DNA from: Bacillota bacterium | GTDB lineage: Bacteria > Bacillota > JAAYKD01 | Reading direction: 5' to 3' | DNA length: 64,000 bases | Assembly (NCBI GenBank): GCA_963666425.2 | Contig: OY762825.2 | Location: forward strand, 832,001-896,000 | Shown here: in pieces, positions 1-64,000 of the stretch | Layout of the letters: every line of letters starts with the position of its first letter | How positions within the stretch are numbered: position 1 is the first letter of the stretch | Position numbers and translations under genes: made by a program | The notes under the pieces: generated by a model | Seen by the model: the letters and a program-made list of their open reading frames with translations, nothing else | Told to the model about the DNA's origin: nothing | Database searches by the model: none

Positions 1-299
1 ATAAGAAAAGATCCAGTAAATACTGACAAGTATTTCAGACCTGTTTTTTTATCCCCGAAGCCGAAATTGAAATTGATTTTTAACAGTTTGCTCAAAACAC
101 CAATAACCACTAACGTTAGCAGCATCTGAACAAAATGATGAACAGAGACGGAGGCGAATTTATTGTAGGGATCTATCTGCTTGTATGAAAGCATGGCGGC
201 AAAATAGCTTCCAAGCATACCGGCAAAAACCTGAAACCCAAACAATGCCAAGAAAAACAAGCAGCTGCCCAACAGGTTCTTTTTCGTCTGTCTTTCCAT
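1..299 (-). CDS. Partial membrane protein running off the window edge, possibly a CPBP/CAAX-type intramembrane protease
   Basis: Manual translation MERQTKKNLLGSCLFFLALFGFQVFAG...FGFGDKKTGLKY; GAGAGGAG RBS before ATG at 299; hydrophobic. Catalytic region lies outside the window. Confidence 0.5.
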   Translation of the reverse strand, partial: MERQTKKNLLGSCLFFLALFGFQVFAGMLGSYFAAMLSYKQIDPYNKFASVSVHHFVQMLLTLVVIGVLSKLLKINFNFGFGDKKTGLKYLSVFTGSFL

Positions 300-439
300 T
301 TTTAACTCCTCTCACGAATTGTGGATTTCAATTTCTGTTACTAAAATAGAGTTATTCGGAGGTTTTTGTTTATCGCTACCAACGATACAGCTACCAACGA
401 TATACCCGTAATGAAAATTCCTGAAACAGTGAATTCTCC

Positions 440-1018
440 CTAATTCAAATAGCAATCAATGATTTGATCAATCAGATTTTCACGCTGCTGCCGATTATTA
501 AAATCGATCCCGGTTTCGATTTTCAGTGATGCACTTCGTAAAAATAACGATTGAAGTGTTAAAATCATCAAATAAGTCCTTTGCTTTATCTCTTGATCCT
601 CTGCCTGATTGGAGAAAGCCCGCCGCACCAAAGGAGAAAAAGCGGCGATTGTTTGGGATGTGTTATCGTTTTGATTTACGGCGGTTAAATCAGCTAGGAT
701 AGAGATTCGCGCTATATTCTCATGCGTCACAAGGAACTCGCACGTATACTTAACTATCCAGCGCAGTTTTTCTACCGGAGTCATTTCCGGAAGCGTCTTG
801 TAAACATCGCCAGCTTGCTTGATTACCTCGCTGATCATTTCCTGAACACACTGAGCAATTAGATTTTCTTTTGTTTGGAAGTGATAATTCACCAAACCGG
901 CTCCGATTCCTATGCGATTACAGATCTCACGAATGGTGATTTCAGCAGGGTTGCTCCCTTTTTCTCGAATCAGTTCAATTGTAGATTGCATAATCTCATG
1001 CTTGACATTTTTCCGCAT
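440..1018 (-). CDS. TetR/AcrR family transcriptional regulator
   Basis: N-terminal HTH ITIREICNRIGIGAGLVNYHFQTKENL; 192 aa. Confidence 0.9.
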   Translation of the reverse strand: MRKNVKHEIMQSTIELIREKGSNPAEITIREICNRIGIGAGLVNYHFQTKENLIAQCVQEMISEVIKQAGDVYKTLPEMTPVEKLRWIVKYTCEFLVTHENIARISILADLTAVNQNDNTSQTIAAFSPLVRRAFSNQAEDQEIKQRTYLMILTLQSLFLRSASLKIETGIDFNNRQQRENLIDQIIDCYLN

Positions 1019-1038
1019 ACCGATTGTTCTCCTTTGCC

Positions 1039-1404
1039 TTATTTCGTTATGAGAAAGCTGAACCTGGCTATGACCGATTTCGCAAACATGGCGAGCGCTA
1101 AAACAATCAAAGCGGTTTGTGGATTTTCCAGCTTTGGTATACTCCAGTGCAGCAGTTGTGTTAAAAAAGCTGCCATTGCAATTGCACCTAAGAGATATCC
1201 CAAAATTGATAACGGGTGAGCCGGAGCGGCGGAAATAAACTTCCCAACACTAAGTATACACAGCAACATTCCAATGATGCCAAGTGTCAGGGTTGCCGAT
1301 CGTGCTCCTTGTATGAACAGAAAGTTTCTACCGGATAAGCCGGCGAAGACCAAGACAATCACGATGACTGCTTCAAAAATAAGAATAGAAATATTCCTCA
1401 TCAA
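1039..1404 (-). CDS. Small four-helix membrane protein co-transcribed with tetR
   Basis: Four hydrophobic segments; AAAAGGAG RBS. Confidence 0.75.
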   Translation of the reverse strand: MMRNISILIFEAVIVIVLVFAGLSGRNFLFIQGARSATLTLGIIGMLLCILSVGKFISAAPAHPLSILGYLLGAIAMAAFLTQLLHWSIPKLENPQTALIVLALAMFAKSVIARFSFLITK

Positions 1405-1423
1405 TTTTGCTCCTTTTCATTTA

Positions 1424-1478
1424 TTGAACATAGTACTGAACGTTGTTCAATTATATCCGATTTGCTAGAATATGTCAA
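1424..1478 (-). promoter_or_regulatory. Consensus sigma-A promoter with adjacent palindromic operator (probable TetR site)
   Basis: Minus strand TTGACA (1478-1473), 17 bp, TATAAT (1455-1450), followed by TTGAACAACGTTCAGTACTATGTTCAA containing TTGAAC/GTTCAA half-sites. Confidence 0.75.
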
Positions 1479-1505
1479 TAGCATTTTGAGCTGAGTAGCA
1501 AAAAG

Positions 1506-1531
1506 CAGAGCCATCCTATTCGATGGCTCTG
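1506..1531. terminator. Intrinsic terminator hairpin downstream of the padR operon
   Basis: CAGAGCCATC...GATGGCTCTG stem; A-run on the + strand gives a U tail on the minus strand. Confidence 0.65.
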
Positions 1532-1604
1532 ACTCTGTCTTATTTGCTTAATTTAGATGCAAGTAATAAATTTTTTTAGTAAAATATTCATGATTTACTT
1601 AAAG

Positions 1605-2150
1605 TTATTGCGCATAAAAACCGCTGACGAAATCAGTATCATTTAACTTACTTTGAACACTTTTATTCCAAGCTTCTTTATCTAAAAGTGATGACAAATC
1701 ATTGCCGAAGGAATTTTGTATCTTCTCCCTGGTAAACACAAATGTGTTTCCGGAAAATTGATATGTAATTTGTTGAAGATTATCAATCAATGCCATGGCC
1801 ACAGTTGAATTGTATATTAAGTCCCTGTGTACTTTATCTTCTCCGATATTCCATACCGTATCAAGATAATTGACAGTAAGATAGCAATCATTAGGGTTAA
1901 TTTCGAATTTCATAGAGATAGTATGTAATGGCAAATGGCAAAAAAGATTAGCGACATTGCTGCTATCGCCGATATAAGCGCTTTTGTAATTCAATACGCT
2001 TTCAATATCGTGCTGGAGAGAATCGTTTTGATTAGCGTTGTATTGCTCTTGCTTTGCATTGTTGTGCGGAATGATTACAAATTGCACGACGCAAAATGCC
2101 AAGACGCCGATTACAAGCAAAGCAACTATAATTTTGTTCTTATTATTCAT
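1605..2150 (-). CDS. Membrane-anchored DUF4825-like protein
   Basis: N-terminal TM; motifs YKSAYIGDSSNV..L and NSTVAMALIDNLQQITY; probable start at MNNK. Confidence 0.7.
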   Translation of the reverse strand: MNNKNKIIVALLVIGVLAFCVVQFVIIPHNNAKQEQYNANQNDSLQHDIESVLNYKSAYIGDSSNVANLFCHLPLHTISMKFEINPNDCYLTVNYLDTVWNIGEDKVHRDLIYNSTVAMALIDNLQQITYQFSGNTFVFTREKIQNSFGNDLSSLLDKEAWNKSVQSKLNDTDFVSGFYAQ

Positions 2151-2808
2151 CTTTATCTTTCCTTTCATTCTTCGCTAAAATTTCTGGAAACCTGCCTATG
2201 GCAATAGGTATTAGTATTGTAGTGGCGGGTATATAATATCTAGCCGCTATTGATGCAAATTGGTAAGGGCCTGTAATTTGTATGGGCCGTGCAAACCAAA
2301 TGTTGCTGGCAAACATTATGGCGCTTATTGTTACCGTAAATACGACAAAGAAAATCAGCCAAATGATCCAGGTCGTTCTGCGAATAGTCTTATACCGAAA
2401 CCAGTTTATAAACGCAATCTCATCCTGATTATGCTTTTTACTGTTCAGGTAAGAAATTCCCAAAGCCACCATAAACAAGAATGTGATTACTGAAAAAGGC
2501 ATAGCTCCCATAATAATCGTTGGTATAGACAGAATCCAAAGGATGATTGCATAAAGCAAGAGAGTCTGCTGGCACTCTGCCTGAAAGCGGTTAATATAGG
2601 TCAATTGATTGCCTTCGATAATATTATCAATTGATAAAATGCTTTCTTTTGTTTTTGCGATTGCTTGGTCTTCCGAATAACCCTGATCTATTAAATCCTG
2701 TTTTTTTGCCACCAGATTGCTATATATCTCGTCCTTTAAATCCCGTATTTTTGCGGTTTGCTGCTGATGCGCGAACAAAACCTCCGTATAGTTTTTTAAT
2801 TCATCCAT
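2143..2808 (-). CDS. Permease-prefix-domain-1 membrane protein (PadR partner)
   Basis: N-terminus DLKDEIYSNL...DLIDQGYSEDQAI followed by TM helices; overlaps the padR stop. Confidence 0.7.
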   Translation of the reverse strand: MDELKNYTEVLFAHQQQTAKIRDLKDEIYSNLVAKKQDLIDQGYSEDQAIAKTKESILSIDNIIEGNQLTYINRFQAECQQTLLLYAIILWILSIPTIIMGAMPFSVITFLFMVALGISYLNSKKHNQDEIAFINWFRYKTIRRTTWIIWLIFFVVFTVTISAIMFASNIWFARPIQITGPYQFASIAARYYIPATTILIPIAIGRFPEILAKNERKDKDE

Positions 2809-3154
2809 TTGCTTTCCCACCTTTGAATAATATCGCATTGATAATTTTCTGTGCCGTTAGCCATTGCTGAATGGATCTATCTAATTCAGTTTCACCGGTT
2901 TCGGTAATGTGGTAATATTTCCGCCTGCCTCCCTGGGATTCTTCCCCCCAATAACTTTTAATTAGATTGTCTTTCTCAAGCCGTTTTAAGCTCGTATAAA
3001 GCGATGGTTCTTTTAGTTCATATTCCTTATCGCTTTTTTGCGATATTGATTTGATTATTTCGTAGCCGTAGTTATCACCGTCACGCAAAACCGTCAATAT
3101 GATTGTATCTATATGGCCTCGGATTAAGTCGCTGCTGATACTGTCAATAGGCAT
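2801..3154 (-). CDS. PadR family transcriptional regulator
   Basis: SDLIRGHIDTIIL...YGYEI...EPSLYTSLKRLEK...RRKYYHIT; GGAAGGAGG RBS before ATG 3154. Confidence 0.92.
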   Translation of the reverse strand: MPIDSISSDLIRGHIDTIILTVLRDGDNYGYEIIKSISQKSDKEYELKEPSLYTSLKRLEKDNLIKSYWGEESQGGRRKYYHITETGETELDRSIQQWLTAQKIINAILFKGGKANG

Positions 3155-3179
3155 TATAATCACTCCTCCTTCCAACTGT

Positions 3180-3208
3180 ATTGTATAACATATTACTATG
3201 TGTGTCAA
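3180..3208 (-). promoter_or_regulatory. Sigma-A promoter of the padR operon
   Basis: TTGACA, 17 bp, TACAAT on the minus strand; also present in the second padR copy. Confidence 0.7.
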
Positions 3209-3225
3209 TGTAATATTGCAAAAAT

Positions 3226-3265
3226 AGGAGCTGTAGCAAAAAATCAGAAAATTGCTACAGCTCCT
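3226..3265. repeat. Hairpin resembling the IS1182 terminus at 33653
   Basis: AGGAGCTGTAGCAA...TTGCTACAGCTCCT; also at 28100-28136. Confidence 0.8.
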
Positions 3266-3342
3266 GTGCATATCTCACCTTGTCAACGCTGGTTTGAATT
3301 TGACCCAAAACGCCAGTTGAGAAATGATCCAACGAAGGTCAG

Positions 3343-3953
3343 AACCGGTGGTTTTACTTGCAGTAGAAAAAGCCCGCGTAATGGGTAAACCAGAGATGTT
3401 GAACTCGAATCAGGACAGCCAATTTATCTGTCATGGTTACACCGATTTTCTAAAAATCAACCAGATTCAGGTCAGTTTGGATGGAAAAGAACACCGGGCG
3501 GACGATATTCTGATCGAATGTTGGTTCCGCACGCGGAAGAATGAAACGGTTATCTGAAAGAGTATCTCAATGTAAGAGAATTCAGGTAACAAATAACTGC
3601 TTTTGTCGCTACCTACAATGACGAGCGCTTACACTCTGCCTTGAACTACCAAGTTTTTGCAAAAGTTTACCGAACCTACTCAATTGAAAAAGGGCGCCTG
3701 ATCCACCGCCGATCTTGACCCTGCCAGTGTAGATATTCCGGCTTTCTTGCGGGCGAGACGGGGTTATGATTGATGGTTTCTCTTGCACGCTTAAACTACT
3801 TTATCATTTAAACTGTAGCAGCCTTAAGGTTACCCTACCGGCGGCTACGGAATTCGGATTATAAATAATCACGAGCAAACAAAATTGCGATTTACCATTA
3901 TCTGGTTCGTCAAGAAACATTTTTTTATGTGTCTTGCAAACCGAATCTTTATA
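3343..3953 (+). mobile_element. Degenerate 3' remnant of the IS3-family element at 16751-18247, in inverted orientation
   Basis: Decayed integrase core (KPEMLNSNQDSQF...QVSLDGK...IECWFRT) and a homologous 3' non-coding end TGTCTTGCAAACCGAATCTTTATA. Confidence 0.85.
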
Positions 3954-4446
3954 GTCGCCGGATTAACAGTTGTCTATTCTTGAACCCCTTGTGGGATTTG
4001 GATTGTTTTAAAAAAACTGCTGTTCCTCTGTCACATAGATAAAATTATACAAGCTCCAAAGAATCCTTTTAGGCAACCTGTTAGCAAGAACCCTCTCTCG
4101 AACATTGGAATGCTTCGATTGAATCAACCGATACCGATTGCGGTTGATATTATCGCGCTTGCTTGTTCAGTCCGTGCGTCTTGCGCACGATAGGTAATTG
4201 CACAACGATTGTTTACTATAGATTGTCTGGAGCTTTTTCCTATATCTAATATACCTCTGCCAATGTAATTTCAAAAGGTGAAAATGTATAGTTTAAGCAG
4301 GGAGTTTGTATGGTTTTGGGATAGTGAGAAGTTTAGTTTTCAATATTGGCTTTTACGACAATCTCTTTCCATAAGACCGTAGTTTATGGTTGAATACAAT
4401 TCATATAAACACCGAATTTCGATAAAAAAATACAACAAAATTACAT

Positions 4447-4478
4447 GAGTCGGTAGAAGGTTGCCCTTCTGCCGACTC
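4447..4478. terminator. Strong hairpin downstream of the surface-protein operon
   Basis: GAGTCGGTAGAAGG-TTGC-CCTTCTGCCGACTC. Confidence 0.55.
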
Positions 4479-4570
4479 GGCATAGCAGTGAAGATTACCT
4501 TGCTTCAGACAACATACATCTATAGATTGTATCTTATGCGGACTTCAATCCAGTATGATTCGTCAAATGT

Positions 4571-7500
4571 CTATGCGTAATAGATAGCCATTTGTAAATC
4601 AAATGTGTTTGTAAACCCTTGGCCGACTAATACTGCACTCATGGTGGCAGGATCAAAATAAGCCAGATCTATCCTAAGTAACGCTGAATTGTTAGTTAAC
4701 AAGTCATATATAGTACTTTCTGTGGCGGCATTGATTGCAGCTAACGCTATTTCAGCGGTCGGTGCATTGGTTACTGCCTCGTTGAAAGCAGTGTGCAATG
4801 CTGCGAGACTATAGTACCCACTTATAAAATTTGGTTGGGATACTAAATAACCATGAACTATTTCCTGTTGCGCTGGTGATAATGAAGCATAAGCTGTTAA
4901 ATCCAGTCCCAATGCAGCTGCATTGTCAGTGATTACCATTGCAATCGTATCCATCCCGGCAATGTTGAACGGGTCTATGAATGTGATTGTGAGGTCATAT
5001 AAGATTGCATCAAGTGCTAATTGTAAATCATAGGAGTTTGTAAATATCTGCGCATCCAGTGCTGTATTAATAGTGAGCGGATCGCCATAAAGAGTATAAC
5101 TATCGAGATTTATCCCAAGCAGAACTGCATTATTAGCTAAAATCCCACTTATCGTGTCCACGGTGGCAGTATTAATTTCAGCTAACACGATTAAAGCCGC
5201 CGGCGCGTTGAGCACTGCCGCAGCTAACGCTGCTTGTACTTGTGCGGCATTTGCATAATAAACTCCCACAGTTGTTGGTAACAGCAGGTACCCATTTACT
5301 ATTAGTTGCTCCTCCGGTGATAATAAATTGTAAAACGTTAAATCCAGAGCCAAAGCGGATGCACTGGCTTCAAGTGCAGCACCCATAGTATCCACTGTAG
5401 CATAATTGATTGGGTCAAGTATAGCCGATGCTAAAGCAAGATCAAAAGCGCCCCTAATATCTGCTAATATGGTGAATGTCGGAGCGTAAATTATTGCTTG
5501 CTGGACTTGGTATTGCTGATCTAGAGTCAGGAGTTTGTATGCTGTCAGATTCAACCCGATGGCATCTCCGAACTGAAGTATAAATCCGGGTATGTATGTC
5601 ATTGTTCGTCCCAGATTGAAGTTATTTAGAATATTCGCTTCGTTTGTCACAGTAACAAAACATGATGCAGTAATACTGCCGTCAACTGTTGTTACAGTTA
5701 CGGTTGAGATTCCCATGCCTACCCCGGTGATGACACCATTGACCACGGTTACAGGGTTCAAAGAACCCGCTGCCGACCAAGATACATTCTTGTTTGGTGC
5801 GTCGTTTGGCAAAACTGTTGCAATCAGTGTATCGGTCATTCCAAGCAGCACTGATGTTGTTGTTTTATTCAGCGTAACAATTAAAATATTTATAATGTAC
5901 GTCGTAGTCTTTCCACCGACAGTAATCGTCAGTGTCTGGCCAATAAGCGGCGTTGTGCTATCGAAGCCGGTTATATTCGCCGCTGTAATTGTCTCAACCC
6001 TTGTGCTGTTATCACTATATGTACCGATGACAACAAGACCTGTTAGGCTGAGCACATCACCAGCTTTGTAGGTGGTTTTTGTTGCAGGTGTTGTGATGAC
6101 GATGCTAACTAATGTCGCTGGGTTTGTAGTGAAGGTCAAGGTTGTATCCAGACTAGCCGGATATCCATTCATAAAATCCTCAGCGTAACGAACGAGCAGC
6201 GTATGGTTTCCATTGAAGTCTAGGGCATTAAATGCAATGTCTGGACCAAAGAAACCATTGTACATCACGTATCCATTTCCATCATAGTTATATTCCATCG
6301 CAGACGTCATGCCTGTGACTGTATTTGTGACATCATCATTTGTCACCGCTGGTCCAGGTCTTGCCGGATTAGTAGTAAAAGTTAAGGTCGTCACCAAACT
6401 GGCTGGAATAGCCTCAACTGCCGCATAACGAACGAGCAGTATATGGTTTCCATTGAAGTCCAAGCTGCCAAAACTAAAACTAAACATCTCGTACATCACA
6501 TAACCGGTTCCGTCATAATTGTATTCCATTCCGACAGCCATTCCTGCGACTGTGTTTGCAACATCATCATTAGTCACCAGCGGTGCTGGTGGGGCTACTG
6601 GGTTTGTTGTAAAGATTAACGTTGCGACTGGCCCGGTTGGGTCTGAAATTAATCTTACCAATATGGTATGTTCTCCGCTTAAGTCCAATGCATCAAAAAT
6701 GCTTGCATCATATGGAACATACCCTACACCATCTAGGTTGTATTCCATGGCCGTCGTCATACCTGTGACAGTGTTTGCTGTATCATCTCTGGTAACAGCT
6801 GGCCCAGGGTTAGCAGTAAAGGTCAATATTGTATCGATACTAGGCAAAGACCAATTCATGCCATCCGCCCAGTAGCGCACGAGCAGTGTATGATCTCCGT
6901 TGAAGTCCAGATTCCCCCATGCAGGTCCAAACGGATCGTATACCACATAGGATGCTCCGTCATAACTATACTCCATTGCAGTTGTCATACCTGTGACAAT
7001 GTTTGCAACATCATCTCTTGTTACAGATGGTCCAGGTCTTTGAGTGAAAATCAATGTCGTAACCGGCCCTGTTGGGTCTGCAACATACCTAACCAGGAGT
7101 GTATGTGCGCCTTCAAAATTGAGGCTACCAAAGATAAAGTTCCCCTCATCGTACTGAACGTAGGTTGCTCCGTCAAAACTGTATTCCATTGCTGTCGTCA
7201 TTCCACTTACCATGTCTGTAACGTCATTATTTGTTACCGGTGGCCCGGGGTTAGTAGTAAAGGTTAATGTTGTGTCAGCACTTGGCGGATTAATTCCTTC
7301 TGCGGCTACTCTTACAAGTAAAGTGTGCTCTCCACTGAAGTCTATCAAGCCAAATGAGGTTGAATCATATGCTACATAACCAGGTGCTGCATCTAACTTG
7401 TATTCCATTGCTGTTGACATGCTGCTTACTGTGTTTGCAATATCGTCCATTGTTACGGATGGTGCTGGGGGAATTACAGGTATTGATGCGATTACAATGT

Positions 7501-7903
7501 TCAACCGATCCTGTAGTGCTGTTTTGTCTGTGCCGTTTGGCAGAGCAGTGATCAACGCTTGGGCTGCATCAGCATCCGCTTGTAGATGGCTACCCTCCGC
7601 CGTTACAACAGCCGCTGTTGCTTGAATGGAAGCAACGGCTTGTACAAAAGTCATACCCAAAATGGTTCTATTGTTTATTTCTTGTGCATTATATCGGGTT
7701 CCGTCTAGACCTTCTATTTCATAACCGCCTAAGTTTGCTGCGACAAAATCAAACACATCAGGTCTATCGATAAATTGGTTAAATGTGTAATTCTTGGTAT
7801 TATCCGCACTGTATGTCAAATCAAACGGTGCTGCAAGGGCAATTGATGTCGAACTTAACAATAATGTTAAAGTGAATGTGATAGCTATAATTATCTTTTT
7901 CAT
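4571..7903 (-). CDS. Large secreted acidic surface protein: six ~70-85-aa beta-sandwich (DUF4073-like) repeats, Big_3- and Big_2-like Ig domains, C-terminal helical repeats
   Basis: Signal peptide MKKIII...ALAA; repeats P.VT.DD..NTV.GM..AMEY..DG..Y...G.H.LLVR; AGGAGG RBS. Confidence 0.8.
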   Translation of the reverse strand: MKKIIIAITFTLTLLLSSTSIALAAPFDLTYSADNTKNYTFNQFIDRPDVFDFVAANLGGYEIEGLDGTRYNAQEINNRTILGMTFVQAVASIQATAAVVTAEGSHLQADADAAQALITALPNGTDKTALQDRLNIVIASIPVIPPAPSVTMDDIANTVSSMSTAMEYKLDAAPGYVAYDSTSFGLIDFSGEHTLLVRVAAEGINPPSADTTLTFTTNPGPPVTNNDVTDMVSGMTTAMEYSFDGATYVQYDEGNFIFGSLNFEGAHTLLVRYVADPTGPVTTLIFTQRPGPSVTRDDVANIVTGMTTAMEYSYDGASYVVYDPFGPAWGNLDFNGDHTLLVRYWADGMNWSLPSIDTILTFTANPGPAVTRDDTANTVTGMTTAMEYNLDGVGYVPYDASIFDALDLSGEHTILVRLISDPTGPVATLIFTTNPVAPPAPLVTNDDVANTVAGMAVGMEYNYDGTGYVMYEMFSFSFGSLDFNGNHILLVRYAAVEAIPASLVTTLTFTTNPARPGPAVTNDDVTNTVTGMTSAMEYNYDGNGYVMYNGFFGPDIAFNALDFNGNHTLLVRYAEDFMNGYPASLDTTLTFTTNPATLVSIVITTPATKTTYKAGDVLSLTGLVVIGTYSDNSTRVETITAANITGFDSTTPLIGQTLTITVGGKTTTYIINILIVTLNKTTTSVLLGMTDTLIATVLPNDAPNKNVSWSAAGSLNPVTVVNGVITGVGMGISTVTVTTVDGSITASCFVTVTNEANILNNFNLGRTMTYIPGFILQFGDAIGLNLTAYKLLTLDQQYQVQQAIIYAPTFTILADIRGAFDLALASAILDPINYATVDTMGAALEASASALALDLTFYNLLSPEEQLIVNGYLLLPTTVGVYYANAAQVQAALAAAVLNAPAALIVLAEINTATVDTISGILANNAVLLGINLDSYTLYGDPLTINTALDAQIFTNSYDLQLALDAILYDLTITFIDPFNIAGMDTIAMVITDNAAALGLDLTAYASLSPAQQEIVHGYLVSQPNFISGYYSLAALHTAFNEAVTNAPTAEIALAAINAATESTIYDLLTNNSALLRIDLAYFDPATMSAVLVGQGFTNTFDLQMAIYYA

Positions 7904-7945
7904 TTGAATCCTCCTACTTTTTTAATTATGCAATTTTCGACATCT

Positions 7946-10900
7946 TTAAGGTAATTGGACTTCAATTGTCTGACCTAAAGCCACGATTTTAATAGAAGTT
8001 ACTGCCGTTCCTGAGTTAACTCTCACGAGACCTGCTATCACTTCGAAAGGATTTGAAACATTATTTACTAATACTTGTGTAACATCTTCAGGCGTTGCAC
8101 CCGTTACCTGCACATTGTAAGATTCAATTCCAAACACTACCCCTACCAATGTAGCCGTTGCTGTAATTATTCCAGTCGGGACATTGATTGTTTGCCCAAG
8201 AACTACTATTTGTACTGAAGCAACTACAGTTGTAGATGGAGAATTAAACCTTACTACACCGCCTATAATTTGGAATGTTTTGGTAGCGCTATTTACCAAT
8301 ACTTGAGTAACATCTTCTGGCGCTGCACCTGTTATCTGAATCTGATAGGATTTGACTCCCAATACCTCTCCAACTAATGTCAATGATCCCGTAATTACTG
8401 GAGCTGCAACAGATATATTGTAAGTTGCTGTCTTGCCACCGACGGTGATCGTCAGTGTTTGGCTGGCAGCGACTGCTGCGCTATTGAAGCCGGAGATATT
8501 CCCAGCCGTAATCGTCTCTGCCATGGTGCTGCTGTCACTGTAAGTACCGGTGATAACAAGACCCGTGAGATCAAGCGGATCGCCAACCGTATAAGCTGTC
8601 TTCGCTGCCGGTGTGGTGATTGCGATACTGCTCAGTGTGACAGGTGCTGCTGCGACAGATATATTGTATGTCGCTGTCTTGCCACCAATGGTGATCGTCA
8701 GCGTCTGGCTGGCAGCGACTGCTGCGCTATTGAAGCCGGAGATATTCCCAGCCGTAATCGTCTCAACCATGGTGCTGCTGTCACTGTAAGTTCCGGTGAC
8801 AACCAGACCTGTGAGATCAAGCGGATCGCCAACCGTATAAGCTGTCTTCGTTGCCGGTGTGGTGATTGCGATACTGCTCAGTGTGACAGGTGCTGCTGCA
8901 ACAGATATATTGTATGTCGCTGTCTTGCCACCGACGGTGATCGTCAGTGTCTGGCTGGCAGCGACTGCTGCGCTATTGAAGCCGGAGATATTCCCAGCAG
9001 TAATCGTCTCAACCATGGTGCTGCTGTCACTGTAAGTGCCGGTGACAACAAGACCTGTGAGGTCGAGCGGATCGCCAACCGTATAAGCTGTCTTCGTTGC
9101 CGGTGTGGTGATTGCGATACTGCTCAGTGTGACAGGTGCTGCTGCGATTGATATATTGTAAGTTGCTGTCTTGCCACCGACGGTGATCGTCAGTGTCTGG
9201 CTGGCAGCGACTGCTGCACTATTGAAGCCGGAGATATTCCCAGCAGTAATCGTCTCAACCATGGTGCTGCTGTCACTGTAAGTGCCGGTGACAACAAGAC
9301 CTGTGAGGTCGAGCGGATCGCCAACCGTATAAGCTGTCTTCGTTGCCGGTGTGGTGATTGCGATACTGCTCAGTGTGACAGGTGCTGCTGCGATTGATAT
9401 ATTGTAAGTTGCTGTCTTGCCACCGACGGTGATCGTCAGTGTCTGGCTGGCAGTGGCTGCCGAGCTGTTGAAGCCGGAGATGTTCCCAGCCGTAATCGTC
9501 TCAACCATGGTGCTGCTGTCACTGTAAGTGCCGGTGACAACCAGACCTGTGATGTCAAGCGGATCGCCAACCGTATAAGCTGTCTTCGCTGCCGGTGTGG
9601 TGATTGCGATACTGCTCAGTGTGACAGGTGCTGCTGCAACAGATATATTGTAGGTTGCTGTCTTGCCACCGACGGTGATCGTCAGTGTTTGGCTGGCAGC
9701 GACTGCTGCGCTATTGAAGCCGGAGATATTCCCAGCCGTAATCGTCTCAACCATGGTGCTGCTGTCACTGTAAGTACCGGTGATAACAAGACCCGTGAGA
9801 TCAAGCGGATCGCCAACCGTATAAGCTGTCTTCGCTGCCGGTGTGGTGATTGCGATACTGCTCAGTGTGACAGGTGCTGCTGCGATTGATATATTGTAAG
9901 TTGCTGTCTTGCCACCGACGGTGATCGTCAGTGTCTGGCTGGCAGCGACTGCTGCGCTATTGAAGCCGGAGATATTCCCAGCAGTAATCGTCTCAACCAT
10001 GGTGCTGCTGTCACTGTAAGTGCCGGTGACAACAAGACCTGTGAGGTCGAGCGGATCGCCAACCGTATAAGCTGTCTTCGTTGCCGGTGTGGTGATTGCG
10101 ATACTGCTCAGTGTGACAGGTGCTGCTGCGATTGATATATTGTAAGTTGCTGTCTTGCCACCGACGGTGATCGTCAGTGTCTGGCTGGCAGCGACTGCTG
10201 CGCTATTGAAGCCGGAGATATTCCCAGCAGTAATCGTCTCAACCATGGTGCTGCTGTCACTGTAAGTGCCGGTGACAACAAGACCTGTGAGGTCGAGCGG
10301 ATCGCCAACCGTATAAGCTGTCTTCGTTGCAGGTGTGGTGATTGCGATACTGCTCAGTGTGACAGGTGCTGCTGCGATTGATATATTGTAAGTTGCTGTC
10401 TTGCCACCGACGGTGATCGTCAGTGTCTGGCTGGCAGTGGCTGCCGAGCTGTTGAAGCCGGAGATGTTCCCAGCCGTAATCGTCTCAACCATGGTGCTGC
10501 TGTCACTGTAAGTGCCGGTGACAACCAGACCTGTGATGTCAAGCGGATCGCCAACCGTATAAGCTGTCTTCGCTGCCGGTGTGATGATTGCGATACTGCT
10601 CAGTGTTGGTGTAACCACACCACCGCCTCCAACATCACCACCACCGTCACCACCGCCACTGCCGCCACCGCCAACACCGCCGCCACTGCCGCCACCGCCA
10701 ACACCGCCGCCACTGCCGCCACCGCCAACACCGCCGCCACCTGTTATGAGATCAAGCGAGGTTCCGTTTGAAAGATATAAATTTCCGCCAATTGTAACTT
10801 CCATATCTTTCGGAGCTATTGTTGTTGTCGGTGCTGATTCAAATGATGCTCCTGCTGCTGCAGGCAACAAATTGGCTCTTGTTATAATACCTGTTCCTGT

Positions 10901-11932
10901 AATTTCACCGGGGACGTTAAGTGTAAGCGTATTTATAGATGAGCCAGCAGTTAGAATCACGTGCTCTTCTGCATTAATTATGACATTATTAAATACACCT
11001 TCAAGGATGATATCATCACAATTGCTGCTGTCTCCGACTATTACAGTAGGAATTTCTATGCCGGCATCTGTAAAGACTCTAATACCATTACCAACTTTTT
11101 CGATGGTGATTGTACCTGTTACAGATGATCCGTTGATAATTTTTATAGAGTTTGGTCCGCCGCCATGTACAATTATATCCCCTGTCACCTTCACATTGTC
11201 GAGAGTGAATGTACCTTCCCCTACACCTGGAGCGATGAACAAAGTACCATTTATCATCATATCATGTAAAATCACATCTGAAGTATTAACCAAAACAAAA
11301 CCGGTAGCATCTTCAGAATAGGTTCCGGCAGTCGAGTAAAATGCTTTAATCAGGTTGTCGAACAGCATGACGATCTCGGCTCGTGTAATCGGATCGTTGG
11401 GATGTATTTTACCATCATCTCTGCCTATCATTATATTATTCGACTCAAGTGTGCCAACTGAAGACACGGCGTATGACGCAATGCTTGAAGCATCGACAGC
11501 TTTTATAATATACCCGCTGACAAGTTTGATATTAAAAGCTCGAACAATCATGGACGCTGCGTCTTGACGTGTGATATTACTAGTCGGCATTACATTACCA
11601 TCTCCAGTGCCAATGATAACACCAGCTGCATTCGCTCTCAGTACAGCATCTGTATAGTACGCAGAATCCAGATCTAAAAACTCTGTAGTTGAGATAATTT
11701 GATAATCCATCATGCGGTCAAGGATTACGGCAGTATCCGCACGGGTAATAAAATCATTTGGTCTGAATTCACCGTTATAACCACTAAGGATTCCGTTATC
11801 ACTCCACTTCGTTATAACTGATTCTGCCCAGTGATTTTTAGTATCTGCATATGCTGTTCTGCCTGTAGAAGCATACACCGTACCGGAGAAAAATAGAGCA
11901 ATGGTCAATATGAATGACAGCACTTTTTTCAT
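7946..11932 (-). CDS. SLH-domain cell-surface protein with Gly-rich linker and nine bacterial Ig-like (Big_3-type) repeats
   Basis: Signal peptide; three SLH motifs (FRPNDFITRAD, MPTSNITRQD, HPNDPITRAE); 82-aa repeats TLSSIAITTP..KTAYTVGDPLD.TGL. Confidence 0.9.
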   Translation of the reverse strand: MKKVLSFILTIALFFSGTVYASTGRTAYADTKNHWAESVITKWSDNGILSGYNGEFRPNDFITRADTAVILDRMMDYQIISTTEFLDLDSAYYTDAVLRANAAGVIIGTGDGNVMPTSNITRQDAASMIVRAFNIKLVSGYIIKAVDASSIASYAVSSVGTLESNNIMIGRDDGKIHPNDPITRAEIVMLFDNLIKAFYSTAGTYSEDATGFVLVNTSDVILHDMMINGTLFIAPGVGEGTFTLDNVKVTGDIIVHGGGPNSIKIINGSSVTGTITIEKVGNGIRVFTDAGIEIPTVIVGDSSNCDDIILEGVFNNVIINAEEHVILTAGSSINTLTLNVPGEITGTGIITRANLLPAAAGASFESAPTTTIAPKDMEVTIGGNLYLSNGTSLDLITGGGGVGGGGSGGGVGGGGSGGGVGGGGSGGGDGGGDVGGGGVVTPTLSSIAIITPAAKTAYTVGDPLDITGLVVTGTYSDSSTMVETITAGNISGFNSSAATASQTLTITVGGKTATYNISIAAAPVTLSSIAITTPATKTAYTVGDPLDLTGLVVTGTYSDSSTMVETITAGNISGFNSAAVAASQTLTITVGGKTATYNISIAAAPVTLSSIAITTPATKTAYTVGDPLDLTGLVVTGTYSDSSTMVETITAGNISGFNSAAVAASQTLTITVGGKTATYNISIAAAPVTLSSIAITTPAAKTAYTVGDPLDLTGLVITGTYSDSSTMVETITAGNISGFNSAAVAASQTLTITVGGKTATYNISVAAAPVTLSSIAITTPAAKTAYTVGDPLDITGLVVTGTYSDSSTMVETITAGNISGFNSSAATASQTLTITVGGKTATYNISIAAAPVTLSSIAITTPATKTAYTVGDPLDLTGLVVTGTYSDSSTMVETITAGNISGFNSAAVAASQTLTITVGGKTATYNISIAAAPVTLSSIAITTPATKTAYTVGDPLDLTGLVVTGTYSDSSTMVETITAGNISGFNSAAVAASQTLTITVGGKTATYNISVAAAPVTLSSIAITTPATKTAYTVGDPLDLTGLVVTGTYSDSSTMVETITAGNISGFNSAAVAASQTLTITIGGKTATYNISVAAAPVTLSSIAITTPAAKTAYTVGDPLDLTGLVITGTYSDSSTMAETITAGNISGFNSAAVAASQTLTITVGGKTATYNISVAAPVITGSLTLVGEVLGVKSYQIQITGAAPEDVTQVLVNSATKTFQIIGGVVRFNSPSTTVVASVQIVVLGQTINVPTGIITATATLVGVVFGIESYNVQVTGATPEDVTQVLVNNVSNPFEVIAGLVRVNSGTAVTSIKIVALGQTIEVQLP
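8398..10612 (-). repeat. Nine tandem near-identical 246-bp repeats
   Basis: GATACTGCTCAGTG recurs every 246 bp from ~8625 to ~10595. Confidence 0.95.
10618..10740 (-). repeat. Gly-rich linker with 27-bp tandem units (GGGVGGGGS)
   Basis: CCGCCAACACCGCCGCCACTGCCGCCA repeated. Confidence 0.85.
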
Positions 11933-11971
11933 TTTTGCTTACCTCGTTTCAATATTTCATATTAAAAACAA

Positions 11972-12033
11972 ATAATTGGGTAGATATCTTGCGACATCTA
12001 CCCAATTATCACGGTAATCAATATTTCCTGCAA
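11972..12033 (-). promoter_or_regulatory. Candidate promoter of the SLH operon overlapped by a 14-bp inverted repeat
   Basis: TTGCAG, 17 bp, GATAAT on the minus strand; ATAATTGGGTAGAT / ATCTACCCAATTAT arms. Confidence 0.5.
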
Positions 12034-12076
12034 TATGATTTTGTATGCTGTTCTCACGAAAAATGTATGTTTTTGT

Positions 12077-13171
12077 CTAGCTATACACTTTATTCCTGTA
12101 TTCGTTGATTGTCATGCCAGTTGATTTTTTAAAAAGCTTTTTAAAATATTCATCATCCTTATAACCAAGTCTTTCTGAAATTTCGATATATTTTATGCCG
12201 CTTAAAATTAGCACCTTTGCACGTTCTATTTTTACATCAGTTATGTATTTAACAAGATTCATACCCGTTTTTTCTTTAAAAATCTGACTTATATATGTTC
12301 TTGTGATGAAAAGCCTAGACGATATTTCATTGACTGTGATATCATTATCGATATTTTCCAATATCGTTTTACAAACCATTCTGACCATGCTGCTATTATC
12401 AATACCTAGCTCATATTGACGAATTATTGAAAGAATTGTATCGACTTTGCTCACGAAGGCTTCTTTCATCAGCGAAATATCATCAAGCATTGAAAAGTCG
12501 CTCACTTTAAGTTCCTGAATATTATAAAACTTGTCTATCCACGAGAACTCAGTATAAATCGACTCAATTAGTTTCTTAGTCGATCGGTTGAGAGCAAGGG
12601 CCGTTTTGATAACATCAAAATTGATTTCCGAGTAAGTGCGGTCAACTAAATATGAAGCTGCCTCCGAGGCTTCCTGGTTGCCTTCACTAACTAAGCGCAG
12701 AACATTATCCATTTCTTCCTTAGGAAAAAATTCCTCGGAGTTTTCATGGAGTATTTTATCAAGGTAAGTGATTTTTGATACTTCAAGGCGCCGCTCACCG
12801 ATATATTTTTCGGCACGCAGAAGAGTTTTCAAAAGCTCTTCTGCGTTGACGGGTTTAAGCAAATATTCAAAAGCACCATTGGATAAGCCCTGTCGTGCGT
12901 ACTCAAAGTCACTGAATTGACTCATTAATATAACACATAGAGCGAGCTTATCTTCTGTGACTTTTTTAAGTAGCTCTAGTCCGTTTACAAGTGGCATACG
13001 TATATCCGTCAAAAGAAGGTCAACCGGGTTTTGATGTAGCTTTTGAAGAGCCTCTCGTCCGTTTGTAGCCTCTTCGACGATGACAAAGCCTGATGTCGCT
13101 CCCCATACCTTCATTGATCTGATTTCATTCCGGTAAACTTCGTAATCATCGACAATCATTGCATTGTACAT
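12077..13171 (-). CDS. Response regulator, REC plus AraC HTH (YesN-like)
   Basis: IVDD, LLTDIRMP and YLLKP receiver motifs; C-terminal YISQIFKEKTG...LGYKDDEYFKKLFKK. Confidence 0.92.
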   Translation of the reverse strand: MYNAMIVDDYEVYRNEIRSMKVWGATSGFVIVEEATNGREALQKLHQNPVDLLLTDIRMPLVNGLELLKKVTEDKLALCVILMSQFSDFEYARQGLSNGAFEYLLKPVNAEELLKTLLRAEKYIGERRLEVSKITYLDKILHENSEEFFPKEEMDNVLRLVSEGNQEASEAASYLVDRTYSEINFDVIKTALALNRSTKKLIESIYTEFSWIDKFYNIQELKVSDFSMLDDISLMKEAFVSKVDTILSIIRQYELGIDNSSMVRMVCKTILENIDNDITVNEISSRLFITRTYISQIFKEKTGMNLVKYITDVKIERAKVLILSGIKYIEISERLGYKDDEYFKKLFKKSTGMTINEYRNKVYS

Positions 13172-16100
13172 TCAGTTTACCTCGTCAGAAGCAACCGGTA
13201 TCGTGAAATATACGGTTGTTCCGGCATTTGGCCTTCCGCTTATCCATGTCCGGCCGTTATGTTTTGCAATAATATTCCTGACTGCAGCTAAGCCAATGCC
13301 TTGACCTTCATATTCGTCAGTATTGTGAAGTCTTTCGAACGCACTAAAAAGCTTGCCTGCATATTCCATATCGATGCCTATACCATTATCTTTAATGCTG
13401 ATAACATACTCATTATTTTCCCTGCTACACCCAACAATAATTTTTGAAATTTCTCGATTAGTCGAAAACTTTAGCGCATTGGAAATGAGATTTGTTATGA
13501 CGTGATGAATCAAGGTTTTATCGGCAAAAATTTTGGGGATTCCGGTCTGAAAATCAAGAACTGAATTCACATACTTTTGTTTTTCATAAACGTCAATGAT
13601 CATTTTCTTAAGATCAATTGTTTCTTTTCTCAGCTCGATTCCAGTGAGCCTTTCATACTCCAACAGCTCTGAAATCATCTTGTTCATACCAGCACATAAA
13701 TCGATTATTTTCGCTGAATTCGTTGCAATATCAATATTTTCTTGGATCTGTTTGGAATACTTATTTATTTCCTGTAGCGGCATTTTAAGGTCATGGGTCA
13801 CAGTTAGTGAGAAGTTTTGAAGGGTTTTTATTGATTGATGTAACTCTTCGGTTCGTTCATTAACACGGGTTTCAAGAGAGGTGTTCAGTTTTATTATCTC
13901 TTGCTCAGCATTGATGCGTTCTGTGATATCTCTGCCAAACATCGTAATCTCTATCAGCTGAGAATCGATATAGACAGGATGGAATGAATAGGAAAAAACC
14001 CTATTATCCCGCGATATGCGGATGTCAACATGAAGTTCTCCTTCGGTTTTCACACGATCAAGCAACTCTATAAAGATGGAGAAAGTTTCTTCTGGAAAAG
14101 CTTCTTCGAGACTTAAGCCGGATTTAATTTCCATGCCATAAAATCCGCTGATAAAATCATTAACTGATTTATTCCAAAGAATTATTTTATAATCAGGATC
14201 AACTGACCATATAAAATCATCTGTACTGTTGATGATGTTTATAAGCTCCATTGTCCCTTTTTTAATTTCATTCTCAGCTTTAATCATTTCGGTAACATCA
14301 CGATTTGTTTCAAGAACTGTGTTAAGCCCCAGTTCATTGATTATGATCTGCTGTCGTGACTCTATGCAAAGCAATCGACCATCCTTTGTAGTATGGTCGA
14401 CAAGACCCTTCCATGAGCCATGTTCCAATAAAAGCGAACTGAGTTCCTTAAAATCAATCGGGTATCGAGAATTGAGTAATTTGTAAGGTAAACAACCAAC
14501 AGCAGCATCATCTTTATAGCCATAAATGTTTTCAGCGCCTTGATTCCAATAGATAATCGGACCATCCATGTAATATGCAAATATCGCTTCATTAGATAGA
14601 TCCAAAAGCTTTGCCTGCCGGTTTAGTATTTTATTCTGCTGTTGAAGCTGAACAATATGGTCTTCAATAGCATGTTGGGTTTTCATAAGCTCCGTGATAT
14701 CGTGATAAGATACAACTAATGCCATAAGTTTATTTTGGTCATCGAAGATAGGTATAGCTGTAACTTCAACGATTCTGCTCCATTTGCCGCGTTCAATAAT
14801 GATTCGTTCATTGCGGACTGACTCGCCCCTGAAAGCACGCCGTGTCGGGAAATCATCAAACGACTTAACATTTCGTTCGAGGTCAAGACAGCGATATCCC
14901 TCAAAAATACTGTGTACTGATGTTTGGCTGGTTATATGATCCGGAAACATTGACCGGGCTTGAACGTTTACAGATGTTATATTGCCGTCACAATCATATA
15001 CCAAAAGAGCATCATGCATATTTTCAATGATAGCATACTGAAGCTTGTTTTGATATCGAATTTCTGCTTCCATTTTATTGCGTTGCGTGATATCTCGACA
15101 TAATTCAAGCACGATTTTATTACCATCTTCATCGATGTACATTTGCTTTGCTGTTTCAATACAGAGCAGTCTGCCATCTTTTGTTGTATGTATGATTTCC
15201 CCGATCCATTTTTCGTTATTTTCCAACAGGTACAGTGTTTCCTCCATGCCGATGGGACGTGTTGTCTGAAGAAGCACATCGTTTAATTGACCGATTGCTT
15301 CTTCAGCCAGATACCCGTACATGAGCTCGGCGCCTTTGTTCCAGTAAAAAATAGTACCATTCAAGTCCCAAGCAAAAATCGCTTCATGGGAAAGGTTCAG
15401 AAGCCTTGACTGCCTGTTTAAAATTTTATATTGTTGATTAAGCAACCCTAAATGCTCTTTGATGGTTAAGCCATCAGCGATTGTTTGATGAGATAAAGAA
15501 CTGTTCTGTTCAAATAGCAGAAGCTCGGTCTGCTTTATTTCTCTGAAAATCAGGTCGTATGGTTCTCGAATACCCGTTTGGACGATAGCTTTGTAAATAA
15601 AGAAAAAAGAGAATATTTTAAAATAATGCCCAAACAAATTTGTTAATCCGTAATTATTGATATATGTTGTAAAACAAGCCTCTGATGCTATCGTAAGAAG
15701 GATGGATAAAAGTAAGAATTTATAGACTTTACTTTCGAATGAATCTTTATTTTTATGTAGTACAAAAATTGTAGCTAAAAGAATTGTAATAATGATATAT
15801 TCACTGATAATTTTGAACTGAGTTTGTCCTACTCCGTCAATAAACGCGATGGGAAAATTATGCCATACAAAAACAGAAAGAAGAATTAACGTAGTGAAAA
15901 TAGTATAAACGGTAAATAAAAGATAAATATTCACTTTTTTAGTCGACTTTATAAGTATGAAGGAAAATAAAAGTATAATACTTTCAAAATATCTGGCTGC
16001 AATCCATAATTGGTTCGCGTGATAACTAGAATCCAGAAAAATTGTCATACCCTCATATGCTGCAGTATGGAATAAATCCAGGCAACCAATAAATAAATAC

Positions 16101-16303
16101 GCGAATCCTATCATTAATAAATAGTTATTTTTTAAAACGCTTGCCGAATTCCACGTTATAATAAAAACAGTAATGGCAATACATATGCTGAAAACTTCTG
16201 CAAACATATGGAACAAAAGATAATTGTAAAGACTACTATAATATAATAGAATTAATATGGCAACAGCAATAATAATACTACTACTTTTCTTAATATAACT
16301 CAT
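13172..16303 (-). CDS. Sensor histidine kinase: MASE3 membrane domain, about four PAS domains, HisKA/HATPase
   Basis: YNYLLFHMFAE...QLWIAARYFES (MASE3-like); PAS YWNKGAE/YWNQGAE; HDLKMPL, NLISNALKF, DNGIG, GQGIGL; AGGAGAAGG RBS supports a start at 16303 rather than 16483. Confidence 0.9.
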   Translation of the reverse strand: MSYIKKSSSIIIAVAILILLYYSSLYNYLLFHMFAEVFSICIAITVFIITWNSASVLKNNYLLMIGFAYLFIGCLDLFHTAAYEGMTIFLDSSYHANQLWIAARYFESIILLFSFILIKSTKKVNIYLLFTVYTIFTTLILLSVFVWHNFPIAFIDGVGQTQFKIISEYIIITILLATIFVLHKNKDSFESKVYKFLLLSILLTIASEACFTTYINNYGLTNLFGHYFKIFSFFFIYKAIVQTGIREPYDLIFREIKQTELLLFEQNSSLSHQTIADGLTIKEHLGLLNQQYKILNRQSRLLNLSHEAIFAWDLNGTIFYWNKGAELMYGYLAEEAIGQLNDVLLQTTRPIGMEETLYLLENNEKWIGEIIHTTKDGRLLCIETAKQMYIDEDGNKIVLELCRDITQRNKMEAEIRYQNKLQYAIIENMHDALLVYDCDGNITSVNVQARSMFPDHITSQTSVHSIFEGYRCLDLERNVKSFDDFPTRRAFRGESVRNERIIIERGKWSRIVEVTAIPIFDDQNKLMALVVSYHDITELMKTQHAIEDHIVQLQQQNKILNRQAKLLDLSNEAIFAYYMDGPIIYWNQGAENIYGYKDDAAVGCLPYKLLNSRYPIDFKELSSLLLEHGSWKGLVDHTTKDGRLLCIESRQQIIINELGLNTVLETNRDVTEMIKAENEIKKGTMELINIINSTDDFIWSVDPDYKIILWNKSVNDFISGFYGMEIKSGLSLEEAFPEETFSIFIELLDRVKTEGELHVDIRISRDNRVFSYSFHPVYIDSQLIEITMFGRDITERINAEQEIIKLNTSLETRVNERTEELHQSIKTLQNFSLTVTHDLKMPLQEINKYSKQIQENIDIATNSAKIIDLCAGMNKMISELLEYERLTGIELRKETIDLKKMIIDVYEKQKYVNSVLDFQTGIPKIFADKTLIHHVITNLISNALKFSTNREISKIIVGCSRENNEYVISIKDNGIGIDMEYAGKLFSAFERLHNTDEYEGQGIGLAAVRNIIAKHNGRTWISGRPNAGTTVYFTIPVASDEVN

Positions 16304-16440
16304 ATCTACCTTCTCCTGTTCATCTGATAAACCGAATATTCTGGCCACTCCCATGCTTGTTCGCACAGAAGTTTTTGAGTAATCCGGAGTAAAATTCCTA
16401 CGGGGGTGCGGATGTTTTCTTGCACCTTTTTGCCCGGAAT

Positions 16441-16633
16441 CTACTCCACAATATCGCTGAAGTCGGTATTCAGTACTCGACATATTCTTTCGACCGTTGT
16501 GAGCGTAATGGGCTCATCCCGACACATCTTTGTGAGTGTCTGTGGACACTTCTCTACAGCCTTGCGAAGATCGGACTTAGTCATCTTTTCTATCAATCAG
16601 GAGCTTCTATAGTCTGTTATATGAAATAGCCTT
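16441..16633 (-). pseudogene. Cro/CI-type small HTH regulator pseudogene
   Basis: Manual translation (K)AISYNRL*KLLIDRK / MTKSDLRKAV...TKM..DEPITLTTVERICRVLNTDFSDIVE*: lost start, in-frame TAG where Trp is expected, and one frameshift. Confidence 0.75.
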
Positions 16634-17001
16634 ATGGTTACTTCCCATATAATCAGATATTTTATTATACTACAAATTATCTGTATTTTCAACGTAACTT
16701 CACACATTTATGCGAATGCCTAACCCCTCATTCGTATGAGGATGATATGTTATAAAGGCTCGGTTTGCAAGACACACAAAAAGTATTTCTTAATGAACCA
16801 TATAATGGTAAATCATAACCTTGTTTGCTCGTGATTATTTATAGTCTCAATTGCGTAGCCGCCGGTAGGATAACCTTGAGGCTGCTACAGTGTAAATGAT
16901 ACAATAATTTAAGCGGGCAAGAGAAACCATCCATCATAACCCCGTCTCGCCCGCAAGAAAGCCGAAACATTTACACTGGCAGGGTCAAGGTCGGCGGTGG
17001 A

Positions 17002-17898
17002 TCAGGCGCTCTTTTTCAATAGGACTGGCTGGTAAACTTTTGCAGGAGCTTGGTAGTCCAAGGCGGAGTGCAAGCGCTCGTAATTGTAGGTATAGATAAA
17101 AGCAGCTATTTGTTGCCTGGCTTCTTTTATGTTGAGATACTCTTTCAGATAAACCTCTTCATACTTCAGCGTGCGGAACCAACGTTCTATTAAAATATTG
17201 TCTGCCCAGCGGCCTTTACCATCCATGCTGATCTGAATCTGGTTGGCTTTTAGAAAGTCGGTGTAATCATGACTGGTAAATTGGCTGCCTTGATCCGAGT
17301 TCAATACCTTCGGTTTCCCCATGGCCAGGGCTTTCTCTACTGCACGTAAAACCATTGGTGTTGCTAAGGTATCATCTAGTTCCCAGCCCACAATACAACG
17401 ACTGTGCCAGTCAATGATTGCAGTCAAGTAAATAAAGCCATGCTTCAAGCGTATATAGGTGATATCAATAGACCAAGCTTGATTGATTCGATTTATCTGC
17501 GCGTTTTTCAGTAAATAGGGGTAAATTTCGTGACCCTTTACGGGTTTTGAGAGATCCGGCTTGGGGTAAATCACTCGAATTCCTATTTCTTCCATGTAGC
17601 GTCTGGTTTTGAGCCGGCCAACCAGTAAGTTACGATCTTTTAATTGTTTGGATAGCTGACGGGAACCCCATGTTGGATTCTTGGTATGGATCTCATCGAT
17701 GATCCGTTTCGCTTGCAGTTCTATTTCGCTTGGTCTGGCAGATATCCAATAGATTGAGGTCCGATTGACCTCAAGCAACTGGGCCATTGTCTGGATCGTC
17801 AGGTTCCCTTTTCCAGACTCAGCTTTTTGGGCGCGGAGTAAATTGACTTTCCCATTCAGGTCCAAGCAGCTGTTCAGATTTTTTTTTGAGCCAGTCAA
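17002..17898 (-). CDS. IS3 transposase OrfB (DDE integrase core)
   Basis: WSIDITYI, NSDQGSQF, DNILIERWFRTLKYE. Confidence 0.92.
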   Translation of the reverse strand: MTGSKKNLNSCLDLNGKVNLLRAQKAESGKGNLTIQTMAQLLEVNRTSIYWISARPSEIELQAKRIIDEIHTKNPTWGSRQLSKQLKDRNLLVGRLKTRRYMEEIGIRVIYPKPDLSKPVKGHEIYPYLLKNAQINRINQAWSIDITYIRLKHGFIYLTAIIDWHSRCIVGWELDDTLATPMVLRAVEKALAMGKPKVLNSDQGSQFTSHDYTDFLKANQIQISMDGKGRWADNILIERWFRTLKYEEVYLKEYLNIKEARQQIAAFIYTYNYERLHSALDYQAPAKVYQPVLLKKSA

Positions 17899-18157
17899 CC
17901 TGTGTGGTTAGCTGACCGATCTTCTTGTATAGCTCTTCTGTCTCCTGATGCTTGCTTTGTAATTCGCATCTAAGTTCTTCGGTCCGTTTATCTTCAAATG
18001 CAGCCGTTGCGTTTTTTAGAAACTCTGCTTTCCAATTGCGTATTTGGTTCGGGGCGAGCTCGTTTTCAGTGGCGATGATATTCAGTTCTTTTTCACCACG
18101 GAGCACTTCCAAGATGATCTTTGTCTTATACTCGGCACTAAAGGTTCTTCTCTTCAT
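17819..18157 (-). CDS. IS3 transposase OrfA (HTH)
   Basis: RRTFSAEYKTKIILEVL...QIRNWK...IGQLTTQVDWLKKK. Confidence 0.92.
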   Translation of the reverse strand: MKRRTFSAEYKTKIILEVLRGEKELNIIATENELAPNQIRNWKAEFLKNATAAFEDKRTEELRCELQSKHQETEELYKKIGQLTTQVDWLKKKSEQLLGPEWESQFTPRPKS

Positions 18158-18567
18158 CTCTTCGACCTGCTTTCTTTCTTTGTATTCATTATAGCAGGTT
18201 CATCATCTTCATGCTCTCTTTTTGTCGAGTTTTCCTAGACCATTATACTTGATGATACGTTGAGCTTTGTGTTTAGGAATGGTAGTGAGGTAATTAGCTG
18301 AATACAGTTTGGTTTACCCGAATCGGATTTTGTGCATTTACAAAATTCGTATCAATATCATAAAACATATCATTATCATTATTTGAATCAAATTGTCTTT
18401 TTACGAGGTTGGCCAAATTGCGATTTGTGCTATATATCACAAATCCTTATTAATTCAATTGTGAAAGTAGAATAAAAACGTTAAAAAGGAAAACAAATCC
18501 TTGAATATTCGGAAATTTCACATGTGTATAATATGAATTTAATTGCACAATGTAGAAAAAATTAATA

Positions 18568-18596
18568 TTGACTATTTAGATTAAATTATGTATAAT
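18568..18596 (+). promoter_or_regulatory. Near-consensus sigma-A promoter of the RiPP locus
   Basis: TTGACT, 17 bp, TATAAT. Confidence 0.75.
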
Positions 18597-18609
18597 TTTA
18601 CCGAATTTA

Positions 18610-18784
18610 TGGGAAATATTACAATATGAGCGGACTGGAACTTTTCTATCAAGCATTTGCTTGGTATTGCAAATGCCTTTCTGGTGCTTAACATTTTAAT
18701 CTCTCTGTGTTTGGCATGAGCAAGGCGGTCGAAGTTTCGTTTATCCGCTCGGAAGGTTAATTCAATAATTCCCTAAGTTTTTTT
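18610..18784 (+). ncRNA. Candidate structured leader or sRNA
   Basis: Nested pairings GGGAAATATT/AATAATTCCC, GAGCGGA/TCCGCTC, GGAACTT/AAGTTTC, GCATTTGC/GCAAATGC, followed by a T7 run. Confidence 0.4.
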
Positions 18785-18851
18785 GTTAGTCTGAATTTTT
18801 TTCGCGGATTAAAACAAGGGAAAATATGCATAGTTATGACTAAAAAGAGGG

Positions 18852-20558
18852 TTGATTAAGTTGAACAGGATATTACAAAACAGTATATTCATGTTAAATT
18901 ACATAAAGAAGCACTGCAGAAAATTCATGATTATAGCTTTTTCCCTGGCACTGGTTTCAAGTATTGTTTCTATTGTATCGATCATTTTCATAAGAGTAGC
19001 ATTAAATGATGTGATTTCGAATAAATCAATGCGGACGCTAATTATTATCCTTATTGCGAATTTTTCCGTTTCACTCCTCGCGGCACACCTCACATCGGTT
19101 AGTAATAACATCGTTATTCCCATAGCAACTCAGAAATTCCAAGCCAATATGCATAGAGAATTGTATGAGAAAGCAGCAGAAATTGATTTGATTAAGTATG
19201 ATGACCCTATATTCTATAATAAATATATAATGGCACTAAATAATTCTGATTCAAGAGCGTTGTCTGTGTTAAGCACATATACCTCATTATTGACCGCTGT
19301 TATTAATAGTATAGGTATGATTGCATTTATATTATCAATTAATCAAGTTATTATCTTCCTTATTGTTGTTTTGAACGTGTTAATTTCGACGTATTGCAGT
19401 TCAATCTCATCTACTATTTCACATAAATTTAATCTATCTCTAGTTGCCATTCAAAGAAAAACTGCTTATGTGAAAAGAGTTTTTTATTTAAATAATTATG
19501 CATGCGATATACGAACTACTAAAATTACAGAGGTTCTTTTTCGCATTTTGAACGACACTATGCGGTCAACACGTGAATTGACTGAAAAATGGGGATGGAA
19601 AAACTACAGAATCACATTATTTCAACATGTGATACAAGCAATAACTACTTTACTAACAATGCTTTATCTTTCAAAATTATATATCTCTGGCTTTATGCCT
19701 GCTGGCGATTTTGCCGCCGTTTTGAGCAGTGTTAATTTACTTGTCTCTTCACTCAAGAATCTCTTTGCGTCGATTCCTCAGCTTTATGAACATAGCTTAT
19801 ATATCGAGAATTTCAAAGAGTTTTTCCTATACAAGCCCACATATGATTCGATAGAATGCAAAGAAATAGAAGCGATCAAAGTAATAAAGATTGATAACTG
19901 CTCATTTGAGTATGAAGAAGGTAAGTGTATTTTAGAGAATATAAATTTGGAAGTAAACATTAGAGAAAAATTAGGGATAATTGGTCCAAATGGAGTAGGT
20001 AAAACGACATTCATTAAGTTAATTACGGGTCTTTATAAGCCGATAAGCGGGAATATTTTTTTGAATGACATTAATTATTCAAAACTGTCTAAAAATGTTT
20101 TTCTGCAAAATTTCTCGGTGTTTTTTCAAAATTTTGAAATCTATGCTACTAGTATTGCAGAGAATGTTCTAATGAAACCCATTGAGAACTTTGAAACGGA
20201 ATCACTTCTTGTTGAAGATGCATTAAAAAATGTAGGCCTATGGGAAAAAATTAATAAATTTGAAAACGGTATTTTAACCCCCATGCTAAAAGAGTTTGAT
20301 GAAGCAGCCGGTGCTTTTTCAACAGGGGAGTATCAGAGGATTGCACTTGCTCGGATTTTTGTAAAAAAATGCGCATTCGTTATTCTAGATGAACCCTTCA
20401 GCCATATAGATAAGAATTCGGTGGAACTAATTTTGAACAACTTAATTAAGAGAAATCCGGAATGCGGTATTGTAATGGTGACTCATGACAAAGCAAACTT
20501 GATCTCATTTGATAAAGTGTACGACCTTGAAACTAAGACATTAAATTCTTTAATATAA
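18852..20558 (+). CDS. ABC exporter, fused TMD and NBD, with no C39 peptidase domain
   Basis: TM-rich N-half; Walker A GPNGVGKT; signature FSTGEYQRIALAR; Walker B VILDEP; H-loop VTHD. Confidence 0.9.
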   Translation: MIKLNRILQNSIFMLNYIKKHCRKFMIIAFSLALVSSIVSIVSIIFIRVALNDVISNKSMRTLIIILIANFSVSLLAAHLTSVSNNIVIPIATQKFQANMHRELYEKAAEIDLIKYDDPIFYNKYIMALNNSDSRALSVLSTYTSLLTAVINSIGMIAFILSINQVIIFLIVVLNVLISTYCSSISSTISHKFNLSLVAIQRKTAYVKRVFYLNNYACDIRTTKITEVLFRILNDTMRSTRELTEKWGWKNYRITLFQHVIQAITTLLTMLYLSKLYISGFMPAGDFAAVLSSVNLLVSSLKNLFASIPQLYEHSLYIENFKEFFLYKPTYDSIECKEIEAIKVIKIDNCSFEYEEGKCILENINLEVNIREKLGIIGPNGVGKTTFIKLITGLYKPISGNIFLNDINYSKLSKNVFLQNFSVFFQNFEIYATSIAENVLMKPIENFETESLLVEDALKNVGLWEKINKFENGILTPMLKEFDEAAGAFSTGEYQRIALARIFVKKCAFVILDEPFSHIDKNSVELILNNLIKRNPECGIVMVTHDKANLISFDKVYDLETKTLNSLI

Positions 20559-20772
20559 CAGGGTAATTAAGATTTCCCGTTGTACAATTACTTATTAGTG
20601 AGGAGCCTTTAGATTTTCCGGTGTAGCGCACCTATAGAATTTTTGAACCTAACTATTCCTCAATCACAACCGATGTTCATAGCTGTTCGACGACTTGCAG
20701 AGAATTTACTCTTCTAGGAAATTGTTTCTTGAAACAGTATTTTCATATAAAAAATCCAAAAGGAGGAGAAAA

Positions 20773-22068
20773 ATGAAGTTCAGTAATTATCTCACCATGT
20801 TTGAAACCTCGCAGTGCATGATTCTATATAGCACTTTAAGGAGGTGCGCAATTAAGATTTATGATATAGATATTAAAGAGGTTATTCGAAGTTTAAAAAC
20901 TGGAGAAACGATTGACGAATCTTACTTGACAAAGTATTCAGACTTCTTTGAAGATCTAAAAGAGAATAATTTCATAATGGAAGATATTTGCGACGAATCC
21001 GAACTGGTCAATTACTTATATCAAACCTCAGTATCAAAAGATGCATCATTGGAATTGATATTGATTCCTACTCGACAATGCAATTTTCGATGCCCTTATT
21101 GTTATGAAGAGCATGAAGCTAAGGTAATGAGTGAAGAAGTTTATTCTAATATATTGAGTTTCATTAAGAAGTATCTTGAATATAGATCAATAAAAAAAAT
21201 AAGGATTTCTTGGTTTGGAGGGGAGCCGCTGCTTGAACACAAAAAAATCATTGATTTTATGAAAACTTTGAAATCTTTAGTCGAGGACAATTGTTGCATT
21301 GAAGGCAGCATGACAACTAATGGCTATTTGCTCAACGAGGTTCTATTCAATGATCTTGTTTCATGTAATGTTAAAAGTTATCAAATAACGGTTGATGGTT
21401 TAAAGGAGTTCCATAATAAGACAAGATATCTATTAGGCGGACATGGGACTTGGGATAAAATCATGAAAAATCTTTTAAAAGCAAAAAAGACACCTCATGA
21501 TTTTAGAATATTGATTAGGACTAACTATACAGAGGAGTCATTATCGAAATATTTGGAATGGTTAAACATTCTAAAGGAGAGTTTTGGTGATGATAAAAGG
21601 TTTGCATTTTATTGTGAGACGGTAAAAAACCTTGGGGGAAACAACACAGAGTATGCTTATAATAATAAGAAACCTAATCCAATTGGTTATGTACTATCAG
21701 ACATGAAAAACTTAAATTTAAATTCATCGGGTTATGAATATCTGACTAACAACTTTGGTTATATTTGTTATGCTAGTCGGCAAAATTCTTTTGTAATTGA
21801 TTATGATGGAGCTCTAAAGAAATGTACAATTTTACTAGATAATGACAAAAATATTGTTGGAAATATAAGCAATCAGATGGATAATATTGATTTCAAAAAA
21901 ATGGCTTGGTGGACGAGTTATAATCATAAAGAAGCATGTCGATCGTGTTATATATATCCTATTTGTTATGGAAAGAAATGCCCGGCTTCCTATTTTTCCG
22001 AAGATTCATGTAGGTTGTTTAAAGAATATCAGCTTGGGGTCATCAGAAGTGTTGTACAAGAAATGTAA
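20773..22068 (+). CDS. Radical SAM/SPASM peptide maturase with a probable N-terminal RRE
   Basis: CNFRCPYC; WFGGEPLL; TTNGY; QITVDG; SPASM CYAS...DGALKKC...CRSCYIYPICYGKKCP...C; AGGAGG RBS before ATG 20773. Confidence 0.92.
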   Translation: MKFSNYLTMFETSQCMILYSTLRRCAIKIYDIDIKEVIRSLKTGETIDESYLTKYSDFFEDLKENNFIMEDICDESELVNYLYQTSVSKDASLELILIPTRQCNFRCPYCYEEHEAKVMSEEVYSNILSFIKKYLEYRSIKKIRISWFGGEPLLEHKKIIDFMKTLKSLVEDNCCIEGSMTTNGYLLNEVLFNDLVSCNVKSYQITVDGLKEFHNKTRYLLGGHGTWDKIMKNLLKAKKTPHDFRILIRTNYTEESLSKYLEWLNILKESFGDDKRFAFYCETVKNLGGNNTEYAYNNKKPNPIGYVLSDMKNLNLNSSGYEYLTNNFGYICYASRQNSFVIDYDGALKKCTILLDNDKNIVGNISNQMDNIDFKKMAWWTSYNHKEACRSCYIYPICYGKKCPASYFSEDSCRLFKEYQLGVIRSVVQEM

Positions 22069-22100
22069 GTGATTCTGAGGGTTTTTTGTATGACATACTG

Positions 22101-22428
22101 AGCTTCACGAGGCATACATGCAATACCTTAATTAACGAAAGGAGTTTTTTAATTTGAAATCATATGAAATAGTGAATTTGAATAAAAAATATGATATAGC
22201 TCCCCTGTTTTTAGATGTATGTTCCGATGTTTGCCCCAACATGGGGGGGTGTACCGATGTTTGTCCAGATATCGGTTGTGCAACAAACACAGGGTGTAAT
22301 GTGGATACTAGTTGCAACCCGAATGCAGGTTGCGGTGGTGGTTCTGATATGGGTTGTGGTGCTAATAAAATAGTAAGATAAACAGTCTCAAGAATATAGA
22401 TTAGTTGCATGTATGCCTCTGTGGAGTT
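22101..22428 (+). repeat. Inverted repeat pair flanking the precursor ORF
   Basis: GAGGCATACATGCAA (22109-22123) / TTGCATGTATGCCTC (22405-22419), perfect over 15 bp and extendable by 8 pairs with two G:U. Confidence 0.9.
22154..22381 (+). CDS. Cys-rich RiPP precursor peptide (75 aa, 9 Cys)
   Basis: AAAGGAG RBS and TTG start; Cys-free leader of ~20 aa; core with repeated DVC and [D/N]xxC motifs; directly downstream of the rSAM/SPASM gene. Confidence 0.8.
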   Translation: MKSYEIVNLNKKYDIAPLFLDVCSDVCPNMGGCTDVCPDIGCATNTGCNVDTSCNPNAGCGGGSDMGCGANKIVR

Positions 22429-22559
22429 AATTAATTAACGAGGGGTTAAGAGTTATCCTATTGGGAAACTCTCAAAATTCGGAGATTTATATAGACTGAA
22501 AGGTATCTGGTACAGCCCTAATGATTTGCTGAACATTATTATTAATGGGGGGTAATAGT

Positions 22560-23789
22560 ATGAAAAAAGTAATGATAGTAATCATATTAATAGTTGCGGC
22601 ACTAACATTCGATATATATAAACCGTATCTATATCAAAAGCTGAATTACAATAAACTAATAACACTTGATAAGCCATCGGCGCACTCCGATATTGATTAT
22701 CTATGGTATCATTTAGAAGATGAGTATCCATATTTAAACACTGCTTTTGAAAACAAAGGTAAAGTGGATTATCACAGTTACTTAAATGACGGAATAACAG
22801 ATGCTTCCGATTTTTCGTTCAATACATATACGCAATACTTACTTAAAATCCCTAATGATCTCAGATATAGAGGTGATTTTACTCTTGTCTTTCCAAAACT
22901 GTACTATTATTTTCATGAGAACTGGACAAGAGCAAAATACGCTTCAAAACAAATACAGAATAACTACAATGAGTTGATTAAGAATGTTTCTTGTGACACA
23001 TATAATATTTTAAAACAATCAGAGGTGAGTCAATTAGATTATGGTGTACCATCTGACAGTATGAAAAGTTTCACTACTGAGGAGATTAGTGCAGATATTG
23101 CTTACTTGAAAATTGAGAATGGATCAAGTACCCGAATAGATAAAGATCGAGAAGCGTTAACGGACTTCTTTAAGTCCATTCATGGAAAAGATTACCTGAT
23201 AATAGATCTTCCCGAATCAAACATTTATTCGTCAGAATATTTTATAGAGAATATTATTTCACCTAACCTTCCTGTCGATTACAGTTTCAGCAGCTATGCT
23301 TTATACACAGAGGATGGTTATAAAAAAAGGGAGGCTGAAGATGCATTTGTGGGTATGCAAACGGGTTCGGTCGATGAAATAGCCGAATTGACAAATCAGA
23401 TTAATGTAGATGATTTAGCGCGTCTAAAATACTATACGAAATCCAATCATTTTATAGAAGCTATAAACGATAAACCTTTGTTTAATGGAGAGATTATTCT
23501 ATTGACAGATGCCTATATTTATGGTGTAGGTGAATATCTGACAATGATCGCAGAAAAAAGTGGCTTTTCCACCTTGGTTGGTAAACCAACACATGGTAAA
23601 GGTGTTATTGGTGATATGGATATCAGTGTACTTTCTCTTCCGAAAAGCGGTATAGTTTTTACTTATCAATTAAAATACGACTTATGGGAAGATGGATCAA
23701 CTTTAGTAACCCCCATTTCACCGGATTTTCTTGCATTGGATCAAGAATCACCACTTGAAGCAAGTATGAGATATATAAAAGAGAAGTAG
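22560..23789 (+). CDS. Membrane-anchored S41 (tail-specific) peptidase-like protein with a degenerate active site
   Basis: N-terminal TM; IAYLKI, LIIDL, F.GEIILLTD, TLVGKPTHG motifs, but YGVGE where xSAxE is expected. Confidence 0.7.
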   Translation: MKKVMIVIILIVAALTFDIYKPYLYQKLNYNKLITLDKPSAHSDIDYLWYHLEDEYPYLNTAFENKGKVDYHSYLNDGITDASDFSFNTYTQYLLKIPNDLRYRGDFTLVFPKLYYYFHENWTRAKYASKQIQNNYNELIKNVSCDTYNILKQSEVSQLDYGVPSDSMKSFTTEEISADIAYLKIENGSSTRIDKDREALTDFFKSIHGKDYLIIDLPESNIYSSEYFIENIISPNLPVDYSFSSYALYTEDGYKKREAEDAFVGMQTGSVDEIAELTNQINVDDLARLKYYTKSNHFIEAINDKPLFNGEIILLTDAYIYGVGEYLTMIAEKSGFSTLVGKPTHGKGVIGDMDISVLSLPKSGIVFTYQLKYDLWEDGSTLVTPISPDFLALDQESPLEASMRYIKEK

Positions 23790-23815
23790 ACGTTTACAGT
23801 TAATCTGAATCCATT

Positions 23816-24262
23816 TTGCAAAGAATGTTAGCAACATTCGCCAAAGGCGTATCAAAATTTGTTCCTATACTTGGCGGAGTTATCTCTGGCGGTCTCACGC
23901 TGGCAATGTTTAAGATGATGGCACACATGCTCAAGAAGCATCTCTCAACAATGGCTCATATGTCGCCGGAAGAGTTTGCCGAGTACGAAGCCGCTATTGT
24001 CTTTGATGCGAAAGACTCAGACACAGATGGCGAGATTGTTGAAGTAGTGATTGATGAGGTTGCGACAAACTATTGGGTTTGTACTTGTGGTGCGGAGAAC
24101 AAAGGTAAATTCTGCCCTGAGTGTGGCAAAGCAAAGCCCATCGGGATACCGCAATACAAATGTAACAAGTACGATAGGGAACCGGATGATAAGACTCACC
24201 CACCAAAGTTCTGTCCAGAATGTGGCGACCCATTTGATGACGGCGATATAGTATTGGTATAA
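23816..24262 (+). pseudogene. 5'-truncated gene fragment ending in double zinc-ribbon motifs
   Basis: No RBS; WVCTCGAENKGKFCPECG and PPKFCPECGDPFDD; one CxxC decayed (CNKY). Confidence 0.55.
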
Positions 24263-24553
24263 CATAATTAGCAAACATTATAAGCAAACCGGTAGCTCTC
24301 CAATTACTATTAGTTGCCCACTATGTTTATAAACCATAACGAACGTAATACAAACATTCTGAAATAAAAACTCCTCTTCACAAGAAGGGAAATCAGTGAT
24401 GATGAGCTTTTATTTCCAAGCCTTATACCTGTATAACTGTGTCATTCTTAAAGGTGAACCATACATTATCTTTGACTGTTCGTATTTTTGTGTAAAATAT
24501 AAATAGTAATCAAAACAAGAGCAAAGTTTTTTAAATATAGAGGAGCCAGAATT

Positions 24554-25285
24554 TTGAACAATCTTTTTTCACATAGTGCCATAAAAGCTGAGGGCAAAGA
24601 ACACTTGAAGCAACATTTCTCATCGGCAGTTCTGTTTCTATTACTGACCTTAACGGTATCGCTTGTAGCCAGTCGAGTTTTGGGTGTCTTGTTTTCCACC
24701 AGAGGACCGGCTATTGATTGGCAGTCGATGACAACACATCAAATCGTAATCAAAACTAGAGAGCTGATATTCACCACTCATAATTTGCTTCGTATGTTGG
24801 TAGAAAACCTGGTTACAGCGGCAGTAGCGTTAGCTAAGGTCTGCTTTTACCTCAATGTTGCTCGGTCAACGGACAAAATCACCCTTATTAATCCCTTAAT
24901 TTACGGGTTCAAACACTCGTTCAAAGCCTATCTTCTTGATTTTTTAATGGGTATTGTTGTCGGTATTGGCGTTGTCTTGTTGATTATTCCCGGCATTATT
25001 TGGGGAATTCAATACATGTTTGCTTTTCTTGTATTGGCAGATCATCCGGAATATTCGGTCATGCAAGCCTTTCAGCGCAGTGCTGAACTAACCAAGGGTA
25101 AAAAAATGCATCTTTTTAAGTTCATTCTGAGCTTTTTCCCGTGGTTACTATTAGTTGCCGTTACTTTCGGGTTGGCCATTCTTTATGTAGGACCATACTA
25201 TAGCACTTCCGTAGCAGTATATTATAATCGATTAGTCTATGACGCGGAGGGTGTCTTGCCCGAACCCCCTGGTGAAATTCTTTAA
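24554..25285 (+). CDS. DUF975-like integral membrane protein
   Basis: LLIIPGIIW...Y.FAFLVLADHPE...AFQRSAELTKGKKMHLF...PYY; AGAGGAG RBS. Confidence 0.8.
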   Translation: MNNLFSHSAIKAEGKEHLKQHFSSAVLFLLLTLTVSLVASRVLGVLFSTRGPAIDWQSMTTHQIVIKTRELIFTTHNLLRMLVENLVTAAVALAKVCFYLNVARSTDKITLINPLIYGFKHSFKAYLLDFLMGIVVGIGVVLLIIPGIIWGIQYMFAFLVLADHPEYSVMQAFQRSAELTKGKKMHLFKFILSFFPWLLLVAVTFGLAILYVGPYYSTSVAVYYNRLVYDAEGVLPEPPGEIL

Positions 25286-25298
25286 CAGAATAATAAAA

Positions 25299-25972
25299 AG
25301 ACTAACTATTAAAAGTCAATCCCCAAAATGGAAAAAAACTGTGGATAGGCCGCCGCCCTATGACAAGCAGCAGCCAAATGCTGCGGAAAGATCAGCGAGG
25401 GCGACGGAGGCAATAAATTACCAGACCCAGCCCCCTTGAGCTTTCCAGCCTAGCATTTGGCTGCTTCTGCTTGTCAAGGGTTCGCTGCGCCGGCTGAGGT
25501 GTACAAGTTGTCGGCGAAGGCTCAAAAGGCAATTATGCCGCTCTTCGGTAACCTTCACCGGATTTCTGCATTGCGTAGATTAAGCGTACCAATTTCTTGG
25601 CTGCATGAGAAATAGCGACATTGTAGTGCTTCCCTTCGGCTCGTTTCTTTGCCAGATATGCGGCGAAGATTGGATCCCAGATACAGACATACTTTGCGGC
25701 ATTAAACAGAGCAAAACGGAGATATCGGGAACCGCGTTTCTCCATATGCGAATGGCTGTTATCCATCTTGCCGGATTGGTATGTGGATGGAGACAGGCCT
25801 GCAAATGCAAGAATCTTGTCCGGAGAATCGAACTTGGCAAAGTCTCCAATCTCGGCAAGAATCATTGCTCCCATACGAGTACCCATGCCTGGAATGGTAG
25901 TAATTGGAGAATGGAGTGCCTGCATAAGCTCGTCAATCTGAGCTTCAATCTCGTCAATTTCAGAGTCCAGTT
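25299..25972 (-). mobile_element. IS110-family remnant: C-terminal transposase half and non-coding right end
   Basis: TIPGMG...ILAEIGD...F....I.AFAGL.PS.YQSG......KRGSRYLR..LF; RuvC-like N-half missing; outward-facing TTGACT near the terminus. Confidence 0.85.
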
Positions 25973-26049
25973 TGTTTAATGTAAACTAAAAATACCGGAA
26001 AAAATCATCAGGAAGTCCGTTAATTATCATCAAGAATTCCCAGGAAAAA

Positions 26050-26390
26050 TCATGACGAAAAGATGGTTTCCATAAAGATTTGGGATACCAACATTTTTTG
26101 GTTTCCGCCGTAGCAGTATTCCACAACAGGATAAGAGCCGTTCGGGTCAAAATTCGCTGGAAATACTAACATTCCACAAATATCGGTGGTTTTGTCTGAA
26201 CCTTTGACACAAAAAGGAGTGGATGAATATAACCAGCCGCCTTCAAGTGCTCAACATCGGCCTTTACAATGATGCGAATTGCAGTTCTGTCTATTGCATA
26301 AAGCGTGACGATGGGCTCTTGTTTATAGGAAATTAATAAATCTAAACAATATTCGCCATTCTCTGCGAAATAGGTTTCATGATCTCCGGT
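26050..26390 (-). pseudogene. Internal fragment of an S9 (DPP-IV-like) peptidase
   Basis: Manual translation with a frameshift: ...KADVEHLKAAGYIHP / PFCVKGSDKTTDICGMLVFPANFDPNGSYPVVEYCYGGNQ. Confidence 0.65.
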
Positions 26391-26561
26391 TTTATCGCCC
26401 TTGAAGAGTTATATCAACACTTTATTTTCATACTATTATTTTGACTAAAAAGTTTTGAAGATGCTGTCAAACGCTTCTCAACTCTTCTCACCATAAAAGC
26501 TACGCAAATATTCCGCAACTTTTGTACTCCTACGACAAAATTTGTTTTTATAACTTAGATA

Positions 26562-27521
26562 TTAGTGCACCTTTACTAGCCCGAACCGCTGCTCAATTCC
26601 GTCAAGAATTACAATATAGTCATCAAAGAATGGGGCATTCCCCATGAGCCCATCAACTCCCCAACCATTAAAGTAATCAGGCCTTTCTTCGACATAATAC
26701 ACCATCGGCTTTCCCAGTTCAATGCCAGAAACGATGGTCTCTTCTTGAGTTGGTGCACCAATCAATGTAATGTTGTTACCCCAAGCGGTAGCCTCTATAC
26801 AAGTATTATCTGTTTCATTTCCCGCTCTCCCCGTGATTTGCTGCCATATATCCAAATTAACATTTAGCGGAAAGAGGCTAGAACCCGTGTCATAAGCCAT
26901 TTTCAGAGGAGTCTCACCTACCATAGTATTTACAACGAAAAGATGCCGAACCATTTCTGATTTGCTGAAAGTTACTTTCTCCACTATTTCAGCAGGTAAT
27001 TGAGAGGCGGAATTAGCAATCGCTAATCTGTTGTTTGGGAAATCCAATACTAAGATTTTATCCTTAAAAAAATCCATGCCTAAGCAACCAATAAGAACAT
27101 CCTCATCCTCGGCCGTCACAGTTTGCCCGTAATTTTTCATTGTGGCAAAGATTGCATTCTTAGTATCATAACCCGCAATATTACCGTTAAAACTTACGAC
27201 ATCATAGGTATCATTTTTTACAATCGTTTTGACCGCGATTCCAAGGCTGACGATTGTAGTTTCATAAAACACCGACTGAGCACCTGTGTCAAGTTGCAAC
27301 CAAAATTTTTGATCTGATTTTTCTAATTGAATAGGTACGAAGATTACGGTCTTTTCATAATAGGTTTCTCCTAATATACTATTTCTCCATTTAAATGGCT
27401 GCCAAGAGAAATCCTTTATCTCGATTTCATTCCAATTGGTTGGTGGAACAGATTTTTCGGAACAACCTACCAACAACAGGCTCAAGCAAATAACGAACAA
27501 GTATGTAAATAATTTCTTCAT
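26562..27521 (-). CDS. Lipoprotein with tandem retropepsin-like aspartyl protease domains
   Basis: Lipobox LLVGC; two DTG motifs (LQLDTGA, MAYDTGSS), each followed by a G.LG/GLMG motif. Confidence 0.75.
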   Translation of the reverse strand: MKKLFTYLFVICLSLLLVGCSEKSVPPTNWNEIEIKDFSWQPFKWRNSILGETYYEKTVIFVPIQLEKSDQKFWLQLDTGAQSVFYETTIVSLGIAVKTIVKNDTYDVVSFNGNIAGYDTKNAIFATMKNYGQTVTAEDEDVLIGCLGMDFFKDKILVLDFPNNRLAIANSASQLPAEIVEKVTFSKSEMVRHLFVVNTMVGETPLKMAYDTGSSLFPLNVNLDIWQQITGRAGNETDNTCIEATAWGNNITLIGAPTQEETIVSGIELGKPMVYYVEERPDYFNGWGVDGLMGNAPFFDDYIVILDGIEQRFGLVKVH

Positions 27522-27689
27522 ACTAACCCCCTATGATTCTTTAGAAATTACGATTCTATTGTTAAGTAAAACTGGTTCAAAACGTTCACTGATTAAGAAA
27601 ATCCGACTTTTAAATCAATAATAAAAAATTACTTCCCTGCGATGTATAATTCATTTAATAGTCATTCGCTATTAATCGTTTAAATTCCT

Positions 27690-28028
27690 ATTGTTTTCCC
27701 TCCTTGAAATAATATCGCATTAATAATTCTCTGTGCTGTAAGCCATTGCTGAATGGACCTATCTAATTCAGTTTCACCGGCTTCGGTAATGTGGTAATAT
27801 TTTCGCCTGCCTCCCTGGGATTCTTCCCCCCCAATAACTTTTAATTAGATTGTCTTTCTCAAGTCGTTTTAGGCTCGTATAAAGCGATGGTTCATTTTCC
27901 TTATCGCCTTTTTGCGATATTGATTTGATTATTTCGTAGCCGTAGTTATCACCGTCACGCAAAACCGTCAATATGATTGTATCTATATGGCCTCGGATTA
28001 AGTCGCTGCTAATACTGTCAATGGGCAT
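27690..28028 (-). pseudogene. Second, damaged padR copy
   Basis: Near-identical to 2812-3154 but with a 9-bp deletion (EYELKEP to ENEP) and one extra base in the C-run (C6 to C7 at ~27826-27832). Confidence 0.9.
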
Positions 28029-28289
28029 TACAATCACTCCTCCTTCCAACTGTATTGTATAACATATTACTATGTGTGTCAATGTAATATTGCAAAAATA
28101 GGAGCTGTAGCAAAAACAGAAAATTGCTACAGCTCCACCAGGGTGCGCGTATTCGACCAGCATTCCTACAAAAAATCCAGTACAATCAATGGTTCGAGTC
28201 TGTCGGGTCCAAATAAATGTGAAAATTCCCCGGTGAATACCAGAGAAACATACAGCGTTTATGCCACGAAGGTTGTTTCTGTTGAGGGA

Positions 28290-28729
28290 TGACGTGGTAG
28301 GCTTCAGTCTCTCTCCCCGCTCCGCAATGCGATGTACTCCATTCGCTGACCCTTGTTTACTTCTTCTGGCTTTTGGCGAAAAAACCTAATGCGTCTCGCA
28401 GGATCTCGGTGTCCTCTTTCAGCCTTCGGTTTTCTTTTTGAAGACGTTCGGCTTCCGCTTTCCATTCAGCTGGACTTTTTCCGGAATTCCTGTTCCATAT
28501 TCTTTATTCCCTTTTTGGAATTATGTCTTCCAGGTATAGAGTGTGCTGCTCTTCATCCCCAGTCGCCGAGCTACTGCCGCTGTTCCTATTTCCTCTGCCA
28601 ATTTCAGGGCTTCCTGCTGTAATTTTTTGCTGTATGTTTGATTCATCTTCTATCGCTCTCCTTTTACTTATACTTTTAGTATAGCATATCCGCGCGATTT
28701 AGACTCCACTTTTATCGTAGTACTCCACA
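28290..28729 (-). mobile_element. Degenerate IS3-family remnant (left end and orfA) of a second IS type
   Basis: Terminus TGTGGAGTACTACGATAAAAGTGGAGTC; orfA MNQTYSKKLQQEALKLAEEIGTAAVARRLGMKSSTLYTWK* interrupted. Confidence 0.7.
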
Positions 28730-28755
28730 ATGATAGCACAAATAATAGATTGCCC

Positions 28756-29721
28756 TCATATACTTTGCTCTGCAAAACAGTGCTTCACAGCATATTGAAA
28801 CGATTTCATTAAAAACGCAATTGCCTTTCGACTCACCTTAGCACAGCTATTGATCCTATCAAAAGCATGATAGCAGCCTGCATAGAGTTCGAAATCGACC
28901 GGAACACCTGCATCTCTTAGATTTTTCACATATATAATTGTCTCGTCTCTAAATGGTTCCAGATCTCCAACGAAAGCTACTGCCGGGGGAAGGCTGCCGA
29001 AATCTGTTGCTCTTGCAGGTGCTGCATAAGAAGGAACGTATTGCCCAGTTAGATCACCCAAATACAATCCCCACGCCACCCGATTTGCCTCGGAATTCCA
29101 GACAGGCGCATTATTTCCCTTTGCGGATTCGCTTGTCATTGTATCGTCAAGCATTGGATACAGCAGCATTTGAAATGCGATTTTCACACCGCTATGATCC
29201 CTTTCGTAGAGAGCAAGGGCAGCTGCAAGCCCCCCTCCAGCGCTTTCACCACCGATCATCAGTTGATCGGCCCGGATTCCCAGTTCATTGGCATGGTCCT
29301 TCATCCACAGAAGCGCTTCATGGCAATCATTCAGAGCTGCCGGATACGGTGCATCCAAAGAAAGGCGATAATCCGGTGCAACGACAATACAGCCACTTAC
29401 CACAATAAACTTTTTGATTAACCCTCTGCTTATTTCAGGAACACCAAACGCGTAGCCTCCGCCATGCATCCACAGTACTCCGGCAGCACCTGGTGAAGAG
29501 ACAAGCGGTTTGTAAATGCATATACGCAACTTGGTGTTATCTTGTCTTCTTGTTATCCATTCCTCGCTGCAGAGCATTCCCTTGATTTTTTTCCCTCGCA
29601 GAAGATCAGACAACTTTCGGAGTCTTCGAAAACTCTCTTTGCTCGACATTTTCACAATCATTTTAAATATGCTGCCCGGAATTCGTAATTGTCTGTCAAT
29701 CATTTTTCTCTCTATCTTCAT
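28756..29721 (-). CDS. Alpha/beta hydrolase, HSL-family esterase/lipase
   Basis: HGGG, DYRL, GESAGG, DPF-like LEPFRDE, YHAFD. Confidence 0.9.
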   Translation of the reverse strand: MKIERKMIDRQLRIPGSIFKMIVKMSSKESFRRLRKLSDLLRGKKIKGMLCSEEWITRRQDNTKLRICIYKPLVSSPGAAGVLWMHGGGYAFGVPEISRGLIKKFIVVSGCIVVAPDYRLSLDAPYPAALNDCHEALLWMKDHANELGIRADQLMIGGESAGGGLAAALALYERDHSGVKIAFQMLLYPMLDDTMTSESAKGNNAPVWNSEANRVAWGLYLGDLTGQYVPSYAAPARATDFGSLPPAVAFVGDLEPFRDETIIYVKNLRDAGVPVDFELYAGCYHAFDRINSCAKVSRKAIAFLMKSFQYAVKHCFAEQSI

Positions 29722-29786
29722 AATCCCTCATATAACAGCTTGATTTGCTGCAGTTTCACCCTATTGAGCATTGCTATCATGATTGA

Positions 29787-31391
29787 TTATTCAAGCCTTT
29801 TTGCTTTCTTAAGCGTACTTATAACCTGATCAGCAGCAATCTTACCGGTTAGGATACTAATGGGTAAACCGGAAGGACTAAATGTCCATTGTCCAGCTTG
29901 AACAATATCTGGAATTGGTGTGTAACAGGTATTTTTGATTTCAGTCATTTTACTGATAGCGGGTATCACATCATTCGTAAAAGCCCAACCGGTGATACCG
30001 CCGTCCAGGTTACCGCTTAACCGTTCAATAGTGAGTGGTGTAGAACTGAACCGGTGAATTACTTTTTCTTTTATATTTTCATAAATACCACTGTCTAGAA
30101 CGCAAATGATCTTATCTTCAGCAAATTTCTTAAACTCTTCATAAAAGCCTAATGCATTGATATTACTGATAAAATCATAATCCATTAAAACGCTAACAAC
30201 TAAACCGGTTTTTCCTTTTGGAGCGAGCGCCTCATTCCGTAATGATGGAATGGCGATTTCATAGGTAGTATAATTGAGGTAATCATTCATCCATTCGAAA
30301 ATCTCTTTTTTTTCAGTCGCATTGCTAATGCTTTTCAGTTTATCGAAAACTTTTGATTGCCCAGTCTTATTCGGAGTATAAAAGACATGACCAGTGGATT
30401 TTTTCAAAAAGTATTCCCTATCCAAATCAACAGCTAAAAAAAGTGAATAGATAGAATCTCCTCCTCTTTTTCCCAGGAGAAGTTCTTTTTGTTTCTCTAT
30501 TTCGTGCGTTATTTTAACGTCTTTGATTGTCTCCATATCAACTGCTTTATAGAGCTGATTCGGATCAGCTGCCCAAATTAACTGGTTATATTCGTACTGC
30601 TGATTATTCTGATCAAAAAGCGTTTTATTGAAATAATCTATTCTCTTAATTTTTGTATCCGTACAAATTGTGCCACCAAATTTTACAATATGATCTTGCA
30701 TTTTCTCAACCAAATCATATGTACCTTTCACTGGGTACTCATAATCCAAGTAAAGACTAAAGTAACTCAAAGCAAAAGAAGCAGGTGTTTTTTGAAAAAA
30801 ATGCTGACTAATGATATCAATCAAGGATTGATTATTGGTTAACCGACTCAAGTGTTCATGAACGGGCAGATTAAATTGCTTAATTTTACCTGATTTGGCC
30901 ATAAATTGAAAAAGCCAAGGAATCAATATTTTAAATACATATTTCCTATCTTTTGCAAGATCTTTGAATAACGGATTCTCGATTCCATATAAAACATCCA
31001 TATAATCCATGATTTTTCTAATATCTTGAAGGATAGCATGTATGTCTTTTTTATTATCGGGGTAAAGTTTCGCCAGCATGTCTCGATAAGCATTCAAACT
31101 GTTCATTGCTTCAACTTGAATCATTTCTTCTTCGATTCCAATCGAAACAATGCTTCTGACAAATTCAACATCGATATTAAGCTGCTTTAACATCGGCTTT
31201 ACGATTCCCGAATCAACAATCCCTCTCACACCGGCATCAAACAAAAAACCGTCATAGTAGAACGAACTTACTAAACCACCGACATGATCTTCTTTTTCGC
31301 AAAGCCTTATTTTATAACCGTTCTTGGCCAGGTAAGCCGCGCTTGTTAGTCCGGCGATCCCACCGCCGACAATAATTGCATCATACCGCAT
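29787..31391 (-). CDS. Phytoene desaturase-like FAD-dependent oxidoreductase
   Basis: GGGIAGL Rossmann; GFLFDAG; LAPKGKT; STPLTIER; GQWTFSPSGLP. Confidence 0.85.
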   Translation of the reverse strand: MRYDAIIVGGGIAGLTSAAYLAKNGYKIRLCEKEDHVGGLVSSFYYDGFLFDAGVRGIVDSGIVKPMLKQLNIDVEFVRSIVSIGIEEEMIQVEAMNSLNAYRDMLAKLYPDNKKDIHAILQDIRKIMDYMDVLYGIENPLFKDLAKDRKYVFKILIPWLFQFMAKSGKIKQFNLPVHEHLSRLTNNQSLIDIISQHFFQKTPASFALSYFSLYLDYEYPVKGTYDLVEKMQDHIVKFGGTICTDTKIKRIDYFNKTLFDQNNQQYEYNQLIWAADPNQLYKAVDMETIKDVKITHEIEKQKELLLGKRGGDSIYSLFLAVDLDREYFLKKSTGHVFYTPNKTGQSKVFDKLKSISNATEKKEIFEWMNDYLNYTTYEIAIPSLRNEALAPKGKTGLVVSVLMDYDFISNINALGFYEEFKKFAEDKIICVLDSGIYENIKEKVIHRFSSTPLTIERLSGNLDGGITGWAFTNDVIPAISKMTEIKNTCYTPIPDIVQAGQWTFSPSGLPISILTGKIAADQVISTLKKAKRLE

Positions 31392-31395
31392 CGAA

Positions 31396-32325
31396 TCATA
31401 CTTCCTTTTCTACAAAACCCGCCATGATCATACTAAAATCCCAGATTTTTTTCTGTTTTCTCAGATCCAAAGCATGTTTTGCCGGTTTTTCTTCCATTGT
31501 CAGATTAAAAAATTTACCGTTCACCTTACTTAACTCTTTCGCTGAAGCCAAATAATAAATTGCGTCTCCGGCTATCTTCGGATCTTTTAAAAAGTGCCAG
31601 GTCACATGATGTAAAAACCAGCGATACAATCTACCATTATTATTACCTATATTCGTTCTTACCCCACCCGGATGCACGGCATTCATAGTAACACCTGTGC
31701 CTTCCAAGTCTTTCGCGAATTGCCAGACAGTTAATAATTGTGCTGTCTTAGATGCCCCATAACTTCTCAAACCGGTGTAGAATCTTTTTTCCCAGTTTAT
31801 ATCATCTATTTGTAAACCGTTAAAACGATGTCCCTCGGAATTGACTTGAATAATCCTTGAAGGCGACGATTCAATCATTTTTTTCAACAGCAATTTCGTC
31901 ATCAGGAAGGTTGCCAAATGATTCACACAAAAAACCATTTCAACGCCGTCTTCCGTTAATTTCCTTCTGGTTAAATAAATACCGACACTGTTGATCAAGA
32001 TATCGATTCTTGGATATTTAACCAAAATCGCCAAAGCTGCATTCTCTACTTGTTTCAAATCGGAAAAATCCGCAATAAAATAATCTACCGTCACCCCATA
32101 TTTTTTTTCGATTTCTTCTTTAACCAATATTGCTTTCTTCTCGTTTCTCGCCACAATCACAAGATTCGCTCCGCCGGCAGCTAAGGCTTTTATGGTTTCA
32201 TAACCCACACCGGAAGTAGCTCCAGAGACAACACATAACTTCCCCTTCATAGATTCATAACTATGTTTTTGAACAGCAAAATCATTTTTTATGAACATCA
32301 ATTCATCTGGAATTTTAAAAATCAT
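31396..32325 (-). CDS. SDR oxidoreductase (retinol dehydrogenase-like)
   Basis: SGATSGVG; VNHL; YGASK; HPGGVRT. Confidence 0.9.
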   Translation of the reverse strand: MIFKIPDELMFIKNDFAVQKHSYESMKGKLCVVSGATSGVGYETIKALAAGGANLVIVARNEKKAILVKEEIEKKYGVTVDYFIADFSDLKQVENAALAILVKYPRIDILINSVGIYLTRRKLTEDGVEMVFCVNHLATFLMTKLLLKKMIESSPSRIIQVNSEGHRFNGLQIDDINWEKRFYTGLRSYGASKTAQLLTVWQFAKDLEGTGVTMNAVHPGGVRTNIGNNNGRLYRWFLHHVTWHFLKDPKIAGDAIYYLASAKELSKVNGKFFNLTMEEKPAKHALDLRKQKKIWDFSMIMAGFVEKEV

Positions 32326-32336
32326 ATTCCTTCTCC

Positions 32337-32792
32337 TTATCCGAAAAGAACTCGCATGAACCAGCGATAGGGTCTCTTCATCAGTGGAATTTCATCATAA
32401 ATATCACCCCAGAGATCGTAATAGTCTCTCTGCTCAATGATAAATCCGGCACTATTAAAAATCAGTTTTGTGGCACCATAAATTGGTTTAGCTGGAAAAA
32501 AGCGAAAAGACATTGTCATCTTCCAATCCATCATCACAATTTGATCAGTTTTAACAATACTTTTTATATCCATTCTCAGGCTTTTACAGCGATTGGCCAA
32601 TCGAGTACACATTGCTTCAAAATTGACTTTACCCTCAATTCTCTGGATTGAATCCTGAAAAATAATATCTTCAGAATAAAAAGGAAAAATATGAGACCAG
32701 TCCGGTTTCCCGGCTTTACTATAGGTTTTTGACCACAATTCCTTAATCTCTTGAATCGACATTGATTTGTTTTCCAGCAAATTTCTTGCCAT
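32337..32792 (-). CDS. NTF2/SnoaL-like domain protein
   Basis: YSEDIIFQD...G...IIEQRDYYD. Confidence 0.8.
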   Translation of the reverse strand: MARNLLENKSMSIQEIKELWSKTYSKAGKPDWSHIFPFYSEDIIFQDSIQRIEGKVNFEAMCTRLANRCKSLRMDIKSIVKTDQIVMMDWKMTMSFRFFPAKPIYGATKLIFNSAGFIIEQRDYYDLWGDIYDEIPLMKRPYRWFMRVLFG

Positions 32793-33049
32793 TACAACAC
32801 CTCATCTGAGTTTTGATATCTTCTAGCCTTAACTTTCAACGCTTGATATTTTATTTCCTTCACATTATAGCAACTTACTAGATATTAATTAGCTTTTCCT
32901 TTTTTTGCGTTTCAACTCATCCCTTACCGCAATCGGTGGCTCTTTATGCCACGGTTGGCTATTTTTCTCAGAAATGCTAAATGAACTGCATAAGATTTTA
33001 AGCAAATAAAACCCGCAGGAGCTGCAGTAAACGGCAAGCGTCAAATAAC

Positions 33050-33216
33050 ACCCACAGCATCAGAAGTATTTAGCTTGGAACGCCGACAGATTTATCTCTT
33101 GGGCGCAAAACATCGGATCGAATACAGAAACAGTAATCAATGCAATCCTGGCAAGTCATAAGATTGAGCAGCAAGGTTATCGTGCCTGTATGGGTGTTTT
33201 GAAACTGGCAGACCGG
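33050..33216 (+). mobile_element. IS21-family istA internal fragment
   Basis: Manual translation HQKYLAWNADRFISWAQNIGSNTETVINAILASHKIEQQGYRACMGVLKLADR. Confidence 0.7.
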
Positions 33217-33217
33217 C

Positions 33218-33571
33218 GATACTATTCTTAAATGCTTAGGCTTTCATGAGGATGAATATATTTAGGAGAAGGAGGTGGTATCAATGAAAAAGTATTGTGA
33301 AGAATGTGGAAAAGAAGTTGAAGCAAAAATTATCACTCGTAAAGAGACCTACGATGTATGTGGTGAGCCGATAGAAGTCGATGCGCAGCTCCTTGTTTGC
33401 ACAGAATGTGGTGAAGAATTATTAACACAAGCTTCTTCTTCCGGAGGAAATAAAGAAGCTAAGAGAGCTGTAGAGATTTCAAAATACTCTTATAAAGAAG
33501 TGGGATATCAAGCTACTAACCCTGGCGAGATTATTTCATATTCATTTGCCAAGGATATTAACTTGGATTAA
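33218..33571 (+). pseudogene. Remnant of a toxin-antitoxin-like pair: tail of an upstream gene plus an internally deleted MqsA-like Zn-finger antitoxin (start 33284)
   Basis: ...ILKCLGFHEDEYI* then AGGAGG RBS; CEECG...CTECGEEL joined directly to a C-terminal GYQAT..GEIISYSFAKD segment, with no HTH. Confidence 0.5.
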
Positions 33572-33652
33572 TCTGCTTAGCATTGGTTGACCGAGCGACG
33601 GTATTCCGCGACGGCAGGATAGCATTCAAGATTATTTGATGCAGCGAGATTG

Positions 33653-35475
33653 AGGGGCTGTAGCAAAATGAAAAATTGCTACAGTCTCTTTTTGATGCTC
33701 CAGTATCATTTTTCACAAACGAAAAACAAGCTAATACGAAAAACAGCAGACAGAAATATAAAGGTCAGATAAAATCTCACCCAAATACAGGAAATATTCT
33801 GATTTTTACTATTGTTAAGCCGTAAGTTTTTTAAACAATTGTCTGCCGGTGCGATTTTGTTGAATCTTGTTGTGTAATTTGTTGATGTTGTAGCCCATTG
33901 CCACCAAAAGAATCTCTGCCAAAACCTTTTTATTGCCGCGGAGCAGGAACTGACGGAAGCCGTAATCCTGCTTGATCACGCCGAAGGCTCCTTCTGACTG
34001 AATGGAACGATTCATCCGCAGCAAGATCCCCTTGGCACTGGTGATCCGCTCCAGTGACTGTTGACGCTGCTCAATGAATTTCTTGGAGACCTGCAGTTTC
34101 CTGTTTCCCTTCGATCGGGTGCATTTCTTTTTATAGGGACACGTTCCGCAATCCTCACATGCGTAGTAGGTGATCTCACTTTCAAAACCAGACTTGCTCT
34201 TACGTTTGCCTGTATAAACTGCTCTGAGCTTCTTTTCAGCCTGACAGGTGTATTCATCCAGTGTCTTGTCATAGGCCATGTTTTCCCTCAGCGCCATGTT
34301 GCTCTTGTATTTCTTCGTTTTAGACCGCTCATAATTTTGAGGCTTAATGTAACACTGTGTGGTTTTATTTTCAAAAAAGGTGTAATTTTCCTCGCTCTCA
34401 TAACCCGCATCCGCTGTGACATCTTCGTAACTTGTCCCCAGATGTGATTCCATATTTTCCAGCAAGGGTATGAGTGTAAGCTGATCGCTGCGCTCACTGG
34501 AAACCTGGACACCTGTAATATATTCACCTTCCACTCCAAGTTGGATGTTATAACCCGGTTTCAATTGCGCGTTACGCATATGATCGTCTTTCATATGCAT
34601 GAAAGTCGCATCCGGATCAATTTTAGAGAAGCTATTCCGCCCTTGGAAGGTCGTTTGATATCCGGCATACTTTTCTTTCCGGCCGAGCAGTTCCCGAAGC
34701 TGCTCGATATCCCTTTGCAACTCGCTTTTTCGCTTGCCCTTGCCGTAGACAAACGGTGCGGTTATCCGGCGCTCGAGGATCTGCAGCAAATCTTCCGACG
34801 TTTCTGCCAGAATACCGTATTTTGCAGACAGCTCAGGCAGCCACTTCGACAGTTTGTCAAGTAGCCTGCTTTCATATTTCGTCGTGCTTTTTTTCCAGAC
34901 AAAGCTATACTTGTTCGCATTCGCTTCGAGTTTTGTCCCGTCTACAAACAGATGCTCAAACTTGATTTCACTCAAGTTTGCCAGCTTTTTCACCAATTGG
35001 TAGAAAAGCTCCTCACCGCATTTTGTCAGCCGTTTACTTCGAAAACGCGCGATTTCGCTGTGGTTAGGTGCTTTTTTTCCATTGAGCAGCCAGATGAAAT
35101 TGATATCTCGCTTACATGCCATGGCGATGGCGCGGCTGGAAAAAATGCCTTGCATACTGGCATATACCATTAGCTTCAGCATGGTAACGGGATTTGTTGC
35201 CGGGCGACGGCCTGTGCGTTGATATGCTCTCCAAAGCGGGGTCTCATCCATCTCCTCCATTATTTCGTCTAAGAGCCGCACACTGTCATCTGCAGGAATT
35301 ATTTTCTCAGCAAAAAATTCGTCAAGTTTTAGTTGCACATTTCTTTTTTTCGTGCCATAATGGACACGGTGTAGTGGTTTTTTCACGATTCAATTATACC
35401 AAAAAAACAGAGCCTTGTGTCTGCTTTTCGCAGCCACTTGGCTCTGTTTTTTTAGGCTGTTTTGCTACAGCCCCT
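33653..35475 (-). mobile_element. IS1182-family insertion sequence
   Basis: Perfect 16-bp terminal IR AGGGGCTGTAGCAAAA / TTTTGCTACAGCCCCT around a single transposase. Confidence 0.92.
33815..35386 (-). CDS. IS1182 DDE transposase
   Basis: FVDGTKLEANANKYSFVWKK; DPDATFM; KPGYNIQ; ADAGYESEENY; RSIQSEGAFG. Confidence 0.93.
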   Translation of the reverse strand: MKKPLHRVHYGTKKRNVQLKLDEFFAEKIIPADDSVRLLDEIMEEMDETPLWRAYQRTGRRPATNPVTMLKLMVYASMQGIFSSRAIAMACKRDINFIWLLNGKKAPNHSEIARFRSKRLTKCGEELFYQLVKKLANLSEIKFEHLFVDGTKLEANANKYSFVWKKSTTKYESRLLDKLSKWLPELSAKYGILAETSEDLLQILERRITAPFVYGKGKRKSELQRDIEQLRELLGRKEKYAGYQTTFQGRNSFSKIDPDATFMHMKDDHMRNAQLKPGYNIQLGVEGEYITGVQVSSERSDQLTLIPLLENMESHLGTSYEDVTADAGYESEENYTFFENKTTQCYIKPQNYERSKTKKYKSNMALRENMAYDKTLDEYTCQAEKKLRAVYTGKRKSKSGFESEITYYACEDCGTCPYKKKCTRSKGNRKLQVSKKFIEQRQQSLERITSAKGILLRMNRSIQSEGAFGVIKQDYGFRQFLLRGNKKVLAEILLVAMGYNINKLHNKIQQNRTGRQLFKKLTA

Positions 35476-35625
35476 TCTTTTTTTGTCCACTACTACAATC
35501 GCAAGCGCGGGTGTAAAATTCGGCGTTGATTCGGTGGAAAACGCAGCTTTCCAAAGGGTAACTGGCTGCGTATAGAACCTATAAAATGCAAAAAAGCCCG
35601 TAAACACAGGCTTTTCGGGCCTAAA

Positions 35626-35670
35626 AAGAACTCTAATGTTGATACTTACCGTATCAATATTAGAGTTCTT
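35626..35670. terminator. Long hairpin immediately 3' of the tRNA
   Basis: AAGAACTCTAATGTTGATAC-TTACC-GTATCAATATTAGAGTTCTT. Confidence 0.65.
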
Positions 35671-35673
35671 AGA

Positions 35674-35758
35674 TGGTGCGGGCGACAGGAGTTGAACCTG
35701 CATGAATTTCTCCGCCAGATCCTAAGTCTGGTGCGTCTGCCAATTCCGCCACGCCCGC
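35674..35758 (-). tRNA. tRNA-Leu (anticodon TAG)
   Basis: GCGGGCGTGGCGGAATTGGCAGACGC; anticodon arm CCAGA-CTTAGGA-TCTGG; long variable arm; GGTTCAACTCC; encoded CCA. Confidence 0.97.
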
Positions 35759-35962
35759 GTATGCTACTGCATTTTATCACAATTTGTCTGTCGGAGCAAG
35801 CATATTTTATTCAGCTAGCTGAATTTCCGTGTATGCAGGCAACGTCCTTTCACGAAAAAGTCGCAGGATTGTTATTTGCTTTTTCAGTTCGTTTATGATA
35901 TGTTATTCTCAGTTTTTTTATATCAATAAGCATCCTATCCTGATTATTCGAGGTGAAAATTT

Positions 35963-37459
35963 TTGTTTCATGAAAAGCTGAATTTCTTAATGACATTAAC
36001 GCATTCCTCCAACAATACGTTGGGTGAAGCTGTCTCGCTGGATGCTTCCTATATCAGCCGCTTACGCAATGGCAGCCGCAAGCTGCCGAAAGACCCTGCT
36101 TTTATCCCTGCAATGGTCGATTATTTCGCTCAGAACATCAATACAGAGGAACAAAAACGAATCTTAGCGACGGTTCCTACTTTTCCCTATCGCTACGAAG
36201 ACGACGGCAATCGCATCAATCAATTATTATCACATTGGCTGCTGCAGGATACCGATGATATGGAAGAACCGATAGAAGCCTTCTTACGGCGTTTCAGTCT
36301 GGTTCGCCATCAGGCTGATGTAACCGCACCAAAGTTGCGGCCTGCGCGGCCGCGCTCCAAAGCAGACTATTATTTTGGCATCAAAGGAAAACAGGAAGCA
36401 GTCTTGCGCTTTTTGAACCAAGTCGCGCGGGAGAAATTCACGCAAACTTTACTGCTCTTCAGCAACGAAGATATGTCATGGATGCTCAACGACCCGCAAT
36501 TCACCAAACAATGGGCGGATTTAATGACAATAGTAATTCTAAAAGGAAATCGCATCAGGATCATTCATACCGTCAGCCGTGCGCTAAATGAGATTTTCGA
36601 TGCAATCACCCAGTGGCTGCCTTTGTATCTGACCGGCTCAATCGAACCTTATTATTATCCCAGGTCACAGGATGGTGTTTTTCGGCGCACCTTATTCATT
36701 GCACCGCAGACCGCAGCAATTGTAGCGTCTTCTGTGCAGAATAATCTGGATGATATGGCTAATTTTTATATTATCAGCCAACAACTGATCAAGACCTTTG
36801 AAAAAGAGTTTGAACACTATTTCGCTTTGTGCAAACCTTTAATGAAAATCTACACCAACGAACAAACCCCGGCTTTGCAGGAAGCTTTGCTTGGCTTTGA
36901 TGCCAAACCTTGTAACACATTACTCTATTCTCCCTCTTTGTCCCTGCTCACCCTGCCTTTTGCTGCTGCCAAGAGTATTGCGGAGCGCAGCAGTCAACCG
37001 GCCATTTTGGCTATCTACCAAAGCAGAGAAATTGCTCTGCTGGAAAATCTAAAGCACTCCACCGTGGTTGATTTTCTTTCCTTGCCCAGCCTAGACACTG
37101 TTTTGCAAGGTAATTTACCATTATTACTGCGAGAGCTTTTCAATTTGCCTTATTTTTGCTATACGAAAGAAGAATTTCGGCTGCATTTAGCCAATGTGGT
37201 TTACTTGTTGCGCAGCGAGCCCAATTATCATGTTGCGATGCATCAGCAAAATGTGACGCCTTATTTACTTTATATCAAAGAAGATTTTGGTGTGATGCTC
37301 AGTAAAGTAACGAATCCCAACGCAGTTTTCTTAATTGAGGACAGCGGTATGACCATTGCATTTTGGAACTTCCTCTATCGTCAGGCTAAAAAAACGATCA
37401 AGACCAACCGCCAGCAGATTATTCATCTGTTGGAACAATATCTGGAAGCTCTGCAATAA
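35963..37459 (+). CDS. Putative transcriptional regulator: N-terminal XRE-type HTH and a large C-terminal domain of unknown function
   Basis: TLGEAVSLDASYISRLRNGSR; 498-aa open frame. Confidence 0.7.
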   Translation: MFHEKLNFLMTLTHSSNNTLGEAVSLDASYISRLRNGSRKLPKDPAFIPAMVDYFAQNINTEEQKRILATVPTFPYRYEDDGNRINQLLSHWLLQDTDDMEEPIEAFLRRFSLVRHQADVTAPKLRPARPRSKADYYFGIKGKQEAVLRFLNQVAREKFTQTLLLFSNEDMSWMLNDPQFTKQWADLMTIVILKGNRIRIIHTVSRALNEIFDAITQWLPLYLTGSIEPYYYPRSQDGVFRRTLFIAPQTAAIVASSVQNNLDDMANFYIISQQLIKTFEKEFEHYFALCKPLMKIYTNEQTPALQEALLGFDAKPCNTLLYSPSLSLLTLPFAAAKSIAERSSQPAILAIYQSREIALLENLKHSTVVDFLSLPSLDTVLQGNLPLLLRELFNLPYFCYTKEEFRLHLANVVYLLRSEPNYHVAMHQQNVTPYLLYIKEDFGVMLSKVTNPNAVFLIEDSGMTIAFWNFLYRQAKKTIKTNRQQIIHLLEQYLEALQ

Positions 37460-37485
37460 ATGAAAGAACCTTCTTTCGCATCGAT

Positions 37486-37541
37486 AAATGCACCGTTCAG
37501 AGAGAGGTGGCAAATCACCTTCACTCTAAACGGTGCATTTT
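37486..37541. terminator. Bidirectional terminator between convergent genes
   Basis: AAATGCACCGTT...AACGGTGCATTT. Confidence 0.7.
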
Positions 37542-37558
37542 ACGAACTCGGCTATTAT

Positions 37559-37717
37559 TTATTTCTCTTTTTTGTAGATACACGCCTGATCGCAGCCTGC
37601 ACAGCCACCACCGCAGCCACCGCAGCCACCGCTGCCCGCTTGTTGTTTTGCTTTCCGTGCCGCAAACAAGATAGCCGCCAGGACCAGCATGATCAACAAC
37701 CAATCGATTCCATTCAT
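37559..37717 (-). CDS. FeoB-associated Cys-rich small membrane protein (52 aa; not in the ORF track)
   Basis: MNGIDWLLIMLVLAAILFAARKAKQQAGSGGCGGCGGGCAGCDQACIYKKEK; GAAAGGA RBS; follows feoB. Confidence 0.85.
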   Translation of the reverse strand: MNGIDWLLIMLVLAAILFAARKAKQQAGSGGCGGCGGGCAGCDQACIYKKEK

Positions 37718-37756
37718 GATGCTCTCACATTCCTTTCAAACTAAACCCCAAAACAA

Positions 37757-39775
37757 TCAGAGGAGCAGGGAGCCAACCTGAAAAACAAGATAGGCCGCTA
37801 ACCAGGCGATACCAGTCTGAAACAGGAAGGCGATCACCATACCCCGCCAACTGCCCCATTCCCGTCGAACCGCTGCCAATGCGGCGATGCAGGGAGAATA
37901 AAGCAGAGTGAATACCAAAAACGAGAACGCCGACAGCGGTGTAAACATTTGCGGTAAAGCAATAGAAACCTGACTCACGTCGCTCACTCCGGTCAGAATT
38001 GCCAATGTGCTGACCACCGCTTCTTTGGCAGTCAAGCCGGTTAAGAGGGCAGTCGCGGCGCGCCAATCGGCAAAACCCAAAGGAGCGAAAAGCGGCGCCA
38101 GGATTCTGCCGAGTCCCGCCAGGATACTGGTATTACTGTCAGTGATCCAATTGAAATGCAAATCAAAGCTTTGCAAAAACCAAATCACAATGGTACCAAG
38201 AAAAATTACAGTAAAGGCGCGGGTCATGAAATCTTTGGCTTTTTCAAAAAGATTCAAAGCTACGCTTTTAGCATTTGGCAGCCGATACGCCGGTAATTCC
38301 AAGACGAAAGGCATCAAATTCCCTTTCATTACTGTTGATTTCAGTAAAAGTCCGGATAAAATCGCCATCAATACACCGCCGAGATAAAGCACGATCATGA
38401 CCAGGGCTTGATGCGCCGGGAAAAAGGCCGCCGTAAAAATCGCATAGATCGGTACTTTGGCGCTGCAGGACAGAAACGGAGTCAGCAGCATCGTCATCTT
38501 GCGGTCTCTTTCTCCCGGCAAGGTGCGGGTAGCCAAAATCGCCGGAACTGAACAACCAAACCCCATCAGCATGGGCACAATCGAGCGGCCGGAAAGCCCA
38601 ACTTTGCGCATAAACTGATCCATCATAAAGGCGATGCGCGCCATGTAGCCGGTATCCTCCAGGATGGACAGCAAAAAGAAGAGAATGAGGATAATCGGCA
38701 AAAAGCCCAACACACTGCCCACACCGGCAAAAACACCATCGATCAAGAGGGAATGCAGGATCGGATTGGCACCGAAAAGAGTCAGCTGTGCATCGAAGCT
38801 GCCGGTGAGTCCATCGATGACCATCGCGAAAATATCCACAAAATAGCTGCCAATCGGGCCAAAGGTGATCCAGAAAATCAAGATCATAAACAGGAAAAAG
38901 ATCGGGATGCCTAAGTAACGGTTGGTCAGTAAGCGGTCTATTTTTTCTGAGCGGATTTGCTCTTTGGTTTGACCCGGATGTTTCAGGGTTCTTGCACAGA
39001 GCCGTTCGATGAATTGATAACGTAAGTCAATCAAAGCAGCTTCCCGATCCAGGCCCAGGTTATGTTCCGCTTCCTCGACGATGCGCTGTACGATCTCTAA
39101 TTCCGAAGGACTCAAAGCCAGCCGTTTTTCCATTAGCTCGTCGCCTTCCACCAGCTTGGCTGCCGCAAAACGCACAGCCACCCCAGCTGCTTCCGCTTTG
39201 TTTTCAATCAGGTGACAAATCGCATGGATTGCCTTGTGTAATTCACCGCTGCAAAAATCCAAGTGCTGCGGCTTGATCTTTTTTTCCGCTGTTTTCAGCA
39301 TGCGATCGATCAGTTCGGCTACACCCTGATTTTTCATGGCGGAAATTGGAATTACTTCGATCCCCAATGCGGCTGATAACTGCACAAAATCGATCGAATG
39401 TCCACTGGCCAGAACTTCATCCATCATATTCAGAGCTAATACCATCGGTATTTGTAAATCCAGCAACTGCAGTGTCAGATATAAATTCCGTTCCAGGTTG
39501 GTTGCATCGGCAATATTGATGATACAGTCTGGTTTTTCATCCAAGAGAAAATCTCTGGTCACGATCTCTTCTGTTGTATAAGGAGAAAGCGAATAGATAC
39601 CCGGTAAATCCACAACTTTCGTATTTTTAAAACCTTTAATACTGCCGGATTTTTGTTCCACCGTTACGCCGGGAAAATTGCCGACATGCTGATTGCTGCC
39701 GGTCAATTGATTAAAGAGGGTGGTCTTGCCGCAATTCTGGTTGCCTACCAAAGCAAAAGTCAATTGGTTGCTCAT
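37757..39775 (-). CDS. feoB: Ferrous iron transporter B
   Basis: GNQNCGKTT, VGNFPGVTVE, DLPG, NMMD GTPase motifs; gate domains GFGCSVPA, PCIAA. Confidence 0.97.
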   Translation of the reverse strand: MSNQLTFALVGNQNCGKTTLFNQLTGSNQHVGNFPGVTVEQKSGSIKGFKNTKVVDLPGIYSLSPYTTEEIVTRDFLLDEKPDCIINIADATNLERNLYLTLQLLDLQIPMVLALNMMDEVLASGHSIDFVQLSAALGIEVIPISAMKNQGVAELIDRMLKTAEKKIKPQHLDFCSGELHKAIHAICHLIENKAEAAGVAVRFAAAKLVEGDELMEKRLALSPSELEIVQRIVEEAEHNLGLDREAALIDLRYQFIERLCARTLKHPGQTKEQIRSEKIDRLLTNRYLGIPIFFLFMILIFWITFGPIGSYFVDIFAMVIDGLTGSFDAQLTLFGANPILHSLLIDGVFAGVGSVLGFLPIILILFFLLSILEDTGYMARIAFMMDQFMRKVGLSGRSIVPMLMGFGCSVPAILATRTLPGERDRKMTMLLTPFLSCSAKVPIYAIFTAAFFPAHQALVMIVLYLGGVLMAILSGLLLKSTVMKGNLMPFVLELPAYRLPNAKSVALNLFEKAKDFMTRAFTVIFLGTIVIWFLQSFDLHFNWITDSNTSILAGLGRILAPLFAPLGFADWRAATALLTGLTAKEAVVSTLAILTGVSDVSQVSIALPQMFTPLSAFSFLVFTLLYSPCIAALAAVRREWGSWRGMVIAFLFQTGIAWLAAYLVFQVGSLLL

Positions 39776-40002
39776 GCGTTTGCCGCCTCCACCTCAATCA
39801 AATCGGCATCTTCTTTTCGTAGGGTTAAGCTATAGCCACGCAAGCTCAATTCCAGCGGATCTCCCATGGGAGCAACTTTTCGTATGGTCACTTTTGTGTT
39901 CGGTGTCAGTCCCATTTCCAAAAGCCTGCGCCGCAATGCGCCGCTGCCACCAACTTGCTGAATTCTGGCCCCGTGTCCTACCGAAATCTGTGCTAAGGTC
40001 AT
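39772..40002 (-). CDS. feoA: Ferrous iron transport protein A
   Basis: RRRLLEMGL...APMGDPLELSLRGYSLTLRKEDA. Confidence 0.95.
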   Translation of the reverse strand: MTLAQISVGHGARIQQVGGSGALRRRLLEMGLTPNTKVTIRKVAPMGDPLELSLRGYSLTLRKEDADLIEVEAANA

Positions 40003-40257
40003 GACCGATCCCTCCCTTATGTTATCTTAGTCTAACAATTATTGCTTAAAAAAGTGGTTTCTGTTAGCCACTGCTTACATTCTACACGAGAAATAGGTTT
40101 ATGTCAACCATAGCTAACTAATTATTTCGGTCGGAATCGCAATGGATTTTGTTGCTGCAATTTGGCGGCAGTGTTTTTCCATTTTCGACCGATTCGATGC
40201 TTCTTGCGCTGCGATTGTGGACTTTTCTCGCTGTTCTGCAAGTAAAACTAGGACATA

Positions 40258-40296
40258 AAAAGGCTGCTTTGATTTTTATCAAATCAAAGCAGCCTT
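40258..40296 (-). terminator. Ferredoxin terminator
   Basis: AAAGGCTGCTTTGATT / AATCAAAGCAGCCTTT. Confidence 0.75.
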
Positions 40297-40313
40297 TAAC
40301 AATGCTTTTGGTC

Positions 40314-40481
40314 TTACTCCGGTTGAGGAGCACCTACCGGGCAAACGCTGTTGCATGCACCGCATTCAATGCATTTATCCGGATCGATTACGTAGGGGTT
40401 GCCTTCCGAAATCGCGTCTACGGGACATTCCGGTTTGCAGGTACCGCAAGCTAAGCAGTCTTTATTAATTTTATAAGCCAT
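40314..40481 (-). CDS. fdx: Clostridial-type 2[4Fe-4S] ferredoxin (55 aa; not in the ORF track)
   Basis: MAYKINKDCLACGTCKPECPVDAISEGNPYVIDPDKCIECGACNSVCPVGAPQPE; two CxxCxxCxxxCP; AGGAGG RBS. Confidence 0.95.
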   Translation of the reverse strand: MAYKINKDCLACGTCKPECPVDAISEGNPYVIDPDKCIECGACNSVCPVGAPQPE

Positions 40482-40674
40482 TATGTTCACCTCCTGTATT
40501 TATCTATGCTACACGCATGTCTTTTTAATTCGCCTTACGGTGAAAATCTCCTTCCCGCTTCGCGGAAATTCCCGAAATAATACAAAAGAGAAAGTCGCGC
40601 TCCTATTCAGGAGGAAGAACTCTGCCTCTGTCGAATTGAATAAGATGAATTTATTTGGGAAGGAAGTTTTTTAA

Positions 40675-41850
40675 ATGAGTTTACGAGACGATGCTTTGGC
40701 TCTGCATGCCAAATACAGAGGCAAAATATCCATTCAGAGTAAAGTAGCAGTTAACAATATTACGGATTTGAGTTTAGCTTATACACCCGGTGTAGCGGAA
40801 CCTTGTAAGGAAATTTACGCGAATAAGGAATTGGTTTACACATATACCAACAAAGGCAATACGGTAGCAGTCATTTCTGATGGTACCGCTGTCTTAGGTT
40901 TGGGAGATATCGGCCCGGAAGCCGGACTGCCGGTCATGGAAGGCAAATGCATTCTCTTTAAGCGCTTTGCGGATATCGATGCTGTGCCAATTATGCTGAA
41001 CAGTAAAAATGTCGATGAGATCGTGCAAACGGTCAAGATCATCGCTCCTTCCTTTGGCGGCATTAATTTAGAAGATATCTCTTCCCCCCGTTGTTTTGAA
41101 GTCGAACGCCGCTTAAAAGCGGAACTGAATATTCCTGTCTTTCACGATGACCAGCATGGGACTGCGGTAATTGTGCTGTCGGCTGTGCTGAACGCAACTC
41201 GTCTGATTGGCAAAGAGTTAAGCGACTGCACCGTCGTGATCAATGGCGCCGGTGCCGCCGGAACTGCCGTCGGCCGTTTGATTCTCAAAGCAGGCGTTCG
41301 GAATCTGCTGATGGTGGACCGCCATGGCATTCTGAATGTGGGTGATCCCAAAAACAATCCGGCGCAGGATGACTTGGCCTCGATTACCAACCGACTGCAT
41401 CAAACCGGAGATCTAAAAGAAGCGCTGAAAGGCGCGGATATTTTCATTGGCGTCTCTGCCGGTAATATTGCCGACCGAACGATGATTGCCGGCATGAACA
41501 AGGACGCAATTGTCTTTGCTATGGCCAATCCCACCCCGGAAATTTTCCCGGAGGAAGCGAAAGCCGGCGGTGCGCGGGTAGTGGGAACCGGCCGCTCCGA
41601 TTATCCCAACCAAGTCAATAATTCGCTTTGTTTCCCCGGCATTTTCCGCGGGGCTCTCGATGCCAATGCCACCACCATCAACGAAGAAATGAAATTGGCT
41701 GCGGCTTATGCCATTGCCTGTCTGATCGCCAAAGAGGATCTGCGTGATGATTACATTATTGTTGGTCCTTTTGATCCGCGTATCTGCCAAACGATTGCCA
41801 CTGCGGTAGCCGATGCAGCCAGAGCGACCGGCGTCATCCGAAAACCATAA
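40675..41850 (+). CDS. NAD(P)-dependent malic enzyme
   Basis: LAYTPGVA, DGTAVLGLG, PVMEGK, NLEDI, HDDQHGT, GAGAAG, AMANP. Confidence 0.95.
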   Translation: MSLRDDALALHAKYRGKISIQSKVAVNNITDLSLAYTPGVAEPCKEIYANKELVYTYTNKGNTVAVISDGTAVLGLGDIGPEAGLPVMEGKCILFKRFADIDAVPIMLNSKNVDEIVQTVKIIAPSFGGINLEDISSPRCFEVERRLKAELNIPVFHDDQHGTAVIVLSAVLNATRLIGKELSDCTVVINGAGAAGTAVGRLILKAGVRNLLMVDRHGILNVGDPKNNPAQDDLASITNRLHQTGDLKEALKGADIFIGVSAGNIADRTMIAGMNKDAIVFAMANPTPEIFPEEAKAGGARVVGTGRSDYPNQVNNSLCFPGIFRGALDANATTINEEMKLAAAYAIACLIAKEDLRDDYIIVGPFDPRICQTIATAVADAARATGVIRKP

Positions 41851-41884
41851 TTAAGCTGAGCCAAGCGAAGGAGCCGATGCGATT

Positions 41885-42745
41885 TTGAGTAACGCTGTCC
41901 CACCTAAATCAACCGTGCTGCTCGCTGTGTTTTTTACAGCCTTCTCCTCCATTTTCGTTCGTTTGGCAACGGCACCTGCTTTGATCATCTCCTTTTACCG
42001 TATGCTGTTTACCGTAATGATGATTACGCCGTATGTTTTCAGCCACTATCGCAGAGAGATTTTGCGGATGAAAAGAAGCAGTTATCTCTTATGTATCGGC
42101 TCCGGTATTTGTCTCGCGCTGCATTTTGCCACCTGGATTGCTTCGCTGTCAATGACAACCGTTGCCGCCTCCACAGTACTCGTCTCCTGCAGTCCGATGA
42201 TCGTTGCCGCTGCCGAATGCCTAATGCAACGAAAACGCCCCAGCCGGGTTTTATTGCTCGGTTTGACGCTTGCCTTCTGCGGTACTTTGCTGATCGCTTC
42301 GGATGGCAGCGGCAATCTCAGTTTCAGCGGCAACTTATTGGCTTTGGCCGGTGGCTTTTTTGTCGCCTTTTATTTGCTGTTAGGCGTCCGCGTTCAAAAG
42401 ACTGTTTCGCTCTGGGCTTATGTTTTTCTCGTTTACCTCAGCGCGGCAATCACGCTGGGGCTGCTCGCCCTCATCACACAGACAGCTTTTCGCGGTTATC
42501 CACCGCGTGATTATCTACTTTTCGCAGCGATGGCCTTCTTTTGCTCTGTTCTGGGTCATACCGTTTATAACTGGCTGCTGTCCTTTCATGGCGCGACGCT
42601 GATCTCGGTTTCCACCCTCTGTGAGCCGGTGTTTGCCAGTCTGCTTGCTTATTTTATCCTGCAGGAAACGCCACCCATTTTAACCCTCTTGGGCGGTGTT
42701 TTGATTCTAGCAGGTGTCGCCTTCTATATTCTGAAAAAAACCTAA
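41885..42745 (+). CDS. DMT/EamA family transporter
   Basis: About ten TM helices in two repeats; LALHFATWIASL, EPVFASLLA. Confidence 0.9.
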   Translation: MSNAVPPKSTVLLAVFFTAFSSIFVRLATAPALIISFYRMLFTVMMITPYVFSHYRREILRMKRSSYLLCIGSGICLALHFATWIASLSMTTVAASTVLVSCSPMIVAAAECLMQRKRPSRVLLLGLTLAFCGTLLIASDGSGNLSFSGNLLALAGGFFVAFYLLLGVRVQKTVSLWAYVFLVYLSAAITLGLLALITQTAFRGYPPRDYLLFAAMAFFCSVLGHTVYNWLLSFHGATLISVSTLCEPVFASLLAYFILQETPPILTLLGGVLILAGVAFYILKKT

Positions 42746-42753
42746 TTGGCGTT

Positions 42754-42805
42754 AAAAAAAGCTGACTCATGATGGCACTCGAGGCTATCATGAGTCAGTT
42801 TTTTT
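42754..42805. terminator. Bidirectional terminator
   Basis: A7-GCTGACTCATGAT...ATCATGAGTCAG-T7. Confidence 0.8.
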
Positions 42806-42808
42806 CTT

Positions 42809-43171
42809 TTATTGTTTTACTTCCGCTGCCAATTCCACGCGTGGTGAATCGTGCCAGAGACGTTCCAGATTATAAAATTCCCGCGTCTCTTCGTCAAAAA
42901 TATGCACGATCACATCATTCATATCCAAGAGTACCCAACTGCCTTCACTCATGCCTTCTTTATGATAGACCGGCAACGCATAAATTTCTTCCGCCTGATC
43001 CGCAATATGCTCAGCAATGGCTACCACTTGGATTTTATTGCTGGCGTGACAAATCACGAAGTAATCAGCAAACGTACTGGTGGTTGCCACATCAATCACG
43101 ACTGGATTTTTGGCTTTTTTTGCTTCTGCCCATTGAACAACCGATAGAGCTAATTCTTTACTGGAATACAT
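42809..43171 (-). CDS. rsfS: Ribosome silencing factor
   Basis: KKA...ADYFVIC...EG....WVLLD..DVIVHIF....REFYNLERLW. Confidence 0.95.
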   Translation of the reverse strand: MYSSKELALSVVQWAEAKKAKNPVVIDVATTSTFADYFVICHASNKIQVVAIAEHIADQAEEIYALPVYHKEGMSEGSWVLLDMNDVIVHIFDEETREFYNLERLWHDSPRVELAAEVKQ

Positions 43172-43211
43172 ACTTTCCCTCCGCATCATCTTCATAGTAC
43201 CCTATTTTCTT

Positions 43212-44183
43212 TTATTCTATTGGAGTCGGTGCGGGACAATAATCCCGCCAGATCCCTGCCAGATCAATTTCATCCGCAATCCAATAACTGGCTTCATTGA
43301 TCATCTTGCCTGCCCCCGGCAGCGTAATCGTATAGCGCTGCGTATCCGGCACCCGCAGGTAATCTATCGCCAGTTTCAGCCCATCAAGCAGGCTGAGATT
43401 CGTATCCAGATACGGCTGCATTTTAGCCGCAATGGCAGGCATTTTCAACAGTTTGGCTGGCTGCAGCAACTGTCCGGCTAACGCCATCATAAAATTGCGC
43501 TGGCGCCCCAGACGGCCGATATCACCCATGCCATCCGCACGGTAGCGCACATATCCTTCGGCTGCCACACCGTCCAATAATTGCTGTCCCGCTTTGAGAT
43601 GAACGATCAAGGGTGGAACATCATAAGGATCTTCATAATCCATGTCAAATTCCACATTGTAATCAACACCGCCAATCGCATCTACCAACGCCTGAAAGCT
43701 CTCAAAATTCACTTTGGTATAATAATTGATCTTGGTCTGCAGCAGTTCTTCCACCATCTGCACGGTTAACTCGGTTCCCCCGAAAACATGAGCGGCATTG
43801 ATCCGTTCGTAGCCAATTTCCGGCAGGTCCACCAGTGTGTCTCTGGGGATAGAAATAATCGCCAGTTTGTGCTGCACCGGATCAAAACTGAACAACATCA
43901 GCACATCACTGCGAGCCGGCATCGTACCACCGCCGTCTAACAAGCCTGCATCTGTTCCGATCAACAGCAAATTGACCGGTTCTCCCGCAATGGGTTTGCT
44001 CAAAGCGAGATCGTCTTTATTCAACCCTTTCAGGTAGTTCGATGTTGCCATATACAAAGCTGCCAGGAGCAGTCCTGCTACAAGCAGGAGCACCCCAAAA
44101 ATTCCTAGTACAACCCGTAAACCGGATTTTTTGGCTTTCCTACCGGTTGGCAGGTTATGATTCGTCGTGCTTTCACTTGTCAC
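43212..44183 (-). CDS. LCP (LytR-CpsA-Psr) family protein
   Basis: TM anchor; RSD, SIPRDT, INAAH, YVRYR, GDIGRLGRQ. Confidence 0.93.
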   Translation of the reverse strand: MTSESTTNHNLPTGRKAKKSGLRVVLGIFGVLLLVAGLLLAALYMATSNYLKGLNKDDLALSKPIAGEPVNLLLIGTDAGLLDGGGTMPARSDVLMLFSFDPVQHKLAIISIPRDTLVDLPEIGYERINAAHVFGGTELTVQMVEELLQTKINYYTKVNFESFQALVDAIGGVDYNVEFDMDYEDPYDVPPLIVHLKAGQQLLDGVAAEGYVRYRADGMGDIGRLGRQRNFMMALAGQLLQPAKLLKMPAIAAKMQPYLDTNLSLLDGLKLAIDYLRVPDTQRYTITLPGAGKMINEASYWIADEIDLAGIWRDYCPAPTPIE

Positions 44184-44772
44184 GTTTATCCGCCGTTCTT
44201 TCTATTGTTTCTTTTAATTGTACCAGCCATTGCTGGCTGAACGGATGTACTGCCATGCCATTTTGCTGCAAGTAAACGAGATTGGACTGCAGAAAAGCCA
44301 AGCAGGCCGCATCGAGATTCTCCTGCGCCAATTGGTGCAGCGCCTTGACTCCCGGATAGTCGCGGTGAGGCTCGATCCCATCCGCTAAAAAAATGACCTT
44401 CGCTAAGGTGCCGAGATTCAGTCTGCCGGTGGTGTGATAATGTACCGCTTCTAGAATCTCCGCATCCTCTACCTGCCAATCCCGCTGCAGCAGCAGAGCC
44501 GCCAAAGGTCCATGCAGGAGAATTGGCGCCTGCAGTTCCATGGGCAGACAGATGTAATGCAATTCCTCCGCCAGCTGCAGCAATTGCTGCGCTGTTTCAG
44601 AACGGCAATAATCATGACACAATGCCGCCTGCCTGGCTTTCATAACAGCCAGACCATAGTGCTCGGCCAACTGTATCGCTGTTTGCTGACAGCCTAAAGT
44701 ATGCTGCCAGCGTTTGGCAGATAATTTGCTCTGCAGGTAGAGCGCGATCTCTGCTTCAGGAAAATTGCTCAA
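44173..44772 (-). CDS. yqeK: HD-domain bis(5'-nucleosyl)-tetraphosphatase
   Basis: RWQHTLG, HD, LLHGP, HTTG, ADGIEP.R; conserved gene context. Confidence 0.88.
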   Translation of the reverse strand: MSNFPEAEIALYLQSKLSAKRWQHTLGCQQTAIQLAEHYGLAVMKARQAALCHDYCRSETAQQLLQLAEELHYICLPMELQAPILLHGPLAALLLQRDWQVEDAEILEAVHYHTTGRLNLGTLAKVIFLADGIEPHRDYPGVKALHQLAQENLDAACLAFLQSNLVYLQQNGMAVHPFSQQWLVQLKETIERTADKRDK

Positions 44773-44839
44773 AATCGTCGCCTACCCTTTTGCTATCACC
44801 TAACGAGACCAAATCTGCTCGCCTTCTCCTGGCAGTCGC

Positions 44840-45145
44840 TCATTCATTGGAGGAGGGCAAAACGATTTTCGGCTGTTCGGGATGTTTCTTATACAAGACA
44901 AAGCTATGGCCAATTACCTGGACCAGTTCCGCTTCGCAAGCCTCGGCCAATTCCTGGGCTAAAACTTCCGTATCTTCATCATTATTATTCTGTACTTTCA
45001 CTTTCAGGATCTCACGAATAAATAACGTCTCATTGGTTTGCTTCACCAAATTATCAGTGATGCCTCCCTTGCCGATCTGGATGACAGCGGCTTCGGTTAC
45101 CATCATGGCTCGCAGAAAACGTTTCTGTTTACCGGTTAAAATCAT
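44840..45145 (-). CDS. yhbY: CRM-domain RNA-binding protein
   Basis: LTGKQKRFLR, QIGKGG, EILKVKV, QVIG...VLYK. Confidence 0.93.
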   Translation of the reverse strand: MILTGKQKRFLRAMMVTEAAVIQIGKGGITDNLVKQTNETLFIREILKVKVQNNNDEDTEVLAQELAEACEAELVQVIGHSFVLYKKHPEQPKIVLPSSNE

Positions 45146-45157
45146 GTTCCAGCTCCT

Positions 45158-46459
45158 TTAATACAAGTATTCTTCTTCATTATCATAATCGGCAAAAGTA
45201 AATTCCATCTCACCGATACGAACGGTATGGCCAGCCACAGCGCCTGCTTTGCGCAGCATATCATCCACACCGATTTTTCGCATTAAGCCCTGGAAACGTT
45301 TCACGGAAGCATTGTGGGCAAAATCAGTCATCAAGACATGTCGTTCCAGGCGTTTGCTCTTGACGACCCACAATTCTTCTGATTCACGCTGAATTTCAAT
45401 GGCGGACTCATCGGCAAAGATCAGTTCGGCGGTTGAAGTAAAGGTCAGCGGCGGCAAATCCGGGATCAGAGAAAGCTGCAAGGTGATTTCTTTCAATAAC
45501 GGAGTAAAACCTTCCCGCGTCAAAGCAGAAATTGGAAAACAAGTGACCTCTCGCTCCTGAAACCAAGCCAATACTTCCGACATGTGCTCTGCTGCTGCCG
45601 GCAAGTCGATTTTGTTTAGGACGATGATCTGTTTGCGCTTGCCCAATTCTTCACTGTAAAGCGTCAATTCGTTACATATTGCCTGGTAATCCGAAATCGG
45701 ATCGCGGCCATCTACGGCAGCCAGATCAATTAGGTGAACCAGCAGTTTGGTCCGTTCGATGTGACGCAAAAAGTCGTGGCCTAAGCCAATGCCGGTATGC
45801 GCCCCTTCAATCAAACCGGGGATATCCGCCATGACATAGCTGTTTTCCTCATCGGCCTGTACCACACCCAGATTTGGCGTCAGTGTTGTGAAAGGGTAAT
45901 CGGCGATTTTTGGCCGCGCTGCGGTCAGCGCAGTCAGCAAGGTTGATTTACCGGCGTTGGGATAACCTACCAAGCCAACCGAAGCCAGCATTTTCAGTTC
46001 CAGAATGATATCCCGGCTTTCTCCCGGAGCGCCATTCTCGGCAACTTCCGGTGCTTGATTGGTCGAAGAGGTGAAACGAGCATTTCCCCGACCGCCCCGG
46101 CCGCCTCTGGCTAAAACTGCTTCCTGACCCGGTTCGGTCAGATCGGCAATCGGCAGATTGGTCGCAGCATCTAAAAAGAGCGTCCCAGCCGGCACACGCA
46201 GCACCAAGTCTTCGCCGCCGCGGCCCGACATATTCTTGATGTCACCGGAACCACCATGGGTTGCTTTATAAACTCTCTGATAACGGAAATCAATCAGAGT
46301 ATGTAAACCGGTATCCACCCGGGCAATGATACTGCCGCCTCTGCCTCCGTCCCCACCGTTGGGACCACCTTCCGGAACATATTTTTCTCTGCGGAATGAA
46401 ACGCGGCCATTGCCGCCGGAACCGGCGATGACTTTAATGGCTGCTCTGTCTACAAACAT
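45158..46459 (-). CDS. obgE: GTPase Obg/CgtA
   Basis: MFVD...FRREKYVPEGGP; GYPNAGKST; DYPFTT; DIPG; NKID. Confidence 0.97.
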   Translation of the reverse strand: MFVDRAAIKVIAGSGGNGRVSFRREKYVPEGGPNGGDGGRGGSIIARVDTGLHTLIDFRYQRVYKATHGGSGDIKNMSGRGGEDLVLRVPAGTLFLDAATNLPIADLTEPGQEAVLARGGRGGRGNARFTSSTNQAPEVAENGAPGESRDIILELKMLASVGLVGYPNAGKSTLLTALTAARPKIADYPFTTLTPNLGVVQADEENSYVMADIPGLIEGAHTGIGLGHDFLRHIERTKLLVHLIDLAAVDGRDPISDYQAICNELTLYSEELGKRKQIIVLNKIDLPAAAEHMSEVLAWFQEREVTCFPISALTREGFTPLLKEITLQLSLIPDLPPLTFTSTAELIFADESAIEIQRESEELWVVKSKRLERHVLMTDFAHNASVKRFQGLMRKIGVDDMLRKAGAVAGHTVRIGEMEFTFADYDNEEEYLY

Positions 46460-46607
46460 GCTTCCTCCTGTTGTCGGTTCGTTGATGTGAAATCAACCGA
46501 ATCCTTGCTCCCATCCGTTGCTTCGGCTGGGAAATGATATCCTAAAATAAAAAAGGCCGTTCCTTACAATGACAGAATCATCGTAGCGGAACAGCCTCTT
46601 TCTTTCA

Positions 46608-46922
46608 TTAGGCGTTAGCGATATCTGCCACCGCTTCCAGAGGATGAACATTGATATATTTCTTGTGCCCGAAGCGGGTAATATATTCAACGGTTCCTTC
46701 TACGGTTGCAAATAATGTATCGTCTTTACCGATGCCCACGTTCAAGCCCGGAAAGAATTTGGTGCCGCGTTGGCGAACCAGAATATTACCGGCTTTGACA
46801 TATTGACCACCGAAAATCTTGACGCCCAGGCGTTGGGAATGGCTGTCACGTCCGTTACGGGACGAACCCATACCTTTTTTATGAGCGAATAACTGTAAAT
46901 TCATCAAAAACATGGTGTGCAC
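46608..46922 (-). CDS. rpmA: 50S ribosomal protein L27 with cleavable N-terminal extension
   Basis: [21 protein letters not shown]; exact start uncertain. Confidence 0.97.
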
Positions 46923-46926
46923 CTCC

Positions 46927-47325
46927 CTATGCTCTTTTTATTAATTGAATCAGATGACGCAAGGCATCCGGTTCCTTGGCTGCTTGTTCCCAACCAGCCA
47001 AACCATCTACGTGCAATTGAATGTAACGGGGATACTGCTGCGCCAAGCTGACACAGCCAAGGAAAGCAGCATCGAGTATCGATTGTATCTGCAATTCTGC
47101 CAAATCAGATGCCGCTCGCGGTATACTGCATTCAAGCAACCCGTCCGCAATTTCGTAAACCGGCGCTTCTTCACTGATCGCCAAGACCGCCTGCAGTGCT
47201 GTTTGCACTACCGCGCTGACACCGGCGCAGACAATATCGCTGCCCGCCGCAGCATAACCGCTGTGACCGCTGCTGCGAAAACCATCCCAATGTTGAAGAC
47301 CGCGACGAAAAGTAATACGAATCAT
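46927..47325 (-). CDS. prp: Ribosomal-processing cysteine protease
   Basis: [21 protein letters not shown]; lies between rplU and rpmA. Confidence 0.92.
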
Positions 47326-47332
47326 GATTGTA

Positions 47333-47650
47333 TTAGGCTTCGATTGCGATAATCGTGAATTTTGTATAGGGCTGACGATGTCCGTAACGGCGACGATAAT
47401 TAGATTTGGCCTTGTAACGGAAACCGGTAATTTTGGCTTCCTTACCTTGCTCTTCCACTTTGGCAGTCACTTTCGCTCCTGCTACATGGGGATTGCCAAT
47501 CATCATTTGTCCGTCTTCCTTGCTGATTGCCAGAACATGAGTGAAACTGTATTCTTCGCCCACTTCGACTAAAAGCTTTTCCACATAAATAACATCTCCG
47601 GCCTGAACCTTGTACTGTTTACTGCCGGTTTCAATAATGGCATAACTCAT
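47333..47650 (-). CDS. rplU: 50S ribosomal protein L21
   Basis: YAIIETGSKQYKV...GHRQPYT. Confidence 0.97.
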   Translation of the reverse strand: MSYAIIETGSKQYKVQAGDVIYVEKLLVEVGEEYSFTHVLAISKEDGQMMIGNPHVAGAKVTAKVEEQGKEAKITGFRYKAKSNYRRRYGHRQPYTKFTIIAIEA

Positions 47651-47675
47651 TTGCCATTGCACCTCCTTTTTCTTC

Positions 47676-47755
47676 AAGACTCGCCATGCCAGGCACTTCT
47701 TTCGTGAGAGAAGTTTAGGCGCCTGCTTCGAGCGGTATGCGTATAGAGACGCAAA
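47676..47755 (-). promoter_or_regulatory. L21 leader-like cis-regulatory RNA
   Basis: ACCGCTC..GCAGG...GTGCCTGGC.TGGCGAGTC directly upstream of rplU. Confidence 0.7.
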
Positions 47756-47849
47756 GCCTACTCAAAGATTATACACATTTCTCGCAGCTTTGTCAAACAT
47801 TTCACGACATGATTCGATGATTTTTTGTCGAAATAGTAACTGCTGTCTG

Positions 47850-48521
47850 CTATTTCAGCTTATTTTTCATGATCAGCTGCAAACGATGCAAACCAACCCG
47901 TTCGGCAGGCCAATCGGGACGCTGCATTTTTTGCGCCAAGACCGTTAAAAAATGCTGCGGACGCACAAAAAGGCGTGAACTCGTTTCCACTTTCAGCAGT
48001 AAAACCGCATCTTTCTCATCCCATTCGGCCGTGAGCACACCGGGCCGCAGATCCTGACGGATGGTTTTTCCTTCTCTATTTTGATAGTTAAAAACCAATT
48101 GTTTTTCTGCCAGCAGAGCGCTCAGGGCTTGCTCGAGCGAGGCAATTTCCTGGCTGTCGGCAGGGGGCAGCGTGATGCGATAGAGCGAAGCAAAAACCAA
48201 CGACATTAATGCCGGCGACTTTTCCGGTAAGCTTCCGATCTCACTGATCGGTAATCCTGACGGCATCTGTGCACTAATGCGCTGCAGAATATCCTGCAGC
48301 GGCAGTTCTTCGCTTAATTCCATTTCAATATATTCCGCTTCGCTGCTGACGCCGACTGCCAAAGCAGTTGCCAAACTCATCTTGGGGCGGGGATTAAATC
48401 CTTGACTCAAAGCAATCGGCAGCCGAGCCCGCCGCACTGCGCGTTCCCACACTTTGATCAAATCAAGATGGGAAATCCAACGCACTTCCGTATTTTTATG
48501 AAATTTCAAGAAGATTCGCAT
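47850..48521 (-). CDS. Radical SAM-linked protein (TIGR03936/DUF2344-like)
   Basis: RWISHLDL...RRARLPIALSQGFNPRPK...ALAVG..S..EY; start at ATG 48521. Confidence 0.88.
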   Translation of the reverse strand: MRIFLKFHKNTEVRWISHLDLIKVWERAVRRARLPIALSQGFNPRPKMSLATALAVGVSSEAEYIEMELSEELPLQDILQRISAQMPSGLPISEIGSLPEKSPALMSLVFASLYRITLPPADSQEIASLEQALSALLAEKQLVFNYQNREGKTIRQDLRPGVLTAEWDEKDAVLLLKVETSSRLFVRPQHFLTVLAQKMQRPDWPAERVGLHRLQLIMKNKLK

Positions 48522-48523
48522 TT

Positions 48524-50377
48524 TTACTGTTCCCCCTTTGCCATCAGGTTCTCTACGCCATAAGAGGGGCAGACCCCGCACAGACTGCAGTCTCCGCTGC
48601 GGCAATCGGGTGTCTCGAGCGCTTGCTCCGCCAAATGCCATTGATTGATCATCCATGCTTTGCTGATGCCGCTGTCCAAATGATCCCAGGGCAGAGCTGT
48701 CGTAAAATCAATCGTACGTTCGCTGTAGTGCTCCGGCACGATACCGCATTCCGCAAAAGCCTGACGCCAAAGATCCGGTCGGAAATATTCTGACCAACCG
48801 TCAAAGCGGGCACCCAATTGCCAAGCCCGCAGCACCACTTTGGCAAGCTGACGGTCGCCGCGGCTGAAAACTGCTTCCAGGGCACTGGTTTCCGCATCAT
48901 GCGTCGATAATTCGATGGCTCTGTCGCGCAGTAACCCGCGCAGAAAATACTGCCGGCGTTTGATTTCCTCCGGAGCAATCTGACCCATCCATTGGAAACT
49001 TGTATGTGGTTTCGGCACAAAAGTAGAAATACTGATGCCGATGTGCAGTTTGCTTCTGCGCTTTTTCTGACGGTAGAGTGCGGCAATTTTCTGCGCTAAA
49101 ACGATAATTTCCGCCAGATCTTCGTCTGTTTCCGTGGGCAGTCCCAGCATAAAATACAATTTCAAACTGCTCCAACCAGCGTCAAAGGCTCCGCCGGCTG
49201 CGTCGAGTATCTGCTGTTCCGATACCCTCTTATTAATGACGTTGCGCAATCGTTGGCTGCCGGCTTCCGGTGCCAGAGTTAGGCCGCTTTTTCGGACCTG
49301 CTGAACTTTATCCGCTAATTGAACGGAAAAACTGTCGACGCGCAAAGAAGGCAGCGCGATACCGATGCTTTCCTTGCGGTAGCGCAGCAATAACTGATCA
49401 ATCAGCGCCTCAATTTGCGTATAGTCCATGCTGGAAAGAGAAATCAGTGAGATTTCATCATAACCGGTACTGCGCAGCAACAGCTCCGCCTGTTTCAATA
49501 AGATGGGCAGCGAACGCTCCCGCACGGGACGATATAAGCAGCCGGCCTGGCAGAAACGGCAGCCGGCTGTACAGCCACGGAATAATTCGATCATGGCACG
49601 GTCGTGAATGATCTCACCGTAAGGAACAACCAGCGATTCAGGATAGGGTACGGTATCCAAGTCCTGTACGATATTGCGGCGAACCGGGATGGCTGCCTGC
49701 GGTACCAAGGGCTTGATTCCCGTAAACTGATTCGCTTCATCATAACTCGCTTCGTAAAGCGAAGGTACATAGACACCTTGTAAAAGTGCAGCCTGCAGGA
49801 GATATTCCTGACGTTTGACCGGCCCGTTTTGCTTGAGTTGGCGGTAGAGCTGCAATAACTGCGGTAAAATTTCTTCCCCATCGCCTAAAGTGATCAGATC
49901 GAGATAAGCAGCCACCGGTTCACAATTGAAAGCACCCGGTCCACCGGCGATCACGATTGGATCGTTATCCCCGCGGTCAGCTGCCAGCAAGGGAATGCCG
50001 CCCAAATCCAAAATGGTCAGCAGATTGGTATAGGTTAATTCATATTGCAGTGTCACACCTAAAAAAGGAAATTGATGCAAAGGCAGCCGGTTTTCCAGCG
50101 TCGTCAGGGCGGCGCCTTCCTGGCGCAGCAACGCTTCATAATCCGGCCAGGGCGCGTAAACCCGTTCCATGCTGGCCCATTCCAATCGATTGACGACATG
50201 ATAAAGGATCTTGGAACCTAAATGTGACATGCCCACATCATAGACATCAGGAAAGGCAAAAGCGATGCTCACTTCCACACTTTGCGGTGGTTTGACAACC
50301 GCATTCAGTTCCTGTCCCATATAGCGAACCGGTTTGCTGACGGTCGCCAGCAAAGCATCATCGAGTAATTTCGTCAT
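48524..50377 (-). CDS. B12-binding radical SAM protein (TIGR03960-like)
   Basis: KP.RYMG.E.N, FPDVYDVGMSHLG, RGCTAGCRFCQAG, C-terminal DC...C..CGVC. Confidence 0.9.
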   Translation of the reverse strand: MTKLLDDALLATVSKPVRYMGQELNAVVKPPQSVEVSIAFAFPDVYDVGMSHLGSKILYHVVNRLEWASMERVYAPWPDYEALLRQEGAALTTLENRLPLHQFPFLGVTLQYELTYTNLLTILDLGGIPLLAADRGDNDPIVIAGGPGAFNCEPVAAYLDLITLGDGEEILPQLLQLYRQLKQNGPVKRQEYLLQAALLQGVYVPSLYEASYDEANQFTGIKPLVPQAAIPVRRNIVQDLDTVPYPESLVVPYGEIIHDRAMIELFRGCTAGCRFCQAGCLYRPVRERSLPILLKQAELLLRSTGYDEISLISLSSMDYTQIEALIDQLLLRYRKESIGIALPSLRVDSFSVQLADKVQQVRKSGLTLAPEAGSQRLRNVINKRVSEQQILDAAGGAFDAGWSSLKLYFMLGLPTETDEDLAEIIVLAQKIAALYRQKKRRSKLHIGISISTFVPKPHTSFQWMGQIAPEEIKRRQYFLRGLLRDRAIELSTHDAETSALEAVFSRGDRQLAKVVLRAWQLGARFDGWSEYFRPDLWRQAFAECGIVPEHYSERTIDFTTALPWDHLDSGISKAWMINQWHLAEQALETPDCRSGDCSLCGVCPSYGVENLMAKGEQ

Positions 50378-50566
50378 TTTATCACCTATTCATTCATTTC
50401 TATTTTTCATATTTTTAGTATACACGAAGCGGCTTCGTTTGACAAGACAACGGCGTGGAATCAAAAAAGCTGCCGTATCCCCACCCGGTAATTGCTCTGT
50501 GGCAGAAGCAGCAGCGATTTTCACTTTCAGCGCGATCGAACAACTTTGTTGCTTATGATGGATTTT

Positions 50567-51766
50567 CTACACCGGTAGGGTTGTGCTGTTTTCTAAACTT
50601 TTATTTAGTACCAAACGGATCCAGATCAGATTGATCACAATGGAAACAGCGGCAAATAAAAATACAAAACGAATTCCAAGCCAGGTGCCAATTACACCGC
50701 CAATCAGCGGTCCCAAGGCGCCGCCAAAACCGTTAAAACTGTTGCTGATGCCAAAAGCACGGCCACGGAATTCCAATGGCACCGACGCGGCAATGATCGC
50801 ATTGACAGCCGGCACCACTCCGGCCAAAAACAAACCATAGGCAAAGCGCATAGCAGCAAAAACATAGACGTTATGCGCAAAAATCTGCAACAGATTCATC
50901 ATCGCCACGCCAGCCAAGGAGTAGGATAGCGTGTTGCGAAAACCGATTTTCTCGCCATAGCGTGCCCAAATCGGTGCTGCAATCACCGAAGCAATCCCGG
51001 CCAGACTGAAAATAATGCCGGAGTAGGTCGCGACATTGGCGCCGACACCCAATTGACCAATAAAAAGGGTCAGGACCGGCTGGATGATCATCAGCGACAA
51101 GGTGATCATCGTCTGCGTGACCAGCATCGCCATCAGGCTGCGATTGTAAGACGCTTCTTTTAAATCCTGCAGGATATTAGAACGCGGCTTATCACTCTTC
51201 AGTATTTTCTCCTGTACGCCGAATAAAACAACCAAGGTAGCTAAAACCAGAATGCTGCCGCCGATCAGCATGGTCTGACGCATGCCAAATGCCGCCGCCA
51301 ATAATCCGCCAAAGAGAGGACCAATCACACTGCCGGCATTGCTGGCGGTAGAGATCAAGCTCAAGGAGCGTCCAACGCGATGCTCCGGCGTATTGGTTGC
51401 TACCAAAGAGATCGCCGAAGGAATAAATCCACTGAGAAAACCATTTAATAAGCGGCAAACCAGCAGATGCCAAGGCTGCGTCGCAAAAAACATCAGGAAA
51501 TAAGTAAAAGCAATGCCCAAACCAGAGCGAATAATCATCGGCTTTTTACCAAATCGATCTGCCAAAGAGCCCCAAATCGGCGACATAATCGAACTGGTAA
51601 TAAAGGAAGCGGAAAAAATCAGACCGGACCAAAATTCCACATTGCTTTCCTGGCCGATTTCTTGCAGCAATAAAGGCAAAAAAGGTGAGACCAAAGAAAA
51701 ACTGGCACCTGCGATAAAGGTACCGATCCATAGAATATACAGGTTACGCTGCCATTTTTCCTCCAT
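50567..51766 (-). CDS. MFS transporter (MdtG-like)
   Basis: WQRNL..LW; motif A WGSLADRFGKK; about 12 TM. Confidence 0.9.
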   Translation of the reverse strand: MEEKWQRNLYILWIGTFIAGASFSLVSPFLPLLLQEIGQESNVEFWSGLIFSASFITSSIMSPIWGSLADRFGKKPMIIRSGLGIAFTYFLMFFATQPWHLLVCRLLNGFLSGFIPSAISLVATNTPEHRVGRSLSLISTASNAGSVIGPLFGGLLAAAFGMRQTMLIGGSILVLATLVVLFGVQEKILKSDKPRSNILQDLKEASYNRSLMAMLVTQTMITLSLMIIQPVLTLFIGQLGVGANVATYSGIIFSLAGIASVIAAPIWARYGEKIGFRNTLSYSLAGVAMMNLLQIFAHNVYVFAAMRFAYGLFLAGVVPAVNAIIAASVPLEFRGRAFGISNSFNGFGGALGPLIGGVIGTWLGIRFVFLFAAVSIVINLIWIRLVLNKSLENSTTLPV

Positions 51767-51912
51767 GACAAATCATCCTCTCCATCAATTGGGCTGTAAT
51801 GATCAGAACACAGTTATAATTTGCATTATAACCGATTGCCTGTCGATACGCCAGCAAGTTTTCTGTTAGGTTTCTGCTCTTTCCGGCTGCGCGGCAAAAA
51901 AAGGCGTTGTCC

Positions 51913-53049
51913 CTAATTATGGAACAACGTCTTATTGCTGCGCATGGCCACCGAAGTGACAATACCCAAACCCCATAAAACAGCCATTAAGTTCGAGCTG
52001 GCATAACTCATCAAAGGCCAAGGGATACCGGTGACCGGCATCACGCCCAAGGTCATACCAACATTAACCAGCAAATGAAACAACAGCATGCTGCCGATTC
52101 CGGCGCAAATCAGTTTTCCATAGCGGTCCTCAGCATGAAACCCAATATAAAAGATGCGGTAAATCAAGATCAGATAGAGGACAATCATCAGGCTGGCTCC
52201 GACAAAGCCAAATTCTTCTGCCAAGGATGAAAAAATCATATCGGATTGTTTTTCCGGTAAAAACTCCAATTGTGTCTGTGTGCCCTGTAAAAAGCCCTTG
52301 CCCCAAAGCCGCCCGGAACCGATTGCGATGATGGATTGAATCAATTGCCAGGTATATTTGGCGTAAGCCGAATTCGTTTTGTAATATTCCAGATTGGTAA
52401 AAATCAGCAGACGCACTTTTTGATACTCTTCCAAATGACCCCATAAGAGCGGGACTGCCGCGCAGCCGGCTGTGATCACACCCACGATATAGCGCCAATC
52501 GAGCCCAGCCACAAAAACCATGCCCAGCCAAATCGCCAATAAAACCAAACCGGAGCCAAGGTCCGGCTGCAGCAACACCAAACCCAAAGGAACCATCACC
52601 AGCAAAAGCAATGGCACCAGACAACGAATCGATTTTAAGCGATCCTCATCGACCAAAAGCTTTGCCAAAGTCAGACTCAGCATGATTTTTGCTAACTCGA
52701 CCGGCTGCAAACTCAAAGGACCTAACGGAATCCAAGACTGTCCGCCATAATTCCCTACCCGACCGAGAAACAAGACGAAAATTAAAAGACCGATCATGAT
52801 CCCATAAACCCAGCGGCTGAAAACATTCCAGATCGAATAATCCACCAATGCGCTCACCAAAAAAAGGACCGTTCCCAAAAACATAGCCAGCAGATGACGA
52901 ATGATATAGTAATAAGGCTGGTCTTCTACCAAATCACGGCTGGCGCTGTAAATCACAAAGCTGCTGACAATCAGGAAAATGATCATGATCCCAATCAGCT
53001 GCCAATCTGCATTTTTCAATATTCGTCGATCGAAATGAAAGAAATTCAT
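51913..53049 (-). CDS. rodA: Rod shape-determining SEDS protein
   Basis: QPVELAK, QPDLG, QS..AIGSG, PVTGIP; located in the mre operon. Confidence 0.9.
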   Translation of the reverse strand: MNFFHFDRRILKNADWQLIGIMIIFLIVSSFVIYSASRDLVEDQPYYYIIRHLLAMFLGTVLFLVSALVDYSIWNVFSRWVYGIMIGLLIFVLFLGRVGNYGGQSWIPLGPLSLQPVELAKIMLSLTLAKLLVDEDRLKSIRCLVPLLLLVMVPLGLVLLQPDLGSGLVLLAIWLGMVFVAGLDWRYIVGVITAGCAAVPLLWGHLEEYQKVRLLIFTNLEYYKTNSAYAKYTWQLIQSIIAIGSGRLWGKGFLQGTQTQLEFLPEKQSDMIFSSLAEEFGFVGASLMIVLYLILIYRIFYIGFHAEDRYGKLICAGIGSMLLFHLLVNVGMTLGVMPVTGIPWPLMSYASSNLMAVLWGLGIVTSVAMRSNKTLFHN

Positions 53050-53064
53050 CTCTTTATCATCACC

Positions 53065-53880
53065 TTAATCATGAAATCCTGTTTCTTTTCGGAATAAGTC
53101 CGTCAGCTGGGCAAAGAAACCTCGTTTGATCTGTATTTGTGTTTCCTGTCTGGGAAAGCCGATTTTCTCTCCCAATAAACGGCGGGCAATCCTGCGGAAA
53201 CTCTGGGAAGCAATCGATTGATCTGACAATACCAATAACTCCCCCTGATTGGCGGCTCGAGTAGAACCGACATCTTCAGGTACAATTCCCAACAACATAG
53301 CAGGGATGATCTGACAAATGCTCTCGATATCCAGCATATCCCCCCGCTGCATGGCTTGAAACTGAACTCGGTTGATAATCAGGTAGATTTCTGCACTGCT
53401 GTAGCGCGCTGCTTCCAGCAAAGTTCGCCTGGCATTTTGCACCGCAGCAATGTCAGGGATCGTGACGCAAATTAAGGCATCCGCTTGGCTGATGGCAAGA
53501 CGGTAAAAGTCCCCCAATCCGGCAGGACAATCAAGCAGGATAAAATCATACTGATCGCGCAACTGCCGCAGCAATTCGGTCGTTTCAAAGACAGGAAGTT
53601 CTGCCACTTTTCCAGCCGCTGCTAAAAAAAACAGGGTAGGAAAATACGGTACCGCTAAAATCGCTTCCTCTGCCGTGCAAATATGCTGGATGACATGGAA
53701 GAAATCCAGAGAAACCTGCGTTTCCAGACCAAGCAACAGATCCAGATTTCGTAAACCCGCGTCACCATCAATCAGCAGGACTCTCTTTCCCTGCATAGCC
53801 AAAGCCGCACCCAAATTAGCAGTCACTGTCGTTTTGCCCGTGCCTCCTTTTCCGGAAGCAATCGCATAAATTTTACCCAT
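53065..53880 (-). CDS. minD: Septum site-determining ATPase
   Basis: SGKGGTGKTT, D.DAGLRNLDLLLGLE, DCPAG, C-terminal amphipathic GFFAQLTDLF. Confidence 0.85.
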   Translation of the reverse strand: MGKIYAIASGKGGTGKTTVTANLGAALAMQGKRVLLIDGDAGLRNLDLLLGLETQVSLDFFHVIQHICTAEEAILAVPYFPTLFFLAAAGKVAELPVFETTELLRQLRDQYDFILLDCPAGLGDFYRLAISQADALICVTIPDIAAVQNARRTLLEAARYSSAEIYLIINRVQFQAMQRGDMLDIESICQIIPAMLLGIVPEDVGSTRAANQGELLVLSDQSIASQSFRRIARRLLGEKIGFPRQETQIQIKRGFFAQLTDLFRKETGFHD

Positions 53881-53921
53881 TTTGTCACCCCCTTAGTCAT
53901 GGTTTGCTACCGCTGGCTGCA

Positions 53922-55868
53922 CTAATTGATGAATTGTAGATTCAGCTTCGAGTTGCCAAAATACTGCCGGATCAATTGGGATACCGTTGGCGCACAAGCG
54001 GAACTGCCGCTGCGCCCGGCTTCAACCGACATCGTGATGGTAATCTTTGGATTGTCTGCCGGTGCATAAGCCGAAAACCAGGCATCCGCCTTTAAATCAT
54101 AGGGATCATTGGCGACCTGAGCCGTACCTGTTTTAGCCGCAACATCATAAGGTAAATCACGCCATAAATAGAGTGCAGCCTGGGTTCCGAAACTGGCCGT
54201 TTCGGAAGTGCCGCCTGCTTTGGTAACTCCAACTAAACCTTCCTGAATAGCATTCCAAGTGGAGTCTTTCAGTTCAATGCTCCCCATCAGGGTCTTTTGA
54301 TAAACCTGTTCCGTGCTGCCATCGGCATTCTTGATATAATCGACCAAAGCGGGTGCATATCGCTCGCCTTTATTGGCAATTTGCGCCATGACATCCACCA
54401 TTTGCAGAGGCGTAAATGCGCTGAATTCCTGACCGATAGCGGAGAAAATAGTTTCTCCTTCATACCAGGGTTCATCGTTAATCAATCCATTTTCCGAAGC
54501 CCAGATTTTATATTCCGGATTGGAGCGATGGGTGAAACTATAGTCATTTTCCGCTTCATATAGTAAATCTTTGAAACCGGTATCCTCTCCCAAGCCAAAG
54601 AGTGAAGCATAATAATCCAGCCGATCGATACCAATCCGACGCCCCATTTCATAAAAGAAAACGTTACAGGAATGGGAAAGGGCCTGGATTCCGGTCAGCG
54701 ATCCATGGCTATTGGGATAGACCCAGCACTTAGGCGGGTTGTCCGAATCTAAAACATCGTAATAACCTTTACATTCATACGTTTCGTTCAGTTGTAAGAC
54801 ACCGGTTTCCAAAGCAGCGGCTAATGTGATTGGTTTAAAAATAGAACCCGGAGCTAAAGCCGCCAAGACTGTTCGATTCATCATCGCATTGGGATAAGTT
54901 TGCGAACCAATCAAGTACTGCAGACGTTTTCCTTCATCCGTTAATACACCAAATTGCCAGGCGTTGGGGTCATAATCGGGATAGCTGGCCATCGCTAAAA
55001 TCCGACCCGTCTCATTTTCCAGCATGACAAGAGAACCGCTGTAGGCAGATAGAGCCTGATAGGAGGACCATCCCTGCTTGCGGATCGTCGTCAGTGATTT
55101 TTCCAAACACTCTTCGGCTGTCAGTTGTAAATCAATGTTCACGGTCAAATGAAGATCCCGACCGGCCACCGGCTCGATACGCTCCAGAACACGGATCAGA
55201 TTATCCTGTGAATCAACTTCCACAACCAAACCGCCGTCTGTACCGCGCAGCACCGACTCATACGAACGTTCCAAACCGGCACGGCCAACCAAATCGCCGG
55301 CTTGATACCCTTGATTGGCAGCCCAACCATCCAAATCGTCCTGAGAAATTTCCGCCAAGTAACCTAAGACATGAGCAAGTGTCGCGCCGTAGGTATATTC
55401 CCGCACCGGCAGACTGTCGATGTAAACACCAGGCAGACTGTCACTTTGTTCTTTCACTCGCGTCACTGTCGTGAAATCCACATCCACGGCTACATTGACA
55501 GGTTCCGCCCTTGTTTCCCGGTTATTCACTTTATCCAAAATAGTTTCCACCGGCAGATTCAGCAAGCTTGCCAGGAGTTCGGCCGACTGCCGCACCTTTT
55601 CTTCGCCCAAATCGATCATCCTGACGGTATAAGCAGCCCGGCTGGTTACCAGCAGTTTGCCATTGCAGTCGTAGATATCGCCGCGTTGAGCCAGCACGGT
55701 CAGGACTCGGATCCGGTTTCCTTCTGAAGAGGAATCGTATTCCTCTCCCTTCACGATTTGCAGATAAAAAAGTCTGCCAATCAACAGCACCCCAACCGCA
55801 ACGATGAAGATCACGATAAAACGAAAACGTCTGCGGTTGCTCATTTCAGCAAGATACTCCGGATTCAT
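53922..55868 (-). CDS. mrdA: Penicillin-binding protein 2 (class B)
   Basis: RGDIYD, GRAGLE, PGSIFK (SxxK), SCN, KTGTAQ. Confidence 0.9.
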   Translation of the reverse strand: MNPEYLAEMSNRRRFRFIVIFIVAVGVLLIGRLFYLQIVKGEEYDSSSEGNRIRVLTVLAQRGDIYDCNGKLLVTSRAAYTVRMIDLGEEKVRQSAELLASLLNLPVETILDKVNNRETRAEPVNVAVDVDFTTVTRVKEQSDSLPGVYIDSLPVREYTYGATLAHVLGYLAEISQDDLDGWAANQGYQAGDLVGRAGLERSYESVLRGTDGGLVVEVDSQDNLIRVLERIEPVAGRDLHLTVNIDLQLTAEECLEKSLTTIRKQGWSSYQALSAYSGSLVMLENETGRILAMASYPDYDPNAWQFGVLTDEGKRLQYLIGSQTYPNAMMNRTVLAALAPGSIFKPITLAAALETGVLQLNETYECKGYYDVLDSDNPPKCWVYPNSHGSLTGIQALSHSCNVFFYEMGRRIGIDRLDYYASLFGLGEDTGFKDLLYEAENDYSFTHRSNPEYKIWASENGLINDEPWYEGETIFSAIGQEFSAFTPLQMVDVMAQIANKGERYAPALVDYIKNADGSTEQVYQKTLMGSIELKDSTWNAIQEGLVGVTKAGGTSETASFGTQAALYLWRDLPYDVAAKTGTAQVANDPYDLKADAWFSAYAPADNPKITITMSVEAGRSGSSACAPTVSQLIRQYFGNSKLNLQFIN

Positions 55869-55883
55869 GATTTCATCACCAAC

Positions 55884-56396
55884 TTATTTCTTTAATAGCG
55901 CTTCTCCGCGCGACAGCCAGTGTACTAAATAACGCAGCAGATAATAAATTAAACTAAAAATCACCAGTTGCTGCAGAAATAAAATGCCGATTCCTTTCCA
56001 ATAAGTGCCTTTTGGCCAAAACACACCACCATAAAACAGCCAATAGCAAATGCGCTGGATCAATTCATCCAGCAAAAAAAGCGTGGAAGCAGCCAGCAAG
56101 GGGACTCCCAGCTGATTTTCAATATACATGTCATGCAGCTTTCCCGCTGCAAAACCACAGAGCCCTTTCATGATGATTTGCAGACCAAAGGGCTGTCCAA
56201 TCAAGCAATCGCACAGCAAGCCGGCGGTCAAACCGAAAATCAAACCTTCATTGGATCCTTTTAGCAAAGCGAAAGCAATCACTAATAAAAGCATTAAATC
56301 GACCTTTAGCCTTGCTAAGAGAAAATTGGGTAAGACGATAATCTGCAGCAACAAGAACATGGTGATGATCAGCAGCCAAAATACCCTCTGCTTCAC
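55884..56396 (-). CDS. mreD: Rod shape-determining protein MreD
   Basis: Hydrophobic; GLIFG..AGLLCD; gene position. Confidence 0.85.
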   Translation of the reverse strand: MKQRVFWLLIITMFLLLQIIVLPNFLLARLKVDLMLLLVIAFALLKGSNEGLIFGLTAGLLCDCLIGQPFGLQIIMKGLCGFAAGKLHDMYIENQLGVPLLAASTLFLLDELIQRICYWLFYGGVFWPKGTYWKGIGILFLQQLVIFSLIYYLLRYLVHWLSRGEALLKK

Positions 56397-57277
56397 TGCG
56401 TCACCCCACTTGCAATACTGTTGGTAGGCACTGTCGGCACCGACTGCACATTGCGCAAGATCATCACTTCATAGAGACTATAGAAATCGGTAATCATTTC
56501 TATCTCTGCGGTCTGATGCATACCGGATACTTCCTCTTCACAGCGGACGACTTTGCCAATCACCAAGCCTTCCGGATAGATGTCGCTTAAGCCGGAAGTG
56601 ACTACCAAATCTCCCTCTTTCACCACTGCGTCGGATGAAATAAAAGACATGGTTAAGGTTGGTGTCTGAGCCCCGTTGCCGCTGACAATGCCAAGGCAGC
56701 CACTGGATTGAATACGAACCCCAACAGAGGAAAGCTCATCAGTCAGCAGCATCAATTCGGCGGTAGTCTCCGTCACCTGAACGATTTTGCCAATCAGCCC
56801 CGAAGTGGAAACAGCCACCATATTCTTTGTGATGCCATCCTTGCTGCCCAATCCCAAGACGTAGCGGCTGGACCAGTTCGAAACCGGCCAACCAATGATT
56901 TTAGCGATTTCGATTTCATACTGCAAATTGGTTTGTTTAAAATCCAACATTTGCTGCAGCCGCTGGTTTTCCGCTTCCACTGTCAGCATTCTGGAATAAG
57001 CCTGCAGGAGGAGATCATTCTGTTCTTTCAATTCTATATTTTCATCTTTTAGTGTTTGTAGAGCACGCAGCGTTTCAATGGATTCTCTCCACCAATCAAA
57101 AACTTCAGCCGACCAGTTCTGCATCGGAGCCAAAACATCGCGAGTAAGACCCTGAACCGTACTGCTGATACTGCTGGTACGCACATCAAAAGCTATCATT
57201 AAGCAAAGCAAAATAACGCCTGCAATGATCCCAAGAGTGAAGCGATCCTTTTTTGGCGCTTGGTTTTGATTTTGCAT
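56393..57277 (-). CDS. mreC: Rod shape-determining protein MreC
   Basis: TM and coiled coil (ENQRL); GSKDGI, GD.VVTSG...YPEG..IG. Confidence 0.92.
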   Translation of the reverse strand: MQNQNQAPKKDRFTLGIIAGVILLCLMIAFDVRTSSISSTVQGLTRDVLAPMQNWSAEVFDWWRESIETLRALQTLKDENIELKEQNDLLLQAYSRMLTVEAENQRLQQMLDFKQTNLQYEIEIAKIIGWPVSNWSSRYVLGLGSKDGITKNMVAVSTSGLIGKIVQVTETTAELMLLTDELSSVGVRIQSSGCLGIVSGNGAQTPTLTMSFISSDAVVKEGDLVVTSGLSDIYPEGLVIGKVVRCEEEVSGMHQTAEIEMITDFYSLYEVMILRNVQSVPTVPTNSIASGVTQ

Positions 57278-57337
57278 GCTGAAGCCTCCTTGAGAAAAAC
57301 CTATATCTTCCAATGAATTATATCTATCGCGTCGGAA

Positions 57338-58039
57338 CTAAAAATTCTTGCTGTCACGCAAACTAAGCCATTTGCCATGGCCAATCACCAAGTGATCCAA
57401 CAATGGAATCCCCATCACTTTACCCGCTTCTACCAGATTTTGCGTTACTTTCACATCTTCCGCACTGGGGGTCGGATCGCCGCTGGGATGGTTATGAGCT
57501 ACGATGATTCCGGCTGCGGCGTGCTGCAGTGCTGACTTAAAAACTTCGCGCGGATGCACCACCGTGGAATTCAGCGTACCAATAAATACGACATCCTGAT
57601 GAATCAACTGATTTTTGCTGTTCAGTGAAAGCACCAAGAACTTTTCCTGATCCTCCTGTCGCAGCAAAGGCATTAAAAAAGCAGCAACCTGCTCAGGACT
57701 TTTCAAGGTGAGCTGGTCTTGCGGTGCTGCCATCCGCAAGGCAATCTCCAACAGAGCGGCCAATTCGGCTGCTTTTGCCTTGCCTAAACCCTTTTCCTGA
57801 TATAATTGTTGATAATCCAAATGAGCCAATCCCCGTAAGCCGCCATATGTCTGCAAAAGCCTGGTGGCTAAGCTCATGACATCGGTACCTTTATAACCGG
57901 TACGCAGTAAAATAGCCAAGAGTTCTTCATCCCGAAGTCTCTTCACTCCTTCTGTCTGCAGCCGCTCGCGCGGTTTACTTTCCTGTGGCAAGAGATGAAA
58001 ATAATTATTGTTTTCGCCATTCTGATCCATTGGCATCAC
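57338..58039 (-). CDS. radC: RadC/JAB-domain protein
   Basis: PRERL, ELLAILLRTG, VHPREVF, HNHPSGDPTPS.ED, LLDH. Confidence 0.95.
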   Translation of the reverse strand: MMPMDQNGENNNYFHLLPQESKPRERLQTEGVKRLRDEELLAILLRTGYKGTDVMSLATRLLQTYGGLRGLAHLDYQQLYQEKGLGKAKAAELAALLEIALRMAAPQDQLTLKSPEQVAAFLMPLLRQEDQEKFLVLSLNSKNQLIHQDVVFIGTLNSTVVHPREVFKSALQHAAAGIIVAHNHPSGDPTPSAEDVKVTQNLVEAGKVMGIPLLDHLVIGHGKWLSLRDSKNF

Positions 58040-58055
58040 CTATGTCTGCTTCCCT

Positions 58056-58622
58056 TTAAGACTGCACCAATTCGATCAAGCGGCACAAACGATAAAGAGG
58101 CAGTCCCACTACATTATTGTAACAGCCGTCTATTTTCTCGATGAACCTGGCTGCAGTTCCCTGAATTGCGTAAGCGCCGGCTTTTCCCATCGGTTCGTCA
58201 CTGGCTGCATACTGCCGCAGCAACTCCTCCGAAGGATTTCCCATCGTAACATGTGTCACTTCTACCGCTTCCACTTGTTTACCGGTAAAGGTATCCAGCA
58301 CGACGATGCCGGTCATAACCTGATGTTTCTTGCCAGCCAATTGCTGCAGCATGCGCAAAGCATCTTCATGATCGCTGGGTTTGCCTAAACACCGGCCATT
58401 CAAAACAACAAGCGTATCCGCTCCGATCACCACAGCATCCGGGTGACGCTGCGCTGCATCGGCAGCTTTTTGCCGTGCCAAGCACAGCACCGTCTCTTCC
58501 GGCGATAATCCAGCCGGAACCAGCTCCTCAAGATGGCTGGGATCAATTTGAAAGGGCAGATGAATTTGCTGCAGTAATTCTTTTCTGCGGGGAGAATTGC
58601 TGGCTAAGACGAAAGCTTTCAT
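58056..58622 (-). CDS. maf: Maf nucleotide pyrophosphatase
   Basis: LASNSPRR, GADT, KP, KAGAY.IQG, NVVGLP. Confidence 0.95.
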   Translation of the reverse strand: MKAFVLASNSPRRKELLQQIHLPFQIDPSHLEELVPAGLSPEETVLCLARQKAADAAQRHPDAVVIGADTLVVLNGRCLGKPSDHEDALRMLQQLAGKKHQVMTGIVVLDTFTGKQVEAVEVTHVTMGNPSEELLRQYAASDEPMGKAGAYAIQGTAARFIEKIDGCYNNVVGLPLYRLCRLIELVQS

Positions 58623-58633
58623 CAGAATACTCC

Positions 58634-58897
58634 CTATTTATCCAACAATCTGAAAACGAGAATAGAAATCAAGAGCCCGATCAATGAACCCAAATTGAAG
58701 CGGATCATGAATTGCAGGCTCAAATCAAACAAAGCGCTTGTTAAAATAAAAGGCTGCACATTGCCGATTTCCAAACCAAGGCGCGCCAATGGCAGCCAAT
58801 TTCCTATGAAGTCGCCCAGTAAACCACCAATCAACAAGCCAAGGAAGATCGCTAAAACCAACCACCAACGTGAGATCCTACGTTTCGATCTGAACAT
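58634..58897 (-). CDS. Small membrane protein (DUF4321-like)
   Basis: GLLIGGLLG...N.GSLIG; typical position upstream of maf. Confidence 0.7.
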   Translation of the reverse strand: MFRSKRRISRWWLVLAIFLGLLIGGLLGDFIGNWLPLARLGLEIGNVQPFILTSALFDLSLQFMIRFNLGSLIGLLISILVFRLLDK

Positions 58898-59155
58898 AAA
58901 GCTCCCCCTAATCACTTCGTTCTGCTGCTTCAGCGGATTCTGATTAAAAAAAACCACCGACTAACAAATACACTGATGCAAAGGATGTATTTCATTTTAT
59001 CATTAAACCGTCCCTTTTACAACAGCTTTCCTCTTTGAGATATGAACTTTTTTCGTCTTTCTTTTGACTGTCACGCAGGATTTCACTGCATTTTGAGCGA
59101 AAATAGTGTGAATCGTATACAAATGAAGTATACAAAAACGAAGGAGGTTTCGCTT

Positions 59156-61204
59156 GTGATGGATAAAATGACAATCCAAGACGTCTTATCCGTGAAATAT
59201 CTAACCGGATTGCCCAAATGGTCAGACGACGGACAATGGCTGCTCTACAAATGGAACGACGGCGGAGTGCATGATCTTTGGCTGATCAATCTTGAGACAG
59301 AACAGACTGTTCAGCTGACTCATGCCAAATCCGGTGTTTCCGATTTCTCCTGGCGTCCCCACCGCCATGAACTCGCTTATGTCATGGACGGTGCTCTCTA
59401 TCGGATGCAGATCGATCCGCTGGCTGCTGCACAGCAGCTGACCTGGCAAGGCGGTATCATGGGATGCCTTGCCTTCAGCCCCAACGGCGAATGGCTGGCT
59501 TTTACCGATACGAAAACACTGATGTTCTTACAGATGGACAGCGGTTTACGCAAAGATCTCAAACCGCTGGGCGATGTTTTTGCCGGCCGTTTCAGCCAGA
59601 CAGTGCATCAAGATTCTTTTTGTTGGAACCCCGACGGCAGTATGTTTCTCTATACCTGGGTGGATGCCGCTAAAAAACCATGGCTGGCGATCTCTACTCT
59701 GGAAGAAGGCAATATCTGGCGTTCTGCCGGGCACAGTAAAATGATCAGCTCCGGCGAATGGCTGACCAATGACAGCTTTATTTTCCTGTTGAACGGTGCT
59801 TTTGGTGCGGAATACTGCTCTTATCATGTCACAATACCGGCTCGGGAAACCTGGAAAAACTATGCTCAGCTTGGCATCGTTTCGCGTTTTACGCCTCAGG
59901 TTGAAGTGATTACCAGTCACCAGGATTTGGAACGCAGCTGCAATTTTCAATACATGACAGTGGTTCGTCCCGGTGGGCAGGACTTGCTGCTGGCTTTGGA
60001 GCTGGACGGTTATCTGCATCATTACCTCTACTCCCTCACTGCCAAAACTTTGACTCAGCTCACGTTTGGCCATTGTGAAGATCTCGGTCAAGCGGGGGAT
60101 CGAGCCGATTGGTCTCCGGACGGCAGGTATTTCCTGTATGCCAGCAACCGCAGCCAACGGATCGAACGGCAAATCTGGTGCTACGATACCCTCACCAACA
60201 GCGAGCAGCAACTGACGCATCTGCCGGTCAGCAATCTCGCACCGATTTTTGCCCCCGATGGCCAATCCTTTGTCTATACACACTGTGACAAACGCCGTAA
60301 TGGAGATTTGTGGCTATATGATCTCGCGAGCGGTCAAAGCCGACAATTGACCCATTCGATGCCGGCAGGCCTGGCCGAGAAAATGGTGGAAAGCGAAACA
60401 ATTCAATATACCGGCGCAGAAGGATGGCTGCTCGACGCCTTTCTCTTCAAACCGGTCGATTTTGATCCGCAGAAGAAATATCCTGCTATCGTCTGGGTGC
60501 ATGGCGGTCCCATGCGTCAGATGCGGGGAAGCTGGCATCCGTCTGCAACCTATGCTCATTTTTACGCCTTCAATCAATATTTAGCCAATCAAGGTTACGT
60601 TGTGCTGTCTCCTAATTTCAGAGGCGGGATCGGTTACGGACGTGATTTCCGACATGGGCTCTGGCAAAAGAAAGGCATCGATGATACGATCGATATCGTC
60701 AACGGCGGCCGCTACTTGCAGCAGCTGGATTTCGTCGATGCAGCCAAGGTGGCTGTATATGGCTTGAGTTACGGCGGTTATATGACCCTGCATGCTCTGA
60801 CGCAGTATCCGGATGTCTTTGCCTGTGGGATCAATCTGGCCGGTTTATGGGACATTGCGCAATGGGGCCGTTGGATGCGGGCAGAATACGGCAATTATGA
60901 CGGTGATTCTTATTTTATGGGCGATATGGAATTGCATCCGGAATTATGGGCGCTCGGTTCCCCCTGCACCTATAAGCATAGACTCAGCAAACCTCTGCTC
61001 AGTCTGCAAGGTACGGCTGATTTAAATGTTGATATCACTCAACAGGATAAACTGGTCCGTGATTGTGTTGCTTTGGGTCGCGGTGAGGCTTTCCAGGCCA
61101 TCTACTACCCCGGTGAAAGCCATACCTTCCGCTACCGCAAGACCTGGTTGGATGCCCTGCCGCGGATGGCGAAATTTTTCGAACAATATTTAAAGAATGA
61201 ATAA
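59156..61204 (+). CDS. S9 family (prolyl oligopeptidase/acylaminoacyl peptidase) with beta-propeller
   Basis: PD40-like WSPDG repeats; VHGGP; GLSYGG; QGTAD; ESH; AAGGAGG RBS. Confidence 0.93.
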   Translation: MMDKMTIQDVLSVKYLTGLPKWSDDGQWLLYKWNDGGVHDLWLINLETEQTVQLTHAKSGVSDFSWRPHRHELAYVMDGALYRMQIDPLAAAQQLTWQGGIMGCLAFSPNGEWLAFTDTKTLMFLQMDSGLRKDLKPLGDVFAGRFSQTVHQDSFCWNPDGSMFLYTWVDAAKKPWLAISTLEEGNIWRSAGHSKMISSGEWLTNDSFIFLLNGAFGAEYCSYHVTIPARETWKNYAQLGIVSRFTPQVEVITSHQDLERSCNFQYMTVVRPGGQDLLLALELDGYLHHYLYSLTAKTLTQLTFGHCEDLGQAGDRADWSPDGRYFLYASNRSQRIERQIWCYDTLTNSEQQLTHLPVSNLAPIFAPDGQSFVYTHCDKRRNGDLWLYDLASGQSRQLTHSMPAGLAEKMVESETIQYTGAEGWLLDAFLFKPVDFDPQKKYPAIVWVHGGPMRQMRGSWHPSATYAHFYAFNQYLANQGYVVLSPNFRGGIGYGRDFRHGLWQKKGIDDTIDIVNGGRYLQQLDFVDAAKVAVYGLSYGGYMTLHALTQYPDVFACGINLAGLWDIAQWGRWMRAEYGNYDGDSYFMGDMELHPELWALGSPCTYKHRLSKPLLSLQGTADLNVDITQQDKLVRDCVALGRGEAFQAIYYPGESHTFRYRKTWLDALPRMAKFFEQYLKNE

Positions 61205-61214
61205 AGGAGTCAGC

Positions 61215-63260
61215 ATGCAGCCGATCACAATAGCAGATATCTTAGCGGTGAAATATCTGATCGGAGCGCCGCTCTGGTCAGACGACGGCAATTATCTGAT
61301 TTACCGATGGAACGATGGTGGAATTCATGATCTTTGGTGTCTAAAACCAGCCGCCAAAACGCCGCCGCTGCAGATTACTCAGGCCAAAACAGGTGTCTCA
61401 GCCCTACTCTGGCGTCCGGGCACACATCAAGTAGCCCTGGTCATGGACGCTTCGCTTTATCTTTTGGAGATTGACTCACCGCAGAAGATGCGGCGGCTGA
61501 CCTATGAAGGAGGCATCATGAGCCGTCTGGCCTTTAGTCCGGATGGCAAGTGGCTGAGCTTTACCAACGGGAAAACGCTCTCTTTTCTCAATTTAGAAAA
61601 CGAGACACGTCATGACATCAAACCACTGGGAGAGGTGCACGGCGGCCGCTTCAGTCAAACTGTTTCCGGTGACGCTTTCGCTTGGAATCCAGCCGGAGAT
61701 TTGTTCCTTTATACTTGGGTCGATGCCAGGAAGAAACCATGGCTGGCTCTTTGTACTCCGGAAGAAGGCAACATCTGGCGTTCTGCCGGTCATACGGAAC
61801 AGATCAGCAGCGCCCAATGGCTGACTTCTGATCAACTGATCTATGTGCTCAGTGCGCCGTTCGGCGCCGCCTACACCTATTATCGTATGACGGTTCCCAA
61901 GCGTGCTGATTGGCAGGATTATTCCGATCTTGGTATCGTTTCTCGCTTTTCACCGCAGCTGGAAGTCATCCTGCAGCAGGAAGACAAAGAAAAAAGCTGC
62001 AGCTTTCAGCACATGGCCGTTGTCCAACCCGGCGGCCGCGCCATCCTGTTTGCTTTGGAAAACGATGGTTATTATCATCATTATCTCTATACAACAGCCG
62101 AACACCGCTTAGAGCAACTCACCTTCGGTGAGTGCGAAGACAGCGGACAATCCGGCGAACAGGCAGTCTGGTCAGCGGACGGTCAGCGTTTCTTATATGC
62201 CAGCAACCGAAATGACCGCCTGCAGCGACAGATTTGGTGCTACGATTTGGCTGCCCGCCGGCAGACATCACTGACCAGCACAGCAACCAGCAATGTCTCA
62301 CCTTTTTATGCGCCGGATGGACAAAGCTTTGTTTACAGCCACAGCGATCAACAAAACAATGCCGATCTTTGGCTTTACGATTTCGTCAGTCAAAGCAGCC
62401 GTCCATTGACCGATTCTATGCCGACCGGCTTGCGGGAGAAGCTGGTTTGCGCTCAGCCCATCCACTATACCAGCGCAGAAGATTGGCAGATCGACGGTTT
62501 TCTTTATCAGCCGCTGGATTTTGATCCCACCAAAAAATATCCGGCCATTGTCTGGCTGCACGGCGGTCCGGCGCGCCAAATGCGCGGCGCCTGGCATCCT
62601 TCCGGTACCTATGCTCATTTTTATGCGTTCAATCAATATTTGGCAGGACAGGGTTATATCGTGCTTTCGATCAATTACCGGGGCGGCATTGGCTACGGCC
62701 GCGCATTCCGACATGGACTCTGGCATCAAAAAGGCCTGCATGATACCCTTGATGTGATCAATGGCGGCAAATTTCTGCAGTCTCTGCCCTATATAGAGCA
62801 AGAAAAAGTAGCCGTCTATGGCCTAAGCTATGGCGGCTACCTCACGCTGCTGGCGATGACCCAATATCCCGATGTATTCGCCTGCGGGATCAATCTGGCA
62901 GGGTTATGGGATCTGGGTATCAAAGATCGCTGGATGGAAGAAAAATACGGTAATTATCACGGTGATATCTATCTCGGCGGAGCGATGGAAGCAAATCCAG
63001 CCATGTGGGCGAAAGCTTCTCCCAACACCTATCGAGCCAACCTTACTAAACCGCTGCTCAGCCTGCAAGGCACAGCAGATCTCAATGTAACGATCGAACA
63101 TCAAAATCAACTGGTCAAGGACTGCGTGGCACTCGGGCGCGGTGCAGCGTTCGAAGCGGTTTATTATCCCGGCGAGAGCCATACCTTCCGCTATCGTCAG
63201 ACCTGGCAGGATGCATTTCCGCGCATGGCAGCCTTTTTCAAGCAACATCTGCAAGACTAG
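61215..63260 (+). CDS. S9 family peptidase, tandem paralog
   Basis: Colinear with the upstream gene; LHGGP, GLSYGG, QGTAD, ESH. Confidence 0.93.
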   Translation: MQPITIADILAVKYLIGAPLWSDDGNYLIYRWNDGGIHDLWCLKPAAKTPPLQITQAKTGVSALLWRPGTHQVALVMDASLYLLEIDSPQKMRRLTYEGGIMSRLAFSPDGKWLSFTNGKTLSFLNLENETRHDIKPLGEVHGGRFSQTVSGDAFAWNPAGDLFLYTWVDARKKPWLALCTPEEGNIWRSAGHTEQISSAQWLTSDQLIYVLSAPFGAAYTYYRMTVPKRADWQDYSDLGIVSRFSPQLEVILQQEDKEKSCSFQHMAVVQPGGRAILFALENDGYYHHYLYTTAEHRLEQLTFGECEDSGQSGEQAVWSADGQRFLYASNRNDRLQRQIWCYDLAARRQTSLTSTATSNVSPFYAPDGQSFVYSHSDQQNNADLWLYDFVSQSSRPLTDSMPTGLREKLVCAQPIHYTSAEDWQIDGFLYQPLDFDPTKKYPAIVWLHGGPARQMRGAWHPSGTYAHFYAFNQYLAGQGYIVLSINYRGGIGYGRAFRHGLWHQKGLHDTLDVINGGKFLQSLPYIEQEKVAVYGLSYGGYLTLLAMTQYPDVFACGINLAGLWDLGIKDRWMEEKYGNYHGDIYLGGAMEANPAMWAKASPNTYRANLTKPLLSLQGTADLNVTIEHQNQLVKDCVALGRGAAFEAVYYPGESHTFRYRQTWQDAFPRMAAFFKQHLQD

Positions 63261-63808
63261 ACCAGGGTGGTACCCAACAATTGCAAAGACGCCAGCAAAG
63301 CCTGATTTCCAGCCACTTCGCCTAGATCATAGGCAGAAATATTCTTGGTAAACAGATGGCACCAATGCAGATACTCGCAAATGCAGGCGATTTGTCCGCT
63401 GATCAGGTTATATTCCGGATCATCCAGAGCGGCTCCGCCGACGGTCACCAGACCGACCGTCTTTTGACCGGCGGTTCTGAAAGCGCTGTTGCGGCAATAA
63501 AATTTATCGATTACCGTCTTCAATTGGGCGGTCAATCCCCAGTAATAGACTGGGCTGCCCAAAAGCAGCAGATCGGCATCCGTGATCTTTTGCATGATTT
63601 GATTGGTTTCATCGGGCAGTACACAACTGCCGCCGTTTGTTTTACAGGTATTACAAGCAATACAGCCTTTGATATTCCATTGGGCCACATTGCAGAATTC
63701 AATTTCGGCTTCGGCTGATTTCTCCAGGATCCCCTGCTGAATGGCTTTTAAAGCTGAAGCAGTATTGCCATTGAGCCTGGGACTGCCATTTAAAATTAGA
63801 ACCTTCAT
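63257..63808 (-). CDS. Flavodoxin-like iron-sulfur flavoprotein / FMN reductase family
   Basis: NGSPR..GNT; CIACNTC......C; GSPVYY. Confidence 0.88.
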   Translation of the reverse strand: MKVLILNGSPRLNGNTASALKAIQQGILEKSAEAEIEFCNVAQWNIKGCIACNTCKTNGGSCVLPDETNQIMQKITDADLLLLGSPVYYWGLTAQLKTVIDKFYCRNSAFRTAGQKTVGLVTVGGAALDDPEYNLISGQIACICEYLHWCHLFTKNISAYDLGEVAGNQALLASLQLLGTTLV

Positions 63809-63856
63809 CAATATAACCTCCCTCAATCCAGTATCAATTCAAAAGAATCAACCGAC

Positions 63857-63889
63857 AAAATCACACTCTTTTTTTAAGAGTGTGATTTT
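63857..63889. terminator. Hairpin upstream of the flavoprotein gene
   Basis: AAAATCACACTCTT / AAGAGTGTGATTTT. Confidence 0.6.
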
Positions 63890-64000
63890 TTTGAAAAAAT
63901 TGTTCACACGAAAAAAGGCAAAGTCCGGTAACCTGATTAAGCCCATCCCTCCAAATCGTTTGGATCTTTCACATCCAACAACAAATTCGAGTAATCCCAA

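Follow-up and report, generated by a model that had tools for sequence, protein, structure and literature searches.

The 64,000-nucleotide stretch of a Bacillota genome analysed here (the window) contains a four-gene RiPP-type locus, in which an ABC exporter, a radical SAM (rSAM) enzyme with RRE and SPASM domains, a 75-residue Cys-rich peptide and an S41-like protein follow a candidate promoter on one strand (positions 18568-23789). From the comparisons set out below, we put at about even the chance that this locus makes a thioether peptide with several rings of the NxxcA type, for which upstream Asp or Asn residues would serve as acceptors. A thioether is fairly probable as the predicted modification; that the acceptor is the Asp/Asn upstream of each Cys is a prediction we hold at somewhat less than even.

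Gene content and setting of the locus

The gene order and coordinates given in an earlier note on this DNA hold for every element. Its description of the locus as AT-rich and single-stranded in coding is likewise borne out, with a GC content of 0.30-0.37 across the locus versus 0.36-0.46 in flanking bins (17000-18499 and 23500-25999) and a strand common to all parts. The four ORFs are intact and each has a ribosome-binding site. The features are as follows:

17002..18157 (-), IS3-family transposase in the upstream flank, two overlapping ORFs (rve, HTH_21 and HTH_Tnp_1 domains)
18568..18596 (+), candidate sigma-70-type promoter, TTGACT-17-TATAAT (11/12 consensus matches)
18597..18851 (+), long structured 5' leader before the ABC gene (folding of 18603-18860)
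18852..20558 (+), ABC exporter, 568 aa (PF00005, 90.8 bits)
20773..22068 (+), RRE-radical SAM-SPASM maturase, 431 aa (motifs, AF2 model, Foldseek)
22101..22124 (+), upstream arm of a long-range stem that encloses the precursor gene (inverted repeat and fold)
22154..22381 (+), precursor peptide, 75 aa (TTG start, ribosome-binding site AAAGGAG)
22405..22429 (+), downstream arm of the same stem (inverted repeat and fold)
22545..23789 (+), S41-like membrane-anchored protein (PF03572, 31.2 bits, cut-off 24, partial match)
25533..25925 (-), IS110-family transposase fragment further downstream (PF02371, 84.5 bits, 130-aa ORF)

The cluster was probably acquired by horizontal transfer. Its candidate promoter, proposed from the consensus match, is the top scorer among 40 promoter-like sites in 18200-24600; shuffles of this region averaged 31.8 sites, so that only the top score is notable. 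The 5' leader (18603-18860) folds with -67.8 kcal/mol (z = -3.19), a value equalled by none of 200 shuffles; it has no Rfam match at E <= 1 and is present as a single copy in the genome. The stem around the precursor gene is built on a perfect 15-nt inverted repeat, in which 22109-22123 pairs with 22405-22419, and the fold of 22095-22435 closes by about 24 pairs (z = -5.93), with no shuffle of 100 as good. In one public run (X5), a contig joins 18750 straight to 22079 without the ABC and rSAM genes, and the 5' leader is there fused to the precursor region.

The exporter, a half-transporter that combines membrane and ATPase domains, aligns along its full length with the ABC genes of two related loci, L004 and L005, at 27-28% identity (E 8e-65 and 1e-57). 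Profile alignments place no C39 peptidase domain in it, since roughly the first 150 positions of the peptidase-bearing bacteriocin and NHLP exporter models stay unaligned.

Across its full length the S41-like protein shares 28% identity with the protein annotated as S41 peptidase in a related Clostridium tetani locus (E 5e-32). Its Gly327 aligns with the nucleophile Ser of the L004, L005 and C. tetani (P0133) proteins, of 4ghn and of tricorn, in the motif after the LTD/LTN strand; the tricorn Ser in this profile column is chain residue 939 of 1k32, which we take to be Ser965. In addition, the window protein reads ESNIYS where its relatives have ECNGGS, with loss of the NGG motif. The sole other relative found, P0130 (73% identical), also carries Gly and has a well-kept C-terminal half. 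The AF2 model is too poor (pLDDT 36) for a structural view of this site. Many non-synonymous changes occur at residues 100-215 in other samples. Judged from these aligned residues, the window protein is probably not a working serine peptidase. The earlier note did not mention the nucleophile loss. With Gly at this position and no C39 domain in the ABC protein, the window locus has no evident leader peptidase.

The maturase and its precursor peptides

The rSAM ORF as listed spans 20695-22068, but its true start is the ATG at 20773, preceded by AAAGGAGGAG, and the resulting 431-aa protein is identical to database entry P0001. That it is an RRE-rSAM/SPASM enzyme, as the earlier note had proposed, is evident from (i) a CxxxCxxC motif at C103/C107/C110 and seven SPASM Cys, of which C332, C351, C389, C392, C398 and C403 are invariant and C413 nearly so among 42 relatives; (ii) an AF2 model (pLDDT 91.3) in which residues 7-64 form three strands and then three helices, as in an RRE and (iii) Foldseek, where the top matches are CteB 5wgg/5why (TM 0.70-0.73 over 449-467 columns), with an alignment that spans the whole enzyme, RRE included; in the profile search CteB has an E-value of 1.8e-23. 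An rSAM with RRE and SPASM domains encoded beside a Cys-containing precursor is the architecture by which ranthipeptide loci are recognized, and it is the arrangement found here.

An HMM search, which had been suggested as a check, agrees with the claim that enzyme and peptide stand outside curated families: for each of the 25 top-ranking models out of 60 NCBIfam matches, the rSAM scores below the cut-off. The best-scoring curated models listed, TIGR04463 (183.8 bits, cut-off 525), Clo7bot (TIGR04334; 163.7, cut-off 600) and CefB (NF038107; 159.6, cut-off 600), align over nearly the full enzyme including the RRE, while the PapB model NF047865 (111.3, cut-off 340) spans the enzyme core only and the SCIFF maturase model TIGR03974 gives 68.9 bits (cut-off 425). 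There is no NxxcB model among these 25. The descriptions of the six best neighbours all name peptide maturases, in several cases with a Cys-rich precursor, and PapB is among the better matches. The E-values of the 42 relatives stay above 1e-60 with every NCBIfam model.

The precursor has a leader of approximately residues 1-20 (MKSYEIVNL...PLFL) and a core that starts at D21 and holds nine Cys (23, 27, 33, 37, 42, 48, 54, 60 and 68). The core contains DVC three times as well as DIGC, NTGC, DTSC, NAGC and DMGC, and C42 to C60 are spaced by 6 residues; the Cys positions, DVC repeats, five [DN]xxC units and 6-residue period first described for it are all confirmed. No Pfam or NCBIfam family matches the precursor at E <= 0.01. 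Its core is devoid of aromatic residues, which argues against cyclophane chemistry.

The precursor is a conserved gene. The collection of homologous precursors, also suggested at the outset, places the gene directly downstream of related rSAMs (38-42% identical) in three other lineages: an Oscillospiraceae MAG (L004), a Clostridia MAG (L005, with the same pair in L006) and C. tetani plasmids (as in L103). An S41 peptidase and an ABC exporter adjoin the pair in L004, L005 and L103. The leader is conserved among these precursors, with a shared SYEI.xL motif (M-SYEI/SFSV-L...P in the alignment), and the Cys are the most conserved positions of the core. Natural variants of the window precursor (D25N, V26A, G41S, T44P and a 3-nt in-frame loss that turns NMGGC into NMGC) preserve all Cys, and those in other samples also preserve the frame. 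Precursors encoded beside more distant rSAMs (21-39% identical) have different leaders and Cys patterns. An exhaustive profile search of 1.84 billion representative proteins returned 8 matches at E <= 0.001, four of which are relatives (P0121, P0122, P0123 and P0128); P0121 is 93% identical to the window precursor and keeps every Cys. The peptide/rSAM family is rare, and it lies outside every curated model.

That the enzyme and the peptide are an rSAM-precursor pair is very likely. Structure prediction of the complex gives a median score of 0.54, versus 0.06 for the best of three controls; the runs have at least 52% of contacts in common, and the partner pLDDT is at least 36. Among 80 solved complexes, 58 pass the mark that this score clears, as do 2 of 110 mismatched pairs, but passing scores of 0.60 or less come from only 7 of the 80 and from both of these mismatches. 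The pass may reflect a likeness to existing solved rSAM-leader complexes, and the prediction lends weak support to the pairing of leader and enzyme.

Asp/Asn-Cys spacing and candidate chemistries

The seven precursors contain 69 Cys, of which 42 have Asp or Asn three residues before them (-3), whereas any of the other eleven offsets between -6 and +6 has it at 5-21 of 69; these counts are non-independent, as the seven precursors represent only four lineages. In the window core, D/N is found at -3 five times versus 1.86 expected from shuffles (p = 0.0125), and p ranges from 5e-05 to 0.004 for the related precursors. Members of the family have 8-13 Cys and 3-9 [DN]xxC units each. Every one of the nine window Cys has D/N at -2 to -4. 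None has it at +4, a position so occupied at 5 of 69 Cys in the family, in keeping with the earlier statement that the spacing is unlike the CX3D of freyrasin. The placement of Asx at -3 stands as a family feature, but it is not obligatory: it applies to only 3 of 8 Cys in the C. tetani precursor, and L, I, F, G or other residues take the position at 27 of the 69 Cys. The proposed two-register design does not extend to the family as a whole, because the DVC (-2) register is confined to the window peptide and its 93%-identical relative, and other lineages align [DN]xxC there.

In the pathway we propose, the precursor leader (SYEIVNL...) would bind the N-terminal RRE of the enzyme, which would then install thioether crosslinks one after another, each between the thiol of a Cys and a carbon in the side chain of the Asp/Asn three residues upstream. 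In the window lineage, three sites would have an Asp/Asn-Cys distance of two residues and one site a distance of four. We infer a product in which the ring of NxxcA (Asn20-Cys23) recurs along the core, giving up to nine very small rings in series; the ABC protein would export this product. In relatives the S41 serine peptidase probably removes the leader; the window homologue is without the nucleophile. A wider reading, possible but doubtful, would have poly-[DN]xxC peptides as a new RiPP family in which one rSAM repeats NxxcB-type chemistry 6-9 or more times to form a ladder of four-residue β-thioether rings, three of them contracted to three residues (DVC) in the window lineage; mobile DNA, with C. 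tetani plasmids as one vehicle, would carry the family between distant Clostridia-like lineages, and the window S41 partner would now serve a non-catalytic role such as binding, immunity or chaperoning.

Since every D/N sits between two Cys, spacing alone leaves the ring direction unfixed. Each Cys could instead react with an Asp/Asn that follows it by one or two residues (C-x-[DN], C-xx-[DN]), so that the donor precedes the acceptor as in PapB, which is described as linking Cys to a downstream Asp and tolerating contracted and expanded spacings (PMC9413430). Window C23-C54 do each have D/N at +2 or +3 (+2 for four Cys, +3 for four), yet in the family +2 (21/69) and +3 (18/69) each occur roughly half as often as -3 and PapB's own +4 is rare. 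Moreover, the first Cys of each precursor is always preceded by an upstream D/N, and the natural change from NMGGC to NMGC brings back the -3 spacing. We regard this direction as highly improbable. It is unlikely, to a lesser degree, that the same enzyme links Cys to α-carbons as in sactipeptides, with Asp/Asn serving recognition, solubility or turns. Sactisynthases share the RRE-rSAM-SPASM architecture and are diverse in sequence, with GggB and QmpB resembling ranthisynthases over their full length as described in PMC10288494; the 27 of 69 Cys without D/N at -3 also fit this chemistry, as do weak ESM Atlas leads to 'putative sactipeptide bacteriocin' clusters, whose scores of 0.76 are below the level that counts. 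However, by structure and profile the enzyme lies nearest to CteB and to PapB-like models, not to AlbA or SkfB (SkfB ranks 22nd by structure with TM 0.47 and has 32 bits in the profile search), and a fixed -3 residue with an activated β-carbon mirrors NxxcA exactly. Known hairpin sactipeptides carry donor Cys and acceptors in separate halves, an arrangement that the window core does not show.

SPASM enzymes catalyse many reactions and this one belongs to no curated family, so that epimerization or another C-H functionalization might be its role, leaving the Cys to form disulfides or bind metal, as a Cys- and Asp-rich core could. The maturase descriptions of the six best NCBIfam neighbours, the conservation of Cys above all other core positions, a core free of aromatic residues and the absence of any other tailoring enzyme from the locus make such a modification very unlikely. 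A decaying remnant with no mature product in the window genome, compatible with any of the chemistries above, is quite unlikely as well. The IS3 and IS110 elements, the S41-like protein without nucleophile Ser and NGG motif and with many changes at residues 100-215, and the X5 contig that omits the ABC and rSAM genes would suit decay; against it, the four ORFs and their ribosome-binding sites are intact, the promoter is near consensus, the Gly form of the S41-like protein is maintained in P0130 and none of the precursor variants seen has a broken frame or a lost Cys.

If the proposed thioether ladder is correct, a natural enzyme that installs many adjacent minimal Asp/Asn rings would widen the known ring topologies and offer a compact scaffold and peptide-stapling tool, a use to which PapB has already been put (PMC9413430, PMC12373016). 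Natural variation in ring size (DVC versus DxxC, NMGGC versus NMGC) would be a ready-made probe of enzyme tolerance.

Comparison with known systems

Uncharacterized rSAM-RiPP clusters number in the thousands. The present family may already be among the uncharacterized entries of the RODEO datasets that accompany Hudson 2019 or Precord 2023 as supplements. Few ranthipeptide enzymes have been characterized; those named in PMC13692751 are PapB, CteB, NxxcB, QhpD and CrpC (2026). The TIGR04463, Clo7bot and CefB families resemble the window system as rSAM/SPASM maturases of Cys-rich peptides, although the window enzyme scores far below their cut-offs; our literature search found no paper containing Clo7bot, TIGR04463, TIGR04334 or Cys-every-fifth.

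CteB, the SCIFF maturase that makes thermocellin, is the closest solved structure and shares a clostridial context and a Cys-rich precursor. It forms a Cys-Thr γ-thioether, however, and the SCIFF models match neither the window enzyme (69 versus 425 bits) nor its precursor. At CSP positions 5-6, compared with CteB only, the window enzyme has T352/I353 in place of H363/Q364. In the freyrasin system of Paenibacillus polymyxa, one RRE-rSAM/SPASM enzyme, PapB, is described as forming six β-thioethers to Asp in PapA (PMC9413430). Cys lies upstream in the CX3D motif of PapA, whereas D/N at -3 is dominant in the window family, and PapB is among the better NCBIfam matches of the window enzyme yet far from its cut-off (111 versus 340 bits).

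The window system is like NxxcA/NxxcB of Streptococcus orisratti in its rSAM/SPASM enzyme and in a putative acceptor three residues upstream of Cys, a likeness at the motif level; NTGC and NAGC in the window precursor are literal NxxC motifs as in NxxcA. NxxC clusters are Rgg/SHP-regulated. They are streptococcal in the network of PMC9389541, and the window locus is neither streptococcal nor Rgg/SHP-linked. NxxcB is described as joining Cys23 to the β-carbon of Asn20 and accepting Asp at that position (PMC8326336, PMC9389541). NxxcA has a single ring, whereas the precursors of the window family, with their 8-13 Cys and 3-9 [DN]xxC units, could carry this arrangement many times over.

Gene order and origin of the locus

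The locus runs from a promoter to an S41-like gene on one strand, between two insertion elements.

Elements of the locus and its flanks, in window coordinates
17002-18157: IS3 transposase
18568-18596, + strand: promoter TTGACT-17-TATAAT, agreeing at 11 of 12 consensus positions and the top site within 18200-24600
18597-18851, + strand: 5' leader of 255 nt, between promoter and ABC gene
18852-20558, + strand: ABC half-transporter
20773 (true start, ATG, preceded by AAAGGAGGAG), + strand: radical SAM (rSAM) enzyme of 431 aa, identical to its database copy P0001
22154 (start, TTG, with AAAGGAG in front), + strand: precursor ORF of 75 aa
22545-23789, + strand: S41-like ORF
25533-25925: IS110 fragment

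The 5' leader is single-copy in the host genome and folds more strongly than its shuffles (z = -3.19), a hairpin at 18653-18676 being included. Across 16400-26500, Rfam returned chance-level matches only, none reaching the gathering score, and the leader has no match there. On the same strand downstream lie a 148-aa ORF (23816-24262) with weak zinc-ribbon matches and an N-terminal part that appears hydrophobic by eye, and an ORF for a DUF975 membrane protein (24554-25285); either may be part of the cluster, for example in an immunity role. Farther upstream, past the IS3 element, the opposite strand (12077-16483) encodes a large histidine kinase of the MASE3-PAS type and a response regulator of the AraC type. 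Soil studies contain the locus, and the sequencing runs listed for it include no RNA run.

Three observations together point to horizontal acquisition of the locus: (i) the rSAM was not found in the nine other genomes sampled from the host class and is only distantly matched in a sample of the phylum; (ii) the GC content of the locus is low, 0.30-0.37 versus 0.36-0.46 in flanking bins; and (iii) an IS3 transposase and an IS110 fragment flank it. At E ≤ 1e-60 the enzyme was found in one of ten genomes of the class, its own, and was absent from the nine others, including a 97% complete member of the same genus (G048). A sample of the phylum gave matches at E ≤ 1e-40 in 5 of 401 genomes, and the four besides the host are only 31-34% identical. 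Sampling elsewhere gave similarly sparse counts: 2 of 401 genomes at E ≤ 1e-60 in the family of genome G401 (G401 itself and G506), and 1 of 401 in the order of G402, namely G402 itself. The G506 locus (L102) was rejected as a locus of the same type, since an S8-like protease is encoded downstream there and a [DN]xxC peptide is missing. Metagenome loci from a scan with the rSAM alignment (80 kept of 429, with generic motifs) were likewise set aside as only distant, at 21-39% identity and with other precursor types.

Plasmids also carry relatives. When 72,556 plasmid records were searched with tblastn, 31 had a match at E ≤ 1e-30; seven of these records are C. tetani plasmids with an rSAM 40% identical to that of the window. 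A midpoint-rooted FastTree of 195 rSAMs was built from 42 aligned relatives, the hits P0046-P0120 and the locus rSAMs, the latter two sets limited to proteins of at least 380 aa with shorter ones dropped. In this tree the enzymes of the window, of L004 (an Oscillospiraceae MAG locus) and of L005 (a Clostridia MAG locus) share a common ancestor (support 0.90), and their clade of 30 tips includes entries from C. tetani (P0013) and Tissierella carlieri (P0035).

The precursor family and its Asp/Asn-Cys motif

Translation of the ORF gives the Cys positions and motifs of the peptide exactly as the earlier note had read them, and its expectation that the precursor would be conserved beside rSAM homologs is borne out by homologous leaders and Cys-rich cores at L004, at L005 and L006 (both from Clostridia MAGs) and in C. 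tetani. The MAG loci have rSAMs 38-42% identical to that of the window, with a Cys-rich ORF bearing an alignable leader directly downstream. In the one C. tetani plasmid opened of the seven (L103, NZ_CP115449.1, 24249-35526), a 77-aa ORF starting MSKGYEIVTL lies directly downstream of the rSAM, and the upstream side has genes for an S41 peptidase and an ABC exporter in opposite orientation; this cluster adjoins an IS200/IS605 transposase and, as a gene of its own, a C39 peptidase. The ABC proteins of the window and of L004 and L005 are 27-28% identical. Genes for an rSAM, a precursor, an S41 protein and an ABC protein stand together in the window, at L004, at L005 and on the opened C. tetani plasmid, and the four gene types therefore recur in four lineages.

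An index of 5.8 billion proteins holds one relative of the window peptide, P0121, which is 74 aa long, 93% identical and retains every Cys. When 1.84 billion representative proteins were searched with a profile built from four precursors, eight matched at E ≤ 0.001, of which four are relatives: P0123 resembles the L004 peptide, P0128 resembles the L005 peptide and P0121 is a third, while P0122 agrees with the L005 peptide at its start and departs from it afterwards in a way that reads like a frameshift. P0126 and P0127, which are longer, rich in Cys and matched repeatedly, were rejected as precursor relatives; P0124 (1208 aa) and P0125 (425 aa), also matched repeatedly, were likewise taken as unrelated Cys-rich repeat proteins. 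A search of the ESM Atlas with the peptide reached a best score of 0.80 (recognition 1707), under the level that counts.

Across seven precursors, Asp or Asn stands three residues before the Cys (position -3) at 42 of 69 Cys, versus 5-21 at every other offset between -6 and +6; these seven form three close pairs and one single, hence four lineages and not seven independent samples. Shuffling the cores of the first six precursors in the table, C. tetani not being among them, gave p values of 5e-05 to 0.0125 for the -3 motif.

Asp/Asn at position -3 among the Cys of each precursor
Window: 5 of 9
P0121: 6 of 9
L004: 6 of 9
P0123: 6 of 9
L005: 9 of 12
P0128: 7 of 13
C. tetani: 3 of 8

Every window Cys (9/9) has Asp or Asn at -2 to -4, and the core contains no aromatic residue. 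The earlier note had proposed a core with two registers. The DVC motif on which this rested, with Asp at -2, is present three times in the window, but it is shared only with P0121, where one copy reads NAC; the aligned sites in other lineages read DVGC, NGAC or NVIC. The second register is therefore a lineage-specific contraction by one residue.

Natural variation was followed by comparing contigs of four public runs with window 20600-23800. The peptide gene varies by D25N, V26A, a 3-nt in-frame loss (NMGGC to NMGC), G41S and T44P, with no synonymous change and with all Cys retained in the four runs; combined, the five changes give the P0121 form, although not all five occur in every run. The exchange of Asp for Asn and the regained -3 spacing would fit an acceptor role of that position. 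The changes listed for the rSAM comprise four non-synonymous and one synonymous, and the S41-like gene has many, chiefly in residues 100-215.

The precursor ORF is enclosed entirely by an inverted repeat. A perfect 15-nt pairing (22109-22123 with 22405-22419) lengthens into a roughly 24-pair stem (arms 22101-22124 and 22405-22429), 22095-22435 folds with z = -5.93, and a TTAATTAACGA-purine-rich stretch, read by eye, follows each arm. This stem may be a processing or stabilizing element for the precursor mRNA. It looks specific to the window lineage, because the gene spacing at L004 and L005 is too tight for such a stem. Contigs of run X5 span 22079-23800 and almost nothing of 20600-22078; in one of them, 58 letters long, 28 letters identical to window 18723-18750 stand immediately before 22079. 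In this form, seen in that single 58-letter contig, the 5' leader would run straight into the precursor region, with the ABC and rSAM genes left out. Run X4 has a similar loose end at 22259, whose likeness to 18663-18691 was judged by eye only.

The rSAM enzyme and the S41-like protein

In an alignment of 42 rSAM relatives, C103, C107 and C110 are invariant, as are the SPASM Cys C332, C351, C389, C392, C398 and C403, while a seventh, C413, is nearly so. The AF2 model of the enzyme (pLDDT 91.3) places three strands and three helices in residues 7-64, the predicted pattern of an RRE. The top Foldseek matches are CteB structures 5why and 5wgg (TM 0.70-0.73 over 449-467 columns), followed by anSME, ChlB, TigE and SuiB. 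All of the best NCBIfam scores, among the 25 best families listed, fall under the curated cut-offs, and 0 of 42 relatives match any NCBIfam model at E ≤ 1e-60; no curated model therefore exists for the group of this rSAM.

NCBIfam scores of the window rSAM versus curated cut-offs (bits)
TIGR04463: 184 versus 525
Clo7bot: 164 versus 600
CefB: 160 versus 600
FlmE/OhkG: 140 versus 500
Geopeptide: 138 versus 400
PapB: 111 versus 340
SCIFF maturase: 69 versus 425

Compared end to end, the S41-like protein and its C. tetani counterpart share 28% identity. At the position of Gly327, Ser is found in L004, in L005, in the C. tetani protein and in PDB 4ghn; the same profile column aligns with a Ser of tricorn protease (1k32, chain residue 939), the nucleophile Ser965. 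The C. tetani motif ECNGGS reads ESNIYS in the window, with NGG lost. The sole other relative, P0130 (73% identical), likewise has Gly, and the C-terminal half is well conserved. The top PDB match of a four-sequence S41 profile is IRBP, known as a protein of this fold that is not catalytic. Four aligned rows gave an AF2 model of the S41-like protein too poor to use (pLDDT 36.2). With the S41 nucleophile lost and a C39 domain missing from the window ABC protein, the locus retains no evident leader peptidase. A decaying locus is one rival explanation; judged from its sequence and that of P0130, the S41-like protein looks like a pseudo-peptidase still kept under selection.

Proposed chemistry and known systems

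Motif, architecture and neighbors are best read as a thioether-forming rSAM-precursor pair, in which the enzyme would link each Cys to its upstream Asp or Asn. Complex prediction lends weak support to the pairing. The median score was 0.54 versus 0.06 for the best control, and the mark was attained by 58 of the 80 complexes with solved structures and by 2 of 110 pairs that were mismatched; at scores of 0.60 or under it was attained by only 7 of the 80 and by both passing mismatches. The runs had at least 52% of contacts in common, with partner pLDDT of at least 36.

As rivals to upstream Asp/Asn thioethers, the Cys might be linked to alpha-carbons (sactionine), the rings might run in the opposite direction, or the chemistry might be another altogether. 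Six 'catalytic site proximity' positions, as given by Precord et al. 2023 (PMC10288494), were transferred to the window rSAM by profile alignment with CteB, and are Y111, F148, T181, T206, T352 and I353 where CteB has F112, F152, T186, S210, H363 and Q364; a comparison with CteB alone cannot discriminate a ranthisynthase from a sactisynthase. MS/MS offers a criterion, used in PMC13692751: intact rings with links retained indicate a ranthionine, and dissociation under CID a sactionine.

The literature on ranthipeptides, rSAM maturases, C. tetani and S41 with RiPPs yielded no paper on this peptide family, apparent S41 matches proving to be DOI strings or figure numbers; supplementary datasets lay outside that search, and the family may already be listed, uncharacterized, in published RODEO datasets. 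What is new is the precursor family, the enzyme group without a curated model, the repeated NxxC-like design and the S41 partner, whereas the rSAM/SPASM thioether-type RiPP is already known as a kind. As the earlier note had held, the spacing is not that of freyrasin, since the CX3D arrangement of PapB (Asp/Asn at +4) occurs at only 5 of 69 Cys. According to PMC8326336 and PMC9389541, NxxcB makes one link in NxxcA, between Asn20 and Cys23, and accepts Asp; where that system has a single ring, the window enzyme would repeat an NxxcB-type step along the precursor core.

Follow-up and report, generated by a model that had tools for sequence, protein, structure and literature searches.

A putative 5′/3′ mRNA clamp around the precursor gene of a radical-SAM cysteine-rich peptide cluster in a Bacillota bacterium

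Introduction

[quoted passage not shown] Pairing between distant flanks is familiar from RNase III stalks, which are formed by the leader and trailer sequences of 16S and 23S rRNA precursors and are also present in phage early mRNAs; a typical RNase III substrate comprises about 20 bp, or about two helical turns. In the icaR mRNA of Staphylococcus aureus, the 3′ UTR reportedly masks the Shine-Dalgarno (SD) sequence and represses translation, and the duplex is said to be linked to RNase III. Pairing of the icaR 3′ UTR with its 5′ UTR is described in PMC3868564. [quoted passage not shown] As described in that report, the interaction was proved by compensatory mutants and limits cleavage by RNase Y (PMC5737220). 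Likewise, B. subtilis mRNAs are reported to undergo long-range intramolecular pairing that spans several hundred nucleotides and acts in vivo (PMC12697547).

Peptide operons are reported to favor the precursor message by other routes. For mccA, a terminator and a ribosome-stabilised short transcript are described as raising precursor over enzyme (PMC4231749), and the as-48ABC mRNA is described as undergoing endonucleolytic processing into parts with unequal half-lives (Fernandez et al. 2008, cited in PMC3942455). A full-text literature search, which covered few subscription journals, gave no report of a long-range stem around a RiPP or bacteriocin precursor gene, in agreement with an initial sequence-only reading of the present locus that knew of no such bracket in a RiPP cluster.

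Here we analyze a stretch of 64,000 nucleotides from a Bacillota bacterium (contig OY762825.2, positions 832,001 to 896,000), referred to as the window, in which a cysteine-rich precursor gene lies between the arms of an inverted repeat. Contiguous sense-strand UTR complementarity of at least ∼14 nt around one ORF, as in hbs, is found in the window with 15 pairs and 8 further pairs. The best explanation, to which we assign a probability of roughly one half, is that the two arms pair in the mRNA as a 5′/3′-UTR clamp of the B. subtilis hbs type.

Results

Organization of the cluster

The genes of the cluster are arranged in the order ABC exporter, radical-SAM/SPASM maturase, precursor and S41 peptidase, with the precursor in third position, and all are encoded on the + strand. 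The exporter gene (18852–20558; PF00005 ABC_tran, 1.5e-25) is the first cluster gene and lies downstream of a promoter-like sequence, TTGACT-17-TATAAT (18568–18596), identified as a consensus match only. The maturase gene (PF04055, PF13353) is given here in its 431-aa form (20773–22068) in place of the longer form with the ORF-list start at 20695; homologues are likewise 431 aa long. Its best NCBIfam match is TIGR04463, with 183.8 bits against a cut-off of 525, and its top NCBIfam families are all Cys-rich-peptide maturases, each matched below its own cut-off. The precursor ORF (22154–22381) encodes 75 residues, including 9 cysteines, with a leader that begins MKSYEIV; its SD sequence, AAGGAG (22139–22144), is located 9 nt ahead of the TTG start at 22154. 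The S41-family peptidase gene (22561–23789; PF03572, 1.9e-7) is given here with the ATG behind GGGGGG as its start.

The genome encodes RNase III (TIGR02191, 204.2 bits; cut-off 166.25), RNase Y (765 bits) and RNase J (610 and 476 bits), a combination that, judged by these matches, is the decay set of the B. subtilis type.

The inverted repeat

The core left arm, GAGGCATACATGCAA at 22109–22123, is the perfect reverse complement of the core right arm, TTGCATGTATGCCTC at 22405–22419, with 281 nt between them. The repeat encloses the SD sequence, the TTG start and the stop codon of the precursor ORF. The end of the left arm is 15 nt from the SD sequence, and the right arm begins 23 nt after the stop codon (22379–22381). 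These spacings, considered together with the size of the ribosome footprint, suggest that the helix need not melt for initiating or terminating ribosomes.

On the left, the core is preceded by an outer arm, AGCTTCAC (22101–22108), whose partner in the window strain is 22421–22428. On the right, it is followed by the bulged U22420 and the outer right arm (together 22420–22428, GTGGAGTT), which form the variable part of the repeat. Past the bulge, the outer helix of the + strand contains eight pairs, six Watson-Crick and two G:U: C22108–G22421, A22107–U22422, C22106–G22423, U22105·G22424, U22104–A22425, C22103–G22426, G22102·U22427 and A22101–U22428. Both the 15-nt complementarity, confirmed from the sequence and by a repeat search, and the U bulge followed by eight further pairs with two G:U on the sense strand are exactly as the sequence-only reading had described them. 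No terminator-like site was found in 22382–22560, after the precursor gene and the right arm; the sequence after the right arm is AAUUAAUUAACGAGG. An intrinsic terminator or attenuator was rejected, as this interval contains no GC-rich hairpin with a U-run.

Several features of the surroundings could be read as traces of DNA rearrangement. The main rival to the RNA clamp is a neutral DNA relic, that is, an inverted duplication, a template switch, or the edge of a precursor cassette that was duplicated or relocated, without function in RNA or DNA; we regard this as possible though rather unlikely. It is favored by the position of the cluster between insertion elements, an IS3 pair (17002–18157) and an IS110 fragment (25533–25925), and by an 11-nt direct repeat, TTAATTAACGA, found 3′ of both arms. 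One copy (22128–22138) lies on the inner side of the left arm, with the SD sequence directly 3′ of it; the other (22431–22441) lies outside the right arm and is followed by GGGG, with no credible ORF after it. Terminal repeats of a MITE or IS element were rejected, since the arms are unique and the sequences outside them differ.

A DNA inversion switch, in which recombination between the arms would flip the precursor gene on or off, is highly unlikely. The geometry, with inverted repeats of 15–24 bp around a segment of ∼300 bp, does resemble that of invertons, in which short inverted repeats flank a segment. However, none of the 16 neighbouring ORFs scanned, spanning 4.5–40 kb, encodes a serine or tyrosine recombinase; only DDE and IS110-type transposases were found. 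The bulge, the G·T mismatches in the outer arm and the register shift seen in natural variants (see below) would, moreover, be irrelevant to a recombination site.

As read from the sequence, each arm also carries a 4+4 palindrome, GCAT-NN-ATGC, which might suggest a pair of protein-binding operators that control the precursor gene, perhaps through DNA looping. The left arm would be suitably placed for such a role, at a possible precursor promoter indicated by a putative extended −10 element, TGACATACT (22091–22099), just 5′ of the arm and by the junction at 22079 in one variant. However, the palindrome adds nothing beyond the repeat, because an inverted copy repeats any palindrome inside it. 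There is no regulator gene inside the cluster, the nearest being a PadR-like gene (27774–28163) and an AraC-type response regulator gene (12077–13171), and strand-specific G:U pairs and a register shift would be meaningless for a protein site. Paired operators are, like the inversion switch, unlikely, and we give them little credence.

Predicted folding and significance

The analysis confirms the inverted repeat as real and as more than a product of chance. Folding of 22090–22440, as suggested by the sequence-only reading, gave a minimum-energy structure that includes the complete 15+8 helix (−110.8 kcal/mol, z = −5.1), with an energy equalled by 0 of 100 shuffles. The core has a pair probability of 0.995 in folding contexts from 328 to 1601 nt (0.97–1.0 over the left arm), and the outer eight pairs have probabilities of 0.92–0.97. 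For the duplex between the two intergenic flanks, the computed energy is −49.9 kcal/mol, versus −29.8±3.9 kcal/mol for dinucleotide-shuffled sequences, none of which (0/1000) equalled it. Each arm is single-copy in the 3.2-Mb assembly, where just 7 further sites match with 2 mismatches. In the 2.9-Mb contig C1, a search for perfect inverted repeats (≥15 nt, spacing 50–600 nt) gave 58, compared with 0, 2 and 2 in three shuffles. By our reading by eye, this list comprises one palindromic family with 49 members, a second family with 4, and 5 singletons, among them the present repeat.

The reading as a relic gains from the fact that some 1–2 repeats of such length are expected per genome by chance. 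On the other hand, the extension of eight pairs past the bulge would be improbable by chance, with a likelihood of ∼5e-3 given the 15-mer (our own estimate, made without a tool).

The predicted helix contains 23 pairs plus a U·G closing pair in the window and 20 and 21 pairs in two variant haplotypes. RNA of the − strand would form 15+3 pairs compared with 15+8 on the + strand, and for this reason antisense-strand RNA was rejected. Across the haplotypes, the three non-Watson-Crick oppositions (22105·22424, 22102·22427 and 22104·22423) are all G:U, and are so on the sense strand alone. The sequence-only reading had taken the two G:U pairs as a sign of selection on RNA pairing instead of a recombination site. 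By itself this argument is weak, because two transitions share one strand by chance in one case out of four; RNA pairing is nonetheless the best-supported choice, by virtue of the variants and of the distant homologue described below. A known RNA family was rejected as well: the region 20000–25000 has four weak Rfam matches, which all fall well short of the gathering score and lie away from the arms.

Within the enclosed region, the SD sequence is predicted to be partly paired with CCUU at 22126–22129, with an unpaired probability of 0.25. That the SD sequence would be mostly paired inside the clamp counts against the clamp reading. This pairing could provide some translational damping, an idea to which we attach little weight.

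Near-identical natural variants

Natural variants of the locus were obtained as DNA from Logan contigs of X4, X5 and X10 (three studies) and from the metagenome contig L084, which is ∼99% identical to the window over most of the ∼4.1 kb aligned. X10 spans the right side and not the left arm; X13, from a fourth study, was also compared and gave no alignment to the stretch. No RNA-type run is on record among the 19 sequencing runs listed for it.

The core left arm has the same letters in L084, X4 and X5, and the core right arm has the same letters in these three and in X10; the left arm as a whole is invariant in X4, X5 and L084, and the core arms are invariant wherever covered. Their constancy is uninformative, because the variants are ∼99% identical. 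No classical compensatory pair was found among the variants, the core arms showing no substitutions.

The outer right arm does vary. Position 22422 is changed from T to A in X4, X5, X10 and L084, and 22425 is additionally changed from A to C in X5; the two changes make up half of only 4 substitutions across 264 intergenic nucleotides. With them, the pairs 22107:22422 and 22104:22425 are lost, and folding gives the outer pairs of the original register probabilities of 0.1 and 0. The variants are predicted to refold with C22108 bulged out, so that 22103–22107 pair with 22420–22424 (five pairs, p ∼0.45). In X5, the change at 22425 provides a sixth pair, G22102–C22425 (p 0.97–0.99). The outer left arm thereby finds its partner at 22420–22425, in a register moved by one. 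The energy of the arm duplex is −39.5 kcal/mol in the window, −35.3 kcal/mol in the intermediate and −38.9 kcal/mol in X5. Of the 267 single substitutions that could be made in the arm region of the intermediate, only 6 stabilise by at least 3 kcal/mol; the two steps seen in nature come third and fourth in order of stabilization. Whatever the root of the chain of three haplotypes, at least one step restores ∼3.6–4.2 kcal/mol. The retention of a 20–23-bp helix through a one-base shift of register, a pattern recognized post hoc, supports pairing in RNA.

The same substitutions are also compatible with a relic. From the window through L084 to X5, they make a local DNA palindrome more complete at each step (GCCTC-T-GTGGA, then GAGGA, then GAGGC), and a templated, template-switch mutation could for this reason mimic the register shift without selection; we read the pattern as a signature of such a mutation. 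The mosaic structure of the cluster between strains points in the same direction, as likeness to the window starts at 21703 in X4 and X10 and at 22079 in X5, which carries other sequence 5′ of that point. However, the mosaic breakpoints (21703, 22079 and ∼22624) differ from the ends of the arms, and neutral decay should erode the pairing, while 20–23 bp are kept in three haplotypes.

The junction at 22079 has a further bearing on the clamp. With different sequence upstream in X5, the precursor unit can evidently occupy a place behind a different neighbour, and this junction, taken with the extended −10-like TGACATACT, suggests that the precursor may have its own promoter. A transcript that starts there would carry the core arm at its extreme 5′ end.

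With regard to inversion, L084 and X5 cover both junctions of the enclosed segment, X4 covers both on two contigs and X10 covers the right one, with no strand-changing joint. All junction-spanning sources have a single orientation, which counts against a switch to the extent that contigs, in which a rare flipped form would not be revealed, can do so.

Distant homologues of the precursor and its bracket

The precursor family is rare. An index of 5.8 billion proteins yielded one homologue, the 74-aa protein P0001, which is 93% identical to the window precursor, and a profile search yielded three, namely P0001 and two proteins of genome G401. The DNA of 22069–22560 had no match in 60 relatives, the precursor is absent from 9 other genomes of the class, and a comparison of the window precursor with plasmids gave no match. 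The precursor profile A3 detected no member in 400 sampled genomes of the order of G401, in 3 further genomes, or in the 386 scored genomes of the family of G802 (15 were left unscored). A maturase at E≤1e-70 was found in none of 400 sampled genomes of the phylum. Scans of genome contigs gave maturases of at most 38% identity among the matches listed, and viral contigs gave distant maturases only; maturases with 40–55% identity exist in the protein search (P0004–P0030).

The window precursor is homologous to the precursors of G401 and of C. tetani plasmids. In G401 (L004, the best of the genome-contig loci among the matches listed), the maturase is 38% identical and the precursors are 39–43% identical to those of the window. 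Precursor 1 is directly 3′ of the maturase gene; after it come an ABC transporter gene and then the paralogue, precursor 2. Both are bracketed. In copy 1, ATATTGATAAAATGATA at 4307–4323, which begins 2 nt 3′ of the maturase stop, pairs at 16 of 17 positions with 4807–4823 (26/1000 shuffles equal); in copy 2, a left arm of the same sequence, which shares bases with the ABC stop codon, forms 14 perfect pairs downstream (1/600 shuffles equal). The pair probabilities of the two brackets are 0.83–1.0. The helices are AU-only, with an energy of −14.7 kcal/mol, and the single mismatch of copy 1 is an A·C on the sense strand. The right arm of each copy is 3 nt 5′ of a strong hairpin, followed in copy 1 by a T-run, and the likeness between the two cassettes starts at the left arm. 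Because the precursors are paralogues, the two cassettes represent one lineage. Their arms are unrelated in sequence to those of the window and occupy equivalent positions around the precursor, which speaks against a relic.

A homologous S41/ABC/maturase/precursor cluster is present on seven C. tetani plasmid records. It has no significant bracket, only AU-rich complementarity (69/600 shuffles equal), and in two larger folding contexts it shows no long-range pair above p 0.4. The bracket is found, in all, in two of the three independent lineages of the precursor family and is absent from the third, C. tetani, which favors the relic reading. Flanking repeats at homologous precursors, which the sequence-only reading had proposed as a check, exist in both cassettes of G401, and a significant one is missing from the C. 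tetani plasmids.

More distant clusters showed no comparable signal. Among small Cys-rich ORFs adjacent to distant maturases, none of the 36 tested reached z<−3, and for 10 hand-picked candidate precursors beside such maturases, 16–97 of 100 shuffles were equal. These tests are crude and involve other precursor families, and the duplex energy of long flanks allows for large internal loops. Two long repeats, of 19 nt in L052 and 21 nt in L038, were rejected as brackets because neither encloses a precursor.

Discussion

Possible role of the bracketing helix

Sense-strand RNA pairing is the best-supported reading of the repeat, on the combined evidence of the G:U strand asymmetry, the register-shifted variants, the G401 bracket and the RNases encoded in the genome. 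In the proposed clamp, the arms would pair in the sense mRNA as a long-range helix of 21–24 bp, closing a loop of ∼281 nt that holds the ribosome-binding site and the entire precursor ORF. Such a clamp would shield the precursor message from decay of the Firmicute type, that is, from RNase Y acting in the leader, from RNase J, which starts at the 5′ end, and from exonucleases that attack the 3′ end. The message for the precursor would in this way persist longer than that for the enzymes of the same operon, which would yield an excess of precursor message. The helix of the window is long enough for RNase III, whose action would release a monocistronic mRNA of ∼300 nt with both ends still paired. 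We infer the formation of the helix in vivo, an altered stability and any cleavage; excision by RNase III in the window strain is a possible, optional extra to the clamp. At the level of the family, a protective interaction of the hbs type fits better than a stalk of the rRNA type, because the G401 helices consist of 14–17 AU-rich pairs.

More broadly, the bracketing helix might be a recurrent, selected design in radical-SAM clusters for Cys-rich peptides, and perhaps in RiPP clusters at large, giving a separately stabilised and possibly RNase III-excised precursor message and setting the substrate-to-enzyme ratio after transcription. We put this forward as speculative and would not expect it to hold in full. 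Equally speculative is the part of this idea by which arm sequences would be free to change as long as pairing persists, a pattern that might be seen in the window, the register-shifted variants and G401.

RiPP pathways require far more precursor than enzyme, though many of their clusters are single operons; separate promoters, leaky terminators and local processing sites are the known answers to this demand. A gene-bracketing RNA clamp, if real, would be a further and portable route to precursor excess, and it would account for over-expression of a precursor gene placed third in its operon. It would also provide genome miners with a mark of precursor genes that is independent of sequence and engineers with a simple module for tuning supply. 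Beside the few proven 5′/3′-UTR interactions in bacteria, it would stand as a second natural example in another functional setting.

Comparison with known systems

The likeness to hbs, as described for that mRNA, is threefold: a small ORF lies between complementary UTR stretches, of 14 nt in hbs, 15+8 in the window and 14–17 in G401; the host encodes RNase Y and RNase J; and pairing is proposed to regulate the access of nucleases. In hbs and in G401, the 3′ arm is just 5′ of a terminator or hairpin, whereas the window has none at that place; this missing terminator 3′ of the right arm counts against the clamp reading. Unlike hbs, a monocistronic housekeeping mRNA in the published description, the window gene is third in an operon, and its predicted helix is longer and richer in GC.

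The stalks of rRNA precursors resemble the window in that the flanks would pair over hundreds of nucleotides, with 20 bp or more of predicted duplex in the window, and in that RNase III is encoded in the genome. They differ in that the RNA enclosed here is a translated mRNA and in that the G401 helices (14–17 AU pairs) are below the typical substrate length. With icaR, in the part of its control that is described, the window would share an intramolecular 5′/3′-UTR duplex in a Firmicute mRNA. Since the window arms lie outside the SD sequence, a protective role would be expected here, unlike the repressive one in icaR.

As described for mccA and as-48, the precursor message of the window would exceed the enzyme message of its operon in abundance or lifetime. 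In those two systems, however, this is attributed to a local terminator or processing site with the precursor gene first, whereas the window would employ a long-range helix around a precursor gene in third place. A 5′/3′ clamp that encloses a gene is known for a few bacterial mRNAs and, as far as the literature search shows, would be new for a RiPP operon.

Sequence variation in the precursor gene and its surroundings

The precursor gene differs between closely related copies of the cluster. The window copy and a near-identical one on the metagenome contig L084 share ~99% identity across most of ~4.1 kb. Within the 228-nt precursor gene, the four substitutions are all nonsynonymous (D25N, V26A, G41S and T44P), with no synonymous change between these two copies, and one Gly codon is additionally deleted. 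Judged from the sequences, with the window core (22226-22283) set against its L084 counterpart (2207-2262), the change in the core peptide looks like diversifying change.

Three metagenome runs carry variant haplotypes. Similarity to the window starts at 22079 in run X5, where it is preceded by 28 unrelated letters, and at 21703, within the maturase gene, in runs X4 and X10. Run X4 additionally diverges strongly from the window in the initial part of the S41 peptidase gene (about 22611-22754). These positions are mosaic junctions.

The arms of the proposed helix lie close to several short elements. A mini-ORF of five codons (ATG CAA TAC CTT AAT TAA; 22118-22135) has a GAGG inside the left arm, 5 nt ahead of its ATG, and its stop is located 3 nt upstream of the Shine-Dalgarno sequence of the precursor. 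Formation of the helix would bury this mini-ORF. An 11-nt direct repeat, TTAATTAACGA, is present 3′ of each arm: the first copy (22128-22138) runs into the Shine-Dalgarno sequence of the precursor, whereas the GGGG that comes after the second (22431-22441) is not followed by any credible ORF. For the S41 peptidase, the sequence favors the ATG at 22561, which has GGGGGG 7 nt upstream (region 22545-22563), as a more likely start than the ORF-list start at 22545.

Repeat families on the contig and related clusters

Outside the window, contig C1 (2.9 Mb) of the source assembly carries a palindromic unit of 26-27 nt, GTAGGGAACGGTCTTGACCGTTCCGC, with a variant, GGAATGGTC, repeated in arrays in both orientations and with irregular spacing of 50-600 nt (92292-94620, 526443-527477, 546985-548331, 560375-560958 and 2071798-2072967 on C1). 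C1 has 58 long inverted repeats, 49 of which stem from these arrays. Copies of a second family, with the core sequence TGTGCCAAGGGGACGGGGGTGTTGGCACA (51944/52555, 61382/61966, 797370/797471 and 1593333/1593467 on C1), flank entire genes, such as that of a 123-aa membrane protein (52002-52373) and a 160-aa ORF (61524-62006).

Locus L052 comes from a Bacteroidaceae MAG and encodes a GG-leader precursor (2583-2750) together with its radical-SAM maturase. Upstream of both genes, at a distance of ~150 nt, a perfect inverted repeat of 19 nt (2279-2297/2414-2432) surrounds 116 non-coding nt. From its sequence, this repeat looks like an invertible-promoter candidate.

A homologous cluster, consisting of an S41 peptidase, an ABC protein, a radical-SAM protein and a YEIV-leader precursor annotated only as hypothetical, was found in seven C. 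tetani plasmid records (for example, NZ_CP115449.1, 26249-33526), where it adjoins an IS200/IS605 element.
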